Shown here: piece by piece, positions 1-64,000 of the stretch
How positions within the stretch are numbered: position 1 is the first letter of the stretch
Layout of the letters: the number at the start of each line of letters is the position of its first letter
DNA from: Candidatus Saccharimonadota bacterium
GTDB lineage: Bacteria > Patescibacteriota > Saccharimonadia > Saccharimonadales > DTSZ01
Length of the DNA stretch: 64,000 bases
Assembly (NCBI GenBank): GCA_012965045.1
Contig: DTSZ01000001.1
Span: 284,937-348,936 of the forward strand
Direction: 5' to 3'
The notes under the pieces: generated by a model
What the model was told of the DNA's origin: nothing
Databases searched by the model: none
Seen by the model: the letters and a program-made list of their open reading frames with translations, nothing else
Program-made: the position numbers and the translations under genes

Positions 1-340
1 CAATAGTACCAGTACCTGGTCGAGCAGGCTTTAGTAGCACTACTGCACCAGCGTGTTTCTTCTGGATTGTGTGTGGAATTGTGCCGTCTTTAATCGGAAC
101 AGTAATCATGTTCTTTTTAGCAACATCGACAGCTTTAGCAACAGCTAATTGAACGTCTTGACCTTTACTTACACCAACACCTACGCGAGTTTTATTATCG
201 CCAACAACTACCAAAGCTCGGAATCTGAACCGTCGGCCACCTTTAACAACTCGTGCAACACGGTCAATATTAATAACGTTTTCTGTAAATTCACTCACAG
301 GTCGGTCGTCTCGTCGGTTTTGTCGTCTATTGTCAGCCAT
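1..340 (-). CDS. rpsE: 30S ribosomal protein S5, N-terminal part (gene runs off left edge)
   Basis: Own reverse-strand translation from ATG at 340: MADNRRQNRRDDRPVSEFTENVINIDRVARVVKGGRRFRFRALVVVGDNKTRVGVGVSKGQD... (S5 family). Directly follows rplR as in spc operons. Absent from the ORF track because it is truncated by the window edge. Confidence 0.9.
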   Translation of the reverse strand, partial: MADNRRQNRRDDRPVSEFTENVINIDRVARVVKGGRRFRFRALVVVGDNKTRVGVGVSKGQDVQLAVAKAVDVAKKNMITVPIKDGTIPHTIQKKHAGAVVLLKPARPGTGTI

Positions 341-682
341 CTACAACTCCATTCCTTCTTCACGTAGCTTATCTGCGAATGCTTTTAGTTTACCGTGGTA
401 TTTTTTGCTGCCTCGGTCAAGCACAACGCTTGTTAGCTTTGCTTTTTTAGCTGCGGCCGCAAATTCTTTCGCAAATGTCGCTGCGCCTTCAATATTGCTA
501 GCCGAACCACTTTTCATTCCAAGCAGAGTCTTGTGATCAAGGTCATTTATAATCTGAGCGTGCATTGCAACATTAGACACGTGCACAGTTAGTCGTGGAC
601 GCTCAGCTGTACCGCGAATAATGTTTCGTACTCGTCGTTTGCGTGCTTCTTGTAATCGTCGTTTGTTATCAAGTCTTGCCAT
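341..682 (-). CDS. rplR: 50S ribosomal protein L18
   Basis: 113 aa. RRVRNIIRGTAERPRLTVHVSN... is typical L18. Sits between L6 and S5. Confidence 0.95.
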   Translation of the reverse strand: MARLDNKRRLQEARKRRVRNIIRGTAERPRLTVHVSNVAMHAQIINDLDHKTLLGMKSGSASNIEGAATFAKEFAAAAKKAKLTSVVLDRGSKKYHGKLKAFADKLREEGMEL

Positions 683-693
683 AATCTACCTTC

Positions 694-1227
694 CTACGCC
701 GCTGTCTTTCCAGCTTTACGTACAATGTATTCGTCTTTGTAGCGAATACCTTTTCCTTTGTACGGTTCTGGTTTTCTGATTTCCCGAATTTGAGCTGCCG
801 TCTGTCCTACAAGTTGCTTATCGTAACCAGTAACTTTGATTACATTTCCATTTACTTCAGCTTGAATGCCTTGAGGTACTTTAAACTCAACATCGTGTGA
901 ATAACCGATTGCAAACTTAAGGTTAGTGCCAGCCATTTGAACGCGGTAACCAACACCATGTAATTCAAGTTCTTTACTAAAGCCTTCGCTTAGGCCAACA
1001 ATCATGTTGTCGATTAGGGTGCGCATTAATCCGTGGTATCCACGAGTTTTCTTTTCGTCGTTCTGACGAGCAACTGTAATTGACTGGTCTTCGATGACCA
1101 CGTCTATACCTGGTAAAACGTCTTGCGAAAGTTCACCTTTTGAGCCACGAACAACTATTAGGCCGTCTTTAATTTCTACGGTTACACCTGAAGGAATTGT
1201 GATTGGTTGTCTACCTATACGACTCAT
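694..1227 (-). CDS. rplF: 50S ribosomal protein L6
   Basis: 177 aa. MSRIGRQPITIPSGVTV...KGKGIRYKDE is L6-like. spc operon order. Confidence 0.95.
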   Translation of the reverse strand: MSRIGRQPITIPSGVTVEIKDGLIVVRGSKGELSQDVLPGIDVVIEDQSITVARQNDEKKTRGYHGLMRTLIDNMIVGLSEGFSKELELHGVGYRVQMAGTNLKFAIGYSHDVEFKVPQGIQAEVNGNVIKVTGYDKQLVGQTAAQIREIRKPEPYKGKGIRYKDEYIVRKAGKTAA

Positions 1228-1623
1228 CTAAAATACCTTACACATTAGTTCGCCACCAATGCCCTCTGAACGTGCTTCTGCATCTGTCATTACACCTTTT
1301 GATGTACTTACAATCATTATTCCGCGACCGTCCATTACCTTAGGTATTTTGTCAGCCTTAACATACAGACGTCGGCCAGGCTTAGAAATACGAGCTAATT
1401 CGTTAATTTTCGGGCTTGAATCTGTCTTGTTTATAGTGATCTTAATCTCTTTAAACTTACCTTCTTCAATTGTTTCGATTGCTTCTAAAAAGCCAGCTTC
1501 AACTAGTAGCGTTGCAACTGTAAGCTTTAGCTTAGAAAAAGGAACACGAACTTGGTTTTTATTAACAGCGATTGCATTTCTGATTCTTGTTAACATGTCT
1601 GCGATTGGGTCTGTTGTAATCAT
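1228..1623 (-). CDS. rpsH: 30S ribosomal protein S8
   Basis: 131 aa. TDPIADMLTRIRNA N-terminus is the S8 hallmark. Confidence 0.95.
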   Translation of the reverse strand: MITTDPIADMLTRIRNAIAVNKNQVRVPFSKLKLTVATLLVEAGFLEAIETIEEGKFKEIKITINKTDSSPKINELARISKPGRRLYVKADKIPKVMDGRGIMIVSTSKGVMTDAEARSEGIGGELMCKVF

Positions 1624-1635
1624 AATTGTTCCTTT

Positions 1636-1905
1636 CTACCAGCTGGCCTTAGTGACGCCAGGGATATTACCTTTGCTTGCTTGTTCACGGAAAGTTACTC
1701 GAGATAAACCAAATTTACGCATATAACCTTTGCCACGACCGGTCATTGCGCAACGAGTAGTTCTTCGAGTTGGGCTTGAGTTACGAGGTAGCTTTGCTAA
1801 CCCTTCGTAATCGCCAAGCGCTTTAAGCTCAGCACGCTTTGCAGCGTATTTCTCAATCATTTTATCGCGCTTTTTATCGCGCTCTACTATAGAAGTTCGT
1901 GGCAT
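1636..1905 (-). CDS. rpsN: 30S ribosomal protein S14 (long, non-zinc type)
   Basis: 89 aa. C-terminal [27 protein letters not shown]. Sits between L5 and S8. Confidence 0.9.
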
Positions 1906-2477
1906 TACTTATTCTCCTTTTGTAGCGGTACGCCTAGTTTGCGCAGAAGAGCCTTTGAAGATTCCTTATCTTCTGCTGTTGTTACAATGTTAATCTGTAG
2001 CCCGTGCAATACGGCTGTGTCTTCAAATGTTAACTCAGGGAAAATTGACTGTTCTTTGATCCCAATACTGTAGTTTCCTTGTGGGTCAAATGACTTAATG
2101 CTTACACCGTGGAAGTCACGAACCCGAGGTAGGACTATGCTCACAACGCGGTCTAAGAATTCGTACATTCGCGCACCGCGCAGAGTAACTCGGTAGCCAA
2201 CAACTTCGCCTTCACGAAGTTTGAATCCTGCAATCGATTTGCGAGACTTGGTTTCTGCTGGTTGCTGACCGGTGATTTTCCGTAGTGTGTTAATAACCGT
2301 TTCTTTCATGCGGTTATCACCTTTGCTGCGACCGACGCCAACGTTTACAACAATCTTTTCAAGCTTAGGAACTTGATTGATGTTACTTAGATTAAGTTCT
2401 TTTTTAAGCTCATCACGAACGGAGTCAAGATATAGCTGGTGAATTCGTGGTCTCTGTACTGCAGTTTTGGTAGCCAT
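1905..2477 (-). CDS. rplE: 50S ribosomal protein L5
   Basis: 190 aa L5 family sequence. 1-nt overlaps with both neighbours. Confidence 0.95.
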
Positions 2478-2800
2478 TACTTAATCTCCTTTCCGTTTGC
2501 TTTAAAAATACGAGTCTTGTTACCTTTGTCGTCAACTTTGTAGCCAATTCGTGTAGTCTGGTCTTTCTTACTTGGGTGAACAATCCCAACTTTAGAAACC
2601 CAAATTGGTTTAGTAATTTCAACCACTGCCCCAGTATTGTTTTGTTGGTTTGGCTTACGGTGTTTTTTAACAACATTAACGCCTTCAACGGTAACTTTGT
2701 TGTCTTTAGGGTGCACAGCAGTTACTTTGCCGGTCTTACCTTTGTCGCGGCCAGATCGAACCATAACAGTGTCACCTACGCGAAGTTTTACAGTGTTCAT
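2477..2800 (-). CDS. rplX: 50S ribosomal protein L24
   Basis: 107 aa. KVGDTVMVRSGRDKGKTGKV is the KOW motif. Confidence 0.95.
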   Translation of the reverse strand: MNTVKLRVGDTVMVRSGRDKGKTGKVTAVHPKDNKVTVEGVNVVKKHRKPNQQNNTGAVVEITKPIWVSKVGIVHPSKKDQTTRIGYKVDDKGNKTRIFKANGKEIK

Positions 2801-3168
2801 TACAGAACCTCCGGTGCGAGTGAAATTATTTTCATGTAGCCCATGTCACGAAGTTCACGAGGTACAGGTCCAAAAATACGAGTTGCACGAGGCTGTTTGT
2901 CTTCGCCGATGATTACAGCTGCGTTGTCATCAAATTTAATTGTAGAGCCGTCTTTACGGCGAATAGTGTTCTGAGTTCGAACAACAACTGCTTGCACAAC
3001 ACTTTTCTTTTTAACTTGGCCGGTTGGGCTAGCTTGCTTAACGGTAGCGGTAATAACGTCACCAACTTTGGCGTATCGTTTTTTTGAGCTACCAAGTACA
3101 CGAATACAAAGAATTTCTTTAGCTCCACTGTTGTCAGTTACTTTTAGTCTGCTTTCTTGTTGAATCAT
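2800..3168 (-). CDS. rplN: 50S ribosomal protein L14
   Basis: 122 aa. [17 protein letters not shown] is a canonical L14 start. Confidence 0.97.
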
Positions 3169-3413
3169 GCTAGACCTGCCTTTTTGGTAACTTCTTTAAG
3201 GTTCCATCGCTTAAGTCGAGACTTTGGTGGACATTCAACAATAGCTACAGAGTCACCGAGTTCGGCTTCGTTCTTTTCGTCGTGAGCGTGGTACTTCTTA
3301 GATACAATATAGGCTTTACTGTAGATCGGGTGTTGAGTACGACGATCAACACGCACAACAATAGTTTTGTTGTTTTTAGCAGAAACCACAGTTCCATTTA
3401 AAATACGTGCCAT
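3165..3413 (-). CDS. rpsQ: 30S ribosomal protein S17
   Basis: 82 aa. [18 protein letters not shown]...HPIYSK is S17-like. Confidence 0.93.
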
Positions 3414-3613
3414 TACGCTGTCTCCTCTTTTGTCTCTTCATTAATTACAGTTAAAATTTTTGCGATGTCAGTTCGAAGTTGTCGAGCTTCGTGTAGGTTG
3501 CCCCGTTCACTTACTCGCTTTTCCCTAACCTTCTCGGCAAGCTCTGCTCGCTTAGTAGCAAGTAGATCTTGGAGTTTTTTCACATCTTGTCCGCGAATTT
3601 CAGAAATATTCAT
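3413..3613 (-). CDS. rpmC: 50S ribosomal protein L29
   Basis: 66 aa helical protein between L16 and S17. Confidence 0.9.
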   Translation of the reverse strand: MNISEIRGQDVKKLQDLLATKRAELAEKVREKRVSERGNLHEARQLRTDIAKILTVINEETKEETA

Positions 3614-3618
3614 CGTCT

Positions 3619-4041
3619 TTACGCCTCTCCTGGAACTTCTTTAATCACAAATTTGGTCTTAACCGGTAGCTTGTGGGCTGCAAGTCGCATAGCTTCTCGA
3701 GCGATATCTTCAGTTACACCGTCCATTTCGAACATAATTGTGCCAGGCTTAACTTTTGCAACGTGGAATTCTGGGTTACCTTTGCCGCTACCCATTTTTA
3801 GACCTAAAGCCTTACGAGTAACTGGGGTGTGTGGGAATATTCGAATCCAGATTTTTCCACCACGTTTTACGTAACGAGTCATTGCTCGTCGAGATGCTTC
3901 GATTTGTCGTGAAGTAATTCGCTCAGCAGTGGTTGCGCGTAAGCCGTACCTACCGAAGCTGATTTCATTGTTACTACTAGCAACACCGCGGTTTTTACCT
4001 TTACGTACTTTTCGGTACTTTTGTTTATTCGGCATTAACAT
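3619..4041 (-). CDS. rplP: 50S ribosomal protein L16
   Basis: 140 aa. [15 protein letters not shown]...[26 protein letters not shown] is L16-like. Confidence 0.96.
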
Positions 4042-4043
4042 GA

Positions 4044-4673
4044 CTACAGAACCTCACCTTTGTTAATCCAAACTTTTATGCCAATCTTGCCAGCTGCCGT
4101 GTGAGCTTCAACAAGCGCATAATCAATGTCAGCACGAATAGTGTGTAGAGGAACAGAACCTTGAATTTCTTTTTCGCGACGTGCCATTTCTGCATTGTTA
4201 AGTCGGCCAGCAACTTCGATACGAATTCCCTTAGCACCAGCGCGCATAGCGTTAGCAGCGGCTTGCTTTACTGCTCGGCGGAAGTTGATGCGTCGTTCAA
4301 GTTGATTAGCGATGTTATCAGCTACAACTTTGGCATATACTTCTGGCTTTTTAATTTCTTCAATGTTTACACGAACAGTAGTTTTTAGGATCTTTTCTAC
4401 ATCTGCCTTAAGTTTTTGCGCACCAGCACCACCGCGACCAATCACAACACCAGCTTTTGCGGTGTAGATAGTAACAGTAGTTAAGCTTGGTGATCGCTCA
4501 ATCTCAACGCGGTTTATAGCACCACGCTTACCAAATGTGTCGTCAATTAACTGACGAACTTGCAAATCTTGAGCAAGCTGGTCTTTATATTGTGTGCCTG
4601 AAGCAAACCAACGTGATCGCCAGTTTTTGTTAACTTGCAGACGCATGCTGGTAGGGTTAACTTTTTGGCCCAT
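4044..4673 (-). CDS. rpsC: 30S ribosomal protein S3
   Basis: 209 aa. [12 protein letters not shown]... with KH domain, S3 family. Confidence 0.96.
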
Positions 4674-5149
4674 TACTTGGTCTCCTTCTTAGCTTTAGTA
4701 GTAGTCTTTTTTGCAGCTGGTTTCTTAGTGGCGGTTGCTTTCTTGGTAGCAGTCTTTTTAGCTGCAGGCTTAGTAGTATTACTCTCTGCTGGTTTATCGC
4801 TGGTTTGAGGGTTTTCTGTGATTGAAGAAAGTGCAACTGAAATATTACTTGATCGTCGTTTGTATGGTTTTGCTCGTCCCATCGCCGCAGCTCTGAATCG
4901 CTTTAAGGCTGGTCCGTGACCGACTTGAATGCTTTCAATGAACAAATCGTTCTTTTTCATTTTATTGTTGTGAACAGCATTAGCTACAGCTGAATTTATT
5001 AGTTTAGCTACAGGTTCTGCTGCTCGACGTGGTACGTGTTCTAAAATTACTAATGCGTCTGCTACAGTTCGACCACGAACTAATGAAATTACTTCATGTA
5101 CTTTTCTTGGACTCATGCGCACACCGTTGGCTTTTGCTATAACACTCAT
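4673..5149 (-). CDS. rplV: 50S ribosomal protein L22 with Lys/Ala/Thr-rich C-terminal tail
   Basis: 158 aa. L22 core (RMSPRKVHEVISLVRG...) followed by a ~45-aa tail KPAAKKTATKKATATKKPAAKKTTTKAKKETK. Confidence 0.93.
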   Translation of the reverse strand: MSVIAKANGVRMSPRKVHEVISLVRGRTVADALVILEHVPRRAAEPVAKLINSAVANAVHNNKMKKNDLFIESIQVGHGPALKRFRAAAMGRAKPYKRRSSNISVALSSITENPQTSDKPAESNTTKPAAKKTATKKATATKKPAAKKTTTKAKKETK

Positions 5150-5151
5150 AA

Positions 5152-5418
5152 TTACTTAGCTAACTTTCCACCGTGCTTACGGAACTTACGAGTTGGGGCA
5201 AATTCACCAAGTTTGTGACCAACCATGTTTTCGGTAATAAATACTGGAACGTGAACCTTACCATTATGTACAGCGATAGTTCTGCCAACCATTTCAGGGC
5301 TAATAGTGCTGGCGCGGGCCCAGGTTTTAATAACACTGCGGTCATCAGCTCCGAGTGCGTCAACTTTTTTAGCTAGTTTAAAATCTACAAATGGTCCTTT
5401 TTTCAGTGAACGACTCAT
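5152..5418 (-). CDS. rpsS: 30S ribosomal protein S19
   Basis: 88 aa. [12 protein letters not shown]...[11 protein letters not shown] is S19-like. Confidence 0.96.
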
Positions 5419-5421
5419 ATA

Positions 5422-6261
5422 CTACCTCTTCCTCTTAGCCTGGTGGCGGTTACGTACAATAAATGCGTCAGAACTTTTTCGGCGACGTGTTTTGTAGCCA
5501 AGGGTTAATTGACCCCATGGAGTTTTTGGATCTCGTCCTGGGCCGTGACTACCACCGTCACCACCACCGTGCGGGTGATCTGCAGCGTTCATTACGACTC
5601 CTCGAACGCTTGGGCGCCATCCCATTCGTCGTCGACGACCGGCGCTACCCCATTTAATGTTCTGATGTTGTTCATTTCCAACGCTACCAATTGTAGCCAT
5701 GCAGCTAAGGTGGATTTTTCGGATTTCACTACTTGGTAGGCGCACTTGTGCGTATTCACCTTCTTTAGAAGTAAGCTGTGCACGATTACCCGCGCTGCGA
5801 ACAAGTTGTCCACCTTTACCTGGTTTCATTTCAATATTGTAAATAACGCTACCGGTTGGGATAGTTTTTAAAGTCATTCGGTTACCGGGTTCGATCGGTA
5901 CTTCTTCGCCGCTTTCAATCACCATACCCTTGTGCATTTGTGCTGAAGCAAGAATGTAGTGCAACTTGTCATTTTGGTCTTTAACTAAAGCAATGTTAGC
6001 TGAACGGTTAGGGTCATATTCAATAGCTTCAATTGTAGCTTTTGTTCCAGCTGGCAAGCCAAACGTGATGTGTCGGTAGTAGCGCTTTACACCAGAACCA
6101 CGGTGCCGAGTTGTTATACGACCTTGGTTGTTTCGTCCAGCGGTAGACTTTTTAATAGACGTTAGTGACTTGGTTGGTTTCTTTTTTGTGATTTGGTCAA
6201 AATCACGAGTAGTCATGCCGCGTCGGCCAGGAGTAGTTGCTTTATAGTTTTTTACAGCCAT
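5422..6261 (-). CDS. rplB: 50S ribosomal protein L2
   Basis: 279 aa. HPHGGGDG...KTRR, L2 family. Confidence 0.97.
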   Translation of the reverse strand: MAVKNYKATTPGRRGMTTRDFDQITKKKPTKSLTSIKKSTAGRNNQGRITTRHRGSGVKRYYRHITFGLPAGTKATIEAIEYDPNRSANIALVKDQNDKLHYILASAQMHKGMVIESGEEVPIEPGNRMTLKTIPTGSVIYNIEMKPGKGGQLVRSAGNRAQLTSKEGEYAQVRLPSSEIRKIHLSCMATIGSVGNEQHQNIKWGSAGRRRRMGWRPSVRGVVMNAADHPHGGGDGGSHGPGRDPKTPWGQLTLGYKTRRRKSSDAFIVRNRHQAKRKR

Positions 6262-6554
6262 TACGAAATATCCTCAAAAAACGGCAGTGTTTTGCCGGGC
6301 ATTAATGTTACGTATGCACGCTTTACGGTTTTGCGCTTTCCCTCAATTGGGTAGCGTCGTTTACGTGGGGTGGTTTTAACTTTACCTTTAGCAACGGCAG
6401 TTCTTACAGACTTAACTGAAACATCATACTGCTCTTGAACAGCTTCCTTGATTTGTTGCTTATTAGCAGACGGATCAACGTCAAACATGTACGTATTACC
6501 TTGTTCGCTTAAGAAATAGCTTTTTTCAGAGATTCGAGGTTGAATAAAAATCAT
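6261..6554 (-). CDS. rplW: 50S ribosomal protein L23
   Basis: The ORF-track ORF (to 6581) begins at a TTG. The internal ATG at 6554 (MIFIQPRISEKS...) forms a TAATG overlap with the rplD stop, so it was chosen as start. Confidence 0.9.
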   Translation of the reverse strand: MIFIQPRISEKSYFLSEQGNTYMFDVDPSANKQQIKEAVQEQYDVSVKSVRTAVAKGKVKTTPRKRRYPIEGKRKTVKRAYVTLMPGKTLPFFEDIS

Positions 6555-7198
6555 TACTTGCTCTCCTTGTCTGCAAGCCAAGCGTCAACAACGTCAAGAG
6601 CTTTTTTAGTAAATACAACGCTGTGAGCATTTAAGATGTCGTACACGTTTAGGTAGTTAGCTTGAACCAGTTTCACAAAATCAAGGTTGTTAGTTGCCCG
6701 AACATTTTGATCAGTTTTGTTGTCAACTACGAGCACTACCGATCGAGTAGAGTCGAGCTTAGTCATTAGTTCAGCAGCATGCTTTGTTTTACCGTCTTTT
6801 GCTACAAAATCATCGATAACTTTAATTGTTCCAGCATTTGCAGCAACACTCAATGCTTGTTTAACGGCAGTCTTTTTAGCCTTACGGTTTAATTGTTTGC
6901 TGTAATTACGGTTGTTTGAAGGACCAAAGGTTACTCCACCGCCACGCCAGATTGGTGAGCGGATAGAACCGTGACGAGCACGACCAGTACCTTTTTGCTT
7001 CCATGGTTTACGTCCACCACCACGAACTTCACCGCGACCAAGAACACTAGCTACGCGAGTTCGGCCATTTGCTTGGTGAGTTAGGTAGGCTTGGTGTAAT
7101 AACGAGTGGTCTTTAACTTCAAGGCCAAATACATCTTTGTTAAGTTTTGCCGCAGTTGCTGCTTTAGTACCGGTTTTTGAATATGTTGCAACAGCCAT
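6554..7198 (-). CDS. rplD: 50S ribosomal protein L4
   Basis: 214 aa. RGGGRKPWKQKGTGRARHGSIRSPIWRGGGVTFGP is L4-like. Confidence 0.95.
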   Translation of the reverse strand: MAVATYSKTGTKAATAAKLNKDVFGLEVKDHSLLHQAYLTHQANGRTRVASVLGRGEVRGGGRKPWKQKGTGRARHGSIRSPIWRGGGVTFGPSNNRNYSKQLNRKAKKTAVKQALSVAANAGTIKVIDDFVAKDGKTKHAAELMTKLDSTRSVVLVVDNKTDQNVRATNNLDFVKLVQANYLNVYDILNAHSVVFTKKALDVVDAWLADKESK

Positions 7199-7818
7199 TA
7201 TGCAATACCTCTAATTACGACGTGTCCTCGTTTTGGACCAGGAACAGCGCCTTTAATACCAACTAGTTGGTTCTTTTCGTCAACATAGGCAACTTTAAGA
7301 TTAAGTGTAGTAGTTGTTTCACCACCCATGCGTCCAGCCATTCGTTTACCTTTAAAGACTTTTTGTGGGTACATAGAGCCGATAGAGCCTGGTCGTCGAA
7401 CATAGCCGTTTCCACCGTGCGTTCGCTTACTGGTGTTAAAGTTATGTCGCTTAACAGTTCCTGCCCAACCTTTTCCTTTGCTTGTACCGGTAACTTTAAC
7501 TTTGTCGCCAATTTCGAAAATTCCAGCATTAAAAGAGCCGCCAACTGACGACTCTTCTGATAATTCCATGTCTCGAACTTCACGAATAAATTTAGGTTGT
7601 GATTTTACGTTATTCTTTTTAAGACCGTCTGCTTGCGGTTTCTTCATGTGCTTTGCTTCACCGTAACCAAGCTGTACAGCTGTGTAGCCGTCAGTTTCTT
7701 CTGTGCGCACACCAGTAATAGTGTTTTCGCCAACATGAATTAAGGTAACAGGAACCATAGCACCATCGTCGTTGATGATTTGAGTCATTCCGATTTTTTT
7801 ACCGAGCAAAGCTTTCAC
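7198..7818 (-). CDS. rplC: 50S ribosomal protein L3 (GTG start)
   Basis: 206 aa. LGKKIGMTQI...VTGTSKGKGWAGTVKRHNF is L3-like. The start codon is GTG (read from sequence). Confidence 0.95.
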   Translation of the reverse strand: MKALLGKKIGMTQIINDDGAMVPVTLIHVGENTITGVRTEETDGYTAVQLGYGEAKHMKKPQADGLKKNNVKSQPKFIREVRDMELSEESSVGGSFNAGIFEIGDKVKVTGTSKGKGWAGTVKRHNFNTSKRTHGGNGYVRRPGSIGSMYPQKVFKGKRMAGRMGGETTTTLNLKVAYVDEKNQLVGIKGAVPGPKRGHVVIRGIA

Positions 7819-7944
7819 GCTTGATTCCCCTTGTCATACGCGTATAAAAAATACGGGCTGGTGAGCGGTTTTTAGATGTGCATATCTGTTATCTAAACCT
7901 TCTCAGTCGCCACGCAACATACACGTGTTTTTGTACTTCCATTA

Positions 7945-7973
7945 ACACTACAGTCAAAGACTACTGTTGTCAA
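7945..7973 (-). promoter_or_regulatory. Sigma-70-like promoter for rplC and downstream genes (TTGACA-17-TAGTGT)
   Basis: Minus strand reads TTGACA (7973-7968), a 17-nt spacer, then TAGTGT (7950-7945), about 125 nt upstream of the rplC GTG. Confidence 0.45.
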
Positions 7974-7991
7974 CACTTGTTCTGGGATTTT

Positions 7992-8216
7992 TTATAATTT
8001 GTTTCTGCGCCGCCACACAACAAAAAAAGTTGCGTACGTTGCATAAATTAAAAGAAACACTCCGATTAAACTTGGATCTGGATTTTTCGCTTTTTCATAT
8101 AAAATAATCAGTTCCACTAGTGTAATGAAGAAAAAAAAGAGCTGAAAAGCTAAATGCTTAGCATAAATGGCCATTCTTTTTGGAAAATTTAACTTCGAAA
8201 ATGAATTTTTGTTCAC
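7992..8216 (-). CDS. Hypothetical small membrane protein (2 predicted TM)
   Basis: 74 aa. Hydrophobic runs FQLFFFFITLVELIILY and LIGVFLLIYATYATFFVVW. 4-nt overlap with the upstream ORF. No recognisable family. Confidence 0.55.
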   Translation of the reverse strand: MNKNSFSKLNFPKRMAIYAKHLAFQLFFFFITLVELIILYEKAKNPDPSLIGVFLLIYATYATFFVVWRRRNKL

Positions 8217-8470
8217 AATAAGAAAACAAGCCCAAGCGGTGCCACGTAACTTAGTGCAGCGCTGGCTAGAAGAATTGCATATTCAATTTTCCTATCAAGC
8301 TGAAAATGATCATGATGAGCAAATAACAACCCGACAATAAATCCAATTGGGATAGTTTTAGTTATACCGGCGGTTTGATCGAAGGCAATCCACACCCCAC
8401 CCAAAATAAAAAATAATACTATTTTTAAAAAATACAGCGAATCTGGCTCTTCACTCTGTTTATTAGACAT
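8213..8470 (-). CDS. Hypothetical small membrane protein (about 3 TM)
   Basis: 85 aa with hydrophobic segments. 8-nt overlap with the upstream ORF. No recognisable family. Confidence 0.6.
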   Translation of the reverse strand: MSNKQSEEPDSLYFLKIVLFFILGGVWIAFDQTAGITKTIPIGFIVGLLFAHHDHFQLDRKIEYAILLASAALSYVAPLGLVFLL

Positions 8471-8759
8471 CGATTAATTCACTTTCTGGCAAAACTATCT
8501 CTTGACTTTCATCTGTTCCTGCTTGGCAAGCTAAGCTTATTGAATCTATTGCGCCTAACATCTCTAGTGACGAAGCGTCAGTCGCAACAATCTCATCTGC
8601 TGCTCTTGCAAGTTTAGACGTTGCAAAATAACAGTTTTGGCACGCTTCTTCCAGTCCCCTTAACGCAAGTTCGAAATAAACATTCGATTTAATTTCAGGA
8701 TTGGGGTACTTACTGTCACCGGCAATCTTCAATTCTTCGAGTAGTTCTGTTGTATTCAT
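8463..8759 (-). CDS. Hypothetical acidic protein (98 aa, 3 Cys)
   Basis: Same-strand ORF, first gene of the second coupled triplet. No recognisable motif. Confidence 0.6.
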   Translation of the reverse strand: MNTTELLEELKIAGDSKYPNPEIKSNVYFELALRGLEEACQNCYFATSKLARAADEIVATDASSLEMLGAIDSISLACQAGTDESQEIVLPESELIDV

Positions 8760-8897
8760 ACTTATGATCTTACTCGACAGTTACCGATTTTGCTAGATCG
8801 CCAGCTATACGGACTTCGTCCAGCTTAGATATTTGCTAGTAATAAGTAAGAGGATTTATTTGTAGGCAACTATACTGAAGATGAACGAATCCAATCG

Positions 8898-9551
8898 CTA
8901 CTCGGTTCTTATCTCTACTATAAACACCGCAGCTTTTTCTCGTCTTGTAGTTTGCAGCGTCAGTGAATCGCGACTCTTGTCTAACGTCAACTTGTCCTCA
9001 CCCTCAAAATGGTACACCCGTTCAGAAAATATTAGTGCTGACAAATGACTAACATTTCGAATGTTGCCATCAAGGTCATAAAGATAACCCGTGGCACTGC
9101 GCAGCGCATGATCGTCTATTCTCGGGACTACTTCATCTGCAATACTATTGGCTGTTCTGGCGGTTCTTCCGTGTTCAATCAAGTGCGCTTTAATTGATAA
9201 CTTTACACCTTGAAGAGTATCAGCTAGTACTCTTGCAATTCTGTTCGATTCTGTAGTTTGCAGAACCTCTTCATCGACTGAGTCCGCAGAATTGGCAATT
9301 CTTGCGCGAACAACCGTGACAGAACCCAAGTGGTTTGCTTTGTTTCCCTGTTCAACGGGGTGAATCATCCCGTAGGGTGATTCCGATACGTAAATTGGTT
9401 GATCATGATGTGTACTGCTTTCAATAGTTTCGCCAACCAACCACGAATTTTCTAACTCTTCTATTACCGGCTGGACTATTTCGCCTTCCGTTGGTAGTCG
9501 GTAGCCTGCTAGATAGTCTCTTTGAATATTTGGCTGAGCTTCTATACTCAT
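8898..9551 (-). CDS. Hypothetical soluble protein (217 aa)
   Basis: Longest ORF of the rpsJ-rplC insert, 2-nt gap to the upstream ORF. No motif I can name. Confidence 0.7.
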   Translation of the reverse strand: MSIEAQPNIQRDYLAGYRLPTEGEIVQPVIEELENSWLVGETIESSTHHDQPIYVSESPYGMIHPVEQGNKANHLGSVTVVRARIANSADSVDEEVLQTTESNRIARVLADTLQGVKLSIKAHLIEHGRTARTANSIADEVVPRIDDHALRSATGYLYDLDGNIRNVSHLSALIFSERVYHFEGEDKLTLDKSRDSLTLQTTRREKAAVFIVEIRTE

Positions 9552-9553
9552 AA

Positions 9554-9898
9554 TTAATCCTTTGATTTGAAGTAATACCCAATTACAAACCCAAGCACGG
9601 GGCCTAAAATTGATCCGTATTGTTGCATCAAATCCGGCAGTGACAACCGTAAACTGTCAAAATTTGAGTCTCCAGATACTGCAGCATTATAAGTTGGTAT
9701 GCCAACTATCAATAACGTTAATATGACAAAAAAATATTTGACCGATTGTTTAGCTATTTCATCACGCGTAGAAGTGTCACTAACTTTTGATAAAGCAGAA
9801 ACTAGTTCTGGCAGGGTGTCGTCTCGTTCATTTATTCGCTTTTCAAGTTCTACTTTTAACTCTTGCTGTTTGCGTTTACTGGTTAGTGGCTCAGCCAT
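9554..9898 (-). CDS. Hypothetical membrane protein (coiled N-terminus plus 2 TM)
   Basis: The ORF-track start at 9928 is TTG. The ATG at 9898 forms an ATGGCTGA overlap with the upstream stop. TM runs are YFFVILTLLIVGIP and SILGPVLGFVIGYYF. Confidence 0.65.
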   Translation of the reverse strand: MAEPLTSKRKQQELKVELEKRINERDDTLPELVSALSKVSDTSTRDEIAKQSVKYFFVILTLLIVGIPTYNAAVSGDSNFDSLRLSLPDLMQQYGSILGPVLGFVIGYYFKSKD

Positions 9899-10121
9899 TG
9901 TTTGACCCTTCTCCCACAACCTTAGCAACCGATTTATTTAAATTATCGTAATTTTTAAGCATTTTCTCGACTGCAGCTAATAACTCGTCTTTTTGAGCGC
10001 TACTGCGTGAAGCACTGACAATTGCTAGTAATTCTCTGATAAGTTCTAGATACGTTCCTGTTTCTTGCAGAAGCCGAGCCTTCTCATTAACATTAGAGCT
10101 GCTTTTTGGTTTATCGTCCAT
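9891..10121 (-). CDS. Hypothetical helical protein (76 aa)
   Basis: First ORF after rpsJ (57-nt gap). Helix-prone, charged sequence with no known motif. Confidence 0.55.
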   Translation of the reverse strand: MDDKPKSSSNVNEKARLLQETGTYLELIRELLAIVSASRSSAQKDELLAAVEKMLKNYDNLNKSVAKVVGEGSNNG

Positions 10122-10178
10122 ATAAAAAGCCTAGTGGTTTACCCACTAGGCTGCAAGCATATGCGCTAAGGACGATGG

Positions 10179-10496
10179 TTACATCTTGATTTCAGCGTCG
10201 CATCCGGCTGGCAAACTAAGGTTCATTAATGAATCAATAGTTTTTGGCGTTGGCTCTGTGATATCAATCAATCGCTTGTGAACACGCATTTCAAATTGTT
10301 CACGTGATTTTTTGTACACGTGCGGTGAACGAATAACAGTATACGTAGACTTTTTTGTCGGCAATGGAATTGGTCCATTTACTTTTGCGCCTGTTCGCTC
10401 GGCGGTTTCAATAATTTGCTTTGCACTCTGGTCAATTACTTTGTGATCGTACGCTTTTAGACGAATTCGAATTCGTTGCTTTTGTTGATCGGCCAT
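10179..10496 (-). CDS. rpsJ: 30S ribosomal protein S10
   Basis: 105 aa. [31 protein letters not shown]...GPIPLPT is canonical S10. Confidence 0.96.
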
Positions 10497-10615
10497 ATGT
10501 AAATCCTTTGTTTTGAGATTACGCGTCTAAACACTCGCGGCACTGTAACATCTCAAGGGTTCATAATTTGTAGAACCAAAGCGACTTTTAGTCAGTGCAA
10601 TTAGTTTATGACGAT

Positions 10616-10643
10616 ATTATAGCCTAGTTAGGTCGTCTGTCAA
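10616..10643 (-). promoter_or_regulatory. Consensus sigma-70 promoter for rpsJ (TTGACA-16-TATAAT)
   Basis: Minus strand reads TTGACA (10643-10638), 16 nt, then TATAAT (10621-10616). It abuts the stop of the 121-aa ORF and leaves a ~110-nt leader before rpsJ. Confidence 0.65.
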
Positions 10644-11009
10644 TTACAGTGGTGGCTCCAGGTCATTATCCTGGCCGCCACAGCGCAACATCGCATACGC
10701 TTCATGTTCGCGCACAACAAGAGCCTGAGCCCAAACATACTCAGCTTGATTACCCTCACTACTACGAATACTTTGCACTAAATCTTCAACCAAATCATTA
10801 ACTTCGTTAGCGCCGAGCTTAGCTGGAAACGACACCCAATGGTAGTCAATCCCAAACTCTTCTGTTGACTTGATTTGACGAGGCGTGCGTAACTCATAAA
10901 CAATGTGACTGCCAACCAGGACTCCTCGCAGAGCAGCATCTAGCTCATCGTTAGTACGTAAACTGCACACATCTTCATTAAGTTTCGATTGTATATGCAG
11001 GTCTTCCAT
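10644..11009 (-). CDS. Hypothetical protein (121 aa) inserted between tuf and rpsJ
   Basis: Same-strand ORF with no recognisable family. Confidence 0.6.
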   Translation of the reverse strand: MEDLHIQSKLNEDVCSLRTNDELDAALRGVLVGSHIVYELRTPRQIKSTEEFGIDYHWVSFPAKLGANEVNDLVEDLVQSIRSSEGNQAEYVWAQALVVREHEAYAMLRCGGQDNDLEPPL

Positions 11010-11093
11010 GTGATCTATATAATACAGTAGCCAAAAAATAAAAAGAACCTCGCAAATAACGAGGCTCTTTTTGAGCGGTCAGTCAAACTGCTA

Positions 11094-12278
11094 CTATTTG
11101 TTGATTTTAGTCACAACACCAGCACCAACAGTTCGGCCACCTTCACGGATAGCAAAACGTAGCCCTTGGTCCATAGCGATTGGCTGGATAAGCTTCACTT
11201 TGAAAGTGATTGTGTCACCAGGCATAACCATTTCAACGTCAGCTGGAAGTTCAACTTCACCAGTTACGTCCGTAGTACGGAAGTAGAACTGTGGCTTGTA
11301 TCCTTTGAAGAATGGAGTGTGTCGTCCACCTTCGTCTTTAGTTAGGATGTAAACTTCAGCGTCAAATTCTGTGTGCGGAGTAATTGTTCCTGGCTTTGCC
11401 AAAACTTGTCCACGTTCAATGTCTTCACGTTCAACACCACGTAGCAACACACCAACGTTGTCACCAGCTTGACCTTGGTCAAGGTTTTTGTTGAACATTT
11501 CAACACCAGTTACTGTAGTTTTTGTAGTGTCTTTAAGACCAATGATCTCAATTTCTTCACCAACTTTAACTACACCAGTTTCTACACGACCAGTTGCAAC
11601 CGTTCCACGTCCTTTGATTGAGAAAACGTCTTCGATTGGCATTAGGAAGTCTTTGTCTAGTTCTCGTTTTGGCTCTTCGATGTATTCGTCCATAGCCTTA
11701 ACAAGTTCCATTACAGAGTTCATGTGTTCTTCGTCGTCTTCAAGAGCTTTTAGTGCAGAACCTTTAATGATTGGTGCGTTGTCGCCATCAAAGTCGTACT
11801 TGCTAAGAAGTTCACGAACGTCCATTTCAACTAGTTCTACTAGTTCAGGGTCAGCCATGTCCATCTTGTTCAAGAAAACAACAATCTTTGGTACACCAAC
11901 TTGGCGAGCCAATAGAACGTGTTCACGAGTTTGTGGCATTGGGCCATCAGCTGCGGATACAACCAAGACAGCACCGTCAACCTGTGCAGCACCAGTGATC
12001 ATGTTTTTTACGTAGTCAGCGTGACCAGGCATGTCAACGTGTGCGTAGTGACGATTTTCTGATTCGTACTCTTGGTGAGAAGTAGCAATGGTAATACCAC
12101 GTGCTTTTTCTTCTGGAGCTTTGTCAATTTCGTCGTAAGCAATTGACTTGTTTACGTCGCTTGGAAGCTTTTTAGACAGCGTGTAAGTAATCGCTGCAGT
12201 TAGTGTAGTTTTACCGTGGTCAACGTGGCCCATAGTACCAACGTTTACGTGCGGCTTTGAACGATCAAAATCAGCCAT
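11094..12278 (-). CDS. tuf: Elongation factor Tu
   Basis: 394 aa with [17 protein letters not shown] and NKMD GTPase motifs. SD AAAGGAG upstream. Confidence 0.98.
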
Positions 12279-12300
12279 TCAATTTCTCCTTTTCATAATA

Positions 12301-12326
12301 AAAAGCTCGTTTATTTATGAGCTTTT
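12301..12326 (-). terminator. Hairpin with U-tract between the lipoprotein ORF and tuf (terminator/attenuator or processing hairpin)
   Basis: Minus strand reads AAAAGCTC-ATAAATAAAC-GAGCTTTT followed by TATTATG, about 20 nt upstream of the tuf SD. Confidence 0.35.
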
Positions 12327-12448
12327 TTGGTTATGAGTTTTATTGTTAATACTTAATATTTACGCGGTCCATGTTGCATAGCAGCAACGCCCTCACGCGA
12401 GATACTGTATAGCTTATCGTAACTGTGGTGGGATGTAAAGCTAATCGA

Positions 12449-12874
12449 CTAGGATATTGTGCTTTCAAAAAGATGTTCTTCTAACTGAGATTTGCTAATA
12501 AATTCACCAATCTCTAAAGGTATTTGCTCTTGTGAAGCCAAGTCTAAAATAAAAGAACCTGTGCAACTCACCTCTCTGCCAGTTTCGTCAATTGTATATC
12601 CTCGTTCTTTGTCGCTTTGATCTTCGCAGGCATCAATAAGGACTGTCACTACATCATGAGTGGAATGATATACTCTTCGTCTTTGCAGGTATATCGGATT
12701 ATCGGTAAGGCTGTACATCGCAATATTTGGAGGCAGAATCCTGTACCGATTCGCCGTACCTTCTTCTACTGAGCTCACATATCCCTGTTCAGGGAGTCGG
12801 GCTACATCTGCAGCGCAACCACTCACCATAACAGCAGAAGCTAACGTTGCTGCTGCTGTTTCCGTGAGTTTCAT
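12449..12874 (-). CDS. Hypothetical lipoprotein (141 aa) inserted between fusA and tuf
   Basis: The N-terminus MKLTETAAATLASAVMVSGCAAD has a signal peptide plus lipobox-like VSGC. The remainder has no known motif. Confidence 0.65.
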   Translation of the reverse strand: MKLTETAAATLASAVMVSGCAADVARLPEQGYVSSVEEGTANRYRILPPNIAMYSLTDNPIYLQRRRVYHSTHDVVTVLIDACEDQSDKERGYTIDETGREVSCTGSFILDLASQEQIPLEIGEFISKSQLEEHLFESTIS

Positions 12875-12898
12875 AAAGCTCCTGGTTGGGGCCTACTC

Positions 12899-14986
12899 TT
12901 AACCTTGCTGCTTAGCAATCACTGCTTCGGCTACGTGTGGAGGTACTTCACCGTAGTGGTCAAGTTCCATTGAGCTAGCTGCACGTCCTTGGGTTTTTGA
13001 ACGAAGGTCGTTTGTGTAGCCAAACATTTCAGCCAAAGGCACAAACGAAGTAATTTCTTTAGCATTTGCTGGCAAGTCTTCCATTGATTCGATTCGGCCA
13101 CGACGAGAGTTTAAGTCACCAACGACGTCACCCATGAATTCTTCTGGACAGATTACAACAACTTTCATGACAGGTTCGAGTAGTACTGGGTTTGACTTCT
13201 TAACACCAGCTTGTAATGCCATTGATCCAGCGATTTTAAAGGCTGCTTCAGACGAGTCAACGTCGTGGTAGCTTCCGTCATACAGGCTGGCCTTAATGTC
13301 AACAACTGGGTAGCCAGCAATAACACCATTAGCCATAGCTTCTTCGATTCCTTGCTGAACAGGCTTAATGTATTCTCGAGGAACAACGCCGCCCTTAATT
13401 TCGTCAACAAATTCGAATCCAGCACCTGGTTCTTGTGGCTCAAGACGCAACCATACGTCACCATACTGACCACGACCACCAGACTGTCGAATGAACTTAC
13501 CTTGTATTTCAACACCAGATTTCTTAATAGTTTCACGGTATGCAACCTGTGGTTGACCAATGTTGGCTTCAACCTTAAATTCTCGTTTCATACGATCAAC
13601 GATAATTTCTAAGTGAAGTTCGCCCATACCGCTAATAATTGTCTGGCCAGTTTCGTGGTCAACCTTAACGCGGAATGTCGGGTCTTCTTCAGCCAAACGC
13701 TGAAGGGCGACACCCATTTTTTCTTGGTCGGCTTTAGTTTTAGGTTCAATTGCAATTGCTACTGGAGGGTCAGGGAAATCAATCTTTTCAAGCATAATTG
13801 GACTACCGACATCACTCAGTGAATCACCGGTAGTGGTATCTTTAAGACCAACAGCAGCTGCAATATCACCAGCTTTTACTGACTTAACTTCTTCCCGGTC
13901 GTTCGCGTGCATACGGAGCAAGCGACCAATTCGTTCTTTATTGCCTGTAGATACATTTAGTACGTACGATCCAGCATCCAGTGTGCCTGAATAAACTCTA
14001 AAGAAGGCAAGCTTACCGACAAATGGGTCGGTTGCGATCTTAAAAGCCAAAGCAGATAGTGGCTCACTGGTGTCGGGTTTACGTTCCATAGTCTCTTCGG
14101 TTTTCGGGTTTTTACCGAATGTTGAACCTCGGTCAAGTGGACTTGGGAGGTAATCAACAACAAGGTCAAGAACTTTTTCTACGATCACGCCGCGTCCGTC
14201 GCCGCCAGTTACAGCAAAGAATTCACCAGACAAAACAGCTTTTCTAACTGCTGACTTAATTTCTTCTTCGCTTAGAGCTTCTTCGCCGTTTTCGAGGAAC
14301 TTCATCATTAAGTCGTCGTCAAATTCAACAGCTGACTCAATTAAAAGACTTCGATAATTTTTAGCTTTTTCAAGCATATCTGCCGGTACATCGCCCTCTA
14401 TAAGTTCTTTGTCAGTAAAGTCCTTGTAGGTGTAGGCTTTCATGCTAACGAGGTCGATAATGCCGTTAATTTCTTTTTCGAAGCCAATCGGTAGGTGAAT
14501 TGGGTGAGCGCGGCGAGTTAAGCGAGCGTGAATACTGTCCAGTGATTTATAGAAGTCACCACCGGTTTGGTTAATTTTGTTTACAAAGCAAATACGTGGA
14601 ACACCGTACTTGTTGGCTTGGCGCCATACAGTTTCGGTTTGGGATTCAACACCCATTTTTCCGTCAAATACAGTAACTGCACCATCTAATACACGCAAAG
14701 ACCGCTCTACCTCGACGGTAAAGTCAATGTGGCCGGGGGTGTCGATAATGTTAATTTGGTGATCTTTCCAGTAACACGTTGTAGCAGCAGATGTAATGGT
14801 AATACCACGTTCTTGCTCTTGTTCCATCCAGTCCATTGTGGCTTCGCCGTCGTGAACCGCACCAATTTTGTGCTTCATACCGGTGCGATACAAAATACCT
14901 TCGGTAGTTGTTGTTTTACCTGCGTCAATATGCGCAATAATACCGATGTTTCGGTAGTCTTTTAGTTCATATGTCTTGTCTGCCAT
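12899..14986 (-). CDS. fusA: Elongation factor G
   Basis: [17 protein letters not shown] and NKINQ GTPase motifs plus EF-G domains. The ATG at 14986 ([15 protein letters not shown]...) is preferred over the in-frame ATG at 15004 because of N-terminal length and a GGGAG upstream. Confidence 0.96.
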
Positions 14987-15072
14987 GTGGTACGTTGCTC
15001 CCATTCACTACAAGTGAAATTATTTAACTTTAAAATAGCCGCTGTTCGCGGCTCGTTACACCTAGAATACCT

Positions 15073-15261
15073 CTAATTGTTATCTGGTGCAAGATAACAA
15101 AATCCAGCAATCTCCATCTGCGCGATCTTCGCTGATAACGCATCGCGCCTAATTCCATGCACGAGCGGGTCGCTTGTGTCCTGAGAATACTCAGAAGCTT
15201 GTTCAGCCGACATGCCGCTCATGCGATCTAATTCTAAATCGTAAAGGTGTTTAAGATTCAT
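15073..15261 (-). CDS. Hypothetical small protein (62 aa) inserted between rpsG and fusA
   Basis: Same-strand ORF starting 7 nt after the rpsG stop. Short, so coding status is uncertain. Confidence 0.4.
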   Translation of the reverse strand: MNLKHLYDLELDRMSGMSAEQASEYSQDTSDPLVHGIRRDALSAKIAQMEIAGFCYLAPDNN

Positions 15262-15268
15262 TCAACAA

Positions 15269-15757
15269 TTAGTAGCGGGCGAAGTGTGCGAACGCACGGT
15301 TGGCTTCGGCCATTCGGTGTACGTCTTCTTTTTTCTTAACAGCTGAACCAGTTTCGTTAACCGCATCAACAATTTCGGCAGCCATTACTTCTGCAAATGG
15401 CTTTCCTGCACTTTTACGTCGAGAACGAGCAGCTTCGATAAACCACATTAGTGTTAAGTGAGTCTGACGATTACCTTGTACAGGGAATGGAATTTGATAG
15501 TTTGCTCCACCAACGCGTCGTGATCGGACTTCTACACTTGGACGAATATTATCGATTGCTTGTTCGATGGTCTTAAGCGGGTCTTTTGACTTAAGCTTAG
15601 TAGCAGCCAATTCCATAGCTTGGTAAACTGCAGCTTCAGCTTTTTGTTTCTTGCCGTCTTGCATAGTCTTGTTAATGATTTTTTGAACCAAAACAGAGCC
15701 GTACTTACGGTCGCCCGGAATGTCTCTGATTAATGATTTAGTCTTCTTACGTGGCAT
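15269..15757 (-). CDS. rpsG: 30S ribosomal protein S7
   Basis: 162 aa. MPRKKTKSLIRDIPGDRKYGS...NRAFAHFAR is S7-like. Confidence 0.96.
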   Translation of the reverse strand: MPRKKTKSLIRDIPGDRKYGSVLVQKIINKTMQDGKKQKAEAAVYQAMELAATKLKSKDPLKTIEQAIDNIRPSVEVRSRRVGGANYQIPFPVQGNRQTHLTLMWFIEAARSRRKSAGKPFAEVMAAEIVDAVNETGSAVKKKEDVHRMAEANRAFAHFARY

Positions 15758-15825
15758 AATTACTCCTTTAGTTGTGGTCGGCTCCCGTTATGTAGCGGGC
15801 CGTCTTCACTATTGCCTTATTATAG

Positions 15826-16233
15826 TTAGTCTTTTTTAGCGCCGTACTTACTGCGTCGTTGTTTACGGTCGGACACGCCCTGAAGGTCGAGTGTTCCGCG
15901 AACAATGTGATAACGCACGCCCGGAAGGTCCGGTACACGCCCGCCACGCACGAGAACAACAGCGTGTTCTTGTAGGTTGTGACCTTCGCCGCCAATGTAC
16001 GCCCAAACTTCTTGACCGTTTGTTAGACGAACACGAGCCACTTTACGTAGCGCTGAGTTTGGTTTACGCGGGGTTCGGGTAGTCACCTTAATACAAACGC
16101 CACGGCGTAGTGGTGTGTCTTTTTTGTATTTACGATTGTGCAGTGAATCCTGAACAAAGTGCAAGTCAGCTGACTTACTCTTCTTTTTTGTGGTTGATCG
16201 GCCCTTACGAACCAATTGGTTAATTGTAGGCAT
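15826..16233 (-). CDS. rpsL: 30S ribosomal protein S12
   Basis: 135 aa. [12 protein letters not shown]...[11 protein letters not shown] is S12-like. Confidence 0.97.
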
Positions 16234-16279
16234 TACGCTCCTGCTCTTTCTTCAAATGTGAACTTTAACAGATAAGACA

Positions 16280-19200
16280 TTATTCTGCAACCTCTGTTAC
16301 TTCATCGGCCTGATCATTATTGACTCGAGCCCCTGTACCAACAGGAATCTTTCGACCAATAATAACGTTTTCTTTAAGACCGTACAGGTTGTCGACTCGT
16401 CCGTTAACAGCAGCCTGTATCAATACGCGAGTTGTATCTTGGAAACTGGCGGCAGATAGGAATGAGTCAGACCATGTAGAAACCTTGGTGATTCCAAGTA
16501 GTAGCTGACTGTACTGTGCTGGTTCTTTACCGGCGTCAGCAAGGGTCTTATTCTCGTCAATAATCGCAGCTTTAGACACGATGTCACCAATTACAAAACT
16601 ACTGTCACCTGGGTCGTCAACTTGAACACGGCTAAACATTTGGTTAACCACAATTTCAAGGTGCTTGTCGGCAATGTTGTGGCCTTGGCTAGCAAAAATT
16701 CGACGAATTTCTGTAATGATGTAGCGTTGAGTTTCGAGTACTCCCTTGAGCTTCATCAATTCACGCACGTTGATAGAACCAGTTGTAAGACGATCACCTT
16801 TTTCTACACTGTCGCCATCGCTAACAGTTAGGGCTTTAAAGCCAGGTATTTCGTACAATCGGACCTTACCAGTGTCGCCAATGACAACTATTTGATCAGC
16901 GTAGACTTCTGCCACGCCGTCGATCTTAGCGGCGAGTGGTTTTTTACCATCTTTGTCTGCTAATACGTCGCCAGCTTTAACCTTGCTGCCTGACTTGATC
17001 TGTACTTTTCGATCGCCAAGCTCATGAGCAACAGCTTTGTCAGCGTCGGAAGCAACCTGAACCACGTAATGATTGCCAGCTTCACGAATGCTTACTTTTC
17101 CGTCGATTTCAGTTAAGAAAGCTTGTCCTTTTGGATTACGAGCTTCTAGAAGTTCGTCTACACGAGGAAGACCTTGCGTGATGTCTTCACCAGCCACACC
17201 ACCGGCGTGGAAGGTTCGCAGTGTTAGCTGCGTACCAGGTTCACCAATACTCTGGGCTGCAATAACACCAACTGGAGTAAATGGTTTAACTAACTCACTT
17301 TTACTCATGTCTACACCGTAGCTAGATGGGCTAATCCCACGAACTGATGTATCGGTTAGAATGCTTCTTATAGTCGCTTCTTGAACATCGTGTTCGTCGA
17401 TTTCTTCTGCAATGTCTGGAGTAATAAGGTCTCCAGCTTTTGCGAGTACTTTGCTGCCAGCTTTTAGGTCTGCGGCTAAAATACGTCCTGTTACACGGTC
17501 GGCAAACTCTAGGCCAATACCTTCAGTTTCTTCACGAGTAATGGTGTACCCTGGGTCTTCGACATCGGTGTCGTTTATAAACACATCTTGAACAACGTCA
17601 ACCATACGTCGGGTAAGGTACCCTGAGTCGGCTGTTTTTAGCGCGGTGTCGATCATAGTACGTCGAGTACCACGAGTTGAGATAAAGTTCTCAAGGCTTG
17701 AAAGTCCGCGCTTGTAGTTGTTCTTAATTGGTAGTTCAATAATTCTACCGGTTGTGTCAGCAACCATACCAAGTGAACCAGTCACCTGTTTTAGCTGACC
17801 AACGTTACCACGAGCACCTGAAATCGCCGCTAATGAAACTGATGAGTCAGTTTCTTCAAAAGTAGATTCAAGTGTCTGCATGACTTTGTCGTCTACGTCG
17901 CGCCAGCTGTCTACGGTTAGGCGGTAGCGTTCTTCTTCTGTAATAAGACCTTCTTCGTATTGGTCAGAAATTTCTGCTGCTCGCTTATCGCCTTCTTCCA
18001 TAATGTCGTCAAGCTCAGCAATGTCTGGGTAGTCAAACACACCAGTAGAAAGACCAGATGCTGTTGCATATTCGAAACCTAAATCTTTAAGTTCGTCAGC
18101 AACTTCAGCTGTTACGTCGCTGCCGTATTTGGCAAATATCTTAGCCATAATCTTAGCAAGTGATTTTTTGGTACCAGTAACGTCTTGGAACGGAAAGTCT
18201 TCTGGCAAGATTTCGTTAAACAATACCCGACCTAACGTCGTGTCACGTCGTGCACCTTTGGCAAAAATAGAAACTGGAGATTGAAGTTTGATGTGACCTT
18301 GGTCGTACGCATAGAGTGCTTCGTCGATGTCAGAAAACACCGGTCGCTTACCTTCTAGCTTGTATTTTTCGTACGTTAAGTAGTAACAACCCAATACAAT
18401 ATCCTGCTGGATGTGCAGAATTGGCGAACCGTCAGACGGTTTAAGCAGGTTTTTGCGAGCTGTCATTAGTTCGCGGGCTTCAGCCTGCGCTGCGTCACTT
18501 AATGGTAAGTGAACTGCCATTTGGTCACCATCGAAGTCTGCGTTGAATCCAGCACAAACAAGCGGGTGAAGCTGAATAGCTTTACCTTCAATCAATACCG
18601 GTTGGAAAGCTTGAATACCGAGTCGGTGAAGAGTTGGAGCACGGTTAAGTAGTACGTACTTGCCTTTAATCACCTCGTCCAACGCGTCCCATACCTCTGC
18701 ATCACCAGATTCAATCATGCGTGTAGCTGATTTGATGTTGTGTGCGTAATCAAGCTCGATTAATCGGCCAATCACAAATGGTTTAAACAATTCGAGGGCC
18801 ATCATTTTTGGCAGACCACATTGTTCGATGTTTAATTCAGGACCGGCTACGATTACTGAACGACCTGAGTAGTCAACTCGCTTACCAAGGAGGTTTTGTC
18901 GGAATCGACCTTGCTTACCTTTAAGCATATCGCTGAGTGATTTTAGTTTTCTGCGACCGCCAGTTGCTGCTACAGCTCGTCCGCTACGTGAAGCGTTGTT
19001 GTCAATTAATGCATCGACAGCTTCTTGAAGCATTCGTTGTTCGTTTCGCTGAATAACTTCTGGGGCTTTAAGATCAACCAACTTTTTAAGACGATTGTTT
19101 CGGTTAATTACTCGTCGGTACAAGTCATTTAAGTCACTTGTAGCAAAACGACCACCGGTAAGCTGCACCATTGGGCGGAGGTCTGGTGGGATTACTGGCA

Positions 19201-20092
19201 ATGCAGTCATAATCATAGACTTCGGCTGAATATTAGCTCGTTGCATACCTTCGAGCATTTTTAGACGTTTAACAAGTCGTTTTCGACGTTGTCCTTTGGC
19301 GCCGTCAGCTTGTTCGGTCAAATCAGCAATCAAATCTTCTAGTTTGATTTCGTCCAACAAAGCTTTGATGGCTTTTCCACCCATTTTTACTGTTACCAAG
19401 TCGCGGTACTCGCGAGGCATTTCACGGTAAGCGCCTTCAGTAATAAGGGCTTTTTTAACTAAGCTTAGTAATTGAGCTCGCTTGGTGTCGTATTCGGCGG
19501 CTGTATCTTCGAGTTCTTTGCTTTGCTGCTTAGCAAGTTCTTTAACATCGGCGTTTTCTTCTTTAGACGCTTGTTCAAAACGAGCTTTAATTGCTGCTTG
19601 CGCTGCTTCTGCTTCGGCATCAAGGTCGGCAATCATTTGGTCACGGGCTTCACCGTCGACTTTTGTAACGATGTAGCTAGCGAAGTACACAACTTTTTCA
19701 AGATTTTTGACAGTCATGTTTAGAATCAAACCAACTGCACTTGGCGTACCGCGCAAGAACCAAATGTGTGTCACAGGAGCCGCTAGGCTAATGTGGCCCA
19801 TTCGTTCACGACGAACAATACTCTTAGTGACAATTTCACCTTTGTGATCGCGTGCAACTTCTCGGTTACGAATACCGCGGTATTTTGGATCGTTGGGGTT
19901 AATGTCTTTAACTGGACCAAAAATTCTTTCACAGAACAACCCGTCTCGTTCTGGTTTTTGGGTTCGGTAGTTAATGGTTTCTGGTTTTAACACTTCACCG
20001 TGCGACCATTCAAGAATTCTCTCAGATGATGCGATTGTTAGACGAACAGCGTCAAAGTCTGTCATGTCCTTACTGTATCCTTGAGCGTACAT
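16280..20092 (-). CDS. rpoC: DNA-directed RNA polymerase subunit beta-prime
   Basis: 1270 aa with the NADFDGDQM catalytic motif. The ATG at 20092 forms a TAATG overlap with the rpoB stop. Confidence 0.97.
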
Positions 20093-23000
20093 TATTCGTC
20101 CTCCTTAACTTCATTATCGTCAGCATCTGACTCGCTATCCGCCGATTCGTCGTGAGCATCTTCGTCAGCAGCTTTGAATTCGTCTGCAGCAGCGTCGTCA
20201 GTTATATCAACTTGAGCATCGCCATCAGCCATGTCTTGAGCAGCGTTGGCTACGTCGCCGTCCTTTGCTTGTTCTTCAAGGACTTCCTCAATGACATCAT
20301 CAGCATCGATACTTTGCTCGTCTTTTATCAAGTCAACTTCAAGACTAAGACCTTGTAGCTCTTTAACAAGAACGTTAAAGCTTTCTGGGATCTTCGGACC
20401 TTGGATAGTTTCTTGCTTCACAATCGCTTCGTAGGCTTTTGATCGGCCGTAAACATCGTCTGACTTAATAGTTAGCATTTCCTGTAAGCTGTGCGCAGCT
20501 CCATACGCTTCAAGCGCCCAAACTTCCATTTCTCCGAATCGTTGACCACCATTTTGCGCCTTACCACCGAGTGGTTGCTGGGTAACCATTGTGTATGGTC
20601 CGGTTGCACGAGCGTGAATCTTGTCAGCGATCATGTGGTTCAGCTTAATCATGTACATTGGCCCGACAGTAGTAGTTTCTTTCATAGGTTCGCCGGTGCG
20701 GCCGTCGTACAACTGGAACTTACCGTCTTCTGGTAGGCCAGCTTCTTTAAGCAGGTCTTTTACTTTTTCAGTTTCAACACCTTGGAACGGTGGGCTGGCA
20801 ATCTTCCAGCCTAAGGCCTGAGCAGCCATACCTAGGTGGTTTTCAAACAGCTGACCAATGTTCATACGACTTGGTACACCAAGTGGGTTCAAGACAACGT
20901 CCAGTGGCGTTCCGTCTTCAAGGAATGGCATGTCTTCTACTGGGAGAATTCGAGCGATAACACCCTTGTTTCCGTAACGTCCACCAAGCTTGTCACCTAC
21001 ACTAATCTTTCGCATTTGAGCAACAAAGACCTGCACTTGCATCAAGGCTCCAGCCTTCATTTCGTGGCCAAGTTCTTTAGAAAAGATCTTTACGCCAACA
21101 ACTTTACCGTGTTTACCGTTTGGCATTCGAAGGCTCGTGTCTCGAACGTCTTTAGCTTTTTCACCAAAGATTGCTCGTAGCAGGCGCTCTTCACTGGAAA
21201 GTTCTTGTTCGCCTTTTGGCGTGATTTTACCTACAAGTACGTCACCAGGACGGACTTCCGCACCGATTCGAACAATACCTTCTTCGTCAAGGTGACGAAG
21301 CGCTTCTTCAGATACATTTGGAATGTCGGCAGTAACCACTTCTGGGCCAAGCTTTGTTTCTCGGACTTCAACCATGTAGTCAACAATATGAATTGAGGTT
21401 AGGGTGTCGTCTTTTACCAACCGTTCAGACACAATAATCGCGTCCTCAAAGTTGTATCCACCCCATGGCATGAAGCCAACAAGCACGTTCTGGCCAAGAG
21501 CTAGTTCTCCGCCTTGTATGCTCATACCTTCAATGATGCTGTCACCTTTTTTAAGCTTATCGCCCTTTGTGACAACAACTTTGTCATTCATGCTGGTTCC
21601 GTCGTTACTACGGACAAAGTGTCGTGGCGTGTACTTTTTAGTACCTGCTTTTTTGTATTTAACAGTCACTTCGTCAGCTGTAGCAGATACAACTTCACCG
21701 TCTTCAAGTGCGGCAACAAGCTGACCAGAGTTAAGAGCAACGTCTCTTTCAAGGCCGGTTCCTACTACTGGTGATTCCGGTTTAACTAATGGAACAGCTT
21801 GACGTTGTTGGTTTGCACCCATCAAAGATCGATACACGAAGTTTCGCTCTAAGAAAGGAATAAGACCAGCACTTGATCCTACAATTTGCTGTGGACTGGC
21901 GTCCATGTGCGTTACATCGTCGGCATCGATAACCTCTGCTTGTAGTTCTACACGAGCACTAACACGGTCCTTTACAAAGTAACCGTCTTCATCGACTTCG
22001 TTTCCGGCGCCGGCAATCGCTGCGTCTTTTTCATCAAAAGCGTCTAGGTACACAATTTCATCGGTAACCTTAGCTTTAACTGGGACAGTGGCGCTATCAA
22101 GTTTTGCTAATTTATCAGCATCAGCTTTAGTGATTTTTGCACCTTCTTTAACAACAACTTTGTCGTTGGCGTCTTTAATGTCGCGGCTAGCAATGCGACC
22201 AACACTATTTTTAGGAGTAACTGCATTTTGGACCTTAATATACGGTGTTTCTAAAAAGCCATAGTCGTTTACACGAGCAAATTGAGCTAAGTTCAATACC
22301 AATCCAATGTTGGCACCTTCTGGTGTTTCAACGGTACAAATACGGCCATAGTGAGTGGCGTGTGCGTCACGAACCTCAAAACCAGCACGTTCACGGCTCA
22401 ATCCGCCAGGCCCCATAGAGCTAAGGCGTCGTTTGTGAGCAAGTTCGCTCAACGGGTTTACTTGGTCCATGAACTGCGATAGCTGTGAGCTTGCGTAGAA
22501 TTCGCGGACTGCCGCAACGATTGGTCGGGCATTTACAAGTTGTCCTGGTGTAACTGTTTCGATTTCGCTCATAGACATACGGTCTTTAGCGTTTCGATCC
22601 ATGCGCAGTAAGCCGATTCTGAACTGACGTTGAACCAATTCGCCAACCAACTTCACGCGGCGATTACTTAGCGAGTCAATATCGTCTGGCAATTCTTGCG
22701 TATTATTAAGTCGAATAATTTCAGAAATTATCGCTGTTAGGTCTTCCATACGCATAACACGGTTTTCGATGGTATTTGGCACATCTAAGTCTAAGCGACG
22801 ATTAAGCTTGTAGCGACCTACACGACTAAAATCAAATCGTTTGAAATTAAAGAACATGCTTTCGAGCAAGCTCTTAGCGTTATCAACAGTTGCCAGGTCG
22901 CCTGGTCGTAGACGGCGATACACTTCAATCAAAGCTTCTGCTGTTGTGCTTGATGGGTCTTTTTCTAAGGTAGCTGCAATGTGGCTTAATTCACCGGTGT

Positions 23001-23628
23001 CAACATGGTTAAACTGTGACTCAATTGCACGGTCAGTACCAACACCAAGAGCACGTAGTAATGTTGTGATAGGAATTTTTCGACGTCGGTCGATCTTTAC
23101 GTAGATTGCACCGTTCTTAGCTGTTTCAAATTCTAACCATGCACCACGACCGGGAATAACCTTAGCTCCGTAGTGTCGCTTAGCTCCTACCATTTCACCA
23201 GTAAAGAAAACACCTGGTGAGCGAATAAGTTGGCTTACTACTACTCGTTCTGCGCCGTTAATCACAAATGTTCCGCGTTCGGTCATCCATGGGTAATCGC
23301 CAAGGTAAATCTCGGCTTCTTTCACTTCGCCTGTAACTTTGTTTGTAAGCTCAACAGTGGCCTTTAGGGGAGCTTCAAAACTAGTGTTGTTTTCTCGTGC
23401 TTCAAATTCGCTAATTTTTGGGTCTTCAAATTTGTAGTCTTTAAATCGTAGCTCTAGCTTTTCGCCGGTGTAGTCTTGAACTGGATTAATTTCAGCAAAG
23501 ATCTCACCTAGAGCTTCTTCAACAAACCACTGCCACGATTTAACTTGATGTTCTAATAAATTTGGTATTTCTACGGTCTTTTTTGATTTTGTTAAATATT
23601 TACGCGTTACAGCAGCGCTAGAAGACAT
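20092..23628 (-). CDS. rpoB: DNA-directed RNA polymerase subunit beta (acidic C-terminal tail)
   Basis: 1178 aa with conserved beta motifs (GRHGNKGV-like GRYGNKGV, NPLGVPSRMN). Has a ~60-aa Asp/Glu-rich tail. Confidence 0.97.
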   Translation of the reverse strand: MSSSAAVTRKYLTKSKKTVEIPNLLEHQVKSWQWFVEEALGEIFAEINPVQDYTGEKLELRFKDYKFEDPKISEFEARENNTSFEAPLKATVELTNKVTGEVKEAEIYLGDYPWMTERGTFVINGAERVVVSQLIRSPGVFFTGEMVGAKRHYGAKVIPGRGAWLEFETAKNGAIYVKIDRRRKIPITTLLRALGVGTDRAIESQFNHVDTGELSHIAATLEKDPSSTTAEALIEVYRRLRPGDLATVDNAKSLLESMFFNFKRFDFSRVGRYKLNRRLDLDVPNTIENRVMRMEDLTAIISEIIRLNNTQELPDDIDSLSNRRVKLVGELVQRQFRIGLLRMDRNAKDRMSMSEIETVTPGQLVNARPIVAAVREFYASSQLSQFMDQVNPLSELAHKRRLSSMGPGGLSRERAGFEVRDAHATHYGRICTVETPEGANIGLVLNLAQFARVNDYGFLETPYIKVQNAVTPKNSVGRIASRDIKDANDKVVVKEGAKITKADADKLAKLDSATVPVKAKVTDEIVYLDAFDEKDAAIAGAGNEVDEDGYFVKDRVSARVELQAEVIDADDVTHMDASPQQIVGSSAGLIPFLERNFVYRSLMGANQQRQAVPLVKPESPVVGTGLERDVALNSGQLVAALEDGEVVSATADEVTVKYKKAGTKKYTPRHFVRSNDGTSMNDKVVVTKGDKLKKGDSIIEGMSIQGGELALGQNVLVGFMPWGGYNFEDAIIVSERLVKDDTLTSIHIVDYMVEVRETKLGPEVVTADIPNVSEEALRHLDEEGIVRIGAEVRPGDVLVGKITPKGEQELSSEERLLRAIFGEKAKDVRDTSLRMPNGKHGKVVGVKIFSKELGHEMKAGALMQVQVFVAQMRKISVGDKLGGRYGNKGVIARILPVEDMPFLEDGTPLDVVLNPLGVPSRMNIGQLFENHLGMAAQALGWKIASPPFQGVETEKVKDLLKEAGLPEDGKFQLYDGRTGEPMKETTTVGPMYMIKLNHMIADKIHARATGPYTMVTQQPLGGKAQNGGQRFGEMEVWALEAYGAAHSLQEMLTIKSDDVYGRSKAYEAIVKQETIQGPKIPESFNVLVKELQGLSLEVDLIKDEQSIDADDVIEEVLEEQAKDGDVANAAQDMADGDAQVDITDDAAADEFKAADEDAHDESADSESDADDNEVKEDE

Positions 23629-23719
23629 AAAAAGCTAGTCCCATCTGTTTAAAAATTAGTATTTGTCGCGTGCAGCAAGGTAGGCCTACTTGCTGTTCGT
23701 CAAGGTGAAGACACCTGAT

Positions 23720-23754
23720 GCTTTTTATTTTTTTGGCCAAATAAAATAAAAAGC
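23720..23754 (-). promoter_or_regulatory. 35-nt AT-rich near-perfect palindrome in the rpoB leader
   Basis: GCTTTTTATTTT...AAAATAAAAAGC with a TTTGGCCAAA centre and one mismatch pair. Lies just downstream of the predicted transcription start (TSS). Confidence 0.4.
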
Positions 23755-23774
23755 TCGACTGCTTCTTGCGCTTA

Positions 23775-23802
23775 ATTATATACGTCCGACCTGTTGTGTC
23801 AA
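23775..23802 (-). promoter_or_regulatory. Consensus sigma-70 promoter for rpoB-rpoC (TTGACA-16-TATAAT)
   Basis: Minus strand reads TTGACA (23802-23797), 16 nt, then TATAAT (23780-23775), about 140 nt upstream of the rpoB ATG. Confidence 0.65.
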
Positions 23803-23810
23803 CTTATGTG

Positions 23811-24485
23811 TTAACTAACTTTAACTCGGCTTGAAATCTCGCAGGTTAAATTTTCGTGCGCAACTGGAAATTCAGCGGTTCTGCGCCAGGCTTTGCGCCC
23901 ACCATATGCAGCAGCCAATAAGTCATATGCAGTTGGCTTTTTTGTCAACGGCTTAAGTGGTGCAATAAGCACCCGCTGCACAGGGTTTTGCCGTTTACCA
24001 CGTCTTAAAAATTTAATGTACATTTTTTCTTTACCCATCTGTTCCTTGGCAGCAGAAAGTAACTGGCCACCAATCTGCACTACATCCTGACTGGTTTCAG
24101 TTTCAATGCAGTAAAACTTTGTCATCACAAAGCACTCACCGATTAATAATGAAGCAAGTTGCTCTTGCGGGCTACGGAGTCGCGGGGTGTATTTTTCAAC
24201 AACACCAAAAGCTACAAGTTCTGGTGACTTTTTATTACCAGCCGCCACAGCAATCAAGCGGCCGGTCGCAATGCAGTCCGCAAATAGATCTTTGTATGCT
24301 GCTAGCTGTTTGTCATTATCGGCGATATGTTTTGTTTGTTCACCAAAAATCGCACCGTCAACACGGTGATCATGAATGCCTACATTTAGTGTTTTAGCAA
24401 AAAACTGTTTTTCAAGTTGCAACAATTGGCTCAACACCGGTTTAGTCTGTAATTTCTTTGGGCTTACTACGAATAGGTCAGACAC
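23811..24485 (-). CDS. Hypothetical protein (224 aa; weak GNAT-acetyltransferase-like pattern)
   Basis: The segment VQIGGQLLSAAKEQM loosely resembles GNAT motif A. This is a weak resemblance, not a confident assignment. Confidence 0.6.
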   Translation of the reverse strand: MSDLFVVSPKKLQTKPVLSQLLQLEKQFFAKTLNVGIHDHRVDGAIFGEQTKHIADNDKQLAAYKDLFADCIATGRLIAVAAGNKKSPELVAFGVVEKYTPRLRSPQEQLASLLIGECFVMTKFYCIETETSQDVVQIGGQLLSAAKEQMGKEKMYIKFLRRGKRQNPVQRVLIAPLKPLTKKPTAYDLLAAAYGGRKAWRRTAEFPVAHENLTCEISSRVKVS

Positions 24486-24520
24486 TATATTTCCTTATTG
24501 TTTGTTTATGTTCTTGCCTG

Positions 24521-25153
24521 TTAGTTTGTTTCTTTCAGGCTTTTAACAACGTGATCAACAATACCATAGTCTTTAGCATCTTTAGCGGTTAACCAGCGGT
24601 CGCGGTCCATGTCTCTATTAACTTGTTTAGCTGTTTTCCCTGTCCAGTCGGCAAACATTTGTTCTAATAGTTTTTTAATATCGAGCGTTTCTTTAGCGTC
24701 TATTTCAATATCACTGGCAGTGCCACGGTAGCCGCTACTTGGTTGGTGAATCATCACCCGCGAATTAGGCAATGCAAACCGCTTACCTTTTGTGCCAGCA
24801 GCCAACAACGCCGCACCCATACTGGCACTTAAACCTATGGCTATAGTTTGCACGTCTGGCTTAATAAAGTTCATGGTATCAATGATTCCAAGCCCGTCGT
24901 ACACACTACCACCGGGGCTGTTTATATACAGTTTTATGTCTTTTTCGGGGTCTTCGTAGGCTAAGTGCAGCAATTGAGCGACAATTAGATTAGCAGAGTG
25001 ATGGTTAACTTCGGTGCCCAAAAAAATTATTCGCTCCTTAAGCAAGCGAGAGTAAATATCGTAGGCTCGTTCACCCATTGATGTTTGCTCAATGACGGTT
25101 GGAACTAGCATATTTGACTGCGGACCACTGGTGGATTGTGATTGTATATTCAT
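24521..25153 (-). CDS. clpP: ATP-dependent Clp protease proteolytic subunit
   Basis: 210 aa. [30 protein letters not shown], catalytic Ser in GLSASMGA and His in MIHQPS. The true start may be Met15 (25111). Confidence 0.95.
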
Positions 25154-25171
25154 ACTATTAAGTGTACGAAT

Positions 25172-25198
25172 TTAGCACTCATAATACAAGAGTGCTAA
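25172..25198. promoter_or_regulatory. CIRCE element (HrcA operator), perfect consensus
   Basis: TTAGCACTC-ATAATACAA-GAGTGCTAA read directly, 19-45 nt upstream of the clpP ATG. Confidence 0.8.
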
Positions 25199-25201
25199 TG
25201 C

Positions 25202-26131
25202 TCATAATAGTCTCTGAACAATGTCTACGAGTTCTTGATCATCGAATTCGCCTTCGTTTTCCATAAATTCTTCAATTGTATCGTGATCAACGCCCATCAC
25301 TTTAGATGCTACGAGCAATAAAGCCGTACGTTTTTGAACTTTAGAGTTAGAGACGTACTCGCTGTAAGCCCTTTCTATATATGTGCTTGGTAGTGTATCT
25401 GTGCGATGGGCATTAACCTGTGCTGTAGGATTTTGTAGTGTAATTAAAGACGACATTACCTCTGCGAATTGAGCATGCATTGAGCCAAGGACGACTACGG
25501 CTGTTTTTGGGCCGTCATCCAGCTCATCCTCCCCTAGAGAAGTCAGAATCCTCTCTGCCCAAAGTTGTTCACGTTGTATAAATGTAGGTATAAACACTCC
25601 ATTTACGTACTTTTGACATTGTTTCTTAAAAGCTGACACAGGAGCTCTTCTGAATGGCAGCAAATTTTCTCTTATTGGGACGGCGTGGCCGTCTTGATTG
25701 TGCACAATATGCAAATAATTCGGAAGGTTTGGATGAGACAATTCATAATCAATTTGCACGACTTTAGCACCTGTACCACGAATAAGATCAAACCGACGCG
25801 TTGCGTATCGATACCCGGGATGGTTCCTTCCATATGCGTACAGGCCCAATAAAGTTGTTTGAGCTTCAAAGCTGCCATCGGAAATCTTTTGCGTATACTC
25901 CAACTGCTGCGGCTGCCAAGCCATGCCTTCTAAGAAGATCAAATCTAAATCCTCTGTAAAGAAAGGATTTACGCTTTCAGGTAGAGATTCGTCATCAATA
26001 TGCGAGCCTAGTAAAAACGTTACCTTGTGTGCTTTCTGTGGAGCTAGCCCTTCAAATCTTTTAAATGGGCGTGGAACTTCACGGTCATTTGGGGGGCTTA
26101 ACCCTTCTGAGCTATTTGGATTCTGTTTCAT
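25202..26131 (-). CDS. Hypothetical protein, possible TraB/GumN/Tiki-superfamily member
   Basis: FLLGSHID near the N-terminus and VVVLGSMHAQF near residue 230 resemble the paired GxxH motifs of TraB/GumN proteins (from memory, unverified). The ORF-track start at 26152 is TTG, so the ATG at 26131 was used. It overlaps the tig 3' end by 20 nt. Confidence 0.6.
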   Translation of the reverse strand: MKQNPNSSEGLSPPNDREVPRPFKRFEGLAPQKAHKVTFLLGSHIDDESLPESVNPFFTEDLDLIFLEGMAWQPQQLEYTQKISDGSFEAQTTLLGLYAYGRNHPGYRYATRRFDLIRGTGAKVVQIDYELSHPNLPNYLHIVHNQDGHAVPIRENLLPFRRAPVSAFKKQCQKYVNGVFIPTFIQREQLWAERILTSLGEDELDDGPKTAVVVLGSMHAQFAEVMSSLITLQNPTAQVNAHRTDTLPSTYIERAYSEYVSNSKVQKRTALLLVASKVMGVDHDTIEEFMENEGEFDDQELVDIVQRLL

Positions 26132-27413
26132 GTTTAGTATTTGATTCAACAATCAGGTCGATTGTTTTTTCAGTCAACATTTGTGCCGCTACTTCACGGC
26201 GGGCGTCAGGCTTGTCGAGCTCTGCCTGCATTTTTTCGTCTGTGTAGCGTTGTTTTAATAATGCAATTCGTTGATCAATTTCGGGCGTAGTAACTTTTAA
26301 ATCTTCGGCTTCTGCTACTTCAGTAAGCACGATACTTGCTTTAGCCCGCTTTACGGCTCGGTCGTCTAAGTAATCAGTTTCAAAAGATTTCTCGTCATAA
26401 CCTTCTGCGTCTCTAAATTGCTCTAGCGTCATGCCGCGGTACTGTAAATTCTGCATAAGTTCTTGGCGCAGCTGATTCTTGACGTTCTCTTTAAGTTTCG
26501 GTGGAATATCAAACTTAGATTTTTCTACCAATGCCCCAACTAATTCTTCACGGTACGTACTGTCAGCTTTGTTATTCTTTTCAGCTTCGAGTTGTTTTTT
26601 TATGTCGGCCTTTAGATCTGCGAGTTTAGTAAACGGACCAACCGTACCTGCAAAGGCGTCGTCAATCTTTGGTTTAACAACTTCTTCTATTTTTTTGACA
26701 GTAATAGTAAAGGTAACTGGTTTATTTTGTAGAGCTTTTACGTGGTAGTCCTTAGGGAAAATAACATCAAACGTTTTTTCGTCTCCAGCTTTTAAGCCTA
26801 CAACTTCTGGCTCAAAACCTTTAATGAATGTATTACTGCCAATAACCAATGGGTAGTCTTCACCGCTGGCGCCACTAACCTCTTTGCCGTCTTTATCGAC
26901 ACCTTTAAAATCGATCCAAACTTTGTCAGCGTCTTTGGCTGCTCGTTTTACTTCTTTGCTTTCAGCTCCGCGAGTTGCCAAATTATCTAAAACTTCTTCT
27001 ACTTCTTTATCTGTTACGTCCTCTACCGTTCGCTTAACAGAAAGCTTCTTATAGTCAGGTAGTTTAAATTCTGGAGTTACTTCTACTTCAGCTTCAAATT
27101 CAAGTTCTGTATAAGGCACAAACTTTGTCAACTTAATGGCTGGCTGACCAATAACTGCTACTTTTTCATCTTTAATAGCTTTGACGTAGGCAGAGTTTAC
27201 GACATAGTCAATGACCTGATTTTGCAAATAATCATCACCAATCTGCTTCTCTACAATTTTGTCTGGTGCTTGCCCTTGTCTAAACCCTGCGGCTTTTACA
27301 TCTTTACGGGCGTCTTCTATTACTTCTTTTTTGGCATCTGCGATTGTTGATTCTTCAACTGCAATTGTAAGTTTAACTAGACTGTCTTTAAGTTCTTGCT
27401 TTTGTACTTCCAT
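26112..27413 (-). CDS. tig: Trigger factor
   Basis: 433 aa from the ATG at 27413 (MEVQKQELKD..., GGAG 6 nt upstream). Trigger-factor N-domain, FKBP-like and C-domain pattern. Confidence 0.92.
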   Translation of the reverse strand: MEVQKQELKDSLVKLTIAVEESTIADAKKEVIEDARKDVKAAGFRQGQAPDKIVEKQIGDDYLQNQVIDYVVNSAYVKAIKDEKVAVIGQPAIKLTKFVPYTELEFEAEVEVTPEFKLPDYKKLSVKRTVEDVTDKEVEEVLDNLATRGAESKEVKRAAKDADKVWIDFKGVDKDGKEVSGASGEDYPLVIGSNTFIKGFEPEVVGLKAGDEKTFDVIFPKDYHVKALQNKPVTFTITVKKIEEVVKPKIDDAFAGTVGPFTKLADLKADIKKQLEAEKNNKADSTYREELVGALVEKSKFDIPPKLKENVKNQLRQELMQNLQYRGMTLEQFRDAEGYDEKSFETDYLDDRAVKRAKASIVLTEVAEAEDLKVTTPEIDQRIALLKQRYTDEKMQAELDKPDARREVAAQMLTEKTIDLIVESNTKHETESK

Positions 27414-27480
27414 GAAACTCCATACTCCTTTGGCACTATTTAGAAAGTTAGAATTATTAACTCGCCACAACTATAACAGA

Positions 27481-27876
27481 TTAGCGAATATAACCCCACC
27501 GTTTTAACAGAGAGTAATTATTATAGCCTAAATCAGTGTGCACAAGGTCAATAATTGGAATCCACTGAGCTGAATCTAGTTCATCTGCTTGGTGGATTAT
27601 CTCACCAGCAACATATCTGCATTTAAAAAAATGCATTTCTGCAGACGAGCTTTTGTCTATAAATAATTGCTCTGTAACCTCTACCTCGATATTTGTCTCC
27701 TCGGCAATTTCGCGCAGCACTGCTTGCTGGGGTGTCTCACCACTGTCAACCATGCCGCCAGGGAGCACCCATTTTTCGGCTTCATTGGCGTACCACTGAG
27801 GCAGCTGCACAAGCAGGATATTATCGTCATTTTCTACTAAACCGGCAGCAGCCTTTAAAGTACTTGTTTTACTCAT
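27481..27876 (-). CDS. NUDIX hydrolase
   Basis: 131 aa with the Nudix box GGMVDSGETPQQAVLREIAEETNI. Confidence 0.9.
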   Translation of the reverse strand: MSKTSTLKAAAGLVENDDNILLVQLPQWYANEAEKWVLPGGMVDSGETPQQAVLREIAEETNIEVEVTEQLFIDKSSSAEMHFFKCRYVAGEIIHQADELDSAQWIPIIDLVHTDLGYNNYSLLKRWGYIR

Positions 27877-29137
27877 CTATCTCGAAATAATCAGCAATAA
27901 AAGCTGGAATGTTCTCGGCAGGCATTGTATGTTCTGTTTCTTCACGTAAATTCTTAACAACCACCTCGCCGGATTCAATTTCCTTGTCACCAATAAACAC
28001 CATAAACGGCACGCCAAGTTTAATTGCTGACTTGATCTTTTTATCGGCTTTTTTATTAAGCACATCAACCGCTACATTCACTCCGTCTTCTCGCAGGTCA
28101 CTGGCAAGCTCTTGAACTTCACTCGGGTCGGTTCCTTCTAGCGTTGCGACAATAAGTTCGGTAGCAGGCATGTAGTCGGGCGTTAACTCATGTAAGCGTA
28201 GAAATTCCGCCAAGGTTGCGTCGCCCATCCCAAAGCCTACTGTTGGCAAAGGGTCTACACCAAACATGCCAACCAAATTATCGTAGCGACCACCACCAAA
28301 CATGCTGCGATTATTTTCTGGGTGTTTATCAAATACTTCAAACACAATGTCGGTGTAATAATCAAAGCCACGAGCTAAGCTTGGGTCGAAAACTGCTCTC
28401 GTACCAGATTTTTCGAGTAGATCGATAGTTTGCTTGACACTAGAATCCTTACCTAAATTACTGTAGTCATCTGATAAATAACACTCAATTGACGCTACAT
28501 TCTCAACTGAATCTTTAAGCTTCTGCTCAAATTCTTCAGTAGACATCTTGTCCTTGGAGTCAATCAACCGCACGATGTCTTCTGTATTAGTTTTTGGGAC
28601 TGACATCTCAATATTGGCACGTAAAGTCTTTTTTGAATTGATTCGTATCTCATACATCGACTCATCCGCGCCGAATGCCTTCATAATGTCGTCGGCTAGT
28701 TTTAGCATTTCGTATTCTGCGTTCAGCGTGTCATCGCCAAATATATCCGCGTTTAACTGCCAAAATTCACGTAATCGGCCTTTCTGTGGTCGTTCGTAGC
28801 GCATGCAGTTAGGGATCGAAAATAAGCGCAACGGATATCCAGACTCTTGTCGTTGCTGTGCAACCAAACGGGCTACACTCGGTGTCATTTCTGGGCGAAT
28901 TGTTATATTACGACCGCCGCGATCTTCAAAACTGTACGTCTGCTGACTAACAATTTCTTGACTGGTTTTTGCCGTATACAAATCAATCGGCTCAATCGTA
29001 GGGGTCATGTATTCTTCGTAGCCAAAACTCTGACAAACATTGCGCCAGGTATTAAAAATATATGTTTGTAAAAACATATCTCGCGGTGCAAAGTCACGCG
29101 TTCCGCGGTAAGGGTCTTTTGATAATTGGTTGCTCAT
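27869..29137 (-). CDS. hisS: Histidine--tRNA ligase
   Basis: 422 aa with class II motifs, including FGGGRYDNLV and RGTRDF. Confidence 0.95.
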   Translation of the reverse strand: MSNQLSKDPYRGTRDFAPRDMFLQTYIFNTWRNVCQSFGYEEYMTPTIEPIDLYTAKTSQEIVSQQTYSFEDRGGRNITIRPEMTPSVARLVAQQRQESGYPLRLFSIPNCMRYERPQKGRLREFWQLNADIFGDDTLNAEYEMLKLADDIMKAFGADESMYEIRINSKKTLRANIEMSVPKTNTEDIVRLIDSKDKMSTEEFEQKLKDSVENVASIECYLSDDYSNLGKDSSVKQTIDLLEKSGTRAVFDPSLARGFDYYTDIVFEVFDKHPENNRSMFGGGRYDNLVGMFGVDPLPTVGFGMGDATLAEFLRLHELTPDYMPATELIVATLEGTDPSEVQELASDLREDGVNVAVDVLNKKADKKIKSAIKLGVPFMVFIGDKEIESGEVVVKNLREETEHTMPAENIPAFIADYFEIDE

Positions 29138-29144
29138 AGCATGA

Positions 29145-29153
29145 AGTATAGCA
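29145..29153 (-). promoter_or_regulatory. Extended -10 promoter TGCTATACT, 7 nt upstream of the hisS ATG (leaderless candidate)
   Basis: Minus strand reads TGCTATACT-tcatgct-ATG, with no SD in between. Confidence 0.45.
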
Positions 29154-29219
29154 AGTTTGATTGGTTCTCTTCTGTTTTTTATAAAAGCTGCTTTAGCAAG
29201 CTGCCGCTTGCATCAATTA

Positions 29220-29644
29220 CCACCATTTTGAGTGATCAAAACGGTGGAGCCAAAAGATCACCCTGTTCACGTCTCTTGATATACTCACTGCTTGTTTAAC
29301 AACAGCCTGCGGAATGGCTAAAGCCAGTCTGAAAGTTATCTATAAGAGTTTCAGACACGTCCTCGGCTTAATTGTTGTTAAGCCAAGCATTCCTATTCAG
29401 GATCTGTTCAAAAGGGATTGGCGAGCTTCGCTCGCTGGGTCTGGGCTTAAAAGACAGTTTTCCTGATTAGATGTTGTGATTCAAATTGTGTGAACCTTAC
29501 CGAGTGAGGTGTGCTTCATTAAAGAGCTGGGAGCTCTTTAATAGAATGCACTCTGAACGAGAACAATTTTAATTACTAACAGAAAATAAAGAAAAGTGGC
29601 TCCGCCCAGCAGTTTTGTGTTCCGTTTGTCTGTACAAATGGAAC
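29220..29644. ncRNA. Candidate structured RNA of unknown class (strand unresolved)
   Basis: 549-bp ORF-free gap packed with perfect hairpins (29328-29355, 29365-29384, 29421-29435, 29519-29541). Also holds a 12-bp hairpin at 29220-29247, an 11-bp hairpin at 29619-29644, and a 9-bp long-range pairing of 29243-29251 with 29598-29606. Confidence 0.3.
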
Positions 29645-29686
29645 ATTGGTTTGGTGAGCGGTAGCTTACCCTGAACCTATCTTAAA

Positions 29687-30001
29687 TTAGAAATTAAGAT
29701 CATCTTGATTCAACTTACTAAGTATCAATTTGTACCCACCACTGCCAGTTTTTAGTTTTTTGCTAACTTCGGCTACCGTTGCCGCACTGCAACCAGTTTC
29801 TTTTTGAATATCTAAATAGTTAACTTTATTGAGCAATAGTTTAGCAATATAAATTCTATTAGAAAGTTCGGAAATTTCTTTTGTGGTTAGCAAGTCTGCC
29901 AAAATAATTTTAGCTTGAGCCAGGTTTTCTGCTGCGGCTATCGCACTAAGCAGCGTTGCGGTTTTAGGATCATCCCAAACACTTGGGTCGAATACATTCA
30001 T
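29687..30001 (-). CDS. TrpR-like / YerC-YecD family DNA-binding protein
   Basis: 104 aa. The pattern LLT.KE...L..R..IA..LL.........I..ETG.S.ATV is typical of YerC/TrpR-like proteins. Confidence 0.75.
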   Translation of the reverse strand: MNVFDPSVWDDPKTATLLSAIAAAENLAQAKIILADLLTTKEISELSNRIYIAKLLLNKVNYLDIQKETGCSAATVAEVSKKLKTGSGGYKLILSKLNQDDLNF

Positions 30002-30030
30002 TCCATTACTTTACCAAACTAAAGTTAAAG

Positions 30031-30420
30031 TCATGCAACTATTGCTGCTAAGGCGGTAATAACAGCAGCCGTAATGGTTGCACACAGCATAAGTAAGTAA
30101 GATTTTTTTCTATCTTTATATTTGGCTTCGTCGCTAACGGTCGTCAATAAAGGGCTGTGGTGGTTATCGGCATTTTGTTTACCGCGAACACCAAATCGGA
30201 CGCAAAATCGGTTTGTTGCTTGCAGATACCCTATGACCGCAAGCCAAACCGAAGGAAAAAGTGCTACGTAAAACCACGTTTCTGCGTCTACTAATACTAG
30301 GAACGCAAAAACTATTAAACTAAACATAGAGGCCAATATCGCAGACTCCCTGCGTACTCTGGCCTCTTTTGGGTTAATATTAACTCTACCCGGCTGGTAT
30401 TGCTGGCATTCGTTTGTCAT
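30031..30420 (-). CDS. Hypothetical membrane protein (129 aa, 3-4 TM)
   Basis: Hydrophobic segments ILASMFSLIVFAFLVLV, FYVALFPSVWLAVIGYL and LLMLCATITAAVITALAAIVA. Confidence 0.6.
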   Translation of the reverse strand: MTNECQQYQPGRVNINPKEARVRRESAILASMFSLIVFAFLVLVDAETWFYVALFPSVWLAVIGYLQATNRFCVRFGVRGKQNADNHHSPLLTTVSDEAKYKDRKKSYLLMLCATITAAVITALAAIVA

Positions 30421-30479
30421 AAATCGTTATCTAATTTTCTCAAGTGTACTGCAAACATTGTGTATAAATATAAAACATA

Positions 30480-30803
30480 TTGACTTAGTTGTTCGAAAAA
30501 TAATACTATAAGCATGACCAATGTGAGGGTCACTTGTCATACTTTTCACTAAGTAGGCACGTACATTTCCATCATTCAGGAGCTATTCGAGACTCTATGC
30601 CCATAGACTTGAGTAGACTTTTACCTCGATAAGGAATTCTTGTTTGCTTAGACGAAAGAGGTAATAGTAATGAGTGGCAGCGTTAGCGGAACGCCGCTCA
30701 AGCATGATTAGCCTGTACAGCCGATCGCGTTTGTACGTTACTACTGAATAATTAAGCTAAAAACAGCCCTTGTTCTTCCGCGGAACGGGGGCGTTTTTAT
30801 TTT
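30480..30803 (+). ncRNA. Orphan plus-strand transcription unit (promoter to terminator, about 290 nt) containing a 13-codon SD-led micro-ORF
   Basis: TTGACT (30480-30485), 18 nt, TACTAT (30504-30509). Intrinsic terminator at 30766-30803. No ORF of 60 aa or more. AAAGAGG is followed 8 nt later by ATG at 30670, encoding MSGSVSGTPLKHD with its stop codon ending at 30711. Confidence 0.35.
30766..30803 (+). terminator. Intrinsic terminator (probably bidirectional)
   Basis: GCCCTTGTTC-ttccgcg-GAACGGGGGC followed by GTTTTTATTTT. The two G.U pairs exist only on the plus strand. It also sits just past the stop of the minus-strand gene 30797-31519. Confidence 0.6.
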
Positions 30804-31519
30804 GAAATCTTAACTAAGAAATTGTCTGACTCAGTCTGCGCCGCCATGATTGAGGCTATTAAATGATCGCTTTGCACCCACCTACGCTGTTCTTGATTTA
30901 CTGGCGGATCGGGATCAATGATAAGAAAATCTCCGTCTTTATAGCCAGTACAAGTAACCCCGTGGGTTAATGACCTTCCGCGTATTGGATCCGGCTGAAA
31001 TTTATCGGTTTCTTGATCGTAGAGTTGTTTGGATTCTTGATTCAAGTAGGTAGAGTTTAGAGTTACAAAAATGGGTGAATCTACAAGAAGACTATGGAGT
31101 AGTTTTGTGTTTAAATTCTGAAATTCGAACGAACCACCCTTGGCTACGTAGAGCTCCCAGCCATCGACCAAAACTTTATGGTATCTGCTCAACCATGAAT
31201 TTTCTGGTATGTGTCTTTGCCGTAGTTTTAAATTTTCAACTACCTCCTTAGCTGACAAACTACCCCACGATCTGTCGAAAAGTTCAGTATCGAAAATATA
31301 AGAAATTGTTCCGTAACCTTGTGCTGGAAAATAGGCAGCTAAGTGACCAGGCGATGTGCCTATTTTCTCACCGTTTTCTTCATAAACTGGTACTTCTTTA
31401 ATAACTTGATCTACTGTAATCTTTGGGTCGAAAAAAGATAATAATTGAGCAGCTGCTGTTTGCATACATTGTGCTGTATCTTGATGAATAGAGACTACTC
31501 TATGTTCTATAGCTTGCAT
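30797..31519 (-). CDS. Peptidase C39-like (papain-fold cysteine peptidase) family protein
   Basis: 240 aa. N-terminal Q...C pattern (HQDTAQCMQTAAAQLLSFF) and later THGVTCTGY...IIDPD match the Gln/Cys...His/Asp layout of C39-like domains. Confidence 0.7.
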   Translation of the reverse strand: MQAIEHRVVSIHQDTAQCMQTAAAQLLSFFDPKITVDQVIKEVPVYEENGEKIGTSPGHLAAYFPAQGYGTISYIFDTELFDRSWGSLSAKEVVENLKLRQRHIPENSWLSRYHKVLVDGWELYVAKGGSFEFQNLNTKLLHSLLVDSPIFVTLNSTYLNQESKQLYDQETDKFQPDPIRGRSLTHGVTCTGYKDGDFLIIDPDPPVNQEQRRWVQSDHLIASIMAAQTESDNFLVKISK

Positions 31520-31527
31520 GATTTTAT

Positions 31528-31535
31528 ATTATACA
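31528..31535 (-). promoter_or_regulatory. Extended -10 promoter TGTATAAT, 8 nt upstream of the C39-like gene ATG (leaderless candidate)
   Basis: Minus strand reads TGTATAAT-ataaaatc-ATG. Confidence 0.45.
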
Positions 31536-31564
31536 GACTACCATCCATACAGCAGTACTTACTT

Positions 31565-31776
31565 TGCTATATTAATGATTTCTAGTGGGCGAGCCTGCCT
31601 GCCGGTAGGCAGGAAAGGACCGTATTATTGTTTTGCTACTCGGCAACATTTGCTTCGCAAATGCTCGTTGGCCAAGCAAAGAAAATGTACCGGTACCATC
31701 AGGTACTGGTACGCCTCTCGGTTCAAGTCCTGACTCAGAATTAAAAAATGAACCTCATGAAGAAGCTCATTTTTTA
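31565..31776 (+). other. tRNA-fragment-containing structured segment A (possible plus-strand small RNA)
   Basis: Extended -10 TGCTATATT (31565-31573). Then GTGGGCGAG (the tRNA-Leu 5' end motif), three hairpins (31594-31613, 31646-31662, 31687-31712, the last with a G.U only on plus), GGTTCAAGTCC (a T-loop-like string), and an A-run/T-run hairpin at 31743-31776. Confidence 0.25.
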
Positions 31777-31893
31777 TGGTGGGCGAGATAGGACTTGGTC
31801 ACGTTCCGCGACCCCGAAAAAACATCTTTGGAAGCATAGCCTCCAAAGAGTTTATTTCCTTGCGCCATGCTGCCAGCATGGCTCACCTTCACG
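31777..31893 (-). repeat. tRNA-Leu-derived module B (T-arm/acceptor 3' end with CCA, interrupted by an ~89-nt structured insertion)
   Basis: Minus strand reads CGTGAAGGTGA, then the 19-nt hairpin at 31864-31882, GCAAGGAAA, a second hairpin, and TTTCGGGGTCGCGGAACGTGACCAAGTCC. It ends in TATCTCGCCCACCA. The last 22 nt match the tRNA-Leu 3' end at 21/22 positions. Confidence 0.5.
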
Positions 31894-31920
31894 AAGGTTC
31901 AAGACATACTTATCCTCACC

Positions 31921-31951
31921 AAATTAAAAAAGACCCATTTGGGTCATCTTT
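31921..31951 (-). terminator. Intrinsic terminator downstream of tRNA-Leu
   Basis: Minus strand reads GACCC-AAAT-GGGTC followed by TTTTTTAATTT, immediately after the tRNA CCA end. Confidence 0.6.
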
Positions 31952-31955
31952 AATT

Positions 31956-32040
31956 TGGTGGGCGAGAAAGGACTTGAACCTTCACGCCTTGCGGCACTAG
32001 TTCCTAAGACTAGCGTGTCTACCAATTCCACCACTCGCCC
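31956..32040 (-). tRNA. tRNA-Leu (anticodon UAG), type II with long variable arm, CCA encoded
   Basis: Hand-folded from GGGCGAG-TG-GTGGAATTGGTAGACAC-G-CTAGT-CTTAGGA-ACTAG-TGCCGCAAGGCGT-GAAGG-TTCAAGT-CCTTT-CTCGCCC-A-CCA. All four stems pair and the anticodon loop is CU-UAG-GA. Confidence 0.93.
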
Positions 32041-32079
32041 ACGATATAAATTTTTAAAGGTTCAAGAATAAATTATAAC

Positions 32080-32239
32080 GGACTTGGTCACCTTCGGCGA
32101 CCCCGAAACTTCGCGATTAAAAACTAGTTTTTATCGGAAGGTTTCCTTGCAAAGTGCCACTGGCACTTTTCACCTTCACGCTTGCGAGTAACAAATTCTA
32201 AAAGCTTGTACGTCAGCCAACTCCACTACTCGCCTACGC
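32080..32239 (-). repeat. tRNA-Leu-like module D (pseudo-tRNA 5' portion plus the same structured insertion, ~87 nt here), transcribed as a leader of tRNA-Leu
   Basis: Minus strand reads AGGCGAGTAGTGGAGTTGGCTGAC...GCGTGAAGG (a paralog of the tRNA-Leu 5' two-thirds). It continues with TGA, the hairpin at 32151-32169, GCAAGGAAA, a second hairpin, and TTTCGGGGTCGCCGAAGGTGACCAAGTCC. It lacks a 3' acceptor strand. Confidence 0.5.
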
Positions 32240-32246
32240 TCGCAAT

Positions 32247-32255
32247 ATATTATCA
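32247..32255 (-). promoter_or_regulatory. Extended -10 promoter TGATAATAT driving module D and tRNA-Leu
   Basis: Minus strand reads TGATAATAT, 7-11 nt upstream of the pseudo-tRNA 5' end. It lies just downstream of the rsmD stop codon (32260-32262). Confidence 0.4.
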
Positions 32256-32259
32256 GTTT

Positions 32260-32781
32260 TTAGTTTTTGAAAAAACTCAAAGTTGCATTGCCAAAGCGAT
32301 TTGATGAATCCTTTTTTAGTCCTTTTATTTTTAACTTGTCTTCCGTGCCATGAGAAAGCACAAACAAACCACCACCCTTCAAGTATTTAGCAAGCGTATT
32401 AAGCTGTTTTTCTGATATATGGTCATAGGGCGGGTCTGCAATAATTAAATCGAATTCTATGTGTTGTTGCTTTACCCAAATTGAACAGTTTGCACGAGAA
32501 ACTTCTACGGTTTCTTCAAGATCTAATTTGTCTCTGTTGTCCTTGAGCGTCTTAAAAACCTTCGGATCTCTTTCGATAGCATAAATTTTATGAGCACCGC
32601 GACTAGCTGCTTCAAATGATACCGCGCCGCTACCTGCATAGGCATCTAGCACAGTTAAGCCAGATACGTTCCCGAGTGAATTAAAAAGAGCGTTTCTGAT
32701 TTGTTGGCTCATAGGATGTGTTTTATAACTTGCCGGAGCATCAAAAAGTCTGCCGCCCAAATAGCCCCCGGCGATTCTCAT
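32260..32781 (-). CDS. rsmD: 16S rRNA (guanine966-N2)-methyltransferase RsmD family
   Basis: VLDAYAGSGAVSFEAASRGA (SAM-binding) and IIADPPYD motifs. The ATG at 32781 (MRIAGG...) forms an ATGA overlap with the upstream stop. Confidence 0.88.
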   Translation of the reverse strand: MRIAGGYLGGRLFDAPASYKTHPMSQQIRNALFNSLGNVSGLTVLDAYAGSGAVSFEAASRGAHKIYAIERDPKVFKTLKDNRDKLDLEETVEVSRANCSIWVKQQHIEFDLIIADPPYDHISEKQLNTLAKYLKGGGLFVLSHGTEDKLKIKGLKKDSSNRFGNATLSFFKN

Positions 32782-33620
32782 GCTGGTTCCTTTGATTTTT
32801 CTATCGCTGTTAGCCAAGCTAAAGCAACTGCTCGCGTAATTGCTGGCGCTAAATGATGACGAACTTTCTTATGTAAAGTTCGACTCCAGCCATGGTCGAT
32901 AAACGCTCCGTACATATTTAATCGAGCTATTTGCTGTGCATACATTCTGAAAAACTTGGCATAACCCTGTTTATGGGCGACTTCTAGCTCAACATCACTT
33001 GGCGACCCTCCGCGAATACGATGAGTAATTAAGGCAGCCGTAATGTTCATTTCGAACATTAAATGGGTTGTTAGTACCCCGCGAGCACCAATGACCAACC
33101 AGTTGCGCCATAAGGTGTCACGCATCCCAGAACCCTTAATAAACATTTTTTTCTTTTTCGAATTACGGGTTTCTTTACCCTCGCCGCGGATTTGTTCTAA
33201 TTCTTCTTCGTAGGGGTAGTGGTGAGCCGGCGTTAAGCCGTCTACTACAGCGTGGGCAAGCCAGCTGGCTTCAAACGCAGCTTTTTCTTCGTCGCGCTTT
33301 CTTAAAGCTATAGCTAGATTTTCTATGTGATTTTCAATCAGTTCGATTAACTGGGTGTCGCTACCATTAAAAGGGTCTAGGTAATGCCACGGCTCGTTTT
33401 GACCGGGGGTTTTTGATTTTATCGAGTCTGGCCCAAATTCTCCCTCAAAATGCTGAATATTCTTTAACGTTGGAAATTTCGAAAATTCCTTAGCTGCTTC
33501 CACGCGGTTTAAGTGATGGTTAAAATGTTGTCGAAGCGCCCGATACGCCGACCGATTGAACTTTTGATGCGTCCCTAGCCAGGTTGCAGACCGCGTGCCT
33601 AAATAAAAACCTGCGTACAC
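32778..33620 (-). CDS. Hypothetical protein (280 aa; His/Asp-rich, possibly a metal-dependent hydrolase fold)
   Basis: WLAHAVVDGLTPAHH and other His clusters are vaguely like zinc phospholipase C / S1-P1 nuclease ligand patterns. Not a confident assignment. Confidence 0.6.
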   Translation of the reverse strand: MYAGFYLGTRSATWLGTHQKFNRSAYRALRQHFNHHLNRVEAAKEFSKFPTLKNIQHFEGEFGPDSIKSKTPGQNEPWHYLDPFNGSDTQLIELIENHIENLAIALRKRDEEKAAFEASWLAHAVVDGLTPAHHYPYEEELEQIRGEGKETRNSKKKKMFIKGSGMRDTLWRNWLVIGARGVLTTHLMFEMNITAALITHRIRGGSPSDVELEVAHKQGYAKFFRMYAQQIARLNMYGAFIDHGWSRTLHKKVRHHLAPAITRAVALAWLTAIEKSKEPA

Positions 33621-33634
33621 TGTTAATAATCCTC

Positions 33635-35638
33635 TTAATTTCGTTTAGCTCTATGTTGTATTCGATCCAGTCGGAATTGTAATAATTCGTAGTCTTTTAC
33701 AGTATAGCTTTCTGTAAATTTTTTTGCGAGACTACGAGCTTTAGAGATTAATTTTGTATTACTTAACACGCCTATATCTAGATCAATAAATCCAGACTGG
33801 CGCAATCCGTACAAATCACCGCTGCCACGCTGCTGCAAGTCTTGTTCGGCAAGGACAAAGCCGTTGGTTGTGCCCACAAACGACTTAAGCCTGTCAGCTG
33901 CTTGGCCAGTCTTTGTAGTTAGCGCAATAGCATACGCTTGCGTGCTGGCTCTACCAACACGACCCCGTAATTGATGCAATTGAGCAAGACCAAAGCGCTC
34001 AGCACCTTCAATCAACATTACGGTGGCATTTTTAATATTCACACCGACCTCTACAACCGTTGTGGCAACTAAAATGTCGACGTTCTTGGCTTTAAAATCA
34101 TCAATTATTGCGTCTTTGTCTTCCGTCGACAATTGACCATGCAAAGATGCAACGCTGTTGTTAGGAAACTGTTTTTTAATCTTAGCTACCTCTTGTTCGA
34201 CTGACGTAACACCAAGAACGTCAGATTCTGATATGAGCGGGCAGACCACATAAACTTGATGACCTTTTTGGAGCTCGTTTGACATTGTTGTGTACGCTTG
34301 CTTCCTGTATCGAGGCCCGCCAACAGTAGTTTTGACTGGCTTCCGTCCCGGCGGTAGTTCATCTAAAACCGATATGTCTAAATCTGCAAATACAGTCAAC
34401 GCCAGCGTCCGAGGAATTGGCGTTGCTGTCATGCTCAACACGTGCGGGACACTGCCGTCTTGCCTTGACAGCTGGGTGCGTTGCTTAACACCAAATCGAT
34501 GCTGCTCGTCCAGCACAACCAATGCAAGTTTCTTAAACGAGACATCTGGCTGTAGCAGTGCATGGGTGCCTACGACGATTCGCTGTGATCCGTCTGCCAA
34601 CTTGTTTTTGATCAGTGTTTTTTGCCGAACGCTCAACGATGAGCTGAGTAGTTTAGGCTTAAAATCACTCAATAATTCTTGGGCCGATTCTAAATGCTGT
34701 TTTGCAACTATTTCTGTTGGCGCGACAATTGCCACCTGATAGCCCGACTCCAACGCAGCATAAGCTGCAAATAATGCAACTACTGTTTTACCACTGCCAA
34801 CATCTCCTTGCAGCAGCCGGTTCATAGGTGACTCGGTTTTAATGTCAGTAATAATCTCCCACGCCGCCTTACGCTGGGCATCTGTCAATGTAAAACCAAT
34901 GGTGTCGGCGAACTGCTTCAACTTGATGTCCGCGATATCGCACCTATAGCTTTGTAGTTGTTTTAGCCTGTTTCGAAGCAAATAGCCGAGTAAAACTTGA
35001 TCATACAAATCTAAAAACTGCCACGAAGTAATTGCATTGGTTAGGCTTTCTTGATTGTTTGGAAAATGAATTTGCTCAAGCTGATGCATGGCATCAATGT
35101 TAAGCAATGCAGGCGGGGCGTAGGCTCCTGCATTAACGGTCTGCAGTGCGGCATGAATGAGTTTTCTAAGTTTTGGAGTTTTAAGACTAGCCGACTGTTT
35201 ATACACCGGAACAATCCGACCAGTATGCAGCTGCACATCGGACAGCAACTCAACTGCTGGATTTATAATCGAAAATTTATTACCTGATAATTTCAATTCA
35301 CCGCTTACTAAAACGTTGTTGTTGATTGGCAACGAGTCTTTGCGCCAACTCTGGTTAAACCACGTAATAGGAAATTCACCCGATTTGTCGGTGAACGTTG
35401 CTGTTGTTATGTGTAGTCCGCGACGTGCATAGCGAGCCTTAACAGAGGTAAATTGACCTTGCAACGACACTACTCCCGGTTTCATTGTTTTAATTGTGGT
35501 TAGATTCGAAAAGTCTTTGTAGTCTCTGGGGATATAAAACAGCAAGTCACCGATGGTGACGATACCAAGTTTTTTTAACGCTTTAGCTGTTGCCTCGCCG
35601 ACGCCAGACAGCTCGCTAACTGCAGTGTGTAACTTCAT
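33635..35638 (-). CDS. recG: ATP-dependent DNA helicase RecG
   Basis: 667 aa with a wedge domain plus helicase motifs GDVGSGKT, DEQHRFG and QLRGRVGR. Confidence 0.95.
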   Translation of the reverse strand: MKLHTAVSELSGVGEATAKALKKLGIVTIGDLLFYIPRDYKDFSNLTTIKTMKPGVVSLQGQFTSVKARYARRGLHITTATFTDKSGEFPITWFNQSWRKDSLPINNNVLVSGELKLSGNKFSIINPAVELLSDVQLHTGRIVPVYKQSASLKTPKLRKLIHAALQTVNAGAYAPPALLNIDAMHQLEQIHFPNNQESLTNAITSWQFLDLYDQVLLGYLLRNRLKQLQSYRCDIADIKLKQFADTIGFTLTDAQRKAAWEIITDIKTESPMNRLLQGDVGSGKTVVALFAAYAALESGYQVAIVAPTEIVAKQHLESAQELLSDFKPKLLSSSLSVRQKTLIKNKLADGSQRIVVGTHALLQPDVSFKKLALVVLDEQHRFGVKQRTQLSRQDGSVPHVLSMTATPIPRTLALTVFADLDISVLDELPPGRKPVKTTVGGPRYRKQAYTTMSNELQKGHQVYVVCPLISESDVLGVTSVEQEVAKIKKQFPNNSVASLHGQLSTEDKDAIIDDFKAKNVDILVATTVVEVGVNIKNATVMLIEGAERFGLAQLHQLRGRVGRASTQAYAIALTTKTGQAADRLKSFVGTTNGFVLAEQDLQQRGSGDLYGLRQSGFIDLDIGVLSNTKLISKARSLAKKFTESYTVKDYELLQFRLDRIQHRAKRN

Positions 35639-36855
35639 TACGCAAACAGTGCGAACTTATTTTTGCCACGTTTAATAATCGAATATTTAGACTCTATTTC
35701 AGATACTTCTGTAGCTTTTTGGCCATTTATGCTTACTGCGCCAGCTTCTATGAATCGCCGGGCTTCTGATTTCGAACTGGCAAGCTCAGTAGCGACTAAA
35801 AAGTCAGCAAGATTTGCTTCACTGCTGGCTGGAAGTTGTTGTTGTAGTAGCTTAAACCCATCTTCGCTTGGTTGATTGCCAGAATACAAACTGTCGGTTG
35901 CATTCTTGGCAGCCTCGGCATTTTTTTGGCCATGAACTATTTTTGTTACTTCATAGGCTAGATATTTTTGAGCAGCACGGTCACGTGGGTTTTGCTCAAA
36001 TTCGTTTATTAGATTCTCAAACTCTTTTGGCTGAATAAGCGTATAGATTTTAATGTAATCACCAACACCAAGATCGTCGGCATTAAGCCAAAATTGATAA
36101 AAATCAAAAACTGATGTCAGCCCTGGGTCAAGCCATACTGCTCCAGCCTCGCTCTTACCAAATTTAACTCCGGTACCTTTATTGACGACTAATGGCGCCG
36201 TCCAAACGTGAGCTTCGCCGCCTTCGATCCGACTAATTAAATTGACGCCGCTAATACTGTTTCCCCATTGGTCAGCCCCGCTGAGCTGCAGCGTTGCGCC
36301 GTGTTCTTTAAAAAGATGCAAAAAATCATAGCCTTGAATAAGCGAGTAGCTAAATTCAGCGTAACTAATCCCGGCGCCGCCTTCGCCGATACGACTTTGG
36401 ACAAATTCGCGGTCGAGCATTTGGGTCATTGATACGTGTTTGCCAATATCGCGCAAAAATTCCAGATAGTTTATGTCTTTAAACCAGTCGTAATTGTCGA
36501 CGAGTTTAAAATCCATACCTGAAAAAATTGTCGAATACTGCTTGGCAATAGATTCTTTATTGTGGCGGATATCTTCAAGGGTGAGAAGGTTCCGTTCTTG
36601 TTTTTTGCCATCGGGGTCACCGATCATACCAGTTGCTCCGCCAACCAATAATATTGCTTCATAGCCGTGCTGCATAAAGCAGCGAGCCATCATTCCGGCT
36701 GCCAAGTTTCCAATAGTCATCGATGCGGCACTTGGGTCTACACCCCAGTAAAATGTACGTTTTTGCTCATCAAGTTGCTGTGAATCACTAAACGTAGTCT
36801 GATTTTTAAAACCGCGCCACTCTAGCTCTTCTGAAAGGGTCATAGTATTTGTCAT
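35638..36855 (-). CDS. tyrS: Tyrosine--tRNA ligase (TIGN variant of the HIGH motif)
   Basis: 405 aa. GVDPSAASMTIGNL, LVGGATGMIGDP, KFGKSE (KMSKS-type) and a C-terminal S4 domain (SKSEARRFIEAGAVSINGQK). Confidence 0.92.
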   Translation of the reverse strand: MTNTMTLSEELEWRGFKNQTTFSDSQQLDEQKRTFYWGVDPSAASMTIGNLAAGMMARCFMQHGYEAILLVGGATGMIGDPDGKKQERNLLTLEDIRHNKESIAKQYSTIFSGMDFKLVDNYDWFKDINYLEFLRDIGKHVSMTQMLDREFVQSRIGEGGAGISYAEFSYSLIQGYDFLHLFKEHGATLQLSGADQWGNSISGVNLISRIEGGEAHVWTAPLVVNKGTGVKFGKSEAGAVWLDPGLTSVFDFYQFWLNADDLGVGDYIKIYTLIQPKEFENLINEFEQNPRDRAAQKYLAYEVTKIVHGQKNAEAAKNATDSLYSGNQPSEDGFKLLQQQLPASSEANLADFLVATELASSKSEARRFIEAGAVSINGQKATEVSEIESKYSIIKRGKNKFALFA

Positions 36856-36917
36856 ACCTCCATCTTAATATATCTTCTGAAAATAGACAGTAAAAACTGC
36901 ACCTTTATGCTTATTTT

Positions 36918-36926
36918 TGCTATACT
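36918..36926 (+). promoter_or_regulatory. Extended -10 promoter TGCTATACT upstream of the PBP gene
   Basis: Same 9-mer as at hisS, 36 nt upstream of the ATG at 36963. Confidence 0.4.
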
Positions 36927-36962
36927 GACTCAGTTACATTGATAGAGGTTGTTTAATTACAT

Positions 36963-39900
36963 ATGGCTAAAAAAACTAGTGTTCGAAAACCTAAAAAGGG
37001 CGAACGGAATATAACCTATATGTTTCGAAAAGTCCGGGATATATTTAGAAAACCAAGCGCCAGTCCAGAAGCTAAAGACACCAGCGGCAAACTGAAGTCA
37101 GTCCACGGTAAAGCTAAAAAAGACCGGCTTAAAAAAGGTGTTAACAAAAAGAAACAATCAAAATGGCAGAAAGAGTTCTACAAAGACGCCCCGAAAGGTA
37201 AAGTAAAGCGCTTTTTTTGGCGCCTACACCCTAAACGACAATTTAAATTCTGGTTCTCTAGGCACGGACTTAGAACAGCTTTTAAGTTTGGCATGTTGGG
37301 TATCGCGAGCTTCTTTATATTATTAGTTGGTTTATACGCCTATTACTCGCGCGAATTACCTCCACCAGAAGAAATTAGTCGTCGACTAATAGAACAAACT
37401 ACCAAATTCTACGACCGAACCGGTCAAGTATTGCTCTATGAGGTATACGGTGACGAAAACCGAACGGTTGTAGAGTTCGACGAAATTTCTGACTACGCCA
37501 AGCAAGCAACTATCGCCATTGAAGATAAAAACTTCTATGACCACAATGGTATTAGTATCTCTGGCATTGTGCGTTCGGCGATTCAAAACTTTACCAGCGA
37601 CACCCAAGTTGGTGGGTCGACAATTACTCAGCAATTTGTTAAAAACTCGCTCCTCTCGCGTGAAAAAACCTACGAACGAAAAATTAAAGAGGCTATTTTG
37701 TCGCTTGAACTGGAGCGTATTTACACCAAAGATGAAATTCTTGGCTTTTACTTAAACGAGGTTCCCTATGGCGGTACGTCCTACGGAATTCAATCGGCGG
37801 CCAATAACTACTTCGCTAAAGATTCCAGCGAACTAACAATTGATGAAGCTGCTGTATTAGCAGCCATGATTCAGCGCCCGACGTTCTTCTCGCCATATGG
37901 TGAAAATACAGAAGAACTAATAGCTCGTCGTGATTTTGTTATTGATTTAATGCAAGAACAAGGCTACATCACTGCCGAAGAGGCCCAAGCATCGAAAGAA
38001 ACCGACACTCTCGCAAAAGTTGGCAGCAAAGGCCGTGAGCTAACCGACATTAAAGCTCCACACTTTGTCTTAGAAGCCCAGCGTCAGCTAGAAGACCGCT
38101 ACGGTTCTGACACACTCGCCAAGGGCGGCTTGACGGTGATTACAACTGTCGACATGAAACTCCAAGAAGCAGCTGAAAAAGCTATTGCTGACAATATTGC
38201 CGCAGTGGACGCCATTGGCGGTAATAACGCCGCCCTGTCCGCTACTGACCCCGCAACTGGCCAGGTCATTGCACAAGTTGGTAGTCGTGACTTTACTCAC
38301 CCTGAATTCGGTACGTTCAACGCCGCTTTGTCTCGTCAGCAACCAGGTTCTAGCTTTAAACCGTATGAATATGCAAAAGCTATGGAGAGCAACCAAGGTG
38401 CCGGCACAATTTATTATGATTTAGCGACCGACTTTGGCGGCAACTACAAACCGAAAAACTTCGATGGTGGTTTTAAGGGGGCAAATACTGCTCGTGCTCA
38501 TCTTGGTGGATCGCGAAACATACCAGCAATTAAAGCACTATATATAGCTGGTATCGGCAATGTAATTGATCAAGTAGAAAAACAAGGTGTCAGCATTAAT
38601 GGTGACGAAAGTAATTTCGGCCTGGCATTAGCACTTGGAGCAGCAGACGTACTTCCTGCCGAACACGTTCATGGATTTTCAGTCTATGCCAACAAGGGTG
38701 TTTATAAAGAACAAACCTACATCTTAAAAGTAACAAACTCAATCGGTGAGGTCCTTGAGGAATGGCAAGACAGCGAAGGTGAGCAAGTAGTTGATCCCCA
38801 AATTGCCTATATTATTTCTGACATGCTAGCAGACGGCCCAGCCCGAGCTGGTATCTTTGCAGCGCCTGGATCAACCCGCGGTAACAACCTTATTGTGCCA
38901 GGCATACAAACAGCTGTTAAAACTGGGACAACAAACGATGCTCGCGACATTTGGACAGTCGGCTACTCAACTCGAATCGCCGCTGGTGTTTGGGTGGGTC
39001 ATTCGGAAAATATTCCACTGCGAACCGGTGCTTCATCTGCAGTCCAGCCAGCCAGAATCTGGGATGACTTTATGACAGCTGCTCATGACTTATCTGACTA
39101 CAAAGACAAAACTCCAGACTTTGAACGGCCTGATGGTATTAAGACAGTAACGCTTGATAGAATAACTGGCCGCCTACCATTAGAGGGCAGTAGCAACGGC
39201 ACTGTGACCGATATATTCCCAAGCTGGTATAAGCCAGCAGAAGCGGTTAGTGGCGACCCATTTGTAATTGACACAGTATCTGGAAAATTAGCGACTGAGT
39301 GTACTCCTGAGCTTGCAAAACAAGAAGTTCGCGTCGGTGGTGTGAGCGCCGAAATACCTGCATCTGACCCGTCCTACCGGCGCTGGAATGCTCCAGTGCA
39401 AGCACGATATGGTGGCTCCGGCTCTGGCATAGCTAGTAAACCAACCAGCAATGACGATGTTCATAGCTGTAGTGACGCGAAGCCTGTGGTAAGTATCGAT
39501 AACGTAAGCAATAGCGGAAATACCTACACCGTTGATGTCACGGTTACAAAAGGCAAGTTCCCACTAACAAACCTCGACTACAAGGTTGATGGCCAGATAA
39601 TTGCCGGCGGTGCTACTGGTATTACCAGCGGTGGCTCGTACTCTAAATCATTCGATCTGAGTGAAGGCAATCACACAATCGAAGTAGTTGTGACCGACGA
39701 AGGATTATATCAAAGTAGTGATAACGAAAAAGTGACCGTCGCTGCCAATAACGGAAATGGTAATTTTGCAGCCATATCACCAGACGGCGGCAGCAATAGT
39801 GGCACTGTTAACTTTGTCTGGGACCCGCACCCAGACGCCGATAGCTATAAGGTAGTGTGGAACCATACCAGCATCCCGTCGCTTTCAGGTAGCCAGATAG

Positions 39901-40031
39901 TGAATAATGGCAACACTCATTCCGAATCGTTACTGTCCGGAAACTATGAGTGGTATGTCGAAGCCTATGAAAAAAATGGCGCCCAAGACTTGCTCGCAAC
40001 CAGCTTCACGCTAGCATTCACGCAAAACTAA
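36963..40031 (+). CDS. Class A penicillin-binding protein (glycosyltransferase GT51 plus transpeptidase) with a Lys-rich N-terminus and Ig/FN3-like C-terminal extension
   Basis: 1022 aa. EDKNFYDHNGI and GGSTITQQFVKN (GT51). SSFKP, SRN and KTGTT (transpeptidase). Has a TM segment after a ~100-aa basic tail, and the last ~230 aa are beta-rich. Confidence 0.92.
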   Translation: MAKKTSVRKPKKGERNITYMFRKVRDIFRKPSASPEAKDTSGKLKSVHGKAKKDRLKKGVNKKKQSKWQKEFYKDAPKGKVKRFFWRLHPKRQFKFWFSRHGLRTAFKFGMLGIASFFILLVGLYAYYSRELPPPEEISRRLIEQTTKFYDRTGQVLLYEVYGDENRTVVEFDEISDYAKQATIAIEDKNFYDHNGISISGIVRSAIQNFTSDTQVGGSTITQQFVKNSLLSREKTYERKIKEAILSLELERIYTKDEILGFYLNEVPYGGTSYGIQSAANNYFAKDSSELTIDEAAVLAAMIQRPTFFSPYGENTEELIARRDFVIDLMQEQGYITAEEAQASKETDTLAKVGSKGRELTDIKAPHFVLEAQRQLEDRYGSDTLAKGGLTVITTVDMKLQEAAEKAIADNIAAVDAIGGNNAALSATDPATGQVIAQVGSRDFTHPEFGTFNAALSRQQPGSSFKPYEYAKAMESNQGAGTIYYDLATDFGGNYKPKNFDGGFKGANTARAHLGGSRNIPAIKALYIAGIGNVIDQVEKQGVSINGDESNFGLALALGAADVLPAEHVHGFSVYANKGVYKEQTYILKVTNSIGEVLEEWQDSEGEQVVDPQIAYIISDMLADGPARAGIFAAPGSTRGNNLIVPGIQTAVKTGTTNDARDIWTVGYSTRIAAGVWVGHSENIPLRTGASSAVQPARIWDDFMTAAHDLSDYKDKTPDFERPDGIKTVTLDRITGRLPLEGSSNGTVTDIFPSWYKPAEAVSGDPFVIDTVSGKLATECTPELAKQEVRVGGVSAEIPASDPSYRRWNAPVQARYGGSGSGIASKPTSNDDVHSCSDAKPVVSIDNVSNSGNTYTVDVTVTKGKFPLTNLDYKVDGQIIAGGATGITSGGSYSKSFDLSEGNHTIEVVVTDEGLYQSSDNEKVTVAANNGNGNFAAISPDGGSNSGTVNFVWDPHPDADSYKVVWNHTSIPSLSGSQIVNNGNTHSESLLSGNYEWYVEAYEKNGAQDLLATSFTLAFTQN

Positions 40032-40033
40032 GT

Positions 40034-40744
40034 TTATTTAGAGCTCTTTTTGCTAGCTGGTTTGCTGAGTTTTTTTGCAAAAACCAACCGACCAGACGCC
40101 GTCTGAATGTTTTTTATAACCTCTACGTGTACAACTTTGCCGATTGACCGGCCGACGTTGTTGACTACAATCATGGTGCCATCCGCGGTATAGCCAACGC
40201 CTTGACCCCTCTCCGCGCCTTTTTGACTTATCTTTAGCTCTAACTGCTCACCAACTAAATGATGGGGCCGTAGCGCCTGTACTAGCTCATTAATATTAAA
40301 TACTTCAACTTCTTCAATTTGAGCGACTTTTATGAGATTAAAGTCCAAGGTTACGATGCCGCTACCCCGTTTTTTTGCCAGTTCGATTAGTTTCATGTCC
40401 ACTTCTTTACTAGGTACGTCGCTGTCTAGAATTGAAATGTTTGCTCGCTTGCTGTCTTGTAAGTCCGATATTAATTCTAATGCTTGCCGTGCTCGAGAAC
40501 GTTTCTCACTATTAGAACCGTCGGCTAAATACTGCAGTTCTAAAACAACAAACTTCGGCACTACCAAATTGGCCGGAATAAACCCTGTCTTAACAAGTTC
40601 AGCAATTCTACCGTCAATAAGCACACAGCTGTCCAATAAAGCCTCACGGCGCCTGGTGCTGGCCGTAAATAGCCCATTCTTTTGTGAAATTGCGACAATG
40701 GTTATTAGTTGCAAAACAACAACAAGCCCAATAAGTGTAATCAT
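40034..40744 (-). CDS. PIN plus TRAM domain membrane-anchored protein (YacL-like)
   Basis: 236 aa. N-terminal TM, a PIN-like segment (VLIDGRIAELVKTGF...VLELQYLAD), and a C-terminal TRAM-like segment (GEQLELKISQKGAERGQGVGY...). Sits adjacent to radA as in Firmicutes. Confidence 0.8.
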   Translation of the reverse strand: MITLIGLVVVLQLITIVAISQKNGLFTASTRRREALLDSCVLIDGRIAELVKTGFIPANLVVPKFVVLELQYLADGSNSEKRSRARQALELISDLQDSKRANISILDSDVPSKEVDMKLIELAKKRGSGIVTLDFNLIKVAQIEEVEVFNINELVQALRPHHLVGEQLELKISQKGAERGQGVGYTADGTMIVVNNVGRSIGKVVHVEVIKNIQTASGRLVFAKKLSKPASKKSSK

Positions 40745-40757
40745 ATGTATCCTTTGT

Positions 40758-42095
40758 TTATGTTAAGTTTTCATTTAATGCTTGGCGCAGATCAGACAAT
40801 TCATGATAACTAGTAATTTTTTTACCTGTTTTAGGACCCAACACCCGTTTAAAACCAAGTTTCTTTGCTTCGCTGACCCGCCGTTCAATACTGGAAACAC
40901 GCCGCACTTCGCCGCTTAAGCCGACTTCGCCAAATACCACGGCGTCGTTTTTTAGCTGTAAACCTTTGCTGGCTGAAGCAATTGCCATACAAATAGCAAG
41001 GTCTGCGGCCGGTTCGGATATTTTTAAACCGCCAACAATATTTACAAACACATCTTTATTGCTTAAATCGAGCTTAGTGCGTTTATTGAGTACAGCTACC
41101 AACAGATTAAGACGATTTAAATCTATCCCACTGGCGGTACGCTTGGGATAGCCAAAATTAGTCGTATTAACTAATGCTTGAACCTCCACAAGCAGCGGAC
41201 GCGTGCCTTCCATTGTTGCCAGAACGACCGAGCCATCACCTGCTTGTCGCTCGTTTAGCAGGGCTGCTGAGGGGTTCTCGATCGGTATTAAACCTTCGTT
41301 TTGCATTTCGAATAAGCCGATTTCGTTAGTTGAGCCGAATCTATTTTTTACACTTCGAAGCACCTTAAAACCGCCAAATCGATCGCCTTCAATGTTTAAG
41401 ACAACATCAACTAGGTGTTCTAGAAGTTTTGGTCCGGCGATGGTGCCTTCTTTAGTGACGTGGCCAACAATAATTAAGGTTGTATCGGTTCGCTTAGCGA
41501 CTCGGGTAAGCAGTTGAGCCGACTGTGTTATTTGGCTAGCAGTTCCGCTGCTGGACTGTAACCGATCGACACTAATAGTTTGGATTGAATCAACAATAAC
41601 AACGTCGTAGGTACCGGCTGCAATCGTTTCGGCTATTACATCACTGCTAGTTTCGGATGCTAACAAGACCTCGGAGTTATCGTAGCCAAGTCGTTTTGCC
41701 CGCAGGCTAACCTGCTCAGCTGACTCTTCGGCGCTGATATACAAGACTTTGGCTTGCTTAGACAGCAATCCACTTACCTGCATTAAAATGGTTGACTTAC
41801 CAATGCCCGGTTCACCAGCCAGCAACACCACCGATCCACTTACCAAACCACCCCCAAGCACTTCGTCTAATGGACCAATGCCAACCTTGCGCCGTTGTTT
41901 AGAAGATTGAATATGACTGGAAATTTTCTGGGGATCAAGTTTTGCAACCGAACGTTTTGCGCCGCTAGCATGAGTTTGAGCGGTTTTAAATTCCTTCAGC
42001 GTATTCCATTCGCCGCACGACAAACACTTCCCAGACCACCGCGAAAAACTGTCGCCACACGAATCGCAGACATAGGCAGTGGTTGACTTAGCCAT
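40758..42095 (-). CDS. radA: DNA repair protein RadA/Sms
   Basis: 445 aa. CxxC...CxxC zinc finger, GEPGIGKST Walker A, KNRFG motif and a Lon-like C-terminus. Confidence 0.95.
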   Translation of the reverse strand: MAKSTTAYVCDSCGDSFSRWSGKCLSCGEWNTLKEFKTAQTHASGAKRSVAKLDPQKISSHIQSSKQRRKVGIGPLDEVLGGGLVSGSVVLLAGEPGIGKSTILMQVSGLLSKQAKVLYISAEESAEQVSLRAKRLGYDNSEVLLASETSSDVIAETIAAGTYDVVIVDSIQTISVDRLQSSSGTASQITQSAQLLTRVAKRTDTTLIIVGHVTKEGTIAGPKLLEHLVDVVLNIEGDRFGGFKVLRSVKNRFGSTNEIGLFEMQNEGLIPIENPSAALLNERQAGDGSVVLATMEGTRPLLVEVQALVNTTNFGYPKRTASGIDLNRLNLLVAVLNKRTKLDLSNKDVFVNIVGGLKISEPAADLAICMAIASASKGLQLKNDAVVFGEVGLSGEVRRVSSIERRVSEAKKLGFKRVLGPKTGKKITSYHELSDLRQALNENLT

Positions 42096-43075
42096 TACTG
42101 TTGAGCCCGAGAATCCAACGATTCCACTAGCTGGTTCAGCTCAATGGCAAGGTTGTTGTTTTCTTCTACGCTTTTATTAAATTCGGCAATTAATTCATTG
42201 ACGTTGTTAACCTCTAGCCGAATTCGAGCTACTAAAGCGTTTTGCTGGGGTACGAGCGCGTTAGACTCTTGAACTTTGCCTGCAGCCCGCAAATTATTAA
42301 TTCGTGCAACTAAGTCTTCGTTTTGACGATTCAGCTCATCAATAGTTGCATTTCCTTCATCAATATCGGTTCGCAGTTGCTCCATATTCGACTGTAACTC
42401 TTCTATTCGTGACTCGCGTCGTTCAAACTCGCCGTTATACGAATTAAACAAGTCTACGACTGCCTGTCGGTCATTCAAGAACTGTGCGTAATGCTCCTCG
42501 AGCTCTGGATTAAGTTCGCTTACTTCTGTCCCAAGAATGGAATGAAGTTCGTTCGCAATATACAATGGGTCCTCCCCGGTGTCAGAAGCCCGATAGCTTT
42601 GAATTAATTCAATCAATCGTTCGTCGTTGGTTTGTTCAAAAACAGTAGTTAGCCGATCTGCAAGTTCTTCTTTGCCCTCTGTATCAAGTCGCGCCCACAC
42701 TGCATGTAGTAATTCATGGACTGCTGTAACGTCTTCTACCCGCTCTAAGCTTTGCTCACTTACATCTAGGATGTACGTTAAGTCACGGTTGTAGCATCCT
42801 AAAACATTTGACTCTTCGGCTGAGGGACAAAAGTCCGAGAAAACACTGGCTGTAATTAATTGCGGTTGGGTAGCATAAAACAAGCTTTCACCCGCTTCAG
42901 TTAACTGAATTCGATCTGTAATGACTTGAATTTCTTGTGTTGGCTCGAAGTTATTGCGTCGATACCAATCAAAAACCGCATATCTAACTTGCACGGGATT
43001 AAACATTACATATAGGAAAAATCCAAAGAAGCTAAACAGCGCACCATATTTTAGTACTTTTTTAACTTGATCCAT
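42095..43075 (-). CDS. Hypothetical membrane-anchored protein with an HExxH motif and coiled-coil C-terminus
   Basis: 326 aa. N-terminal TM (ALFSFFGFFLYVMF), HELLHAVW, and heptad-like repeats in the last ~110 aa. Confidence 0.65.
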   Translation of the reverse strand: MDQVKKVLKYGALFSFFGFFLYVMFNPVQVRYAVFDWYRRNNFEPTQEIQVITDRIQLTEAGESLFYATQPQLITASVFSDFCPSAEESNVLGCYNRDLTYILDVSEQSLERVEDVTAVHELLHAVWARLDTEGKEELADRLTTVFEQTNDERLIELIQSYRASDTGEDPLYIANELHSILGTEVSELNPELEEHYAQFLNDRQAVVDLFNSYNGEFERRESRIEELQSNMEQLRTDIDEGNATIDELNRQNEDLVARINNLRAAGKVQESNALVPQQNALVARIRLEVNNVNELIAEFNKSVEENNNLAIELNQLVESLDSRAQQ

Positions 43076-43096
43076 TACCTGCTAGTATAGCGCAGA

Positions 43097-45562
43097 TTAT
43101 TCTTTACTGGCAGTGAAGGTTAGTTCTTTTTTTGCAACATCTACTGACACGACTTCGCCGGGCTTAAATGAGCCGAGTAAGATTTTTGTTGCTAACGCAT
43201 CCTCAATCATATCCTGAATTGCCCGTCTCAGTGGCCGCACACCGTGAGCCGCGTCGTAGCCTTTTTCTAAAATCTTACGTTTAGCCTTCGCACTCACAGC
43301 TAAGCCTATGCTTTGCTCTCCGAGTCTTTCAGCTAGTTCTTCGAGTTGAATGTCGAGAATCTTGCGAGCTTGTTTTTTGGTTAACGCTTTAAATACGACA
43401 ATTTTGTCTATACGGTTTATAAGCTCTGGACGCATGTAGCTTTTCAGATCAGCTAAGACTTTTTCGGTTGTTTTGGCGTGTACTTCTTCTAGCTCTTTTT
43501 CTTCGTCTTTATTCTGAATCCGAAAGCCTAGCGTAGCCTCTTTTTTAAGTTGAACGGCGCCAACATTGCTAGTCATGATAATAAGCGTATTTGAAAAATC
43601 TACCGACTTACCTTTTGCGTCTGTTAAACGACCATCTTCAAGGATCTGCAAGAGGATATTGAATACTTCAGTGTGGGCTTTTTCGATTTCATCTAGCAAA
43701 ATTAAACTGTATGGCTTGCGACGAACGGCTTCTGTCAATTGCCCTCCCTCACCATAGCCAACATATCCAGCTGGTGCTCCAACCAACCGTGACACTGTGT
43801 GTTTTTCGCTAAATTCGCTCATGTCCACTTTAATCAGAGCATCTTCGCTGTCGAAAAGCTCTACGGCTAGTGCACGGGCTAACTCTGTCTTACCAACACC
43901 TGATGGCCCCATAAACACAAACGATCCAATTGGGCGTCGCTTGTCAGAAATGCCCGATCGGTTACGACGGATGGCTTTGGCAACATGGCCAATTGCTTCT
44001 TTTTGTCCAACCACGCGTTTGGCTAGTTGTTTTTCTAAATTAATTAGGTGTTTTACTTCACTCTTAATCAGTTTTTTCAATGGAATACCCGTGGTATCAG
44101 AAATCACTTCGGCAATATCATCACTCGTTATGATCACCCGGTTTTTACGGTTGTTTTCTGCCCGAAGCGCGTCAATTTTCTCCACCAACTGGGCAGCTCG
44201 TGTTTTATGAATATGAGCTCGCTCATAGTCGCCTTCTTCTGCTGCTTCTTGCATGCGACGATTAGATAGCTTTAAGGACCGCTGCAACGAGCGTTGTTTA
44301 GCGGGAATACTGCCTCGCTCTATGCGGGCATGCGCGGCGGCTTCATCGATCAAATCAATTGCTTTGTCGGGCATAAACCTATCAGCAACATAGCGTTTGG
44401 CTAGTCGTGCTGAACTTTCAATAACGTCCTCTTTAATTTCAACACCATGGAATTCCTCGTAGTGTTTCTTAAGACCTCGTAATATATCCTCGGTTTCATC
44501 CAATGAGGCTTCAGGGACTATAACCGGCTGGAACCGCCGCTCTAATGCGGTGTCGCCTTCAATATATTTATTGTATTCATTCAAGGTTGTCGCACCTATA
44601 ACGCGGATTTTTCCGCGCGCTAAGGCTGGTTTTAGAATGTTGCCAGCATCAATGGCTCCCTCTGCTGCTCCAGCGCCCACCAGTAAGTGCATCTCGTCAA
44701 TAAACAGGATTACATTTTTCTCTTGCGTGATTTCTTTCATGACTCGTTTAAGACGCTCTTCAAACTCACCTCTATATTTGGTGCCAGCGATCATGCCGGC
44801 CAGATCCAACATAATGATCCGTGTGTCAATTAAACTTTCTGGCACGTCTTCTCTAACGATTTTTTGCGCCAAACCCTCTACAATGGCAGTTTTACCTACG
44901 CCAGGCTCGCCGATTAGTACTGGATTGTTTTTGGTGCGGCGGGCTAAAATTGTGGTTATTCGCTTGAGCTGTTTTGAACGACCAATCATGGGATCAAGCT
45001 CGTCGGCCTCCGCTTGCGCCGTTAAGTCAGTGCCAAAAAAGTTCAGGGTAGATCCCTTGCTTTTCTTGCGTATTTTTCGCTGGGTTGCACCACCAAATTC
45101 GTATGACTGCGACTGCAGGTAATCATCAAGCTCGCCTTGGAGCGTTTTTACATCGATGTTCATGTCTTCTAACAGTTTCGCCGCTCGTGAGTCCTTTTGC
45201 ATAATAAGGCTGTAGAGTATATGCTCAGTGCCGCAAAACTCTTGGTTGAATTCTTGAGCTATATTCCAGCTCATTTTAAGCGTAAGTTTAGCGGTGGCGC
45301 TTAAACCTTTAATCGCAGCGTTCGTTAGTAGGCTTTTTGGCGTTAAATTAAGCGCTAATTTAGCGCGATCATAAGTTACTCCAGCATTTAGAAGTATTTT
45401 AGAAGCTATTGATGATTTTTGATTCAAGACACCAAGCAACAAATGCTCCGTACCAATGTAGCTACTCCCAAATCCTCGTGCGATCATGTCGGCATTATTT
45501 AGGCCTTTTTTGGCATTGTCAGTCAGGCGATCGTGAAGGTGGGAAAAATCGTATAGTGACAT
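43097..45562 (-). CDS. clpC: ATP-dependent Clp protease ATP-binding subunit ClpC
   Basis: 821 aa. Two Clp_N repeats, two AAA+ modules (GEPGVGKT and GPSGVGKT), and a short UVR-like linker (EEGDYERAHIHKTRAAQL). Confidence 0.93.
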   Translation of the reverse strand: MSLYDFSHLHDRLTDNAKKGLNNADMIARGFGSSYIGTEHLLLGVLNQKSSIASKILLNAGVTYDRAKLALNLTPKSLLTNAAIKGLSATAKLTLKMSWNIAQEFNQEFCGTEHILYSLIMQKDSRAAKLLEDMNIDVKTLQGELDDYLQSQSYEFGGATQRKIRKKSKGSTLNFFGTDLTAQAEADELDPMIGRSKQLKRITTILARRTKNNPVLIGEPGVGKTAIVEGLAQKIVREDVPESLIDTRIIMLDLAGMIAGTKYRGEFEERLKRVMKEITQEKNVILFIDEMHLLVGAGAAEGAIDAGNILKPALARGKIRVIGATTLNEYNKYIEGDTALERRFQPVIVPEASLDETEDILRGLKKHYEEFHGVEIKEDVIESSARLAKRYVADRFMPDKAIDLIDEAAAHARIERGSIPAKQRSLQRSLKLSNRRMQEAAEEGDYERAHIHKTRAAQLVEKIDALRAENNRKNRVIITSDDIAEVISDTTGIPLKKLIKSEVKHLINLEKQLAKRVVGQKEAIGHVAKAIRRNRSGISDKRRPIGSFVFMGPSGVGKTELARALAVELFDSEDALIKVDMSEFSEKHTVSRLVGAPAGYVGYGEGGQLTEAVRRKPYSLILLDEIEKAHTEVFNILLQILEDGRLTDAKGKSVDFSNTLIIMTSNVGAVQLKKEATLGFRIQNKDEEKELEEVHAKTTEKVLADLKSYMRPELINRIDKIVVFKALTKKQARKILDIQLEELAERLGEQSIGLAVSAKAKRKILEKGYDAAHGVRPLRRAIQDMIEDALATKILLGSFKPGEVVSVDVAKKELTFTASKE

Positions 45563-45568
45563 AGTTAA

Positions 45569-45574
45569 ATTATA
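45569..45574 (-). promoter_or_regulatory. -10 box TATAAT, 6 nt upstream of the clpC ATG (leaderless candidate)
   Basis: Minus strand reads GGGTATAAT-ttaact-ATG. Confidence 0.4.
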
Positions 45575-45605
45575 CCCTCATTTACGCTACTTATTGTATA
45601 CCCAA

Positions 45606-45632
45606 CTAGCACTCGTGTCTATAGAGTGCTAG
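45606..45632. promoter_or_regulatory. CIRCE-like inverted repeat (16/18 match to consensus)
   Basis: CTAGCACTC-GTGTCTATA-GAGTGCTAG. Only the outermost pair differs from TTAGCACTC-N9-GAGTGCTAA and the dyad stays perfect. Lies 44-70 nt upstream of the clpC ATG. Confidence 0.7.
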
Positions 45633-45657
45633 TATTTTTTGCTATTTTTTTCGACTC

Positions 45658-46854
45658 TTAAGTATCTTGGCTTTCAAGTGCTTCTAGCAGGTTTTCCTCT
45701 AACTCAGCTTTGCTGGCGAGCTTCTTTTTTGGTTTCGATGCTTCCTCTTGTGTAGGTGCTTCTTTCGCTTCGGTGCTGTTAGCTTCTGGGCTTTGTTCTG
45801 GCTCGGTGGCGGTAGCATTATCAGCCGACACATCAATTTCATAACCACTTAATTTACTTGCTAAGCGTACATTTTGACCACCCTTGCCGATAGCAATACT
45901 CAGCTGGTCTTGCGGCACTTTAACAATTGCTTTTTTCTTTGTTTCGTCAAGTTCTACGCTGGTTACTTGAGTTGGCGCGAGGGCGTTCACGATAAAGCTT
46001 TTGTGGTCGTCTTCCCATTCAATGATGTCAATTTTTTCTTGGTCACCAATTTCACTCATAACAGCTTGAACGCGGATACCGTGACCACCAACAAATGTAC
46101 CAACGGCATCTACGCCTGGAACAGTTGAAAATACTGCTAGTTTTGTCCGAACACCTGCTTCTCGCGCAATTGCCTTAATTTCTACCGCCCCGTTTTCCAT
46201 TTCTGGCACTTCGTTGCTAAACAAGAATTTAATAAATTCAGTGTTTGCTCGTGACAAAATTAATTGCGGACCACGATTTTCACGTTCTACATCTTTTAAA
46301 AACACTTTAATACGCTGACCAACACCATAGTGTTCGCCGCGGATTTGCTCACTCATTGGCAAGATACCTTGAGCTTTGCCAAGGTCGACACGAACCAAGC
46401 GTGACTCAACACGAGCGACGCTACCGTTGATTACGGTTCCAATCTTGTCTTCATACTCGTCGACAACAATTTCACGCTCTGATTCTCGGATTCGTTGCAA
46501 TAACACCTGCTTTGCAGTTTGTGCAGCAACCCGACCAAAATCTTTTGGAGTGTCTTCAATAACGACTTCGCCGCCAACTTCAATTGTGTCGTTAATCTTT
46601 TTTGCATCTGCTAAGTTAATTTCACTAAATTCATTTTCGACGTCGTCGACAACCGTTTTGGTTACAAAAACTTTTGCTTCACCTTTAGTTTGGTTAAGTT
46701 GAACTTTTACATCCTGCTCGCGATCGCCAAAATCTTTTCGGTATGCAGCAGCCAATGCTTGCTCAATTGCATCTTGAACCACTTCTTCTGGTAGGTTCTT
46801 TTCTGTTGCGATTACTTTTACCGCTGCTATAAGCTGTTTAACTTCTATTTTCAT
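45658..46854 (-). CDS. nusA: Transcription termination/antitermination factor NusA
   Basis: 398 aa with N-terminal, S1 and two KH domains, plus an acidic/Lys-rich tail. SD AAGAAGGTG. Confidence 0.95.
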   Translation of the reverse strand: MKIEVKQLIAAVKVIATEKNLPEEVVQDAIEQALAAAYRKDFGDREQDVKVQLNQTKGEAKVFVTKTVVDDVENEFSEINLADAKKINDTIEVGGEVVIEDTPKDFGRVAAQTAKQVLLQRIRESEREIVVDEYEDKIGTVINGSVARVESRLVRVDLGKAQGILPMSEQIRGEHYGVGQRIKVFLKDVERENRGPQLILSRANTEFIKFLFSNEVPEMENGAVEIKAIAREAGVRTKLAVFSTVPGVDAVGTFVGGHGIRVQAVMSEIGDQEKIDIIEWEDDHKSFIVNALAPTQVTSVELDETKKKAIVKVPQDQLSIAIGKGGQNVRLASKLSGYEIDVSADNATATEPEQSPEANSTEAKEAPTQEEASKPKKKLASKAELEENLLEALESQDT

Positions 46855-46922
46855 ACTTTATTCACCTTCTTTTTAGTCTCTTAAAACGTAAAATTCCGAC
46901 CTGCCGGCCGGATATTACAACC

Positions 46923-46951
46923 ATTATAACTTTATGGGGTTGTTTTAACAA
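46923..46951 (-). promoter_or_regulatory. Promoter for nusA (TTGTTA-17-TATAAT)
   Basis: Read on the minus strand. Leaves a ~70-nt leader with a GC hairpin before the SD. Confidence 0.45.
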
Positions 46952-46953
46952 CC

Positions 46954-46982
46954 TTGAGTTACGGCCGTTGTTCTTTCATACT
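46954..46982 (+). promoter_or_regulatory. Promoter for pepN (TTGAGT-17-CATACT), 8 nt from the ATG (leaderless candidate)
   Basis: Read on the plus strand, back-to-back with the nusA promoter. Confidence 0.4.
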
Positions 46983-46990
46983 AACCACTT

Positions 46991-49492
46991 ATGACAAAAC
47001 GACTCACCCAACATCTCAAACCAAATCATTATGCAGTCCACTTCATTTTAGCGGACGACCTAGCAAGCTTTGAATCTCACTCAACCATCGATGCAACAGC
47101 CCAAAAAGAAACCGATGTGCTGGAGCTTCATGCCAAAGATCTTGATATCACAACTCTTACAGTTACCGCTGGTAAAACCACCATTGAAGTACAAGAACAT
47201 TCTTTTAACACTGCCGAGGACTTACTGGTTATAAAACTCAAGCAGCCATTAGCGAAAGATTCTGCAGTAACCATAAAAACAATAGCAACGGCTACAGTTA
47301 CTCCAACTATGCATGGTATTTACCCTGCTCATTACGAAGAAGACGGACAGAAAAAAACTATTCTAAGCACTCAATTTGAATCTCACCATGCCCGAGAAGC
47401 GTTTGTCTGCGTAGACGAACCGGCCGCAAAGGCCACCTTTGATGTTTCGATTACTGGCCCGTCCGACCTTACGTACTTATCCAACATGCCAGTCGACTCT
47501 ACTGATGGGTCTAGGACGGTTTTCGCTACTAGTCCCGTTATGTCAACATACCTATTAGCTTTTGCAGTCGGCGACTTCGCCAAATTATCAAAAACTACTA
47601 AACGCGGGGTTGAGGTTAACACCTATTCGATGCCGCGCACCATTGATCACACCCAGTTCGCGCTTGATGTCGCCGCTGATTGTCTAGACTTTTTTGAAGA
47701 GTATTTTGGCGTCGAATACCCACTACCAAAATCTGACTTAGTGGCAATTCCAGAATTTGCAGCGGGCGCAATGGAAAACTGGGGCTTGGTCACCTACCGC
47801 GAAACGGCCATCATTAATGACCCAGCCAATACTGCTCTATCAAACAAACAATATATTGCCGAGGTAGTCTGTCACGAACTAGCCCACCAGTGGTTTGGCA
47901 ATTTAGTCACTATGCAGTGGTGGGACGACCTGTGGTTGAACGAAGGATTTGCTAGCTGGGCGGCAGCGTTGGCTGTCGACGCTCTGTTCCCAAACTGGGA
48001 TGTTTGGGCTTTCTTCGTAGCCGAAGACTCTAGCTATGCTCTCAGCGAAGACGCCCTAACCAATTCTCACCCAATACGAGTACCAGTTGAAAACCCTAAA
48101 GACATTAGCGAAATTTTTGATGCAATTTCCTACCGCAAAGGAGCATCGATCATTCGTATGCTTAATCAGTATATTGGGGCTGCCAACTTCCAAGCTGGTA
48201 TTTCTAAATACCTAAAAGAGTTTGCATATGGCAACGCTACTACCGATGACTTATGGAATTGTTTAAGTACCGAGACTGATATTGATGTTGCTGAATTCAT
48301 GAAACCATGGACAGAAGTTATGGGCTTTCCTGCTGTTTCTGTAACTAAATCAAATGCTAATATAGTGCTTGCTCAAGAACATTTCTTACTTAATTCAACT
48401 CGACCAAAACAAAATGTTACCTGGCCGGTGCCGCTTCTTAGTAACGATAGCTACAAGACCGGCACAGCGGTGTTTAACTCAACAAGCACACAGTTGCCAT
48501 ATAATGATAATTTTCTAAAAATTAATAGTGGTCATTCTGGCTTTTACCGGACGAACTACTCCCCAAAGCTTCAAGAAACCCTATCGCAACAAATAGACCG
48601 CTTGCCATTAGTTGACCGTTTAGGGATTTTAGACGATGCGGCTGAACTTGCCGTTGCTGGCATAAAACCTACAACTGAGGTGCTGGAACTATTAAAAAAT
48701 TATGCTAACGAAGATAAGTCACAGGTATGGTCAGTTATAGGTTCCACGATTCACTCAGTTCGAAGCACGTTACTCGGCGAGGAAAACGAGCACCTGTTAA
48801 AAGGACTCGTAGAGCAGCTTATTGAGCAAAAATACAATGAGCTGGGCTGGGAAGAAGCAAAAGGTGAATCTGAAAACGACCAATTGGTACGCCCAGTAGT
48901 GCTTGCCCTAGCAACCCGATTTGACCTATTTGATGCACGTAAACAAGTTGAATCTATATATAACAGCGATACCACTGCGCCAAATCTTCGGGGATTAATT
49001 TATGGCCACAAAGCTAAATATGGTGATAAAGATTTATATAAGATTTTTTGGAATAATTATTTGCAAGAAGATCTGCAGGAGCAAAAAAATCGTTGGGCTC
49101 GAGCGCTGACTGAGTTCAGGGAACCGGAGCTAATTCATCAAACTATCGATGCAATCCAGTCGGAACATGTTCGACTACAAGACACTATTAGCTGGGCAGC
49201 CGGTTTAATGCGCAACACCAAAGCCCAACAGGCATTTTGGGAATGGTACAAACAAAACTGGGTTTGGATAGAAAGCAATTATTCTGCAGGACATATTTAC
49301 AGTTATTTTGTAGCGATTCTTGGCTTCTTTAAAGACCAGTCAAGAATTGAAGAAATCAAGGACTTTTTTGCTGATAAAAACACCGACGGTATAGGTCGCT
49401 CGATCGAACAAGTTATTGAAAAAATCGAATATAAGTCAGCCTGGAAGAAACGAGACTCCGAAGCTGTAAAAAACTGGCTGACTAAACAGTAA
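46991..49492 (+). CDS. pepN: Aminopeptidase N (M1 family zinc metallopeptidase)
   Basis: 833 aa with GAMENWG and HELAHQWFGNLVTMQWWDDLWLNEG motifs. Confidence 0.93.
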   Translation: MTKRLTQHLKPNHYAVHFILADDLASFESHSTIDATAQKETDVLELHAKDLDITTLTVTAGKTTIEVQEHSFNTAEDLLVIKLKQPLAKDSAVTIKTIATATVTPTMHGIYPAHYEEDGQKKTILSTQFESHHAREAFVCVDEPAAKATFDVSITGPSDLTYLSNMPVDSTDGSRTVFATSPVMSTYLLAFAVGDFAKLSKTTKRGVEVNTYSMPRTIDHTQFALDVAADCLDFFEEYFGVEYPLPKSDLVAIPEFAAGAMENWGLVTYRETAIINDPANTALSNKQYIAEVVCHELAHQWFGNLVTMQWWDDLWLNEGFASWAAALAVDALFPNWDVWAFFVAEDSSYALSEDALTNSHPIRVPVENPKDISEIFDAISYRKGASIIRMLNQYIGAANFQAGISKYLKEFAYGNATTDDLWNCLSTETDIDVAEFMKPWTEVMGFPAVSVTKSNANIVLAQEHFLLNSTRPKQNVTWPVPLLSNDSYKTGTAVFNSTSTQLPYNDNFLKINSGHSGFYRTNYSPKLQETLSQQIDRLPLVDRLGILDDAAELAVAGIKPTTEVLELLKNYANEDKSQVWSVIGSTIHSVRSTLLGEENEHLLKGLVEQLIEQKYNELGWEEAKGESENDQLVRPVVLALATRFDLFDARKQVESIYNSDTTAPNLRGLIYGHKAKYGDKDLYKIFWNNYLQEDLQEQKNRWARALTEFREPELIHQTIDAIQSEHVRLQDTISWAAGLMRNTKAQQAFWEWYKQNWVWIESNYSAGHIYSYFVAILGFFKDQSRIEEIKDFFADKNTDGIGRSIEQVIEKIEYKSAWKKRDSEAVKNWLTKQ

Positions 49493-49832
49493 CATTCTCA
49501 ATAAGTTCAAAATTTAAAGCACCGAGCTGACCGGTCACTGCAACGACATCAATTTGTACCGTGCCTTTCCACGGATATTCAGCTAGGTACAGCTGCGCGC
49601 CACGTTTTAGCCTATTAAATTTGCCTATGGTGACTGCGCTAAAACCGTCACCACTGTAAAGGCTGCTTCGATACTTCACTTCAATAAAGTGAAGTGACTT
49701 TTTGTATTTCATAATTACGTCAATTTCGACGCTCGGAAGCTTCCAATTTGTTTCAACAAGTTTCCATTTTTTTGTGTGTTGCAACCATTGAGCAGCTGAT
49801 TCCTCAGCCTCTTGGCCTATGAGAGTGCTCAC
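49482..49832 (-). CDS. yraN: YraN family (UPF0102) endonuclease-like protein
   Basis: 116 aa. GQEAEESAAQWL...VEIDVIM...HFIEVKYR pattern. Confidence 0.82.
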   Translation of the reverse strand: MSTLIGQEAEESAAQWLQHTKKWKLVETNWKLPSVEIDVIMKYKKSLHFIEVKYRSSLYSGDGFSAVTIGKFNRLKRGAQLYLAEYPWKGTVQIDVVAVTGQLGALNFELIENVTV

Positions 49833-50368
49833 TGCACTCCTTTAAAACTTAGACGGTGAAAGGACGTTGGCCCATATTCAGCCAAACTTAATCGATGATC
49901 TTTTGTGCCATAACCGACATGCTTTTCAAAGCCAAACCGATCATCAAGCAAAGCTAGTTGATGCATGTACGAATCGCGTAAAACCTTTGCAATTATTGAT
50001 GCAGCAGCAACTGCCGGATAATTATCATCAGCTTTGGGCATGCTAAGACTACAATCAATATCTAAATAATTCACAGCCCCATCAACTATATAGACTTCAG
50101 CAGTGAGCTGCTGTGCGCATTCATTAAATGCCGCTGATAAACACGAGCCCAATCCGTGTGTGTCGATTTTTTTACTACTTTGCCAGCTGATCGAAATTTG
50201 CGCTGCTTGTTTAACAACATCACCGAATAGCTTTATCCGCTTTGTTTGACTATAGAATTTTGAATCACGAATATCTGTAAGCTCACCGTCTTTTAAGACA
50301 ACACCAACTACACACAACGGCCCAGCCCACGCCCCTCGTCCGACTTCATCAAATCCTGCGATTAACAT
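49829..50368 (-). CDS. rnhB: Ribonuclease HII
   Basis: 179 aa. GFDEVGRGAWAGPL N-terminal catalytic motif. Confidence 0.92.
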   Translation of the reverse strand: MLIAGFDEVGRGAWAGPLCVVGVVLKDGELTDIRDSKFYSQTKRIKLFGDVVKQAAQISISWQSSKKIDTHGLGSCLSAAFNECAQQLTAEVYIVDGAVNYLDIDCSLSMPKADDNYPAVAAASIIAKVLRDSYMHQLALLDDRFGFEKHVGYGTKDHRLSLAEYGPTSFHRLSFKGVQ

Positions 50369-50454
50369 GTAAAAAGAATATAGGCTTTTGCACTACCATG
50401 CTAGCTGGAGATGTAGTCTAGAATAGATGGGCTCGTTTGCGTGTATAAAAAATA

Positions 50455-51000
50455 CTAGTTTGAATCTTTGTCAGCGTCAGCTGTTGCTTCAGCTTTTGGA
50501 GTGTCTTCTTTTGCTTCTGGATTTTCTTCAGAGGTTTCTGTTTTTAGTTCTTCGGTTGGCGTCTCGTCCGATAGAACTTCTTCAGCTTCTTTGGTGATTT
50601 CATCTGCTGGAACGAGCGGGTCGTTACTCGCTTCGTTAACAGCAACTTTGTCAAAATCAATCGCGCCTAATCGAGCAGATTTACCAGTTCGTTCACGCAT
50701 GTAACTTAAGTAATTACGTCGAACCTTAGACCGACGAACAATCTCGATTTTAGTAATACTTGGGGAATTCAACATAAAAGTCTTTTCTACGCCAACGCCG
50801 CTTGCAATTCTTCGAACTGTTGCAGAACTAGTTAAAGAGTTTTTTCGTTTAACTCGAATTACTAGCCCTTCAAAAACCTGGGTTCGTTTCTTTTCGTTTT
50901 CAACAATTTCTTGGTGAACACGAACAATATCGCCACTCTTAACTTGTGGGATCTGTGCCTTGCGGTGTTTAGCTTCAACTGCTTGAATAAGACTATGCAT
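50455..51000 (-). CDS. rplS: 50S ribosomal protein L19 with an acidic C-terminal extension
   Basis: 181 aa. L19 core (KSGDIVRVHQEIVENEKKRTQVFEGLVI...) plus a ~65-aa Glu/Asp/Thr-rich tail. Confidence 0.94.
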   Translation of the reverse strand: MHSLIQAVEAKHRKAQIPQVKSGDIVRVHQEIVENEKKRTQVFEGLVIRVKRKNSLTSSATVRRIASGVGVEKTFMLNSPSITKIEIVRRSKVRRNYLSYMRERTGKSARLGAIDFDKVAVNEASNDPLVPADEITKEAEEVLSDETPTEELKTETSEENPEAKEDTPKAEATADADKDSN

Positions 51001-51048
51001 AACGAGAGCTACATTATCACATCAGTTCACCCCAAGCAATAGTTTATT

Positions 51049-51540
51049 ATGAAAAACAACGCATTATTTCTTTGTAATATCAGAAGTGCTCTCAATGTGG
51101 GGGCAATTGCTCGATCGGCAGCAGCGTTTAATGTAAAGACAATATTTGTAGGACCGGAAACTCCATACCCTACTATTACCAATGATGCGCGCCTCCCTCA
51201 CATTCAAAAGAGTACGACACGTAAAATCGCCAAGACGGCACTTGGAGCGCTCGACCACGTAACGTTCGTGCCTGTGGCAGATATCGTAGACAGCCTGCAT
51301 GCGCTGAGCGATGACTACACCGTGCTAGGCCTAGAACAAGACCCTCGCTCCATTCCACTTACTTCGTACCGCCACAATACTTCTAAGCCGTGGCTGTTAG
51401 TACTGGGCCGTGAGGTTACGGGGCTTAATGACCAAGAATTATCAGCCTGTCAGCATATTATTGAAATTCCTCACTCAAAAAACAAAGAGTCATTGAACGT
51501 GTCTGTTGCAGCTGGCATTGCACTATTTAATTTACAGTAA
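51049..51540 (+). CDS. SpoU/TrmH family RNA 2'-O-methyltransferase
   Basis: 163 aa. NVGAIARSAAAF, LVLGREVTGL and IPHSKNKESLNVSVAAGIALF (SPOUT knot motifs). Confidence 0.87.
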   Translation: MKNNALFLCNIRSALNVGAIARSAAAFNVKTIFVGPETPYPTITNDARLPHIQKSTTRKIAKTALGALDHVTFVPVADIVDSLHALSDDYTVLGLEQDPRSIPLTSYRHNTSKPWLLVLGREVTGLNDQELSACQHIIEIPHSKNKESLNVSVAAGIALFNLQ

Positions 51541-52443
51541 CGTACTGCTCAGTAGACCAATAATTGCTACATGAAGCACCATATGAACCTCAGGGTGTTC
51601 GTGGAATGGTTTGCGAATGTGTTGTGCTACTGGAACTTTATGTTGCGTGAATAACATCATGATCAGCAAGCCCAGATTTATGACGCTAAGACCGGCGACA
51701 ATATATATCAGCGACTGCGGCACCACCGTAGCAATACGTGACAGTTGCGGCGAATCAAAAGCCAATACTTTTTGGGCAGAATTTTCGGTTGTGTCACTAA
51801 GAACGCCGCTGGTTGCAGCGATTGTTGATACCGGCTGAATAAATAACGCCACTGCATCATAACCCTGCTCACCTTCGGTTATAGACAGTCCAATCTGGCT
51901 ATAGCTTGGCTCAAGCAATGCCTCTCTGTGGCTTGGACTATTCAGCCAACCGGTCACAACTGCTTCTGGCTCGGTAAAGCCACGCGCCAATGTTTCGGCC
52001 GCTTTGGCATAGGTAACGTTGTAGGACCGCACAAAGTCCCATGGCTCAGTGCCGTCTGGCGAAGTGTGACTCCAATAGTCTTGCTCTGCCATGTGCAACT
52101 GCTTTGCTACGGCCGCCTTACTTAATTGTGTATTCAGCGACAGAGGCTGCATGTCTAAGCTGCCTCGTGTCACATTAATTGACCCAACCAGACGATTTTC
52201 AATAGACGAAACGCTGGGCTGTGAAGAGCTACGAACTTCTTGTCGAACTACACTAGTAATTACAAGCAATGCTGCTACGACGCAATACAACACAAGTAGT
52301 ATGGGGTTCCTTAGTGCGTTTGGTCGATAGTCGTTGCGACGGCTGGCAATAAAATATGTATGTGCCTTATAGCCAAAGCCTCGTGTTGCAATTGCGCTCA
52401 TTGAAATAAATATAGCATGAACACTTTGACAAGAGACAAACAT
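51532..52443 (-). CDS. Membrane protein with a CAP/SCP (cysteine-rich secretory protein-like) domain
   Basis: 303 aa. YWSHTSPDG...GWLNSPSHREALLEPSYSQIGLS is the CAP/SCP pattern, flanked by N- and C-terminal TM segments. Confidence 0.78.
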   Translation of the reverse strand: MFVSCQSVHAIFISMSAIATRGFGYKAHTYFIASRRNDYRPNALRNPILLVLYCVVAALLVITSVVRQEVRSSSQPSVSSIENRLVGSINVTRGSLDMQPLSLNTQLSKAAVAKQLHMAEQDYWSHTSPDGTEPWDFVRSYNVTYAKAAETLARGFTEPEAVVTGWLNSPSHREALLEPSYSQIGLSITEGEQGYDAVALFIQPVSTIAATSGVLSDTTENSAQKVLAFDSPQLSRIATVVPQSLIYIVAGLSVINLGLLIMMLFTQHKVPVAQHIRKPFHEHPEVHMVLHVAIIGLLSSTLL

Positions 52444-52594
52444 TTTACTCTGGCCAATAATGTTGAGAATTTTATTTCACACTGGCATTGAAATTTATAC
52501 AAGTTGGTGTAATTATTTAAGGAATCCAAGAACCTATTTGGGGTAGTTGGCTATATACAGGGTGGCGGTAATTCTATTATTTAAGGAGGTAGGT

Positions 52595-55201
52595 ATGACT
52601 GGACAGTTTGCTGACCAGCTACAAAAAACAAAGACACGTTTTATAACATTTACGCAATTAACGGCTGCTTTTCTGCTGGCGTTTAGTTGGGTTTCATTAA
52701 TTCCAGCTGATGTTTGGGCAGCACCCGGTGATGTCCGCGTAAGCGAGTTTATGGCGAACTCAGCAACCATTAGTGACGGTAATGGTGAATGGATTGAATT
52801 AAAAAACAATCTCGATACACCTATAGATCTCACTGGCTGGACATTGACTGAACAAGACGGAGGCAGCTTTGCGTTATCTGGAACGATACCAGCTAATGAC
52901 TACTTCGTTGTATGTCGAGGAACCACTTCAACAGCAGCGGTTAGTTGTGACTTAGAAAACAGCTTACTTCAACTAAATAACGCTCGTGGTGACACAATTA
53001 CGCTTCTAAATGGTGCTACTGAAATAGATCAGGTTACATTTACCGGTACTGATTCTGCTACCGGAAACACTGAGCCAGGCCAATCAGCTGTAGTACACGA
53101 AGACGGAACAATCGTTAATGACACCATCAATCAATACGAAGCCACAGGACCAAACTTTGGCACAGCTGGCGCAGCGAGCGATCTTCTTGACCCTGTTGTA
53201 AACATTGACGACCCAATCGCTGGCACTACGGTGTACAACGAATTTACTGTAAGCGGTACAGCTACAGACCCAGACAGCGGTATTGAACGAGTTGCAATTC
53301 GCTTCTTTGCAGAAGGCACAGCAGGTGGAGGATCACCAGTTCGCACCTTTAACGTGTACCCATCTACTGACGATTTTACTATTCAAATTAATGACGGCGT
53401 GAACGACGTTCCAGTAGGTACGTACGACATCGTAGCCCGTGCCCACGACAATGCTGGAAACGCAAAGTCCGATACAGTAACCCCAGTTACGATTGCTACC
53501 GATAGCCTAGAACCAGTTTCAAGCTGGGATGATGGCACTGGTGAAGTCTACATTAACGACGACCAACCAACCTTGAATGGCGAAGCCACCGATGACTTAT
53601 CTGGTATTAGCCTGGTTGAATTCAGAATCGAAGATGCCGACGATGCAACCAATGTAATTCAAGACTGGACCGCAGCAACTGCTACCGATGGATCGTTCGA
53701 TAATGAACTTACCGAAGAATTCTCGGCTACTCCAAGCGGCACGCTTGCCGACGGTTCATACCGATTCCTGGCACGAGCAACTGACGGTGGAAACAATGTT
53801 GAATCGACCGCGATTATTGTTACTATTGTCAACACTCAAGCTCCTGTGGTTACAATTAGCAGCCCAGCCGACGGCGAAGCCGTAAACGGTACTGTCGACG
53901 TCGTAGCCAGCATTACCGACGACAATATGTTTACCTATTCAGCTGAGCTTAAAGACCTCTCAGGCACAGTCGTAGCAGGCCCAGGGCAGGTTCCTGCCAG
54001 TGGCGACTACACCCAAACAAGCTTTACTGACCAAACGGTGTTTAGCTTTGACAGCACACTACTTGCAGATGGCTACTACGACATCGAAATTGAAGCTGAA
54101 GATCAAGCAACCAATGAAGATGCTGACTCAGTTCGAATTTTCGTAGACAACACCGCGCCAGAAACCTACGAAGAGCTATTCTCCCCACTTGACGACAGTA
54201 TCTGGACTTCACCGATTTGTATTGCCGGTTTCACTGCCGACAACCATGAGCTAAGTCATATCAATATCTACGCTCGTGAATCAGGCACTAGCGATGACTT
54301 TAGTTTTGTTAAAGAAGCTGCAGTGCACAGCGAGGAAATCCCAGAAGAATGTGAAGCTGTAGTTGATGAAATTCTAGAAATGCTCACCTCCGAAGACGCC
54401 GAACCAGTGGATGCTAGCGCAGTCGACTCAGTAGATGAAATCGAATTGGATGATTACGATATTTCATTCTGGTTCGCTGTATGGAATCCACTAACTGAAG
54501 CACCTTTCTATGTTGGTGAAGAAGTGTTTGACTTCAAAGTTGCCGGCGTCGACACTGCCGGAAATGAAGAATCAAGCGCCTTTGCAAATAACGTTGTGTG
54601 GGACAAACAAGCCCCAAGCGTAAACGCTGGGCCTGATCTTGAAGAATGTGTTCCATTCGTACGAACTGGCCAAGCAAGCGACAATGGCAGTGGCCTACGA
54701 TCTGTTCAATGGAGCGTCGTAAGTGGCCCTGGTAACGTAGACTTTAGCAATGCTAACAGCCTAAGCACTACCATGGTTGCAGATACTGTTGGCGAGTATG
54801 TCATTCGCCTAACTGCTACCGACAACGTAGGCAATGTTAACTTCGACGACTTTGTCCTTAACTGGGTAGCAGTTCCTTCTGGATCATCTAGTGACGGCAA
54901 TGGTCACGTTGTTTCAAGCAGCGCCGGAACCGGTAGTACAGGCCAAATCGTCACTGACGAAGCTGTAGACACCGACGGTGACGGCTTTAGTGACGCAGCC
55001 GAAGAAGCAGCTGGTACTGATCCTAACGACCCTAACAGCAACCCTGACAACCCAGACGGTAGCACCGACAACAACGACGGTGAAGAAGATGTTTTGTCTG
55101 ACACAGACGACGACTTTAACGTGCTGTGGTTGCTCGCTCTTGCAGGTATTGTTGGTATTCTCTACTTCTTGCTATCTCGCCGAGAAGAAGAAACCGAATA
55201 A
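52595..55201 (+). CDS. Large surface protein: signal peptide, lamin-tail domain, multiple Ig-like repeats, TSP3-like Ca-binding motif, C-terminal TM anchor
   Basis: Start at ATG 52595 with AAGGAGG 6 nt upstream. LTD signature is VRVSEFMANS...GEWIELKN...DLTGWTL. DTDGDGFSDAAEEAAGTDPNDPNS is TSP3-like. The C-terminus LWLLALAGIVGILYFLLSRREEE is a TM anchor. Confidence 0.85.
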   Translation: MTGQFADQLQKTKTRFITFTQLTAAFLLAFSWVSLIPADVWAAPGDVRVSEFMANSATISDGNGEWIELKNNLDTPIDLTGWTLTEQDGGSFALSGTIPANDYFVVCRGTTSTAAVSCDLENSLLQLNNARGDTITLLNGATEIDQVTFTGTDSATGNTEPGQSAVVHEDGTIVNDTINQYEATGPNFGTAGAASDLLDPVVNIDDPIAGTTVYNEFTVSGTATDPDSGIERVAIRFFAEGTAGGGSPVRTFNVYPSTDDFTIQINDGVNDVPVGTYDIVARAHDNAGNAKSDTVTPVTIATDSLEPVSSWDDGTGEVYINDDQPTLNGEATDDLSGISLVEFRIEDADDATNVIQDWTAATATDGSFDNELTEEFSATPSGTLADGSYRFLARATDGGNNVESTAIIVTIVNTQAPVVTISSPADGEAVNGTVDVVASITDDNMFTYSAELKDLSGTVVAGPGQVPASGDYTQTSFTDQTVFSFDSTLLADGYYDIEIEAEDQATNEDADSVRIFVDNTAPETYEELFSPLDDSIWTSPICIAGFTADNHELSHINIYARESGTSDDFSFVKEAAVHSEEIPEECEAVVDEILEMLTSEDAEPVDASAVDSVDEIELDDYDISFWFAVWNPLTEAPFYVGEEVFDFKVAGVDTAGNEESSAFANNVVWDKQAPSVNAGPDLEECVPFVRTGQASDNGSGLRSVQWSVVSGPGNVDFSNANSLSTTMVADTVGEYVIRLTATDNVGNVNFDDFVLNWVAVPSGSSSDGNGHVVSSSAGTGSTGQIVTDEAVDTDGDGFSDAAEEAAGTDPNDPNSNPDNPDGSTDNNDGEEDVLSDTDDDFNVLWLLALAGIVGILYFLLSRREEETE

Positions 55202-55220
55202 AATAAAAATTAATTACTTA

Positions 55221-55251
55221 AACCGCCAGCTAACCACTGGCGGTTTTTTTT
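55221..55251. terminator. Bidirectional intrinsic terminator between the convergent LTD gene and dnaE
   Basis: AACCGCCAG-ctaacca-CTGGCGGTT followed by a T-run on plus and preceded by an A-run. Confidence 0.75.
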
Positions 55252-58200
55252 ATTTGGCTATAACGTTTGCTGCACCGAACAAGCTGACAAGCTGCTGCAA
55301 AAAGTCATCTGAGTCTGCGTCAACCTTGAATGGAAGACGAACCGCTTGACGCGAATCTCTATCAATCACTACGATAATTTCGTTCTGTCCCTTGTAGTCG
55401 CCAACCAGACCGCGCAATTGCTTGAGCTCTTCGTCCGAATTGTCTGGGTTAGTTAGTTTAATAAATACTTTCTTTGCCGGCATGGTTTCAATTTGATCGT
55501 CTTTAATGGGCGTAGCCTTAGGTAAACGCTTTTTCTTGCCTGTTGCCGTATACGCATCAGCAGTTGCTTTATCGAGCTCAATTACCTCATCAACCAGTAC
55601 TTTAAGTTCGCTGATGTTGCCGTTTCGATCTTTTGCATTAAATTTACCTTGAGCATGTATGACTGTGTCGGGCTGCCAAATCTCTTCGTTGCCCTCGTAC
55701 GCACCGGGAAAAACAACCAGTTCAATTGAACCTGTTTTATCTTCAAGTCCTACAAAAGCCATTTTGCTACCCTTTTTGGTGGTTATCTCGCGAACGGTGG
55801 TAAGCACTCCGCCAACCGAAGCAGATTTGTTGTCGTGACCTTCATTCAGTTGCCCAAGCGGCATGGTTTGTTCGTCTAAGTATTTTTCAAATGGGTCGAG
55901 TGGGTGCGACGACAAATAGATCCCAAGCAGCTCTTTTTCCCATTGTAATTTCTCTGATTCAGCCACGTCAGAGGCAGGTGCATCGAGTTGCAGTACTGGA
56001 TTAATTTCTGGAGCAAGGCTGCCACCGAACAAATCCTCTTGCCCACTGAGTGCTTCTTTGTGAAGTTTCTGAGAAAACGATAAAATTGTTTCCATATTTA
56101 AAAGCAACTTCCCTCGGCTTGGCTCTAGTTCGTCGAATGCACCGGCTTTAATAAGGCTTTCCCAAGCTTTTTTATTTACTATCCGTGGGCTTACTCGTGA
56201 CGCAAAATCTTCTATAGAAGAAAACTTTCCATCTTGGCGGGCTCTAAGAATTTCTTCAACTGCGCCTCGTCCGACATTTTTAATAGCAGACATGCCATAG
56301 CGAATTTTTTTACTATTTGGTACTACTGCAAATTCCACGAATGACTCATTGACGTCAGGTGCAACAACCTCTAGCCCTAATTTTTTACATTCAGAAATTT
56401 CAATACTTAAGCGGTCGGTGTCATCAAAATCGCTTGTCATTAAAGCGGCCATAAATGCTGCTGGGTAGTGAGCCTTTAAGTAGGCCGTTTGGTACGCAAT
56501 TAAGGCATAGCAGGCTGAGTGTGATTTATTAAAGGCGTAGTCGGCAAAACCCATTAAGTCGTCCCAAAACTTCACCATGATCGATCTATCGACACCGCCA
56601 TGATCAACGCCACCGTCGATAAACTTCACCTTCATTTTCTCCATGACATCACGCTTTTTCTTACCAATCGCTTTACGCAAGGTATCGGCTTCGCCGCCTG
56701 TAAAGCCACAGACGTTCTTAGATATCTCCATAACTTGCTCTTGGTAGACTAGTACTCCAAAAGTGTTACCGAGTGTTTCTTTCATTTTTTCATGCGGAAA
56801 CGAGACTTTTTCTTTGCCATTTTTTCGTTTTACAAACGAATCTGTTAGTCCAGCCGTAAGCGGACCGGGGCGATACAATGCTGCCATAGCAATAATGTCA
56901 TCGAAGACGGTTGGTTTAAGCTGTTTGAGATAGCGCTTCATGCCGGCAGACTCTAATTGAAAAACCCCAGTTGTCATACCATTTCCAAGCAATTCATATG
57001 TCTTAATATCATCAAGTTCTAGCGTACTTATGTCTATGTCGGTGTTATAGACTTTGCGAATTATCCTAAGCGCGTTATTAATAATAGTCAGGTTTGATAA
57101 CCCAAGAAAATCCATTTTCAGCAAACCTAGTTCTTCGACTGGGTTCATTGGATACTGCGTGGTAACAACTCCTTTTTGCGCCATTTCAAGCGGAGTGTAG
57201 TTTGTTATTTCATCTGGTGCGATGACTACACCAGCTGCATGCACACCGTGCGACCGAATCGTCCCTTCGAGCCGTATAGCCAAATCGATAATCCGTTTAC
57301 TCTGTTGATTTGTCTCATATTCGGCTTTTAGTGAAGGGTCATCTTTAATAGAGACTTCCAGTGGGATATGTCTTCCTTGGATTGGCGGTGGCACCATTTT
57401 TGCAATTCGGTCAGCTTCGGCATATGGAATATTTAAAACACGAGCGACGTCTCGAATAGCGTTTCGCGCGGCCATCTTGCCAAAAGTAACAATATGAGCA
57501 ACCCGATCTTGACCGTATTTATCAACACAATATTGAATAACCTCATCGCGGCGGTTGTCTTGAATGTCGATATCGATATCTGGCATCGATATACGATCAG
57601 GATTCAAAAAACGCTCAAACAGTAAGTCGTACTTTATTGGATCTAAATCAGTAATTTCCATGCCGTAGGCAACAATCGATCCAGCAGCGCTACCGCGTCC
57701 CGGCCCAAAAACTATACCTTGGTCTTTCCCCCAATATATAAAATCGGCGACAATTAAAAAGTACCCGTCAAAGCCCATATTACCGATAATCCCAAGTTCA
57801 TATTCGGCTCGCTCTAGAATCTTCGGTTCAAGTAATTTTTTTGCTTCGGCAGTCTTAAGGGTTGCTGCTTTTGTTTTTTCAACACCCGCATACCGCCACG
57901 CTAAACCTTGGTACGTCTTTTGGTGGAGATATGATTTCTCGCTAAAACCTTTCGGTACATCAAATTTTGGAATTAATATATCGCCAAGTTTTATGGTTAC
58001 ATCACAGCGCTCAGCGAGCTTGGCAGTGTTTGTTATAGCGTCGGGTCGTAATTCACCCCAGCGTTCAATAATTTCTTTCGGGTCCTTTAGATGCAAATCA
58101 GTGTCTTTAAGGCTAAATCGATCTGGGTCATCTAAATTAGAACCCGTTTGAACACATAAAAGAATTTCATGAGCGTCTTGATCTTCTTTAAGCCGATAGT

Positions 58201-58891
58201 GAGCGTCGCCAGTAAGTACGAGAGGGGCGTTAAGCTTGTCAGCTAAAGCCATTACTTTGTCGTTAACTTTTTTTTGCTCGTCCCACTCTAAGCCGTGATC
58301 TTGGATTTCAAAATAAAATCGATCACCAAATACTTCTAAATACCATCGGGCAGCTTCTTCGGCCTTATCGTCTTGGTCATAGCGGAACATTTCGCCAATC
58401 TCACCACCGATACAACCACTGGTTGCAATAATACCCTCGTTATATTTTTTCAGAAGATCTCGATCAATTCTCGGCTTGTAATAATAGCCATCAAGATTAG
58501 CAATACTCGACAGTTTCATGAGGTTTCTGTAGCCAATATTGTTCATTGCAAACAGCAGCATGTGGTACCGGCTGCGATCTTTTTGTGGATCTTTGTCAGT
58601 GTGTTTACGATTCGCTACATAGGCTTCAATTCCAATAATCGGCTTAACGCCAATATCTTGAGCGGCCTTATAAAAATCTATTGTGCCAGACAAAGTACCA
58701 TGGTCGGTAACAGCAACCGAATTCATACCCAGTTCTTTAACTCGCTGAACCATCGGTTTTATTTTTTGAAGTCCATCAAGTAATGAATGATGTGTATGAT
58801 TATGTAAATGAACAAAATCGACCGGCTTAATGGTCGTTGAAGTAGATTTTTTTGAAGAAACAGATGCCGACATATTGCTTAATTTTATCAC
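55250..58891 (-). CDS. dnaE: DNA polymerase III subunit alpha
   Basis: About 1210 aa. PHP domain FVHLHNHTHHSLLDG, polymerase core and OB fold. The ORF-track start is GTG; an alternative ATG lies at 58873. Confidence 0.96.
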   Translation of the reverse strand: MIKLSNMSASVSSKKSTSTTIKPVDFVHLHNHTHHSLLDGLQKIKPMVQRVKELGMNSVAVTDHGTLSGTIDFYKAAQDIGVKPIIGIEAYVANRKHTDKDPQKDRSRYHMLLFAMNNIGYRNLMKLSSIANLDGYYYKPRIDRDLLKKYNEGIIATSGCIGGEIGEMFRYDQDDKAEEAARWYLEVFGDRFYFEIQDHGLEWDEQKKVNDKVMALADKLNAPLVLTGDAHYRLKEDQDAHEILLCVQTGSNLDDPDRFSLKDTDLHLKDPKEIIERWGELRPDAITNTAKLAERCDVTIKLGDILIPKFDVPKGFSEKSYLHQKTYQGLAWRYAGVEKTKAATLKTAEAKKLLEPKILERAEYELGIIGNMGFDGYFLIVADFIYWGKDQGIVFGPGRGSAAGSIVAYGMEITDLDPIKYDLLFERFLNPDRISMPDIDIDIQDNRRDEVIQYCVDKYGQDRVAHIVTFGKMAARNAIRDVARVLNIPYAEADRIAKMVPPPIQGRHIPLEVSIKDDPSLKAEYETNQQSKRIIDLAIRLEGTIRSHGVHAAGVVIAPDEITNYTPLEMAQKGVVTTQYPMNPVEELGLLKMDFLGLSNLTIINNALRIIRKVYNTDIDISTLELDDIKTYELLGNGMTTGVFQLESAGMKRYLKQLKPTVFDDIIAMAALYRPGPLTAGLTDSFVKRKNGKEKVSFPHEKMKETLGNTFGVLVYQEQVMEISKNVCGFTGGEADTLRKAIGKKKRDVMEKMKVKFIDGGVDHGGVDRSIMVKFWDDLMGFADYAFNKSHSACYALIAYQTAYLKAHYPAAFMAALMTSDFDDTDRLSIEISECKKLGLEVVAPDVNESFVEFAVVPNSKKIRYGMSAIKNVGRGAVEEILRARQDGKFSSIEDFASRVSPRIVNKKAWESLIKAGAFDELEPSRGKLLLNMETILSFSQKLHKEALSGQEDLFGGSLAPEINPVLQLDAPASDVAESEKLQWEKELLGIYLSSHPLDPFEKYLDEQTMPLGQLNEGHDNKSASVGGVLTTVREITTKKGSKMAFVGLEDKTGSIELVVFPGAYEGNEEIWQPDTVIHAQGKFNAKDRNGNISELKVLVDEVIELDKATADAYTATGKKKRLPKATPIKDDQIETMPAKKVFIKLTNPDNSDEELKQLRGLVGDYKGQNEIIVVIDRDSRQAVRLPFKVDADSDDFLQQLVSLFGAANVIAK

Positions 58892-58918
58892 GCAAACCCT
58901 GTTCTCTGGGTTGTGAAA

Positions 58919-59200
58919 TTAACGAACTGTCTGTGCGTCTTCTACCGTAGTTTGAATGTTCTCAAAGAACCTCCCAATCAGGGGTACTTCACTAAACAAA
59001 CTCAAAATAAAAATGAGTAGTGCTAATAGGATAGTCGCTCCTAGCGCACTGCCCATGCCAAAAAATAATCCTCGCAAGAAATTTGTGGTAAACAAACGAC
59101 GGCGGTTAGCATAGCCGTGTAGTACCACAGACTCCATTGAGCGTCCAATACGCTCGTAATCACTGGTTTTAATCTCTGGTTTTTGTTTTTGCGTGCTCAC
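58919..59200 (-). CDS. Hypothetical small membrane protein (93 aa)
   Basis: Two hydrophobic segments (LRGLFFGMGSALGATILLALLIFILSLF). Family not recognised with confidence. Confidence 0.6.
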   Translation of the reverse strand: MSTQKQKPEIKTSDYERIGRSMESVVLHGYANRRRLFTTNFLRGLFFGMGSALGATILLALLIFILSLFSEVPLIGRFFENIQTTVEDAQTVR

Positions 59201-59602
59201 CTATTTTTTCTTTTCTGAAAGTTTCTCTTCAACTTCTTTCATAAAGCTCTTTGCTTTGTCAGCTAAACTGTCGGCTTCTTTTTCATCATCACCTTTAATG
59301 GTTTTTTCTACGGTGGCAATCATGTCTTCGGCTTTTTTCTTCCACTCGGTCCATTCTTCGCGTGACTTGCCGCGAGCTTTTTTATATTCTGCTTCAACCT
59401 TTTCGAATTGGGCTGTTAGGTCTTTTTCTATGTTCTCTAAATTAGTCTGAACGTCTTTCTTTAGTTCTTCGGCTTTTTTCTTAACGTCATCACGATTTTC
59501 TTTTGCACTCTTCGGTGCGAGGGCAAATACACCGGCTACCACACCAGCTATTGCTCCAAAAATCGCTCCAAATAATCCTGCTTTTTTAGTTTCTTTGCTC
59601 AT
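59201..59602 (-). CDS. YtxH-like general-stress-type protein
   Basis: 133 aa. N-terminal GLFGAIFGAIAGVVAGVFALAPKSAKE followed by a charged coiled region, the YtxH pattern. Confidence 0.75.
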   Translation of the reverse strand: MSKETKKAGLFGAIFGAIAGVVAGVFALAPKSAKENRDDVKKKAEELKKDVQTNLENIEKDLTAQFEKVEAEYKKARGKSREEWTEWKKKAEDMIATVEKTIKGDDEKEADSLADKAKSFMKEVEEKLSEKKK

Positions 59603-59604
59603 AG

Positions 59605-59877
59605 TTATTTACTGCCTTTCTTCTTAGACTTAGTACTCTTTTTAATAAAATTGTTATAAAACGAACTTAGAATTGTAGTAATAGCGCTCGGCGTAGCAGC
59701 ATTTTTCATAATTTTGCTGGCACGACTTAGATTGCTGACTGTTTCTTCCGCACTTTCAGCTACATGTTGGATTCTTTTGATAATTTTAAATACAACTATA
59801 GTCACTGTGATCATCATCACCAACAATACAAGTAAGACGACACTCAGTATGATTAATAAAATTTCTTCTGCTGACAT
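59605..59877 (-). CDS. Hypothetical small membrane protein (90 aa)
   Basis: One N-terminal TM (ILLIILSVVLLVLLVMMITVTIVVF) and a basic C-terminus. Confidence 0.55.
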   Translation of the reverse strand: MSAEEILLIILSVVLLVLLVMMITVTIVVFKIIKRIQHVAESAEETVSNLSRASKIMKNAATPSAITTILSSFYNNFIKKSTKSKKKGSK

Positions 59878-59913
59878 AGCCTTATCATACTACGAACCAC
59901 TGTATAGCTAAAG

Positions 59914-61365
59914 TTAAGACTGTAGTTTTTCTTTTAATAACTTGTTTACGATTTGTGGATTGGCTTTCCCTTTGGACTGTTTCATTACTTGGCCTACTAA
60001 GAAGCCGATAGCTTTCATTTCACCGTTCTTGACGTCCTCGGCAGCACTGGAATTGGCTGCAATAACAGAATCTACAATAGCTTCAATTGCCCCTTCGTCA
60101 GATTCTTGAATGAGTTTTTTGTCGGTTGCAATTGCCTCTGCGGGCGTAGTCGATGTAATTAATTCCAGTAACACTTCTTTAGCGCCAGTTGAGCTTAATT
60201 TGCCATCGGCGACCATTATCGCAAGCTGGTTGAGGTCGTCAGAGGTAAGAGTAAAGGTAGCCCAATCGAATTCACCGTCATTAACCACGGCCTGAACGTC
60301 GCTGGTTATCCAGTTCACGGCCTTTTTAATGTGCTTTTTATCGACAGCCAGCACTATGTCTACAAAACGCTTTTCCTCAAGCAGAATCGCAATTTGTTGG
60401 CTGTCAATGCCAAGCTTTTGCAGCTTAGTGCGAATATCGACTGGTAGCTGCGGCAATGTTTTCTTAACTGCCTGCACTTGGTCGCCAGTAATCTCAACTG
60501 GCGGAAGGTCTGGTTCGGGGAAATATCGATAGTCGTGAGCATTTTCCTTACTTCGTTGACTGGTGGTTATTTGTTTTGCGTCGTTCCAGCCACGTGTTTC
60601 TTGAACAACTTGCTTACCTTTTTCTAATAGTTCGATTTGTCGATCAATTTCATATAACGTTGCTCGCTCAATGCTTTTAAATGAGTTGAGGTTTTTAGTT
60701 TCGCTACGCGTGCCGAGCTCGGTTGAGCCAACTGGAGCAATACTCACATTCACGTCAAAGCGCATATTACCGTGGTACAAATCCGCTTCACTAACATCAG
60801 CGTATTTCATTGCAAGGAATAATTCGTGTGCATAGGCACGGGCTTCCGCCGCTGAATGCATGTCTGGCTTGCTAACTATTTCGAGTAACGGTGTCCCGGC
60901 TCGGTTCAAATCAACTAACGAAAAGTCGCTTCCCTCGGGGTGAGTAGACTTACCAGCGTCTTCCTCCATATGGGCACGCTCTATCTCTACCCGTTTTTGG
61001 CTACCATCCAACTGCGGCACATCCAACCAACCAGAGGTAATAATTGGTTTATCAAACTGGGTTATTTGGTAGCCTTTGGGTAGGTCAGGATAAAAATATT
61101 GTTTTCGATCAAACTTCATAAAACTGGCTATTTCACCGTTCATGGCCAGACCAGCTTTAATAGCGAGCTCTACTGCAAATTCATTAAGTACTGGTAATGT
61201 GCCTGGTAAACCAAAGCACAGTGGACTTACTAAGGTGTTGGGTTCTGCTTCTCGCGCTTCGTTACTAACTGGCGCAAACAATTTGGTTTTGGTTTTTAGC
61301 TGTACATGGCATTCGATTCCAATAGTCGGCACGTACTTTTTGCGGATGTCGTCGGTAATTATCAT
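59914..61365 (-). CDS. gatB: Asp/Glu-tRNA amidotransferase subunit B
   Basis: 483 aa, GatB family (IGIECHVQL..., C-terminal YqeY-like domain). 4-nt overlap with gatA. Confidence 0.96.
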   Translation of the reverse strand: MIITDDIRKKYVPTIGIECHVQLKTKTKLFAPVSNEAREAEPNTLVSPLCFGLPGTLPVLNEFAVELAIKAGLAMNGEIASFMKFDRKQYFYPDLPKGYQITQFDKPIITSGWLDVPQLDGSQKRVEIERAHMEEDAGKSTHPEGSDFSLVDLNRAGTPLLEIVSKPDMHSAAEARAYAHELFLAMKYADVSEADLYHGNMRFDVNVSIAPVGSTELGTRSETKNLNSFKSIERATLYEIDRQIELLEKGKQVVQETRGWNDAKQITTSQRSKENAHDYRYFPEPDLPPVEITGDQVQAVKKTLPQLPVDIRTKLQKLGIDSQQIAILLEEKRFVDIVLAVDKKHIKKAVNWITSDVQAVVNDGEFDWATFTLTSDDLNQLAIMVADGKLSSTGAKEVLLELITSTTPAEAIATDKKLIQESDEGAIEAIVDSVIAANSSAAEDVKNGEMKAIGFLVGQVMKQSKGKANPQIVNKLLKEKLQS

Positions 61366-62777
61366 TCAGAAACTCCCTGTTCAACCTGCTTCGCCACACT
61401 CAGCACAACTGCGTCGTTGCGCTGAGCGCCAATCACATGAAGACCAACCGGCAGGCCGTTGACTGCTTTAATTGGCACCGATGCCGCTGGCAAACCAGCC
61501 AAACTTGGGCCTACGGTCATAATATCTACTAAATACATTGCTAAAGGATCTTCATTTTCGCCAATTTTAAAGGCCGGAGCCGGTGCGACTGGGCCAACAA
61601 GTACGTCGACATCTTTAAACGCCGTATTGTATTGCTCAATAATCAAGGTCCTAACTTGCTGAGCTTTCTTGTAATAGGCATCGTAATAGCCGCTCGACAA
61701 CACATAATTGCCGATCATTATTCTGCGTTTAGCTTCCTTGCCAAAACCAACACTCCGCGACGAACGATATACGGCATCAAGGTCGCTTGCTTGCTGATTA
61801 GAATGGCCAAAGCGAATGCCATCATATCGCGACAAATTGGAACTAATTTCTGCCGGTACAATAGTGTAGTAACAGGCCAACACTGCGTCATTGATCGGCA
61901 GGTCAACCTCGGTAATTTCTGCACCGACGACTTTTAGGGCATCGACTGCTTCTTGTACAGACTGCTTAACAGCCTCGTCAACGCCTTCGGCTAAATGCTG
62001 TTTTATAACACCAACTTTTAGTGGTTTTGTTTCAAATTGAGTATACGATTTAGCTGAACGATCAATTGTGGTACTGTCACTGCTGTCTTTTCCGGCAATA
62101 ATATCCAATACCAGTGCGCCGTCTTCGACGCTATTCGTTAGTGGTCCAATAGTGTCAGTAGAACTAGCCATGGCAATAACACCGTAGCGAGACACCAAGC
62201 CATAGGTTGGCTTGTGCCCAAAAACACCACTATAGCTAGCTGGCTGACGGATTGAACCACCAGTGTCGGTACCAAGCGCAAACGGCACAATACCAGCTGC
62301 AACAGAAGCTGCAGGGCCTCCTGACGATCCACCCGGAACTCGACTTTCATCGTGGGGGTTTTTAGTTATTTTAAAATCGCTATTTTCAGTAGATGACCCG
62401 TGAGCAAAGGCATCCATATTTGCCTTGGCAATAAGAATCGCACCTTCAGCTTCAAGCTTGCTGATTGCCGTGGATTGATACGGCGCTTCAAAGTTAGCCA
62501 AAATATTACTAGCGGCACGTGTTTTGCCAGCAAATGTTAAAAAGTTATCCTTAGCAACAAAGGGTACACCGGCTAATTTACCGCTAAAAGTTCCCTTCTC
62601 TACCTGCTGGTCTATGTCTTTTGCCCGTTCACGTGCGTAGTCGTCCAGTATTTCTAGTAAACTGTCGGTGCTGTCTTTATGGGCATACTCTAGTGCGCGT
62701 TCAACCAGCTGGGTGGCTGTTTGTTTTTTAGAAACAACATCGTCGCGTAAGTCCTGTATAGATTTCCACTGATCCAT
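61362..62777 (-). CDS. gatA: Asp/Glu-tRNA amidotransferase subunit A
   Basis: 471 aa with the amidase signature GGSSGGPAASVAAG...GTDTGGSIRQPA. Confidence 0.96.
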   Translation of the reverse strand: MDQWKSIQDLRDDVVSKKQTATQLVERALEYAHKDSTDSLLEILDDYARERAKDIDQQVEKGTFSGKLAGVPFVAKDNFLTFAGKTRAASNILANFEAPYQSTAISKLEAEGAILIAKANMDAFAHGSSTENSDFKITKNPHDESRVPGGSSGGPAASVAAGIVPFALGTDTGGSIRQPASYSGVFGHKPTYGLVSRYGVIAMASSTDTIGPLTNSVEDGALVLDIIAGKDSSDSTTIDRSAKSYTQFETKPLKVGVIKQHLAEGVDEAVKQSVQEAVDALKVVGAEITEVDLPINDAVLACYYTIVPAEISSNLSRYDGIRFGHSNQQASDLDAVYRSSRSVGFGKEAKRRIMIGNYVLSSGYYDAYYKKAQQVRTLIIEQYNTAFKDVDVLVGPVAPAPAFKIGENEDPLAMYLVDIMTVGPSLAGLPAASVPIKAVNGLPVGLHVIGAQRNDAVVLSVAKQVEQGVSE

Positions 62778-62779
62778 AA

Positions 62780-63073
62780 TTATAAAACTCTCCGCACCTG
62801 AATATGACCATCTGCGTCTTTTGCGGGAACATTCTTAAGCAGTTCGGATTGCGCAGTTTGTTCAAGCGCAACCTCATCTGGTCTGAACACATTTACCAGC
62901 CCCGTTACTTGAGCTGTTGGCTCAACGCCGTCGGTATCGATTTCTTGCAATTTATCGACATAGCCTAAAATAGTTGAAAGTTCCGTTTTGTAGGTTTCGA
63001 CTTCTTCGTCCGTTAAGTCTAGCTTACTTAAAGCTGCTACGTAGCGTACATCGTCGTTTGATATCTGACTCAT
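62780..63073 (-). CDS. gatC: Asp/Glu-tRNA amidotransferase subunit C
   Basis: 97 aa. VRYVAALSKLDLTDEE... is GatC-like. First gene of gatCAB. Confidence 0.92.
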   Translation of the reverse strand: MSQISNDDVRYVAALSKLDLTDEEVETYKTELSTILGYVDKLQEIDTDGVEPTAQVTGLVNVFRPDEVALEQTAQSELLKNVPAKDADGHIQVRRVL

Positions 63074-63201
63074 GCTTAATTCAAGCTCTTTCCTTTAATT
63101 GCCTCATGAAAAACCCAACCATACAAAAAATTATACGGACTAGTGTTTAGGGGTGCTTACTAACTAGTATACAAATTGCTGATCGTATGTGCTAGATGAA
63201 C

Positions 63202-63795
63202 TTACTGCAGCTGAGAATTAAGTTCTTCTAAAACAGCTGGGTCACTAAATAAATCTTCTAACTCACCGTAATCATCGCCAGCGCTTGGCGTTTCAAAGTC
63301 ATATTCAAAGTTAAAATCATCGTAGCTGTCGCCGTAGTCGTAATAGCTTGAACCCCCAAAGGCTTGGTATTCAAAACATACACGGCCAGCTTCATGCTCA
63401 TAAGGGTCGACAGAGTAATTAGTTGCGAACTCATAATCGCTAAAATCTGGTACGGCTAGTGGGTTAAAGATATTGCCAAAGTCGGCTTCTGGACTAGGCC
63501 GGTTAAACAAGGCACAGATCTGATAAGCCGAGCTGCTTATTCGTTGGTACTCTAGCTTAGCCTCCTCAACAGCCTTTTCATCGGTGCCATCAAGCACTAT
63601 TTCGTCCGCAGTTTGTGGGAGTTCGTAGTCACTTGCATATACCGACTCTACCGCGTTGGATAGGGTTGTCACTGCTGCAGACGTTCGCTTGTCTTCAGCA
63701 GACTCACGGCGAACTGCCTGTGCGGTAAAGGTGTGGACTATAAGGAGTAAGACAACCGCCCCGGCGGCAAGTTGTGCAAAGTTCTTTGCCGTCAT
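63202..63795 (-). CDS. Hypothetical membrane-anchored acidic protein (197 aa)
   Basis: N-terminal TM (FAQLAAGAVVLLLIVHTF). The C-terminal third is Asp/Glu/Tyr-rich. Confidence 0.6.
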   Translation of the reverse strand: MTAKNFAQLAAGAVVLLLIVHTFTAQAVRRESAEDKRTSAAVTTLSNAVESVYASDYELPQTADEIVLDGTDEKAVEEAKLEYQRISSSAYQICALFNRPSPEADFGNIFNPLAVPDFSDYEFATNYSVDPYEHEAGRVCFEYQAFGGSSYYDYGDSYDDFNFEYDFETPSAGDDYGELEDLFSDPAVLEELNSQLQ

Positions 63796-63995
63796 TATTC
63801 GCCCTTTCTTTCTTGATTGAACAAGAAGTTAAAGCTCGCGCCAATAACACCAAGCGTGTAGATTGATGTAACGATATCTTGCCAGTTTTCTGCCTTAAAA
63901 TCCTGACCGTCACTGGCAATGCTCAGCAATATGTAAACCACTGCAAAACTTGCAAATAACAATGATATAAACCCAACAATCAAGCCTCGTTGCAA
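63795..63995 (-). CDS. Hypothetical small membrane protein (66 aa; start close to window edge)
   Basis: Two hydrophobic segments. 1-nt overlap with the downstream ORF. The upstream context is outside the window. Confidence 0.4.
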   Translation of the reverse strand: MQRGLIVGFISLLFASFAVVYILLSIASDGQDFKAENWQDIVTSIYTLGVIGASFNFLFNQERKGE

Positions 63996-64000
63996 GGCTC

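Follow-up and report, generated by a model that had tools for sequence, protein, structure and literature searches.

The window, the 64,000-nt stretch of DNA analysed here, belongs to a Candidatus Saccharibacteria chromosome and contains a 740-bp rsmD/peptidase spacer, whose neighbours encode RsmD-like and C39-like proteins. The spacer holds one real tRNA-Leu(UAG) gene and two copies of an 85–87-nt element, hereafter the core, each embedded in a partial tRNA copy (module D, upstream of the tRNA, and module B, downstream; Table 1). ARAGORN and Rfam both recovered the single intact tRNA-Leu(UAG) of the original prediction, which is the sole tRNA call in the whole window and the only complete cloverleaf with both acceptor strands. 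Neither partial copy was called as a tRNA by ARAGORN or by Rfam at E ≤ 10, and B is without positions 1 to about 46. In the terminator-like hairpin T1, the CACCA of the tRNA is paired with a downstream TTGGTG. The original prediction also stated that the spacer has no credible ORF; four plus-strand ORFs of 52–74 aa do overlap the region, and one public assembly calls a 74-aa gene in the spacer, but none of them is credible, since they cross the tRNA and covarying hairpins in antisense direction.

Table 1. Features in and next to the rsmD/peptidase spacer, in the order in which they are read on the minus strand.
Feature	Position	Strand	Description	Basis
Promoter-like site upstream of D	32244–32273	−	TTTTCA/TTCAAA ... 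TATATT	Consensus scan
D, tRNA-derived 5′ part	32172–32235	−	Acceptor 5′ strand, D-arm, degenerate anticodon arm, variable arm, T-stem 5′ strand	
D, structured core	32087–32171	−	85 nt; hairpins P3, P4 and P5 on a junction	
D, T-loop/T-stem remnant	32078–32086	−	CAAGTCCGT; tRNA positions 56–64	
Hexamer straight after D	32072–32077	−	Perfect TATAAT	Read from sequence
D, antisense ("guide") strand	32057–32066	−	CTTGAACCTT	
Intact tRNA-Leu(UAG)	31956–32040	−	Encoded CCA	ARAGORN; Rfam RF00005, 58.4 bits
Terminator-like long hairpin T1	31917–31960	−	Core GACCCAAATGGGTC, then T-run	Terminator scan and sequence
B, antisense ("guide") strand	31893–31905	−	GTCTTGAACCTTC	
B, T-stem 5′ strand copy	31885–31892	−	GTGAAGGT; tRNA positions about 47–54, identical to the tRNA	
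B, structured core	31798–31884	−	87 nt	
B, copy of tRNA positions 56–76	31777–31797	−	CAAGTCCTATCTCGCCCACCA; differs from the tRNA at one of 21 positions	
A/U-rich terminator-like hairpin T2 after B	31742–31775	−		Read from sequence
Type-2 module	31585–31730	−	Third fragment of the original prediction and inverted T-loop string	

Organization of modules D and B

Module D has the tRNA-like 5′ part without a 3′ acceptor strand that had been predicted. This part terminates in GGT and shares 48/64 identity with positions 1–54 of the neighbouring tRNA-Leu, and its anticodon stem is imperfect, as had been noted. The promoter-like site ahead of D overlaps the extended -10-like sequence TGATAATAT at 32247–32255 (minus strand), which the original prediction had picked out; it is probably the original tRNA promoter, which we infer now drives D. 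A role of D as promoter-driven leader of the tRNA-Leu transcript is plausible from these motifs. The TATAAT hexamer straight after D has counterparts at the equivalent place in T-loop D-type modules (TATAAT, TACAAT, TATAAA and, in locus L151, a poorer TTCAAT), and the tRNA transcript could start from it, at the antisense strand. The antisense strand of D is complementary to GGT^CAAG around the core as well as to the intact T-arm of the tRNA, and in the predicted fold of D it pairs with UGAAGGU.

The tail of module B keeps the T-stem, acceptor strand and CCA, as had been proposed, with a match of 20/21 from C56 to CCA rather than 21/22. Strands equivalent to its antisense strand form helix P1/P2 in minimum-energy folds of other B-type copies. 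A search ahead of B modules gave no convincing sigma-70 promoter, and B is flanked by two terminator-like hairpins, of which T2 went unscored in the terminator scan, whose rule requires at least three G-C pairs in the stem. Between terminators and with no recognisable promoter, B would be expressed by read-through only. The two cores match our covariance model R1 with 112 bits (D; E = 2e-33) and 106.3 bits (B; E = 1e-31), and the single-sequence fold of the B core has a z-score of −3.7.

A family of tRNA-linked modules in Saccharibacteria

Genomes scanned with a pattern in which the P5 stem was unconstrained yielded 49 loci, about 38 of which are Saccharibacteria or unclassified MAGs with the whole element. 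Pattern scan and covariance model together give 43 full copies in about 37 Saccharibacteria genomes; R1 finds the 43 at E < 1e-10, several per locus. The partner genes encode tRNA-Lys, Leu (five anticodons), Ile, Val and Pro, so the family is not tRNA-Leu-specific. All cores are co-oriented with the adjacent tRNA, and the core starts 61–84 nt past the tRNA end in 24/28 cases. Copy number and partner tRNA differ between genomes.

An Rfam cmscan of 31400–32400 at E ≤ 10 returned tRNA only, plus weak matches far below gathering scores that are taken as noise. In viral contigs, two stricter patterns gave 0 matches and one chance match inside a high-GC coding region, respectively, so the family is not seen in IMG/VR; a loose pattern, GAAGGTGA...GCAAGGAAA, hit >120 loci there, which were judged chance matches of a pattern with low specificity. 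No description of the element was found in a literature search, and it is apparently undescribed.

The third fragment of the original prediction, CTCGCCCAC, is indeed present at 31585–31593 (minus strand). It is a diverged family member with a GNRA-capped mini-stem. This type-2 module consists of a P1 5′ strand (GGACTTG), a mini-stem CC-GAGA-GG with a GNRA loop, hairpins, GGTCC and a tRNA-Leu 3′-like tail, which is broken by a hairpin and terminates in the fragment. The window copy has a fold z-score of −4.2 and is not matched by R1; homologues of like layout occur at L172, L161 and L134, and the L172 copy gives a weak R1 match (23 bits, E = 4e-4). A GNRA loop caps the mini-stem in 4/4 type-2 copies (GAGA, GAUA, GAUA, GAAA). 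In the spacer, a working tRNA-Leu(UAG) thus lies among three copies of a gene-less "tRNA-loop module" specific to Saccharibacteria, the third being this diverged relative.

Conserved fold of the core

The original prediction placed an insertion of ~87–89 nt in the T-loop. The location stands; measured after GGT up to before CAAGTCC, however, the insert is 85 nt in D and 87 nt in B, and rather than being simply inserted, the core replaces two nucleotides (positions 54–55). Cores also occur in anticodon-loop copies. In both anticodon-loop contexts, as in the T-loop, two nucleotides give way to the core, a constant loss of target nucleotides that fits no known transposition or integration chemistry.

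The conserved blocks were recovered on the minus strand in both modules (CGTGAAGGTGA at 32170–32180 and 31883–31893; GCAAGGAAA at 32142–32150 and 31855–31863). Two exact occurrences of the 29-nt block TTTCGGGGTCGC-S-GAA-S-GTGACCAAGTCC are present in the window, against zero matches in 100 shuffles even with 3 mismatches allowed. Two 19-nt hairpins of equal length and unrelated sequence are present in D and B, as are the G-C/C-G swap closing the GAA loop and the conserved G.U pair, and the P5 G.U is kept in 42/43 copies.

The core folds on the tRNA-sense strand into three hairpins (P3, P4 and P5) radiating from a junction. In the alignment, 96.2% of the cells at paired positions are paired, a value reached in 0/500 shuffles and far from the 29–46% of slid controls, and compensatory changes are found in 32/37 pairs. 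With copies beyond the window and covariation of this extent, the proposal of a selected structure in a tRNA-linked family is borne out. CAAGTCC is invariant in the 43 aligned copies, most of which were first found with a pattern requiring CAAGTCC, and part of the sample was recruited with a pattern fixing block 3, where the apparent invariance is inflated.

The junction is closed by an antisense strand, CUUGAACC, which pairs with the tRNA-derived GGU...CAAGUCC flanks. It precedes the core (5′) in B-type modules, those downstream of the tRNA, and follows it (3′) in D-type modules, those upstream, giving two circularly permuted layouts. This strand is upstream in most B-type copies and 6–12 nt downstream of CAAGTCC in all T-loop D-type copies; it becomes CTCGAACC where the T-loop reads TTCGAGT (L176), and the third L146 copy has a U.G wobble in P1. 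The inverted T-loop strings that had been described as lying further down are present but are in fact this closing strand: GGTTCAAGTCC (plus strand), previously put at 31721–31731, is one base off, at 31720–31730, and a third string, AAGGTTCAAG, occupies 32057–32066 between D and the tRNA. The minimum-energy folds form a five-helix junction with z-scores of −4.8 and −7.9.

tRNA-derived flanks and a probable role of recombination

Whereas the core is maintained, the flanks derived from tRNA differ in length, decay and are in some cases foreign. The D-type 5′ part at L133 is an exact copy of the downstream tRNA from +1 to T54, and those elsewhere are exact or near-exact copies of the downstream tRNA, with a foreign acceptor stem at L134. 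Starting at C56, the B-type 3′ repeats extend over 7–85 nt and in some cases take in the entire terminator; about 12 B-type tails are decayed beyond CAAGTCC with their cores intact. Likewise, identity to the tRNA is no more than 75% in the tRNA part of the window D, whose core nevertheless has the R1 score given above. L130 carries a fragment of another tRNA, the tail at L135 comes from a tRNA other than its neighbour, and L146 contains three different cores in tandem, one with CGAGTCC beside a CAAGTCC tRNA, plus a small ORF. The three readings first offered for the locus appear as facets of one: a structured family outside Rfam, lying in pseudo-tRNA fragments, partial duplications that probably come from recombination with the resident tRNA.

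An intron-like insertion in real or split tRNA genes, with the T-loop insert removed at the RNA level and D and B joined, is extremely improbable. The core does fall precisely within the loops of tRNA copies, the acceptor 5′ strand of the window D (AGGCGAG) could pair 6/7 with CTCGCCC of B, and tRNA-gene introns are known in Patescibacteria (PMC13011429). Yet a complete interrupted tRNA with both acceptor strands is found in 0/43 copies, an intact copy of the matching tRNA lies beside every module (decayed in L186), and D parts decay, as the identity and imperfect anticodon stem of the window D illustrate. Excision would moreover leave a 5-nt T-loop without U54/U55, the core is far too small for a group I intron, and Rfam gives no group I signal. 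The split-tRNA and T-loop-intron readings were rejected on the 0/43 count and the decay of D parts, and we consider them largely refuted.

The signature of an integrative element is present in part, as an intact tRNA with a displaced fragment as direct repeat. An intact tRNA with tandem direct repeats of tRNA fragments is the classic footprint of such elements (PMC4383910; bioRxiv 10.1101/2020.12.28.424599), and a 4.1-kb serine-recombinase element adjoins one copy, so the modules might be inert scars (att-site relics) of ordinary integrative elements that look conserved through recency. We find this hardly credible: it is contradicted by the compensatory changes, which occur between genomes whose HisRS are only about 50–60% identical, and by cores that persist while neighbouring tRNA-derived sequence decays. 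Neither integrase nor cargo lies between the repeats, which enclose only the 61–84 nt from tRNA end to core (24/28) rather than a real island. A Pfam search of ORFs found no recombinase in or beside module arrays, and there is no tyrosine recombinase among the ORFs examined. The lone serine recombinase beside a copy (L169) has its own crossover site elsewhere, in the GACCA of the tRNA 3′ end.

This large-serine-recombinase element (L169/L172) was also considered and rejected as an autonomous parent of the modules. Its homologues abut tRNA-Pro 3′ ends, mostly without the module, and keep only ...TCGACCA where the tRNA is absent; at L169, an ordinary B module follows the right junction of the recombinase element itself (GATTTCGACCA/terminator). 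Coincidental nesting and tandem duplication therefore probably explain the link. IS200/IS605-like ends were rejected because the P3 sequence varies freely.

Presence and absence of the module

At orthologous rsmD-hisS loci, L187 has the tRNA only, L188 the tRNA and B, and L186 a decayed tRNA and B. These loci bear on the rather improbable alternative that the core is a domesticated host noncoding RNA, involved for example in tRNA transcription, processing or modification, that is inherited vertically while gene conversion between neighbouring repeats, not mobility, keeps the flanks identical. Consistent with such an origin, at least four to five species-level genomes have tRNA-Lys-linked copies in a common gene neighbourhood, and a tRNA-Leu(UAG)-linked B recurs in the window and at L188, L186, L126, L150, L152, L168 and L170. 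The tightly constrained core start (24/28 within the interval given above) and the persistence of the core in tiny streamlined genomes, even after tRNA decay (L186), point the same way. The absence of the module from L187 argues against it, together with the foreign flanks in L134, L135 and L130, the cores of different subtypes stacked at one tRNA (L146), and the variation of copy number and partner tRNA between genomes.

RNA or single-stranded DNA

The core is kept by selection across deep divergence, as its maintenance beside decaying tRNA-derived sequence indicates, and several of its features would suit a molecule other than RNA. In the variable helices P3 and P4, G.U pairs are no commoner than A.C pairs (10 versus 12), so these stems would form as readily in DNA, or on the opposite strand, as in the RNA. 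A bulged base is conserved in P4, and the hairpin loops are mostly 3–4 nt and not classic stable RNA tetraloops. An alternative that we rate as unlikely, if far from negligible, is that the core acts as folded single-stranded DNA, a structured recombination site like integron attC or CTX phage attP. With the same reservation, the antisense strand and the split T-arm strand would then anneal into a duplex copy of the T-arm target, recognised by a recombinase supplied in trans. Besides the lack of strand bias, the small loops and the bulged base, this alternative would account for the transcriptional insulation of B-type copies between terminators and for the cassette-like tandem arrays, one with a small ORF. 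Saccharibacteria are naturally competent, so that single-stranded DNA would be available.

The paired strands (CTTGAAC/GTTCAAG) carry an AAC/GTT core like that of attC R boxes, as read from the sequence, but only AAC/GTT is shared, and GTTCAAG departs from the R-box consensus GTTRRRY. The fold is a multi-hairpin, five-helix junction where attC forms one imperfect hairpin, and the search beside the copies gave no integron-type recombinase, nor any other that is linked to the modules. By our own reasoning, a CTX-like exchange of a folded attP on the continuous antisense strand predicts the opposite orientation to that always observed, and this version was rejected. The GNRA caps in type-2 relatives and the conserved G.U are strand features that favour action as RNA. 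The shared orientation of core and adjacent tRNA, the U.G wobble at L146 and the promoter-like site ahead of D speak for RNA as well.

A model for the modules

We favour, with moderate confidence, the explanation that the modules are small gene-less cassettes that arise through tRNA-gene recombination and carry a functional structured core, most likely an RNA. The partial tRNA copies would be by-products of recombination between the resident tRNA gene and a small cassette, in which the core is joined to part of a tRNA locus that brings its own promoter or terminator. Each event, with a crossover that may be either site-specific or driven by homology, would leave one intact tRNA gene, and cassettes would pile up in tandem and move between tRNA loci and genomes. 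Selection would keep the core because it acts as RNA. In D-type modules the displaced tRNA promoter would drive its transcription, in B-type modules read-through of the terminator, and this RNA may serve the cassette's own maintenance or spread.

A bolder version, which we hold to be a long shot, places the activity in the core itself. It would be a small RNA, catalytic or guiding, such as a new class of self-cleaving/ligating ribozyme or an RNA using the antisense strand as internal guide, that inserts into exposed tRNA loops (T-loop, anticodon loop) or is cut out of them. Under this version, D (5′ exon and core) and B (guide, core and 3′ exon) would be DNA fossils of RNA-level half-reactions.

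Saccharibacteria have genomes of less than 1 Mb with very little spare DNA, and about 650 bp around a single tRNA gene are taken up by modules despite this tiny genome. If the core is an RNA, it represents a new, well-supported structured RNA class with 32 covarying pairs, from a phylum in which few noncoding RNAs are known; its architecture is unusual in that a tRNA T-arm carries a grafted junction, which an antisense strand closes. If the modules are mobile, they are a minimal tRNA-gene-targeting element without a gene of its own, which bears on the movement of DNA between episymbionts; if the core is the active agent, ultra-small bacteria would harbour protein-independent mobile RNAs that target tRNAs. 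In Saccharibacteria assemblies, the modules account for tRNA-like fragments and spurious calls of small ORFs, and probably for contig breaks; R1 can be used to annotate the modules.

Comparison with known systems

Hammerhead, twister, hatchet and pistol are small self-cleaving ribozymes tied to mobile elements and integrase neighbourhoods. The core resembles them in size, in its variable helices around a junction with about 20 near-invariant nucleotides, and in its location at mobile-element boundaries. It has no sequence or structure match to the Rfam ribozyme families.

With attC and CTX attP, the modules share the conservation of structure over sequence, a strand-specific fold, inverted half-sites that anneal to a target-like duplex, a conserved bulged base and cassette-like arrays. 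They differ from these sites in that the target is a tRNA loop, the orientation is unfit for CTX-type exchange, and no link to IntI or Xer was found.

Group I introns of bacterial tRNA genes, those of Patescibacteria included (PMC13011429), also place a structured RNA in a tRNA loop, in the same phylum. The cores, however, are 85–90 nt rather than >200 nt, sit mostly in the T-loop rather than the anticodon loop, and always lie in a partial pseudo-tRNA beside an intact gene instead of an otherwise complete tRNA; the group I catalytic core (P3–P9) is not represented, as there is no Intron_gpI match in Rfam.

MITEs and CIMEs, the latter being att-flanked elements without recombination genes, are similarly short, gene-less and multi-copy with stable secondary structure, and presumably mobilised in trans or passively (PMC5704250). 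The modules differ from MITEs in having no terminal inverted repeats, the core starting with (U)GA... and finishing with ...GUGAC, and in losing two nucleotides in place of a target-site duplication. They also have tRNA-derived flanks, and the strong conservation of their junction nucleotides resembles that of a functional RNA.

Williams reportedly named the T-loop, the anticodon loop and the 3′ end, in 2002, as the places of tRNA involved in integration. Displaced tRNA-gene fragments at the ends of integrative elements or genomic islands are the basis of the Islander definition (PMC4383910), and the tycheposons of Prochlorococcus accrete in tandem at tRNA genes (bioRxiv 10.1101/2020.12.28.424599). 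As in these systems, the modules combine an intact tRNA with direct partial repeats, incoming DNA would restore the gene, units stack outward, and it is these places of the tRNA that are involved. Unlike integrative elements, they have no integrase and essentially no cargo, and their units are of about 150–250 bp. Both 5′-part and 3′-part duplications share one core, an antisense T-arm copy belongs to every unit, and precisely at the junction two loop nucleotides have given way to a conserved, covarying core of ~90 nt.

A conserved core in two partial tRNA-Leu modules

The window is a bacterial chromosome segment with rpoB/rpoC-sized ORFs, in which recG, an rsmD-like methyltransferase gene and hisS flank the 740-bp tRNA-Leu/module spacer (31520-32259). 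The window HisRS has a 100% match among NCBI proteins, labelled Candidatus Saccharibacteria bacterium, with its next relatives at 79% and then <60% identity, and the spacer recurs base-for-base in hydrothermal-vent metagenome contigs. As originally predicted, a single intact tRNA-Leu(UAG), the only tRNA called in 64 kb, lies between a tRNA-like 5´ part upstream (module D; 48/64 identical to tRNA positions 1-54, without a 3´ acceptor strand) and a copy of the tRNA 3´ part downstream (module B). The identity of the latter is 20/21 from C56 to CCA, rather than the proposed 21/22. Both modules carry a common insert, expected at ~87-89 nt and measured, between GGT and CAAGTCC, at 85 nt (D) and 87 nt (B). 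The predicted conserved blocks, CGTGAAGGTGA, GCAAGGAAA and TTTCGGGGTCGC-S-GAA-S-GTGACCAAGTCC on the tRNA strand, are found in both, and the third (29 nt) occurs twice in the window versus zero expected. Also confirmed were the described hairpin swap, closing-pair swap and G.U pair, together with the TGATAATAT box and the CTCGCCCAC fragment. The spacer had been said to hold no credible ORF; small plus-strand ORFs are present, all of them antisense through the tRNA and hairpins. A public 74-aa gene call, antisense over the tRNA-Leu gene and module B, is almost certainly spurious. The P4 hairpin of module B, followed by UGUUUUUUCG, scored as intrinsic-terminator-like, and its U-rich P4 variant also occurs in loci L155 and L171.

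Coordinates of features in the window and in compared genomic loci (L numbers)
Feature	Position	Strand	Remark
tRNA-Leu(UAG)	window 31956-32040	(-)	
Module D insert	window 32087-32171		GGT to CAAGTCC
Module B insert	window 31798-31884		GGT to CAAGTCC
P4 hairpin of module B	window 31825-31849	(-)	
Type-2 module	window 31585-31730	(-)	homologues in L172, L161, L134
74-aa gene call	window 31776-32000; L001:2520-2744	(+) in window	
tRNA-Pro 5´-part duplication	L176:1300-1800	(-)	T-loop core
tRNA-Pro 5´-part duplication	L173:2130-2700	(-)	anticodon-loop core
tRNA-Pro 5´-part duplication	L177:2040-2500	(-)	no core; only tRNA positions 1-19
Contig pieces with tandem units	L169:1-8000; L172:1-260		
Recombinase ORF	L169:33-1760	(-)	
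Recombinase ORF running across the tandem junction	L169:3936-5861	(-)	module in place of tRNA body
Split second module	L146:1228-2140		
Decayed tRNA-Leu and module	L186:4660-5120		
tRNA-Leu(UAG)	L187:6044-6129		opposite strand to rsmD

The core defines a covarying family

A pattern scan (TTCGGGG-N5-GAA-N5-CCAAGTCC, P5 stem unconstrained) over one genome per species returned 49 loci. About 38 of these are from Saccharibacteria/Saccharimonadales or unclassified MAGs and have the whole element; the remaining matches, in other phyla, we take to be chance. The proposed search for further copies by covariance model, trained on 37 distinct copies, yielded 43 full-length copies at E < 1e-10 (at most three per 8-kb locus), some of which depart from the search pattern (GGCGGGG, CGAGTCC, GGA loops). 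Viral contigs searched by pattern gave nothing convincing, Rfam has no match to the core, and a literature search returned no description of the element. We regard it as a real, widespread and strongly supported structured element, apparently undescribed, which is housed in tRNA-fragment modules probably made by recombination.

RNAalifold gives a three-hairpin junction (P3, P4 and P5) closed by the T-stem. In the 43-copy alignment, 96.2% of the cells are standard pairs, 32 of the 37 pairs change on both sides, and 0/500 shuffles reach any of five measures, which bears out the predicted selected structure; when the partners are slid by 1-3 columns, pairing is only 29-46%. The P3 sequence varies almost freely. 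P4 has at least two sequence types (CCUUCCGAU.../...AUCG-U-GAAG and AAACUCUUG.../...CAAAGA-U-GUUU) with an identical bulged U, and its base covaries (GGAAA/UUUC, GAGAA/UUCU, GGCCA/UGGC), while the P5 G.U pair is kept in 42/43 copies. The junction holds near-invariant nucleotides (UGA, (Y)GCAAGG, GG and CAAGU), an invariance partly imposed by the search pattern. A change of U54 to C is coupled with GCAAGG to GAGGG (GGUGA...GCAAGG to GGCGA...GAGGG) in all four type-1 cases (L132, L152, L163 and L166), which may be one clade, and in 3/4 of the type-2 relatives. This coupling hints at a tertiary contact or pair between position 54 and the P3-P4 linker.

The third fragment of the window is treated as a member of a diverged subfamily, type 2. 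All four copies share one layout: the P1 5´ strand GGACUUG, ACC-GNRA-GG(C), GA-hairpin-GAGG, more hairpins, CAAGUCC and a tRNA 3´ tail, with GAGA, GAUA, GAUA and GAAA tetraloops. The L172 copy matches the type-1 covariance model weakly (23 bits), and the window copy does not match it.

Two module types are circular permutations of one fold

The modules contain an antisense strand (YUUGAACC with an anti-T-stem extension) that is complementary to the GGU^CAAG bracketing the core. In most B-type copies this strand precedes the core by 15-28 nt, pairing with the T-stem 5´ copy as hairpin P2 and with the 3´ flank as helix P1 (GGGACUUG/CAAGUCCC); in every T-loop D-type copy it follows CAAGUCC at a distance of 6-12 nt. 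The strand tracks the T-loop of the partner tRNA (CTCGAACC with CGAGTCC in L176). In minimum-energy folds, whole B modules form a five-helix junction (z-scores -4.8 and -7.9), and module D of the window folds with its downstream antisense strand. Because the strand is upstream in B and downstream in D with the same fold, the module types are circular permutations of one fold. The inverted T-loop strings noticed originally are part of this fold, as its closing strand.

Twenty-eight B-type copies have an adjacent tRNA (Lys-CTT, Leu-TAG/CAG/GAG/TAA/CAA, Ile or Val), followed by a terminator hairpin, a short spacer, the antisense strand, the T-stem 5´ copy, the core and a tRNA copy from C56; the core starts 61-84 nt past the tRNA end in 24 of them. 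The length of the 3´ repeat is 7-18 nt (~12 copies), 21-23 nt with CCA included (~10 copies) or 53-85 nt with the terminator included (5 copies); the L144 copy was left out of this scoring because of Ns in the assembly. D-type copies occur in the window, at Leu-CAG (L133, L134, L151, L157) and at Pro-UGG (L176). They consist of a promoter, a tRNA copy (+1 to T54), the core, CAAGUCC with 1-3 nt and a -10-like hexamer, which in the window, L133 and L176 is a perfect TATAAT; after the hexamer come the antisense strand, ~15-25 nt and the intact tRNA. In two further cases the core stands in an anticodon-loop copy (L134 Leu-GAG, L173 Pro-CGG), and the downstream strand of L173 complements the anticodon stem-loop. 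In all three contexts, UGA...GUGAC replaces exactly two nucleotides.

Signs of recombination and persistence of the modules

The tRNA flanks are variable and sometimes foreign. The L134 D copy has an acceptor stem (GCGGATG) foreign to the adjacent tRNA (GCGCGAG), and the L135 B tail derives from a tRNA other than its neighbour; a fragment of that other tRNA lies between the repeats of L130. In L146, three different cores stand in tandem after one tRNA-Lys, one with a CGAGTCC flank foreign to that tRNA. The second of these modules is split inside P5 by ~700 bp with a 162-aa ORF that has no Pfam family and belongs to none known. L130 has a similar junction string, GGGTCGTGCAG, after a T-stem copy at ~4745; this may be the end of yet another element targeting these sites.

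Orthologous rsmD-hisS neighbourhoods contain tRNA-Leu(UAG) alone (L187), tRNA and B (L188), a decayed tRNA and B (L186), or D, tRNA, B and type 2 (window). In L186, the tRNA is past ARAGORN recognition, and the module (88 bits) and a good tRNA-Leu 3´ tail remain; a 527-aa resolvase-family gene lies 3.3 kb away. The tRNA shares its strand with rsmD in the window and in L188 but lies on the other in L187, so the rsmD-adjacent locus was inverted or re-formed in one lineage. Against movement, four to five species-level genomes have tRNA-Lys-linked copies among shared neighbouring genes, and copies can thus be long-lived as well. Decay is seen in the flanks, with module D of the window at 75% identity to the tRNA and a dozen B tails lost, while the cores stay intact, a signature of selection on the core itself.

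The conserved covarying fold, the two permuted types, the variable flanks, tandem stacking and orthologous presence/absence are observed. We infer that a small cassette, consisting of the core in a split T-arm together with a tRNA 5´ part and its promoter or a 3´ part and its terminator, would recombine with the resident tRNA gene on whichever side the two have sequence in common. A D-type or B-type arrangement would result, always with one intact tRNA gene left, and the redundant fragment would then decay. Because the outer repeat boundary varies (up to the terminator end, or from +1), Campbell-type insertion through shared sequence fits no worse than a fixed site-specific crossover.

A serine recombinase element was considered as the parent of the modules. 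In contig CAYZZS010000016.1 (contiguous pieces L169 and L172), tRNA-Pro is followed by a 4101-bp unit in two tandem copies, both of which have a B module at the end and encode a large serine recombinase (Resolvase 1.7e-20, Recombinase 2e-8). Two more ORFs of the unit, of 273 aa and 165 aa, lack a significant Pfam match, and the tandem could be a real integration or an assembly effect. The stop codon of the recombinase ORF is antisense to the TCA of the tRNA T-loop. Where the ORF crosses the tandem junction, with the module in place of the tRNA body, it continues for another 66 codons through the structured core, and its C-terminus is thus set by the sequence on the far side. Metagenomic homologues overlap the tRNA-Pro gene 3´ end; those without a tRNA retain only ...TCGACCA. 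Most of the homologues have no core nearby. In the L169 unit, the element's own junction (GATTTCGACCA then terminator) precedes the B module. Its parentage was rejected on this junction, the TCGACCA ends and the mostly coreless homologues; we conclude that the tRNA 3´ end is what the element targets, and that it is nested next to the module. Three of the five tRNA-Pro loci with this element downstream have a tRNA 5´-part duplication with a new promoter upstream.

The core as RNA or DNA

Judged from sequence, the core more likely acts as an RNA of the same strand as the tRNA. Cores and tRNAs are strictly co-oriented, the P5 G.U pair is conserved, type-2 relatives have GNRA caps, and a U.G wobble is present in P1 of one L146 copy; D-type cores sit between the tRNA promoter and an essential tRNA, and a promoter-like site lies upstream of module D in the window. 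Such an RNA could serve the element (processing, ribozyme or guide) or the host. A folded DNA recombination site is the other candidate: in P3/P4, G.U is no commoner than A.C (10 vs 12), the loops are short and of none of the classic stable RNA kinds, and B modules lie between terminator-like hairpins with no recognisable promoter.

Patescibacterial tRNA group I introns (PMC13011429) are unrelated to the element, by size and position as well as by core. The modules have the logic of annealed inverted half-sites in common with attC-like and CTX-like folded sites, but do not match their consensus, shape, enzyme or orientation. Integrative elements (PMC4383910) are defined by an integrase and cargo that are absent from the modules, whereas the intact tRNA, displaced fragments and outward stacking are alike in both.
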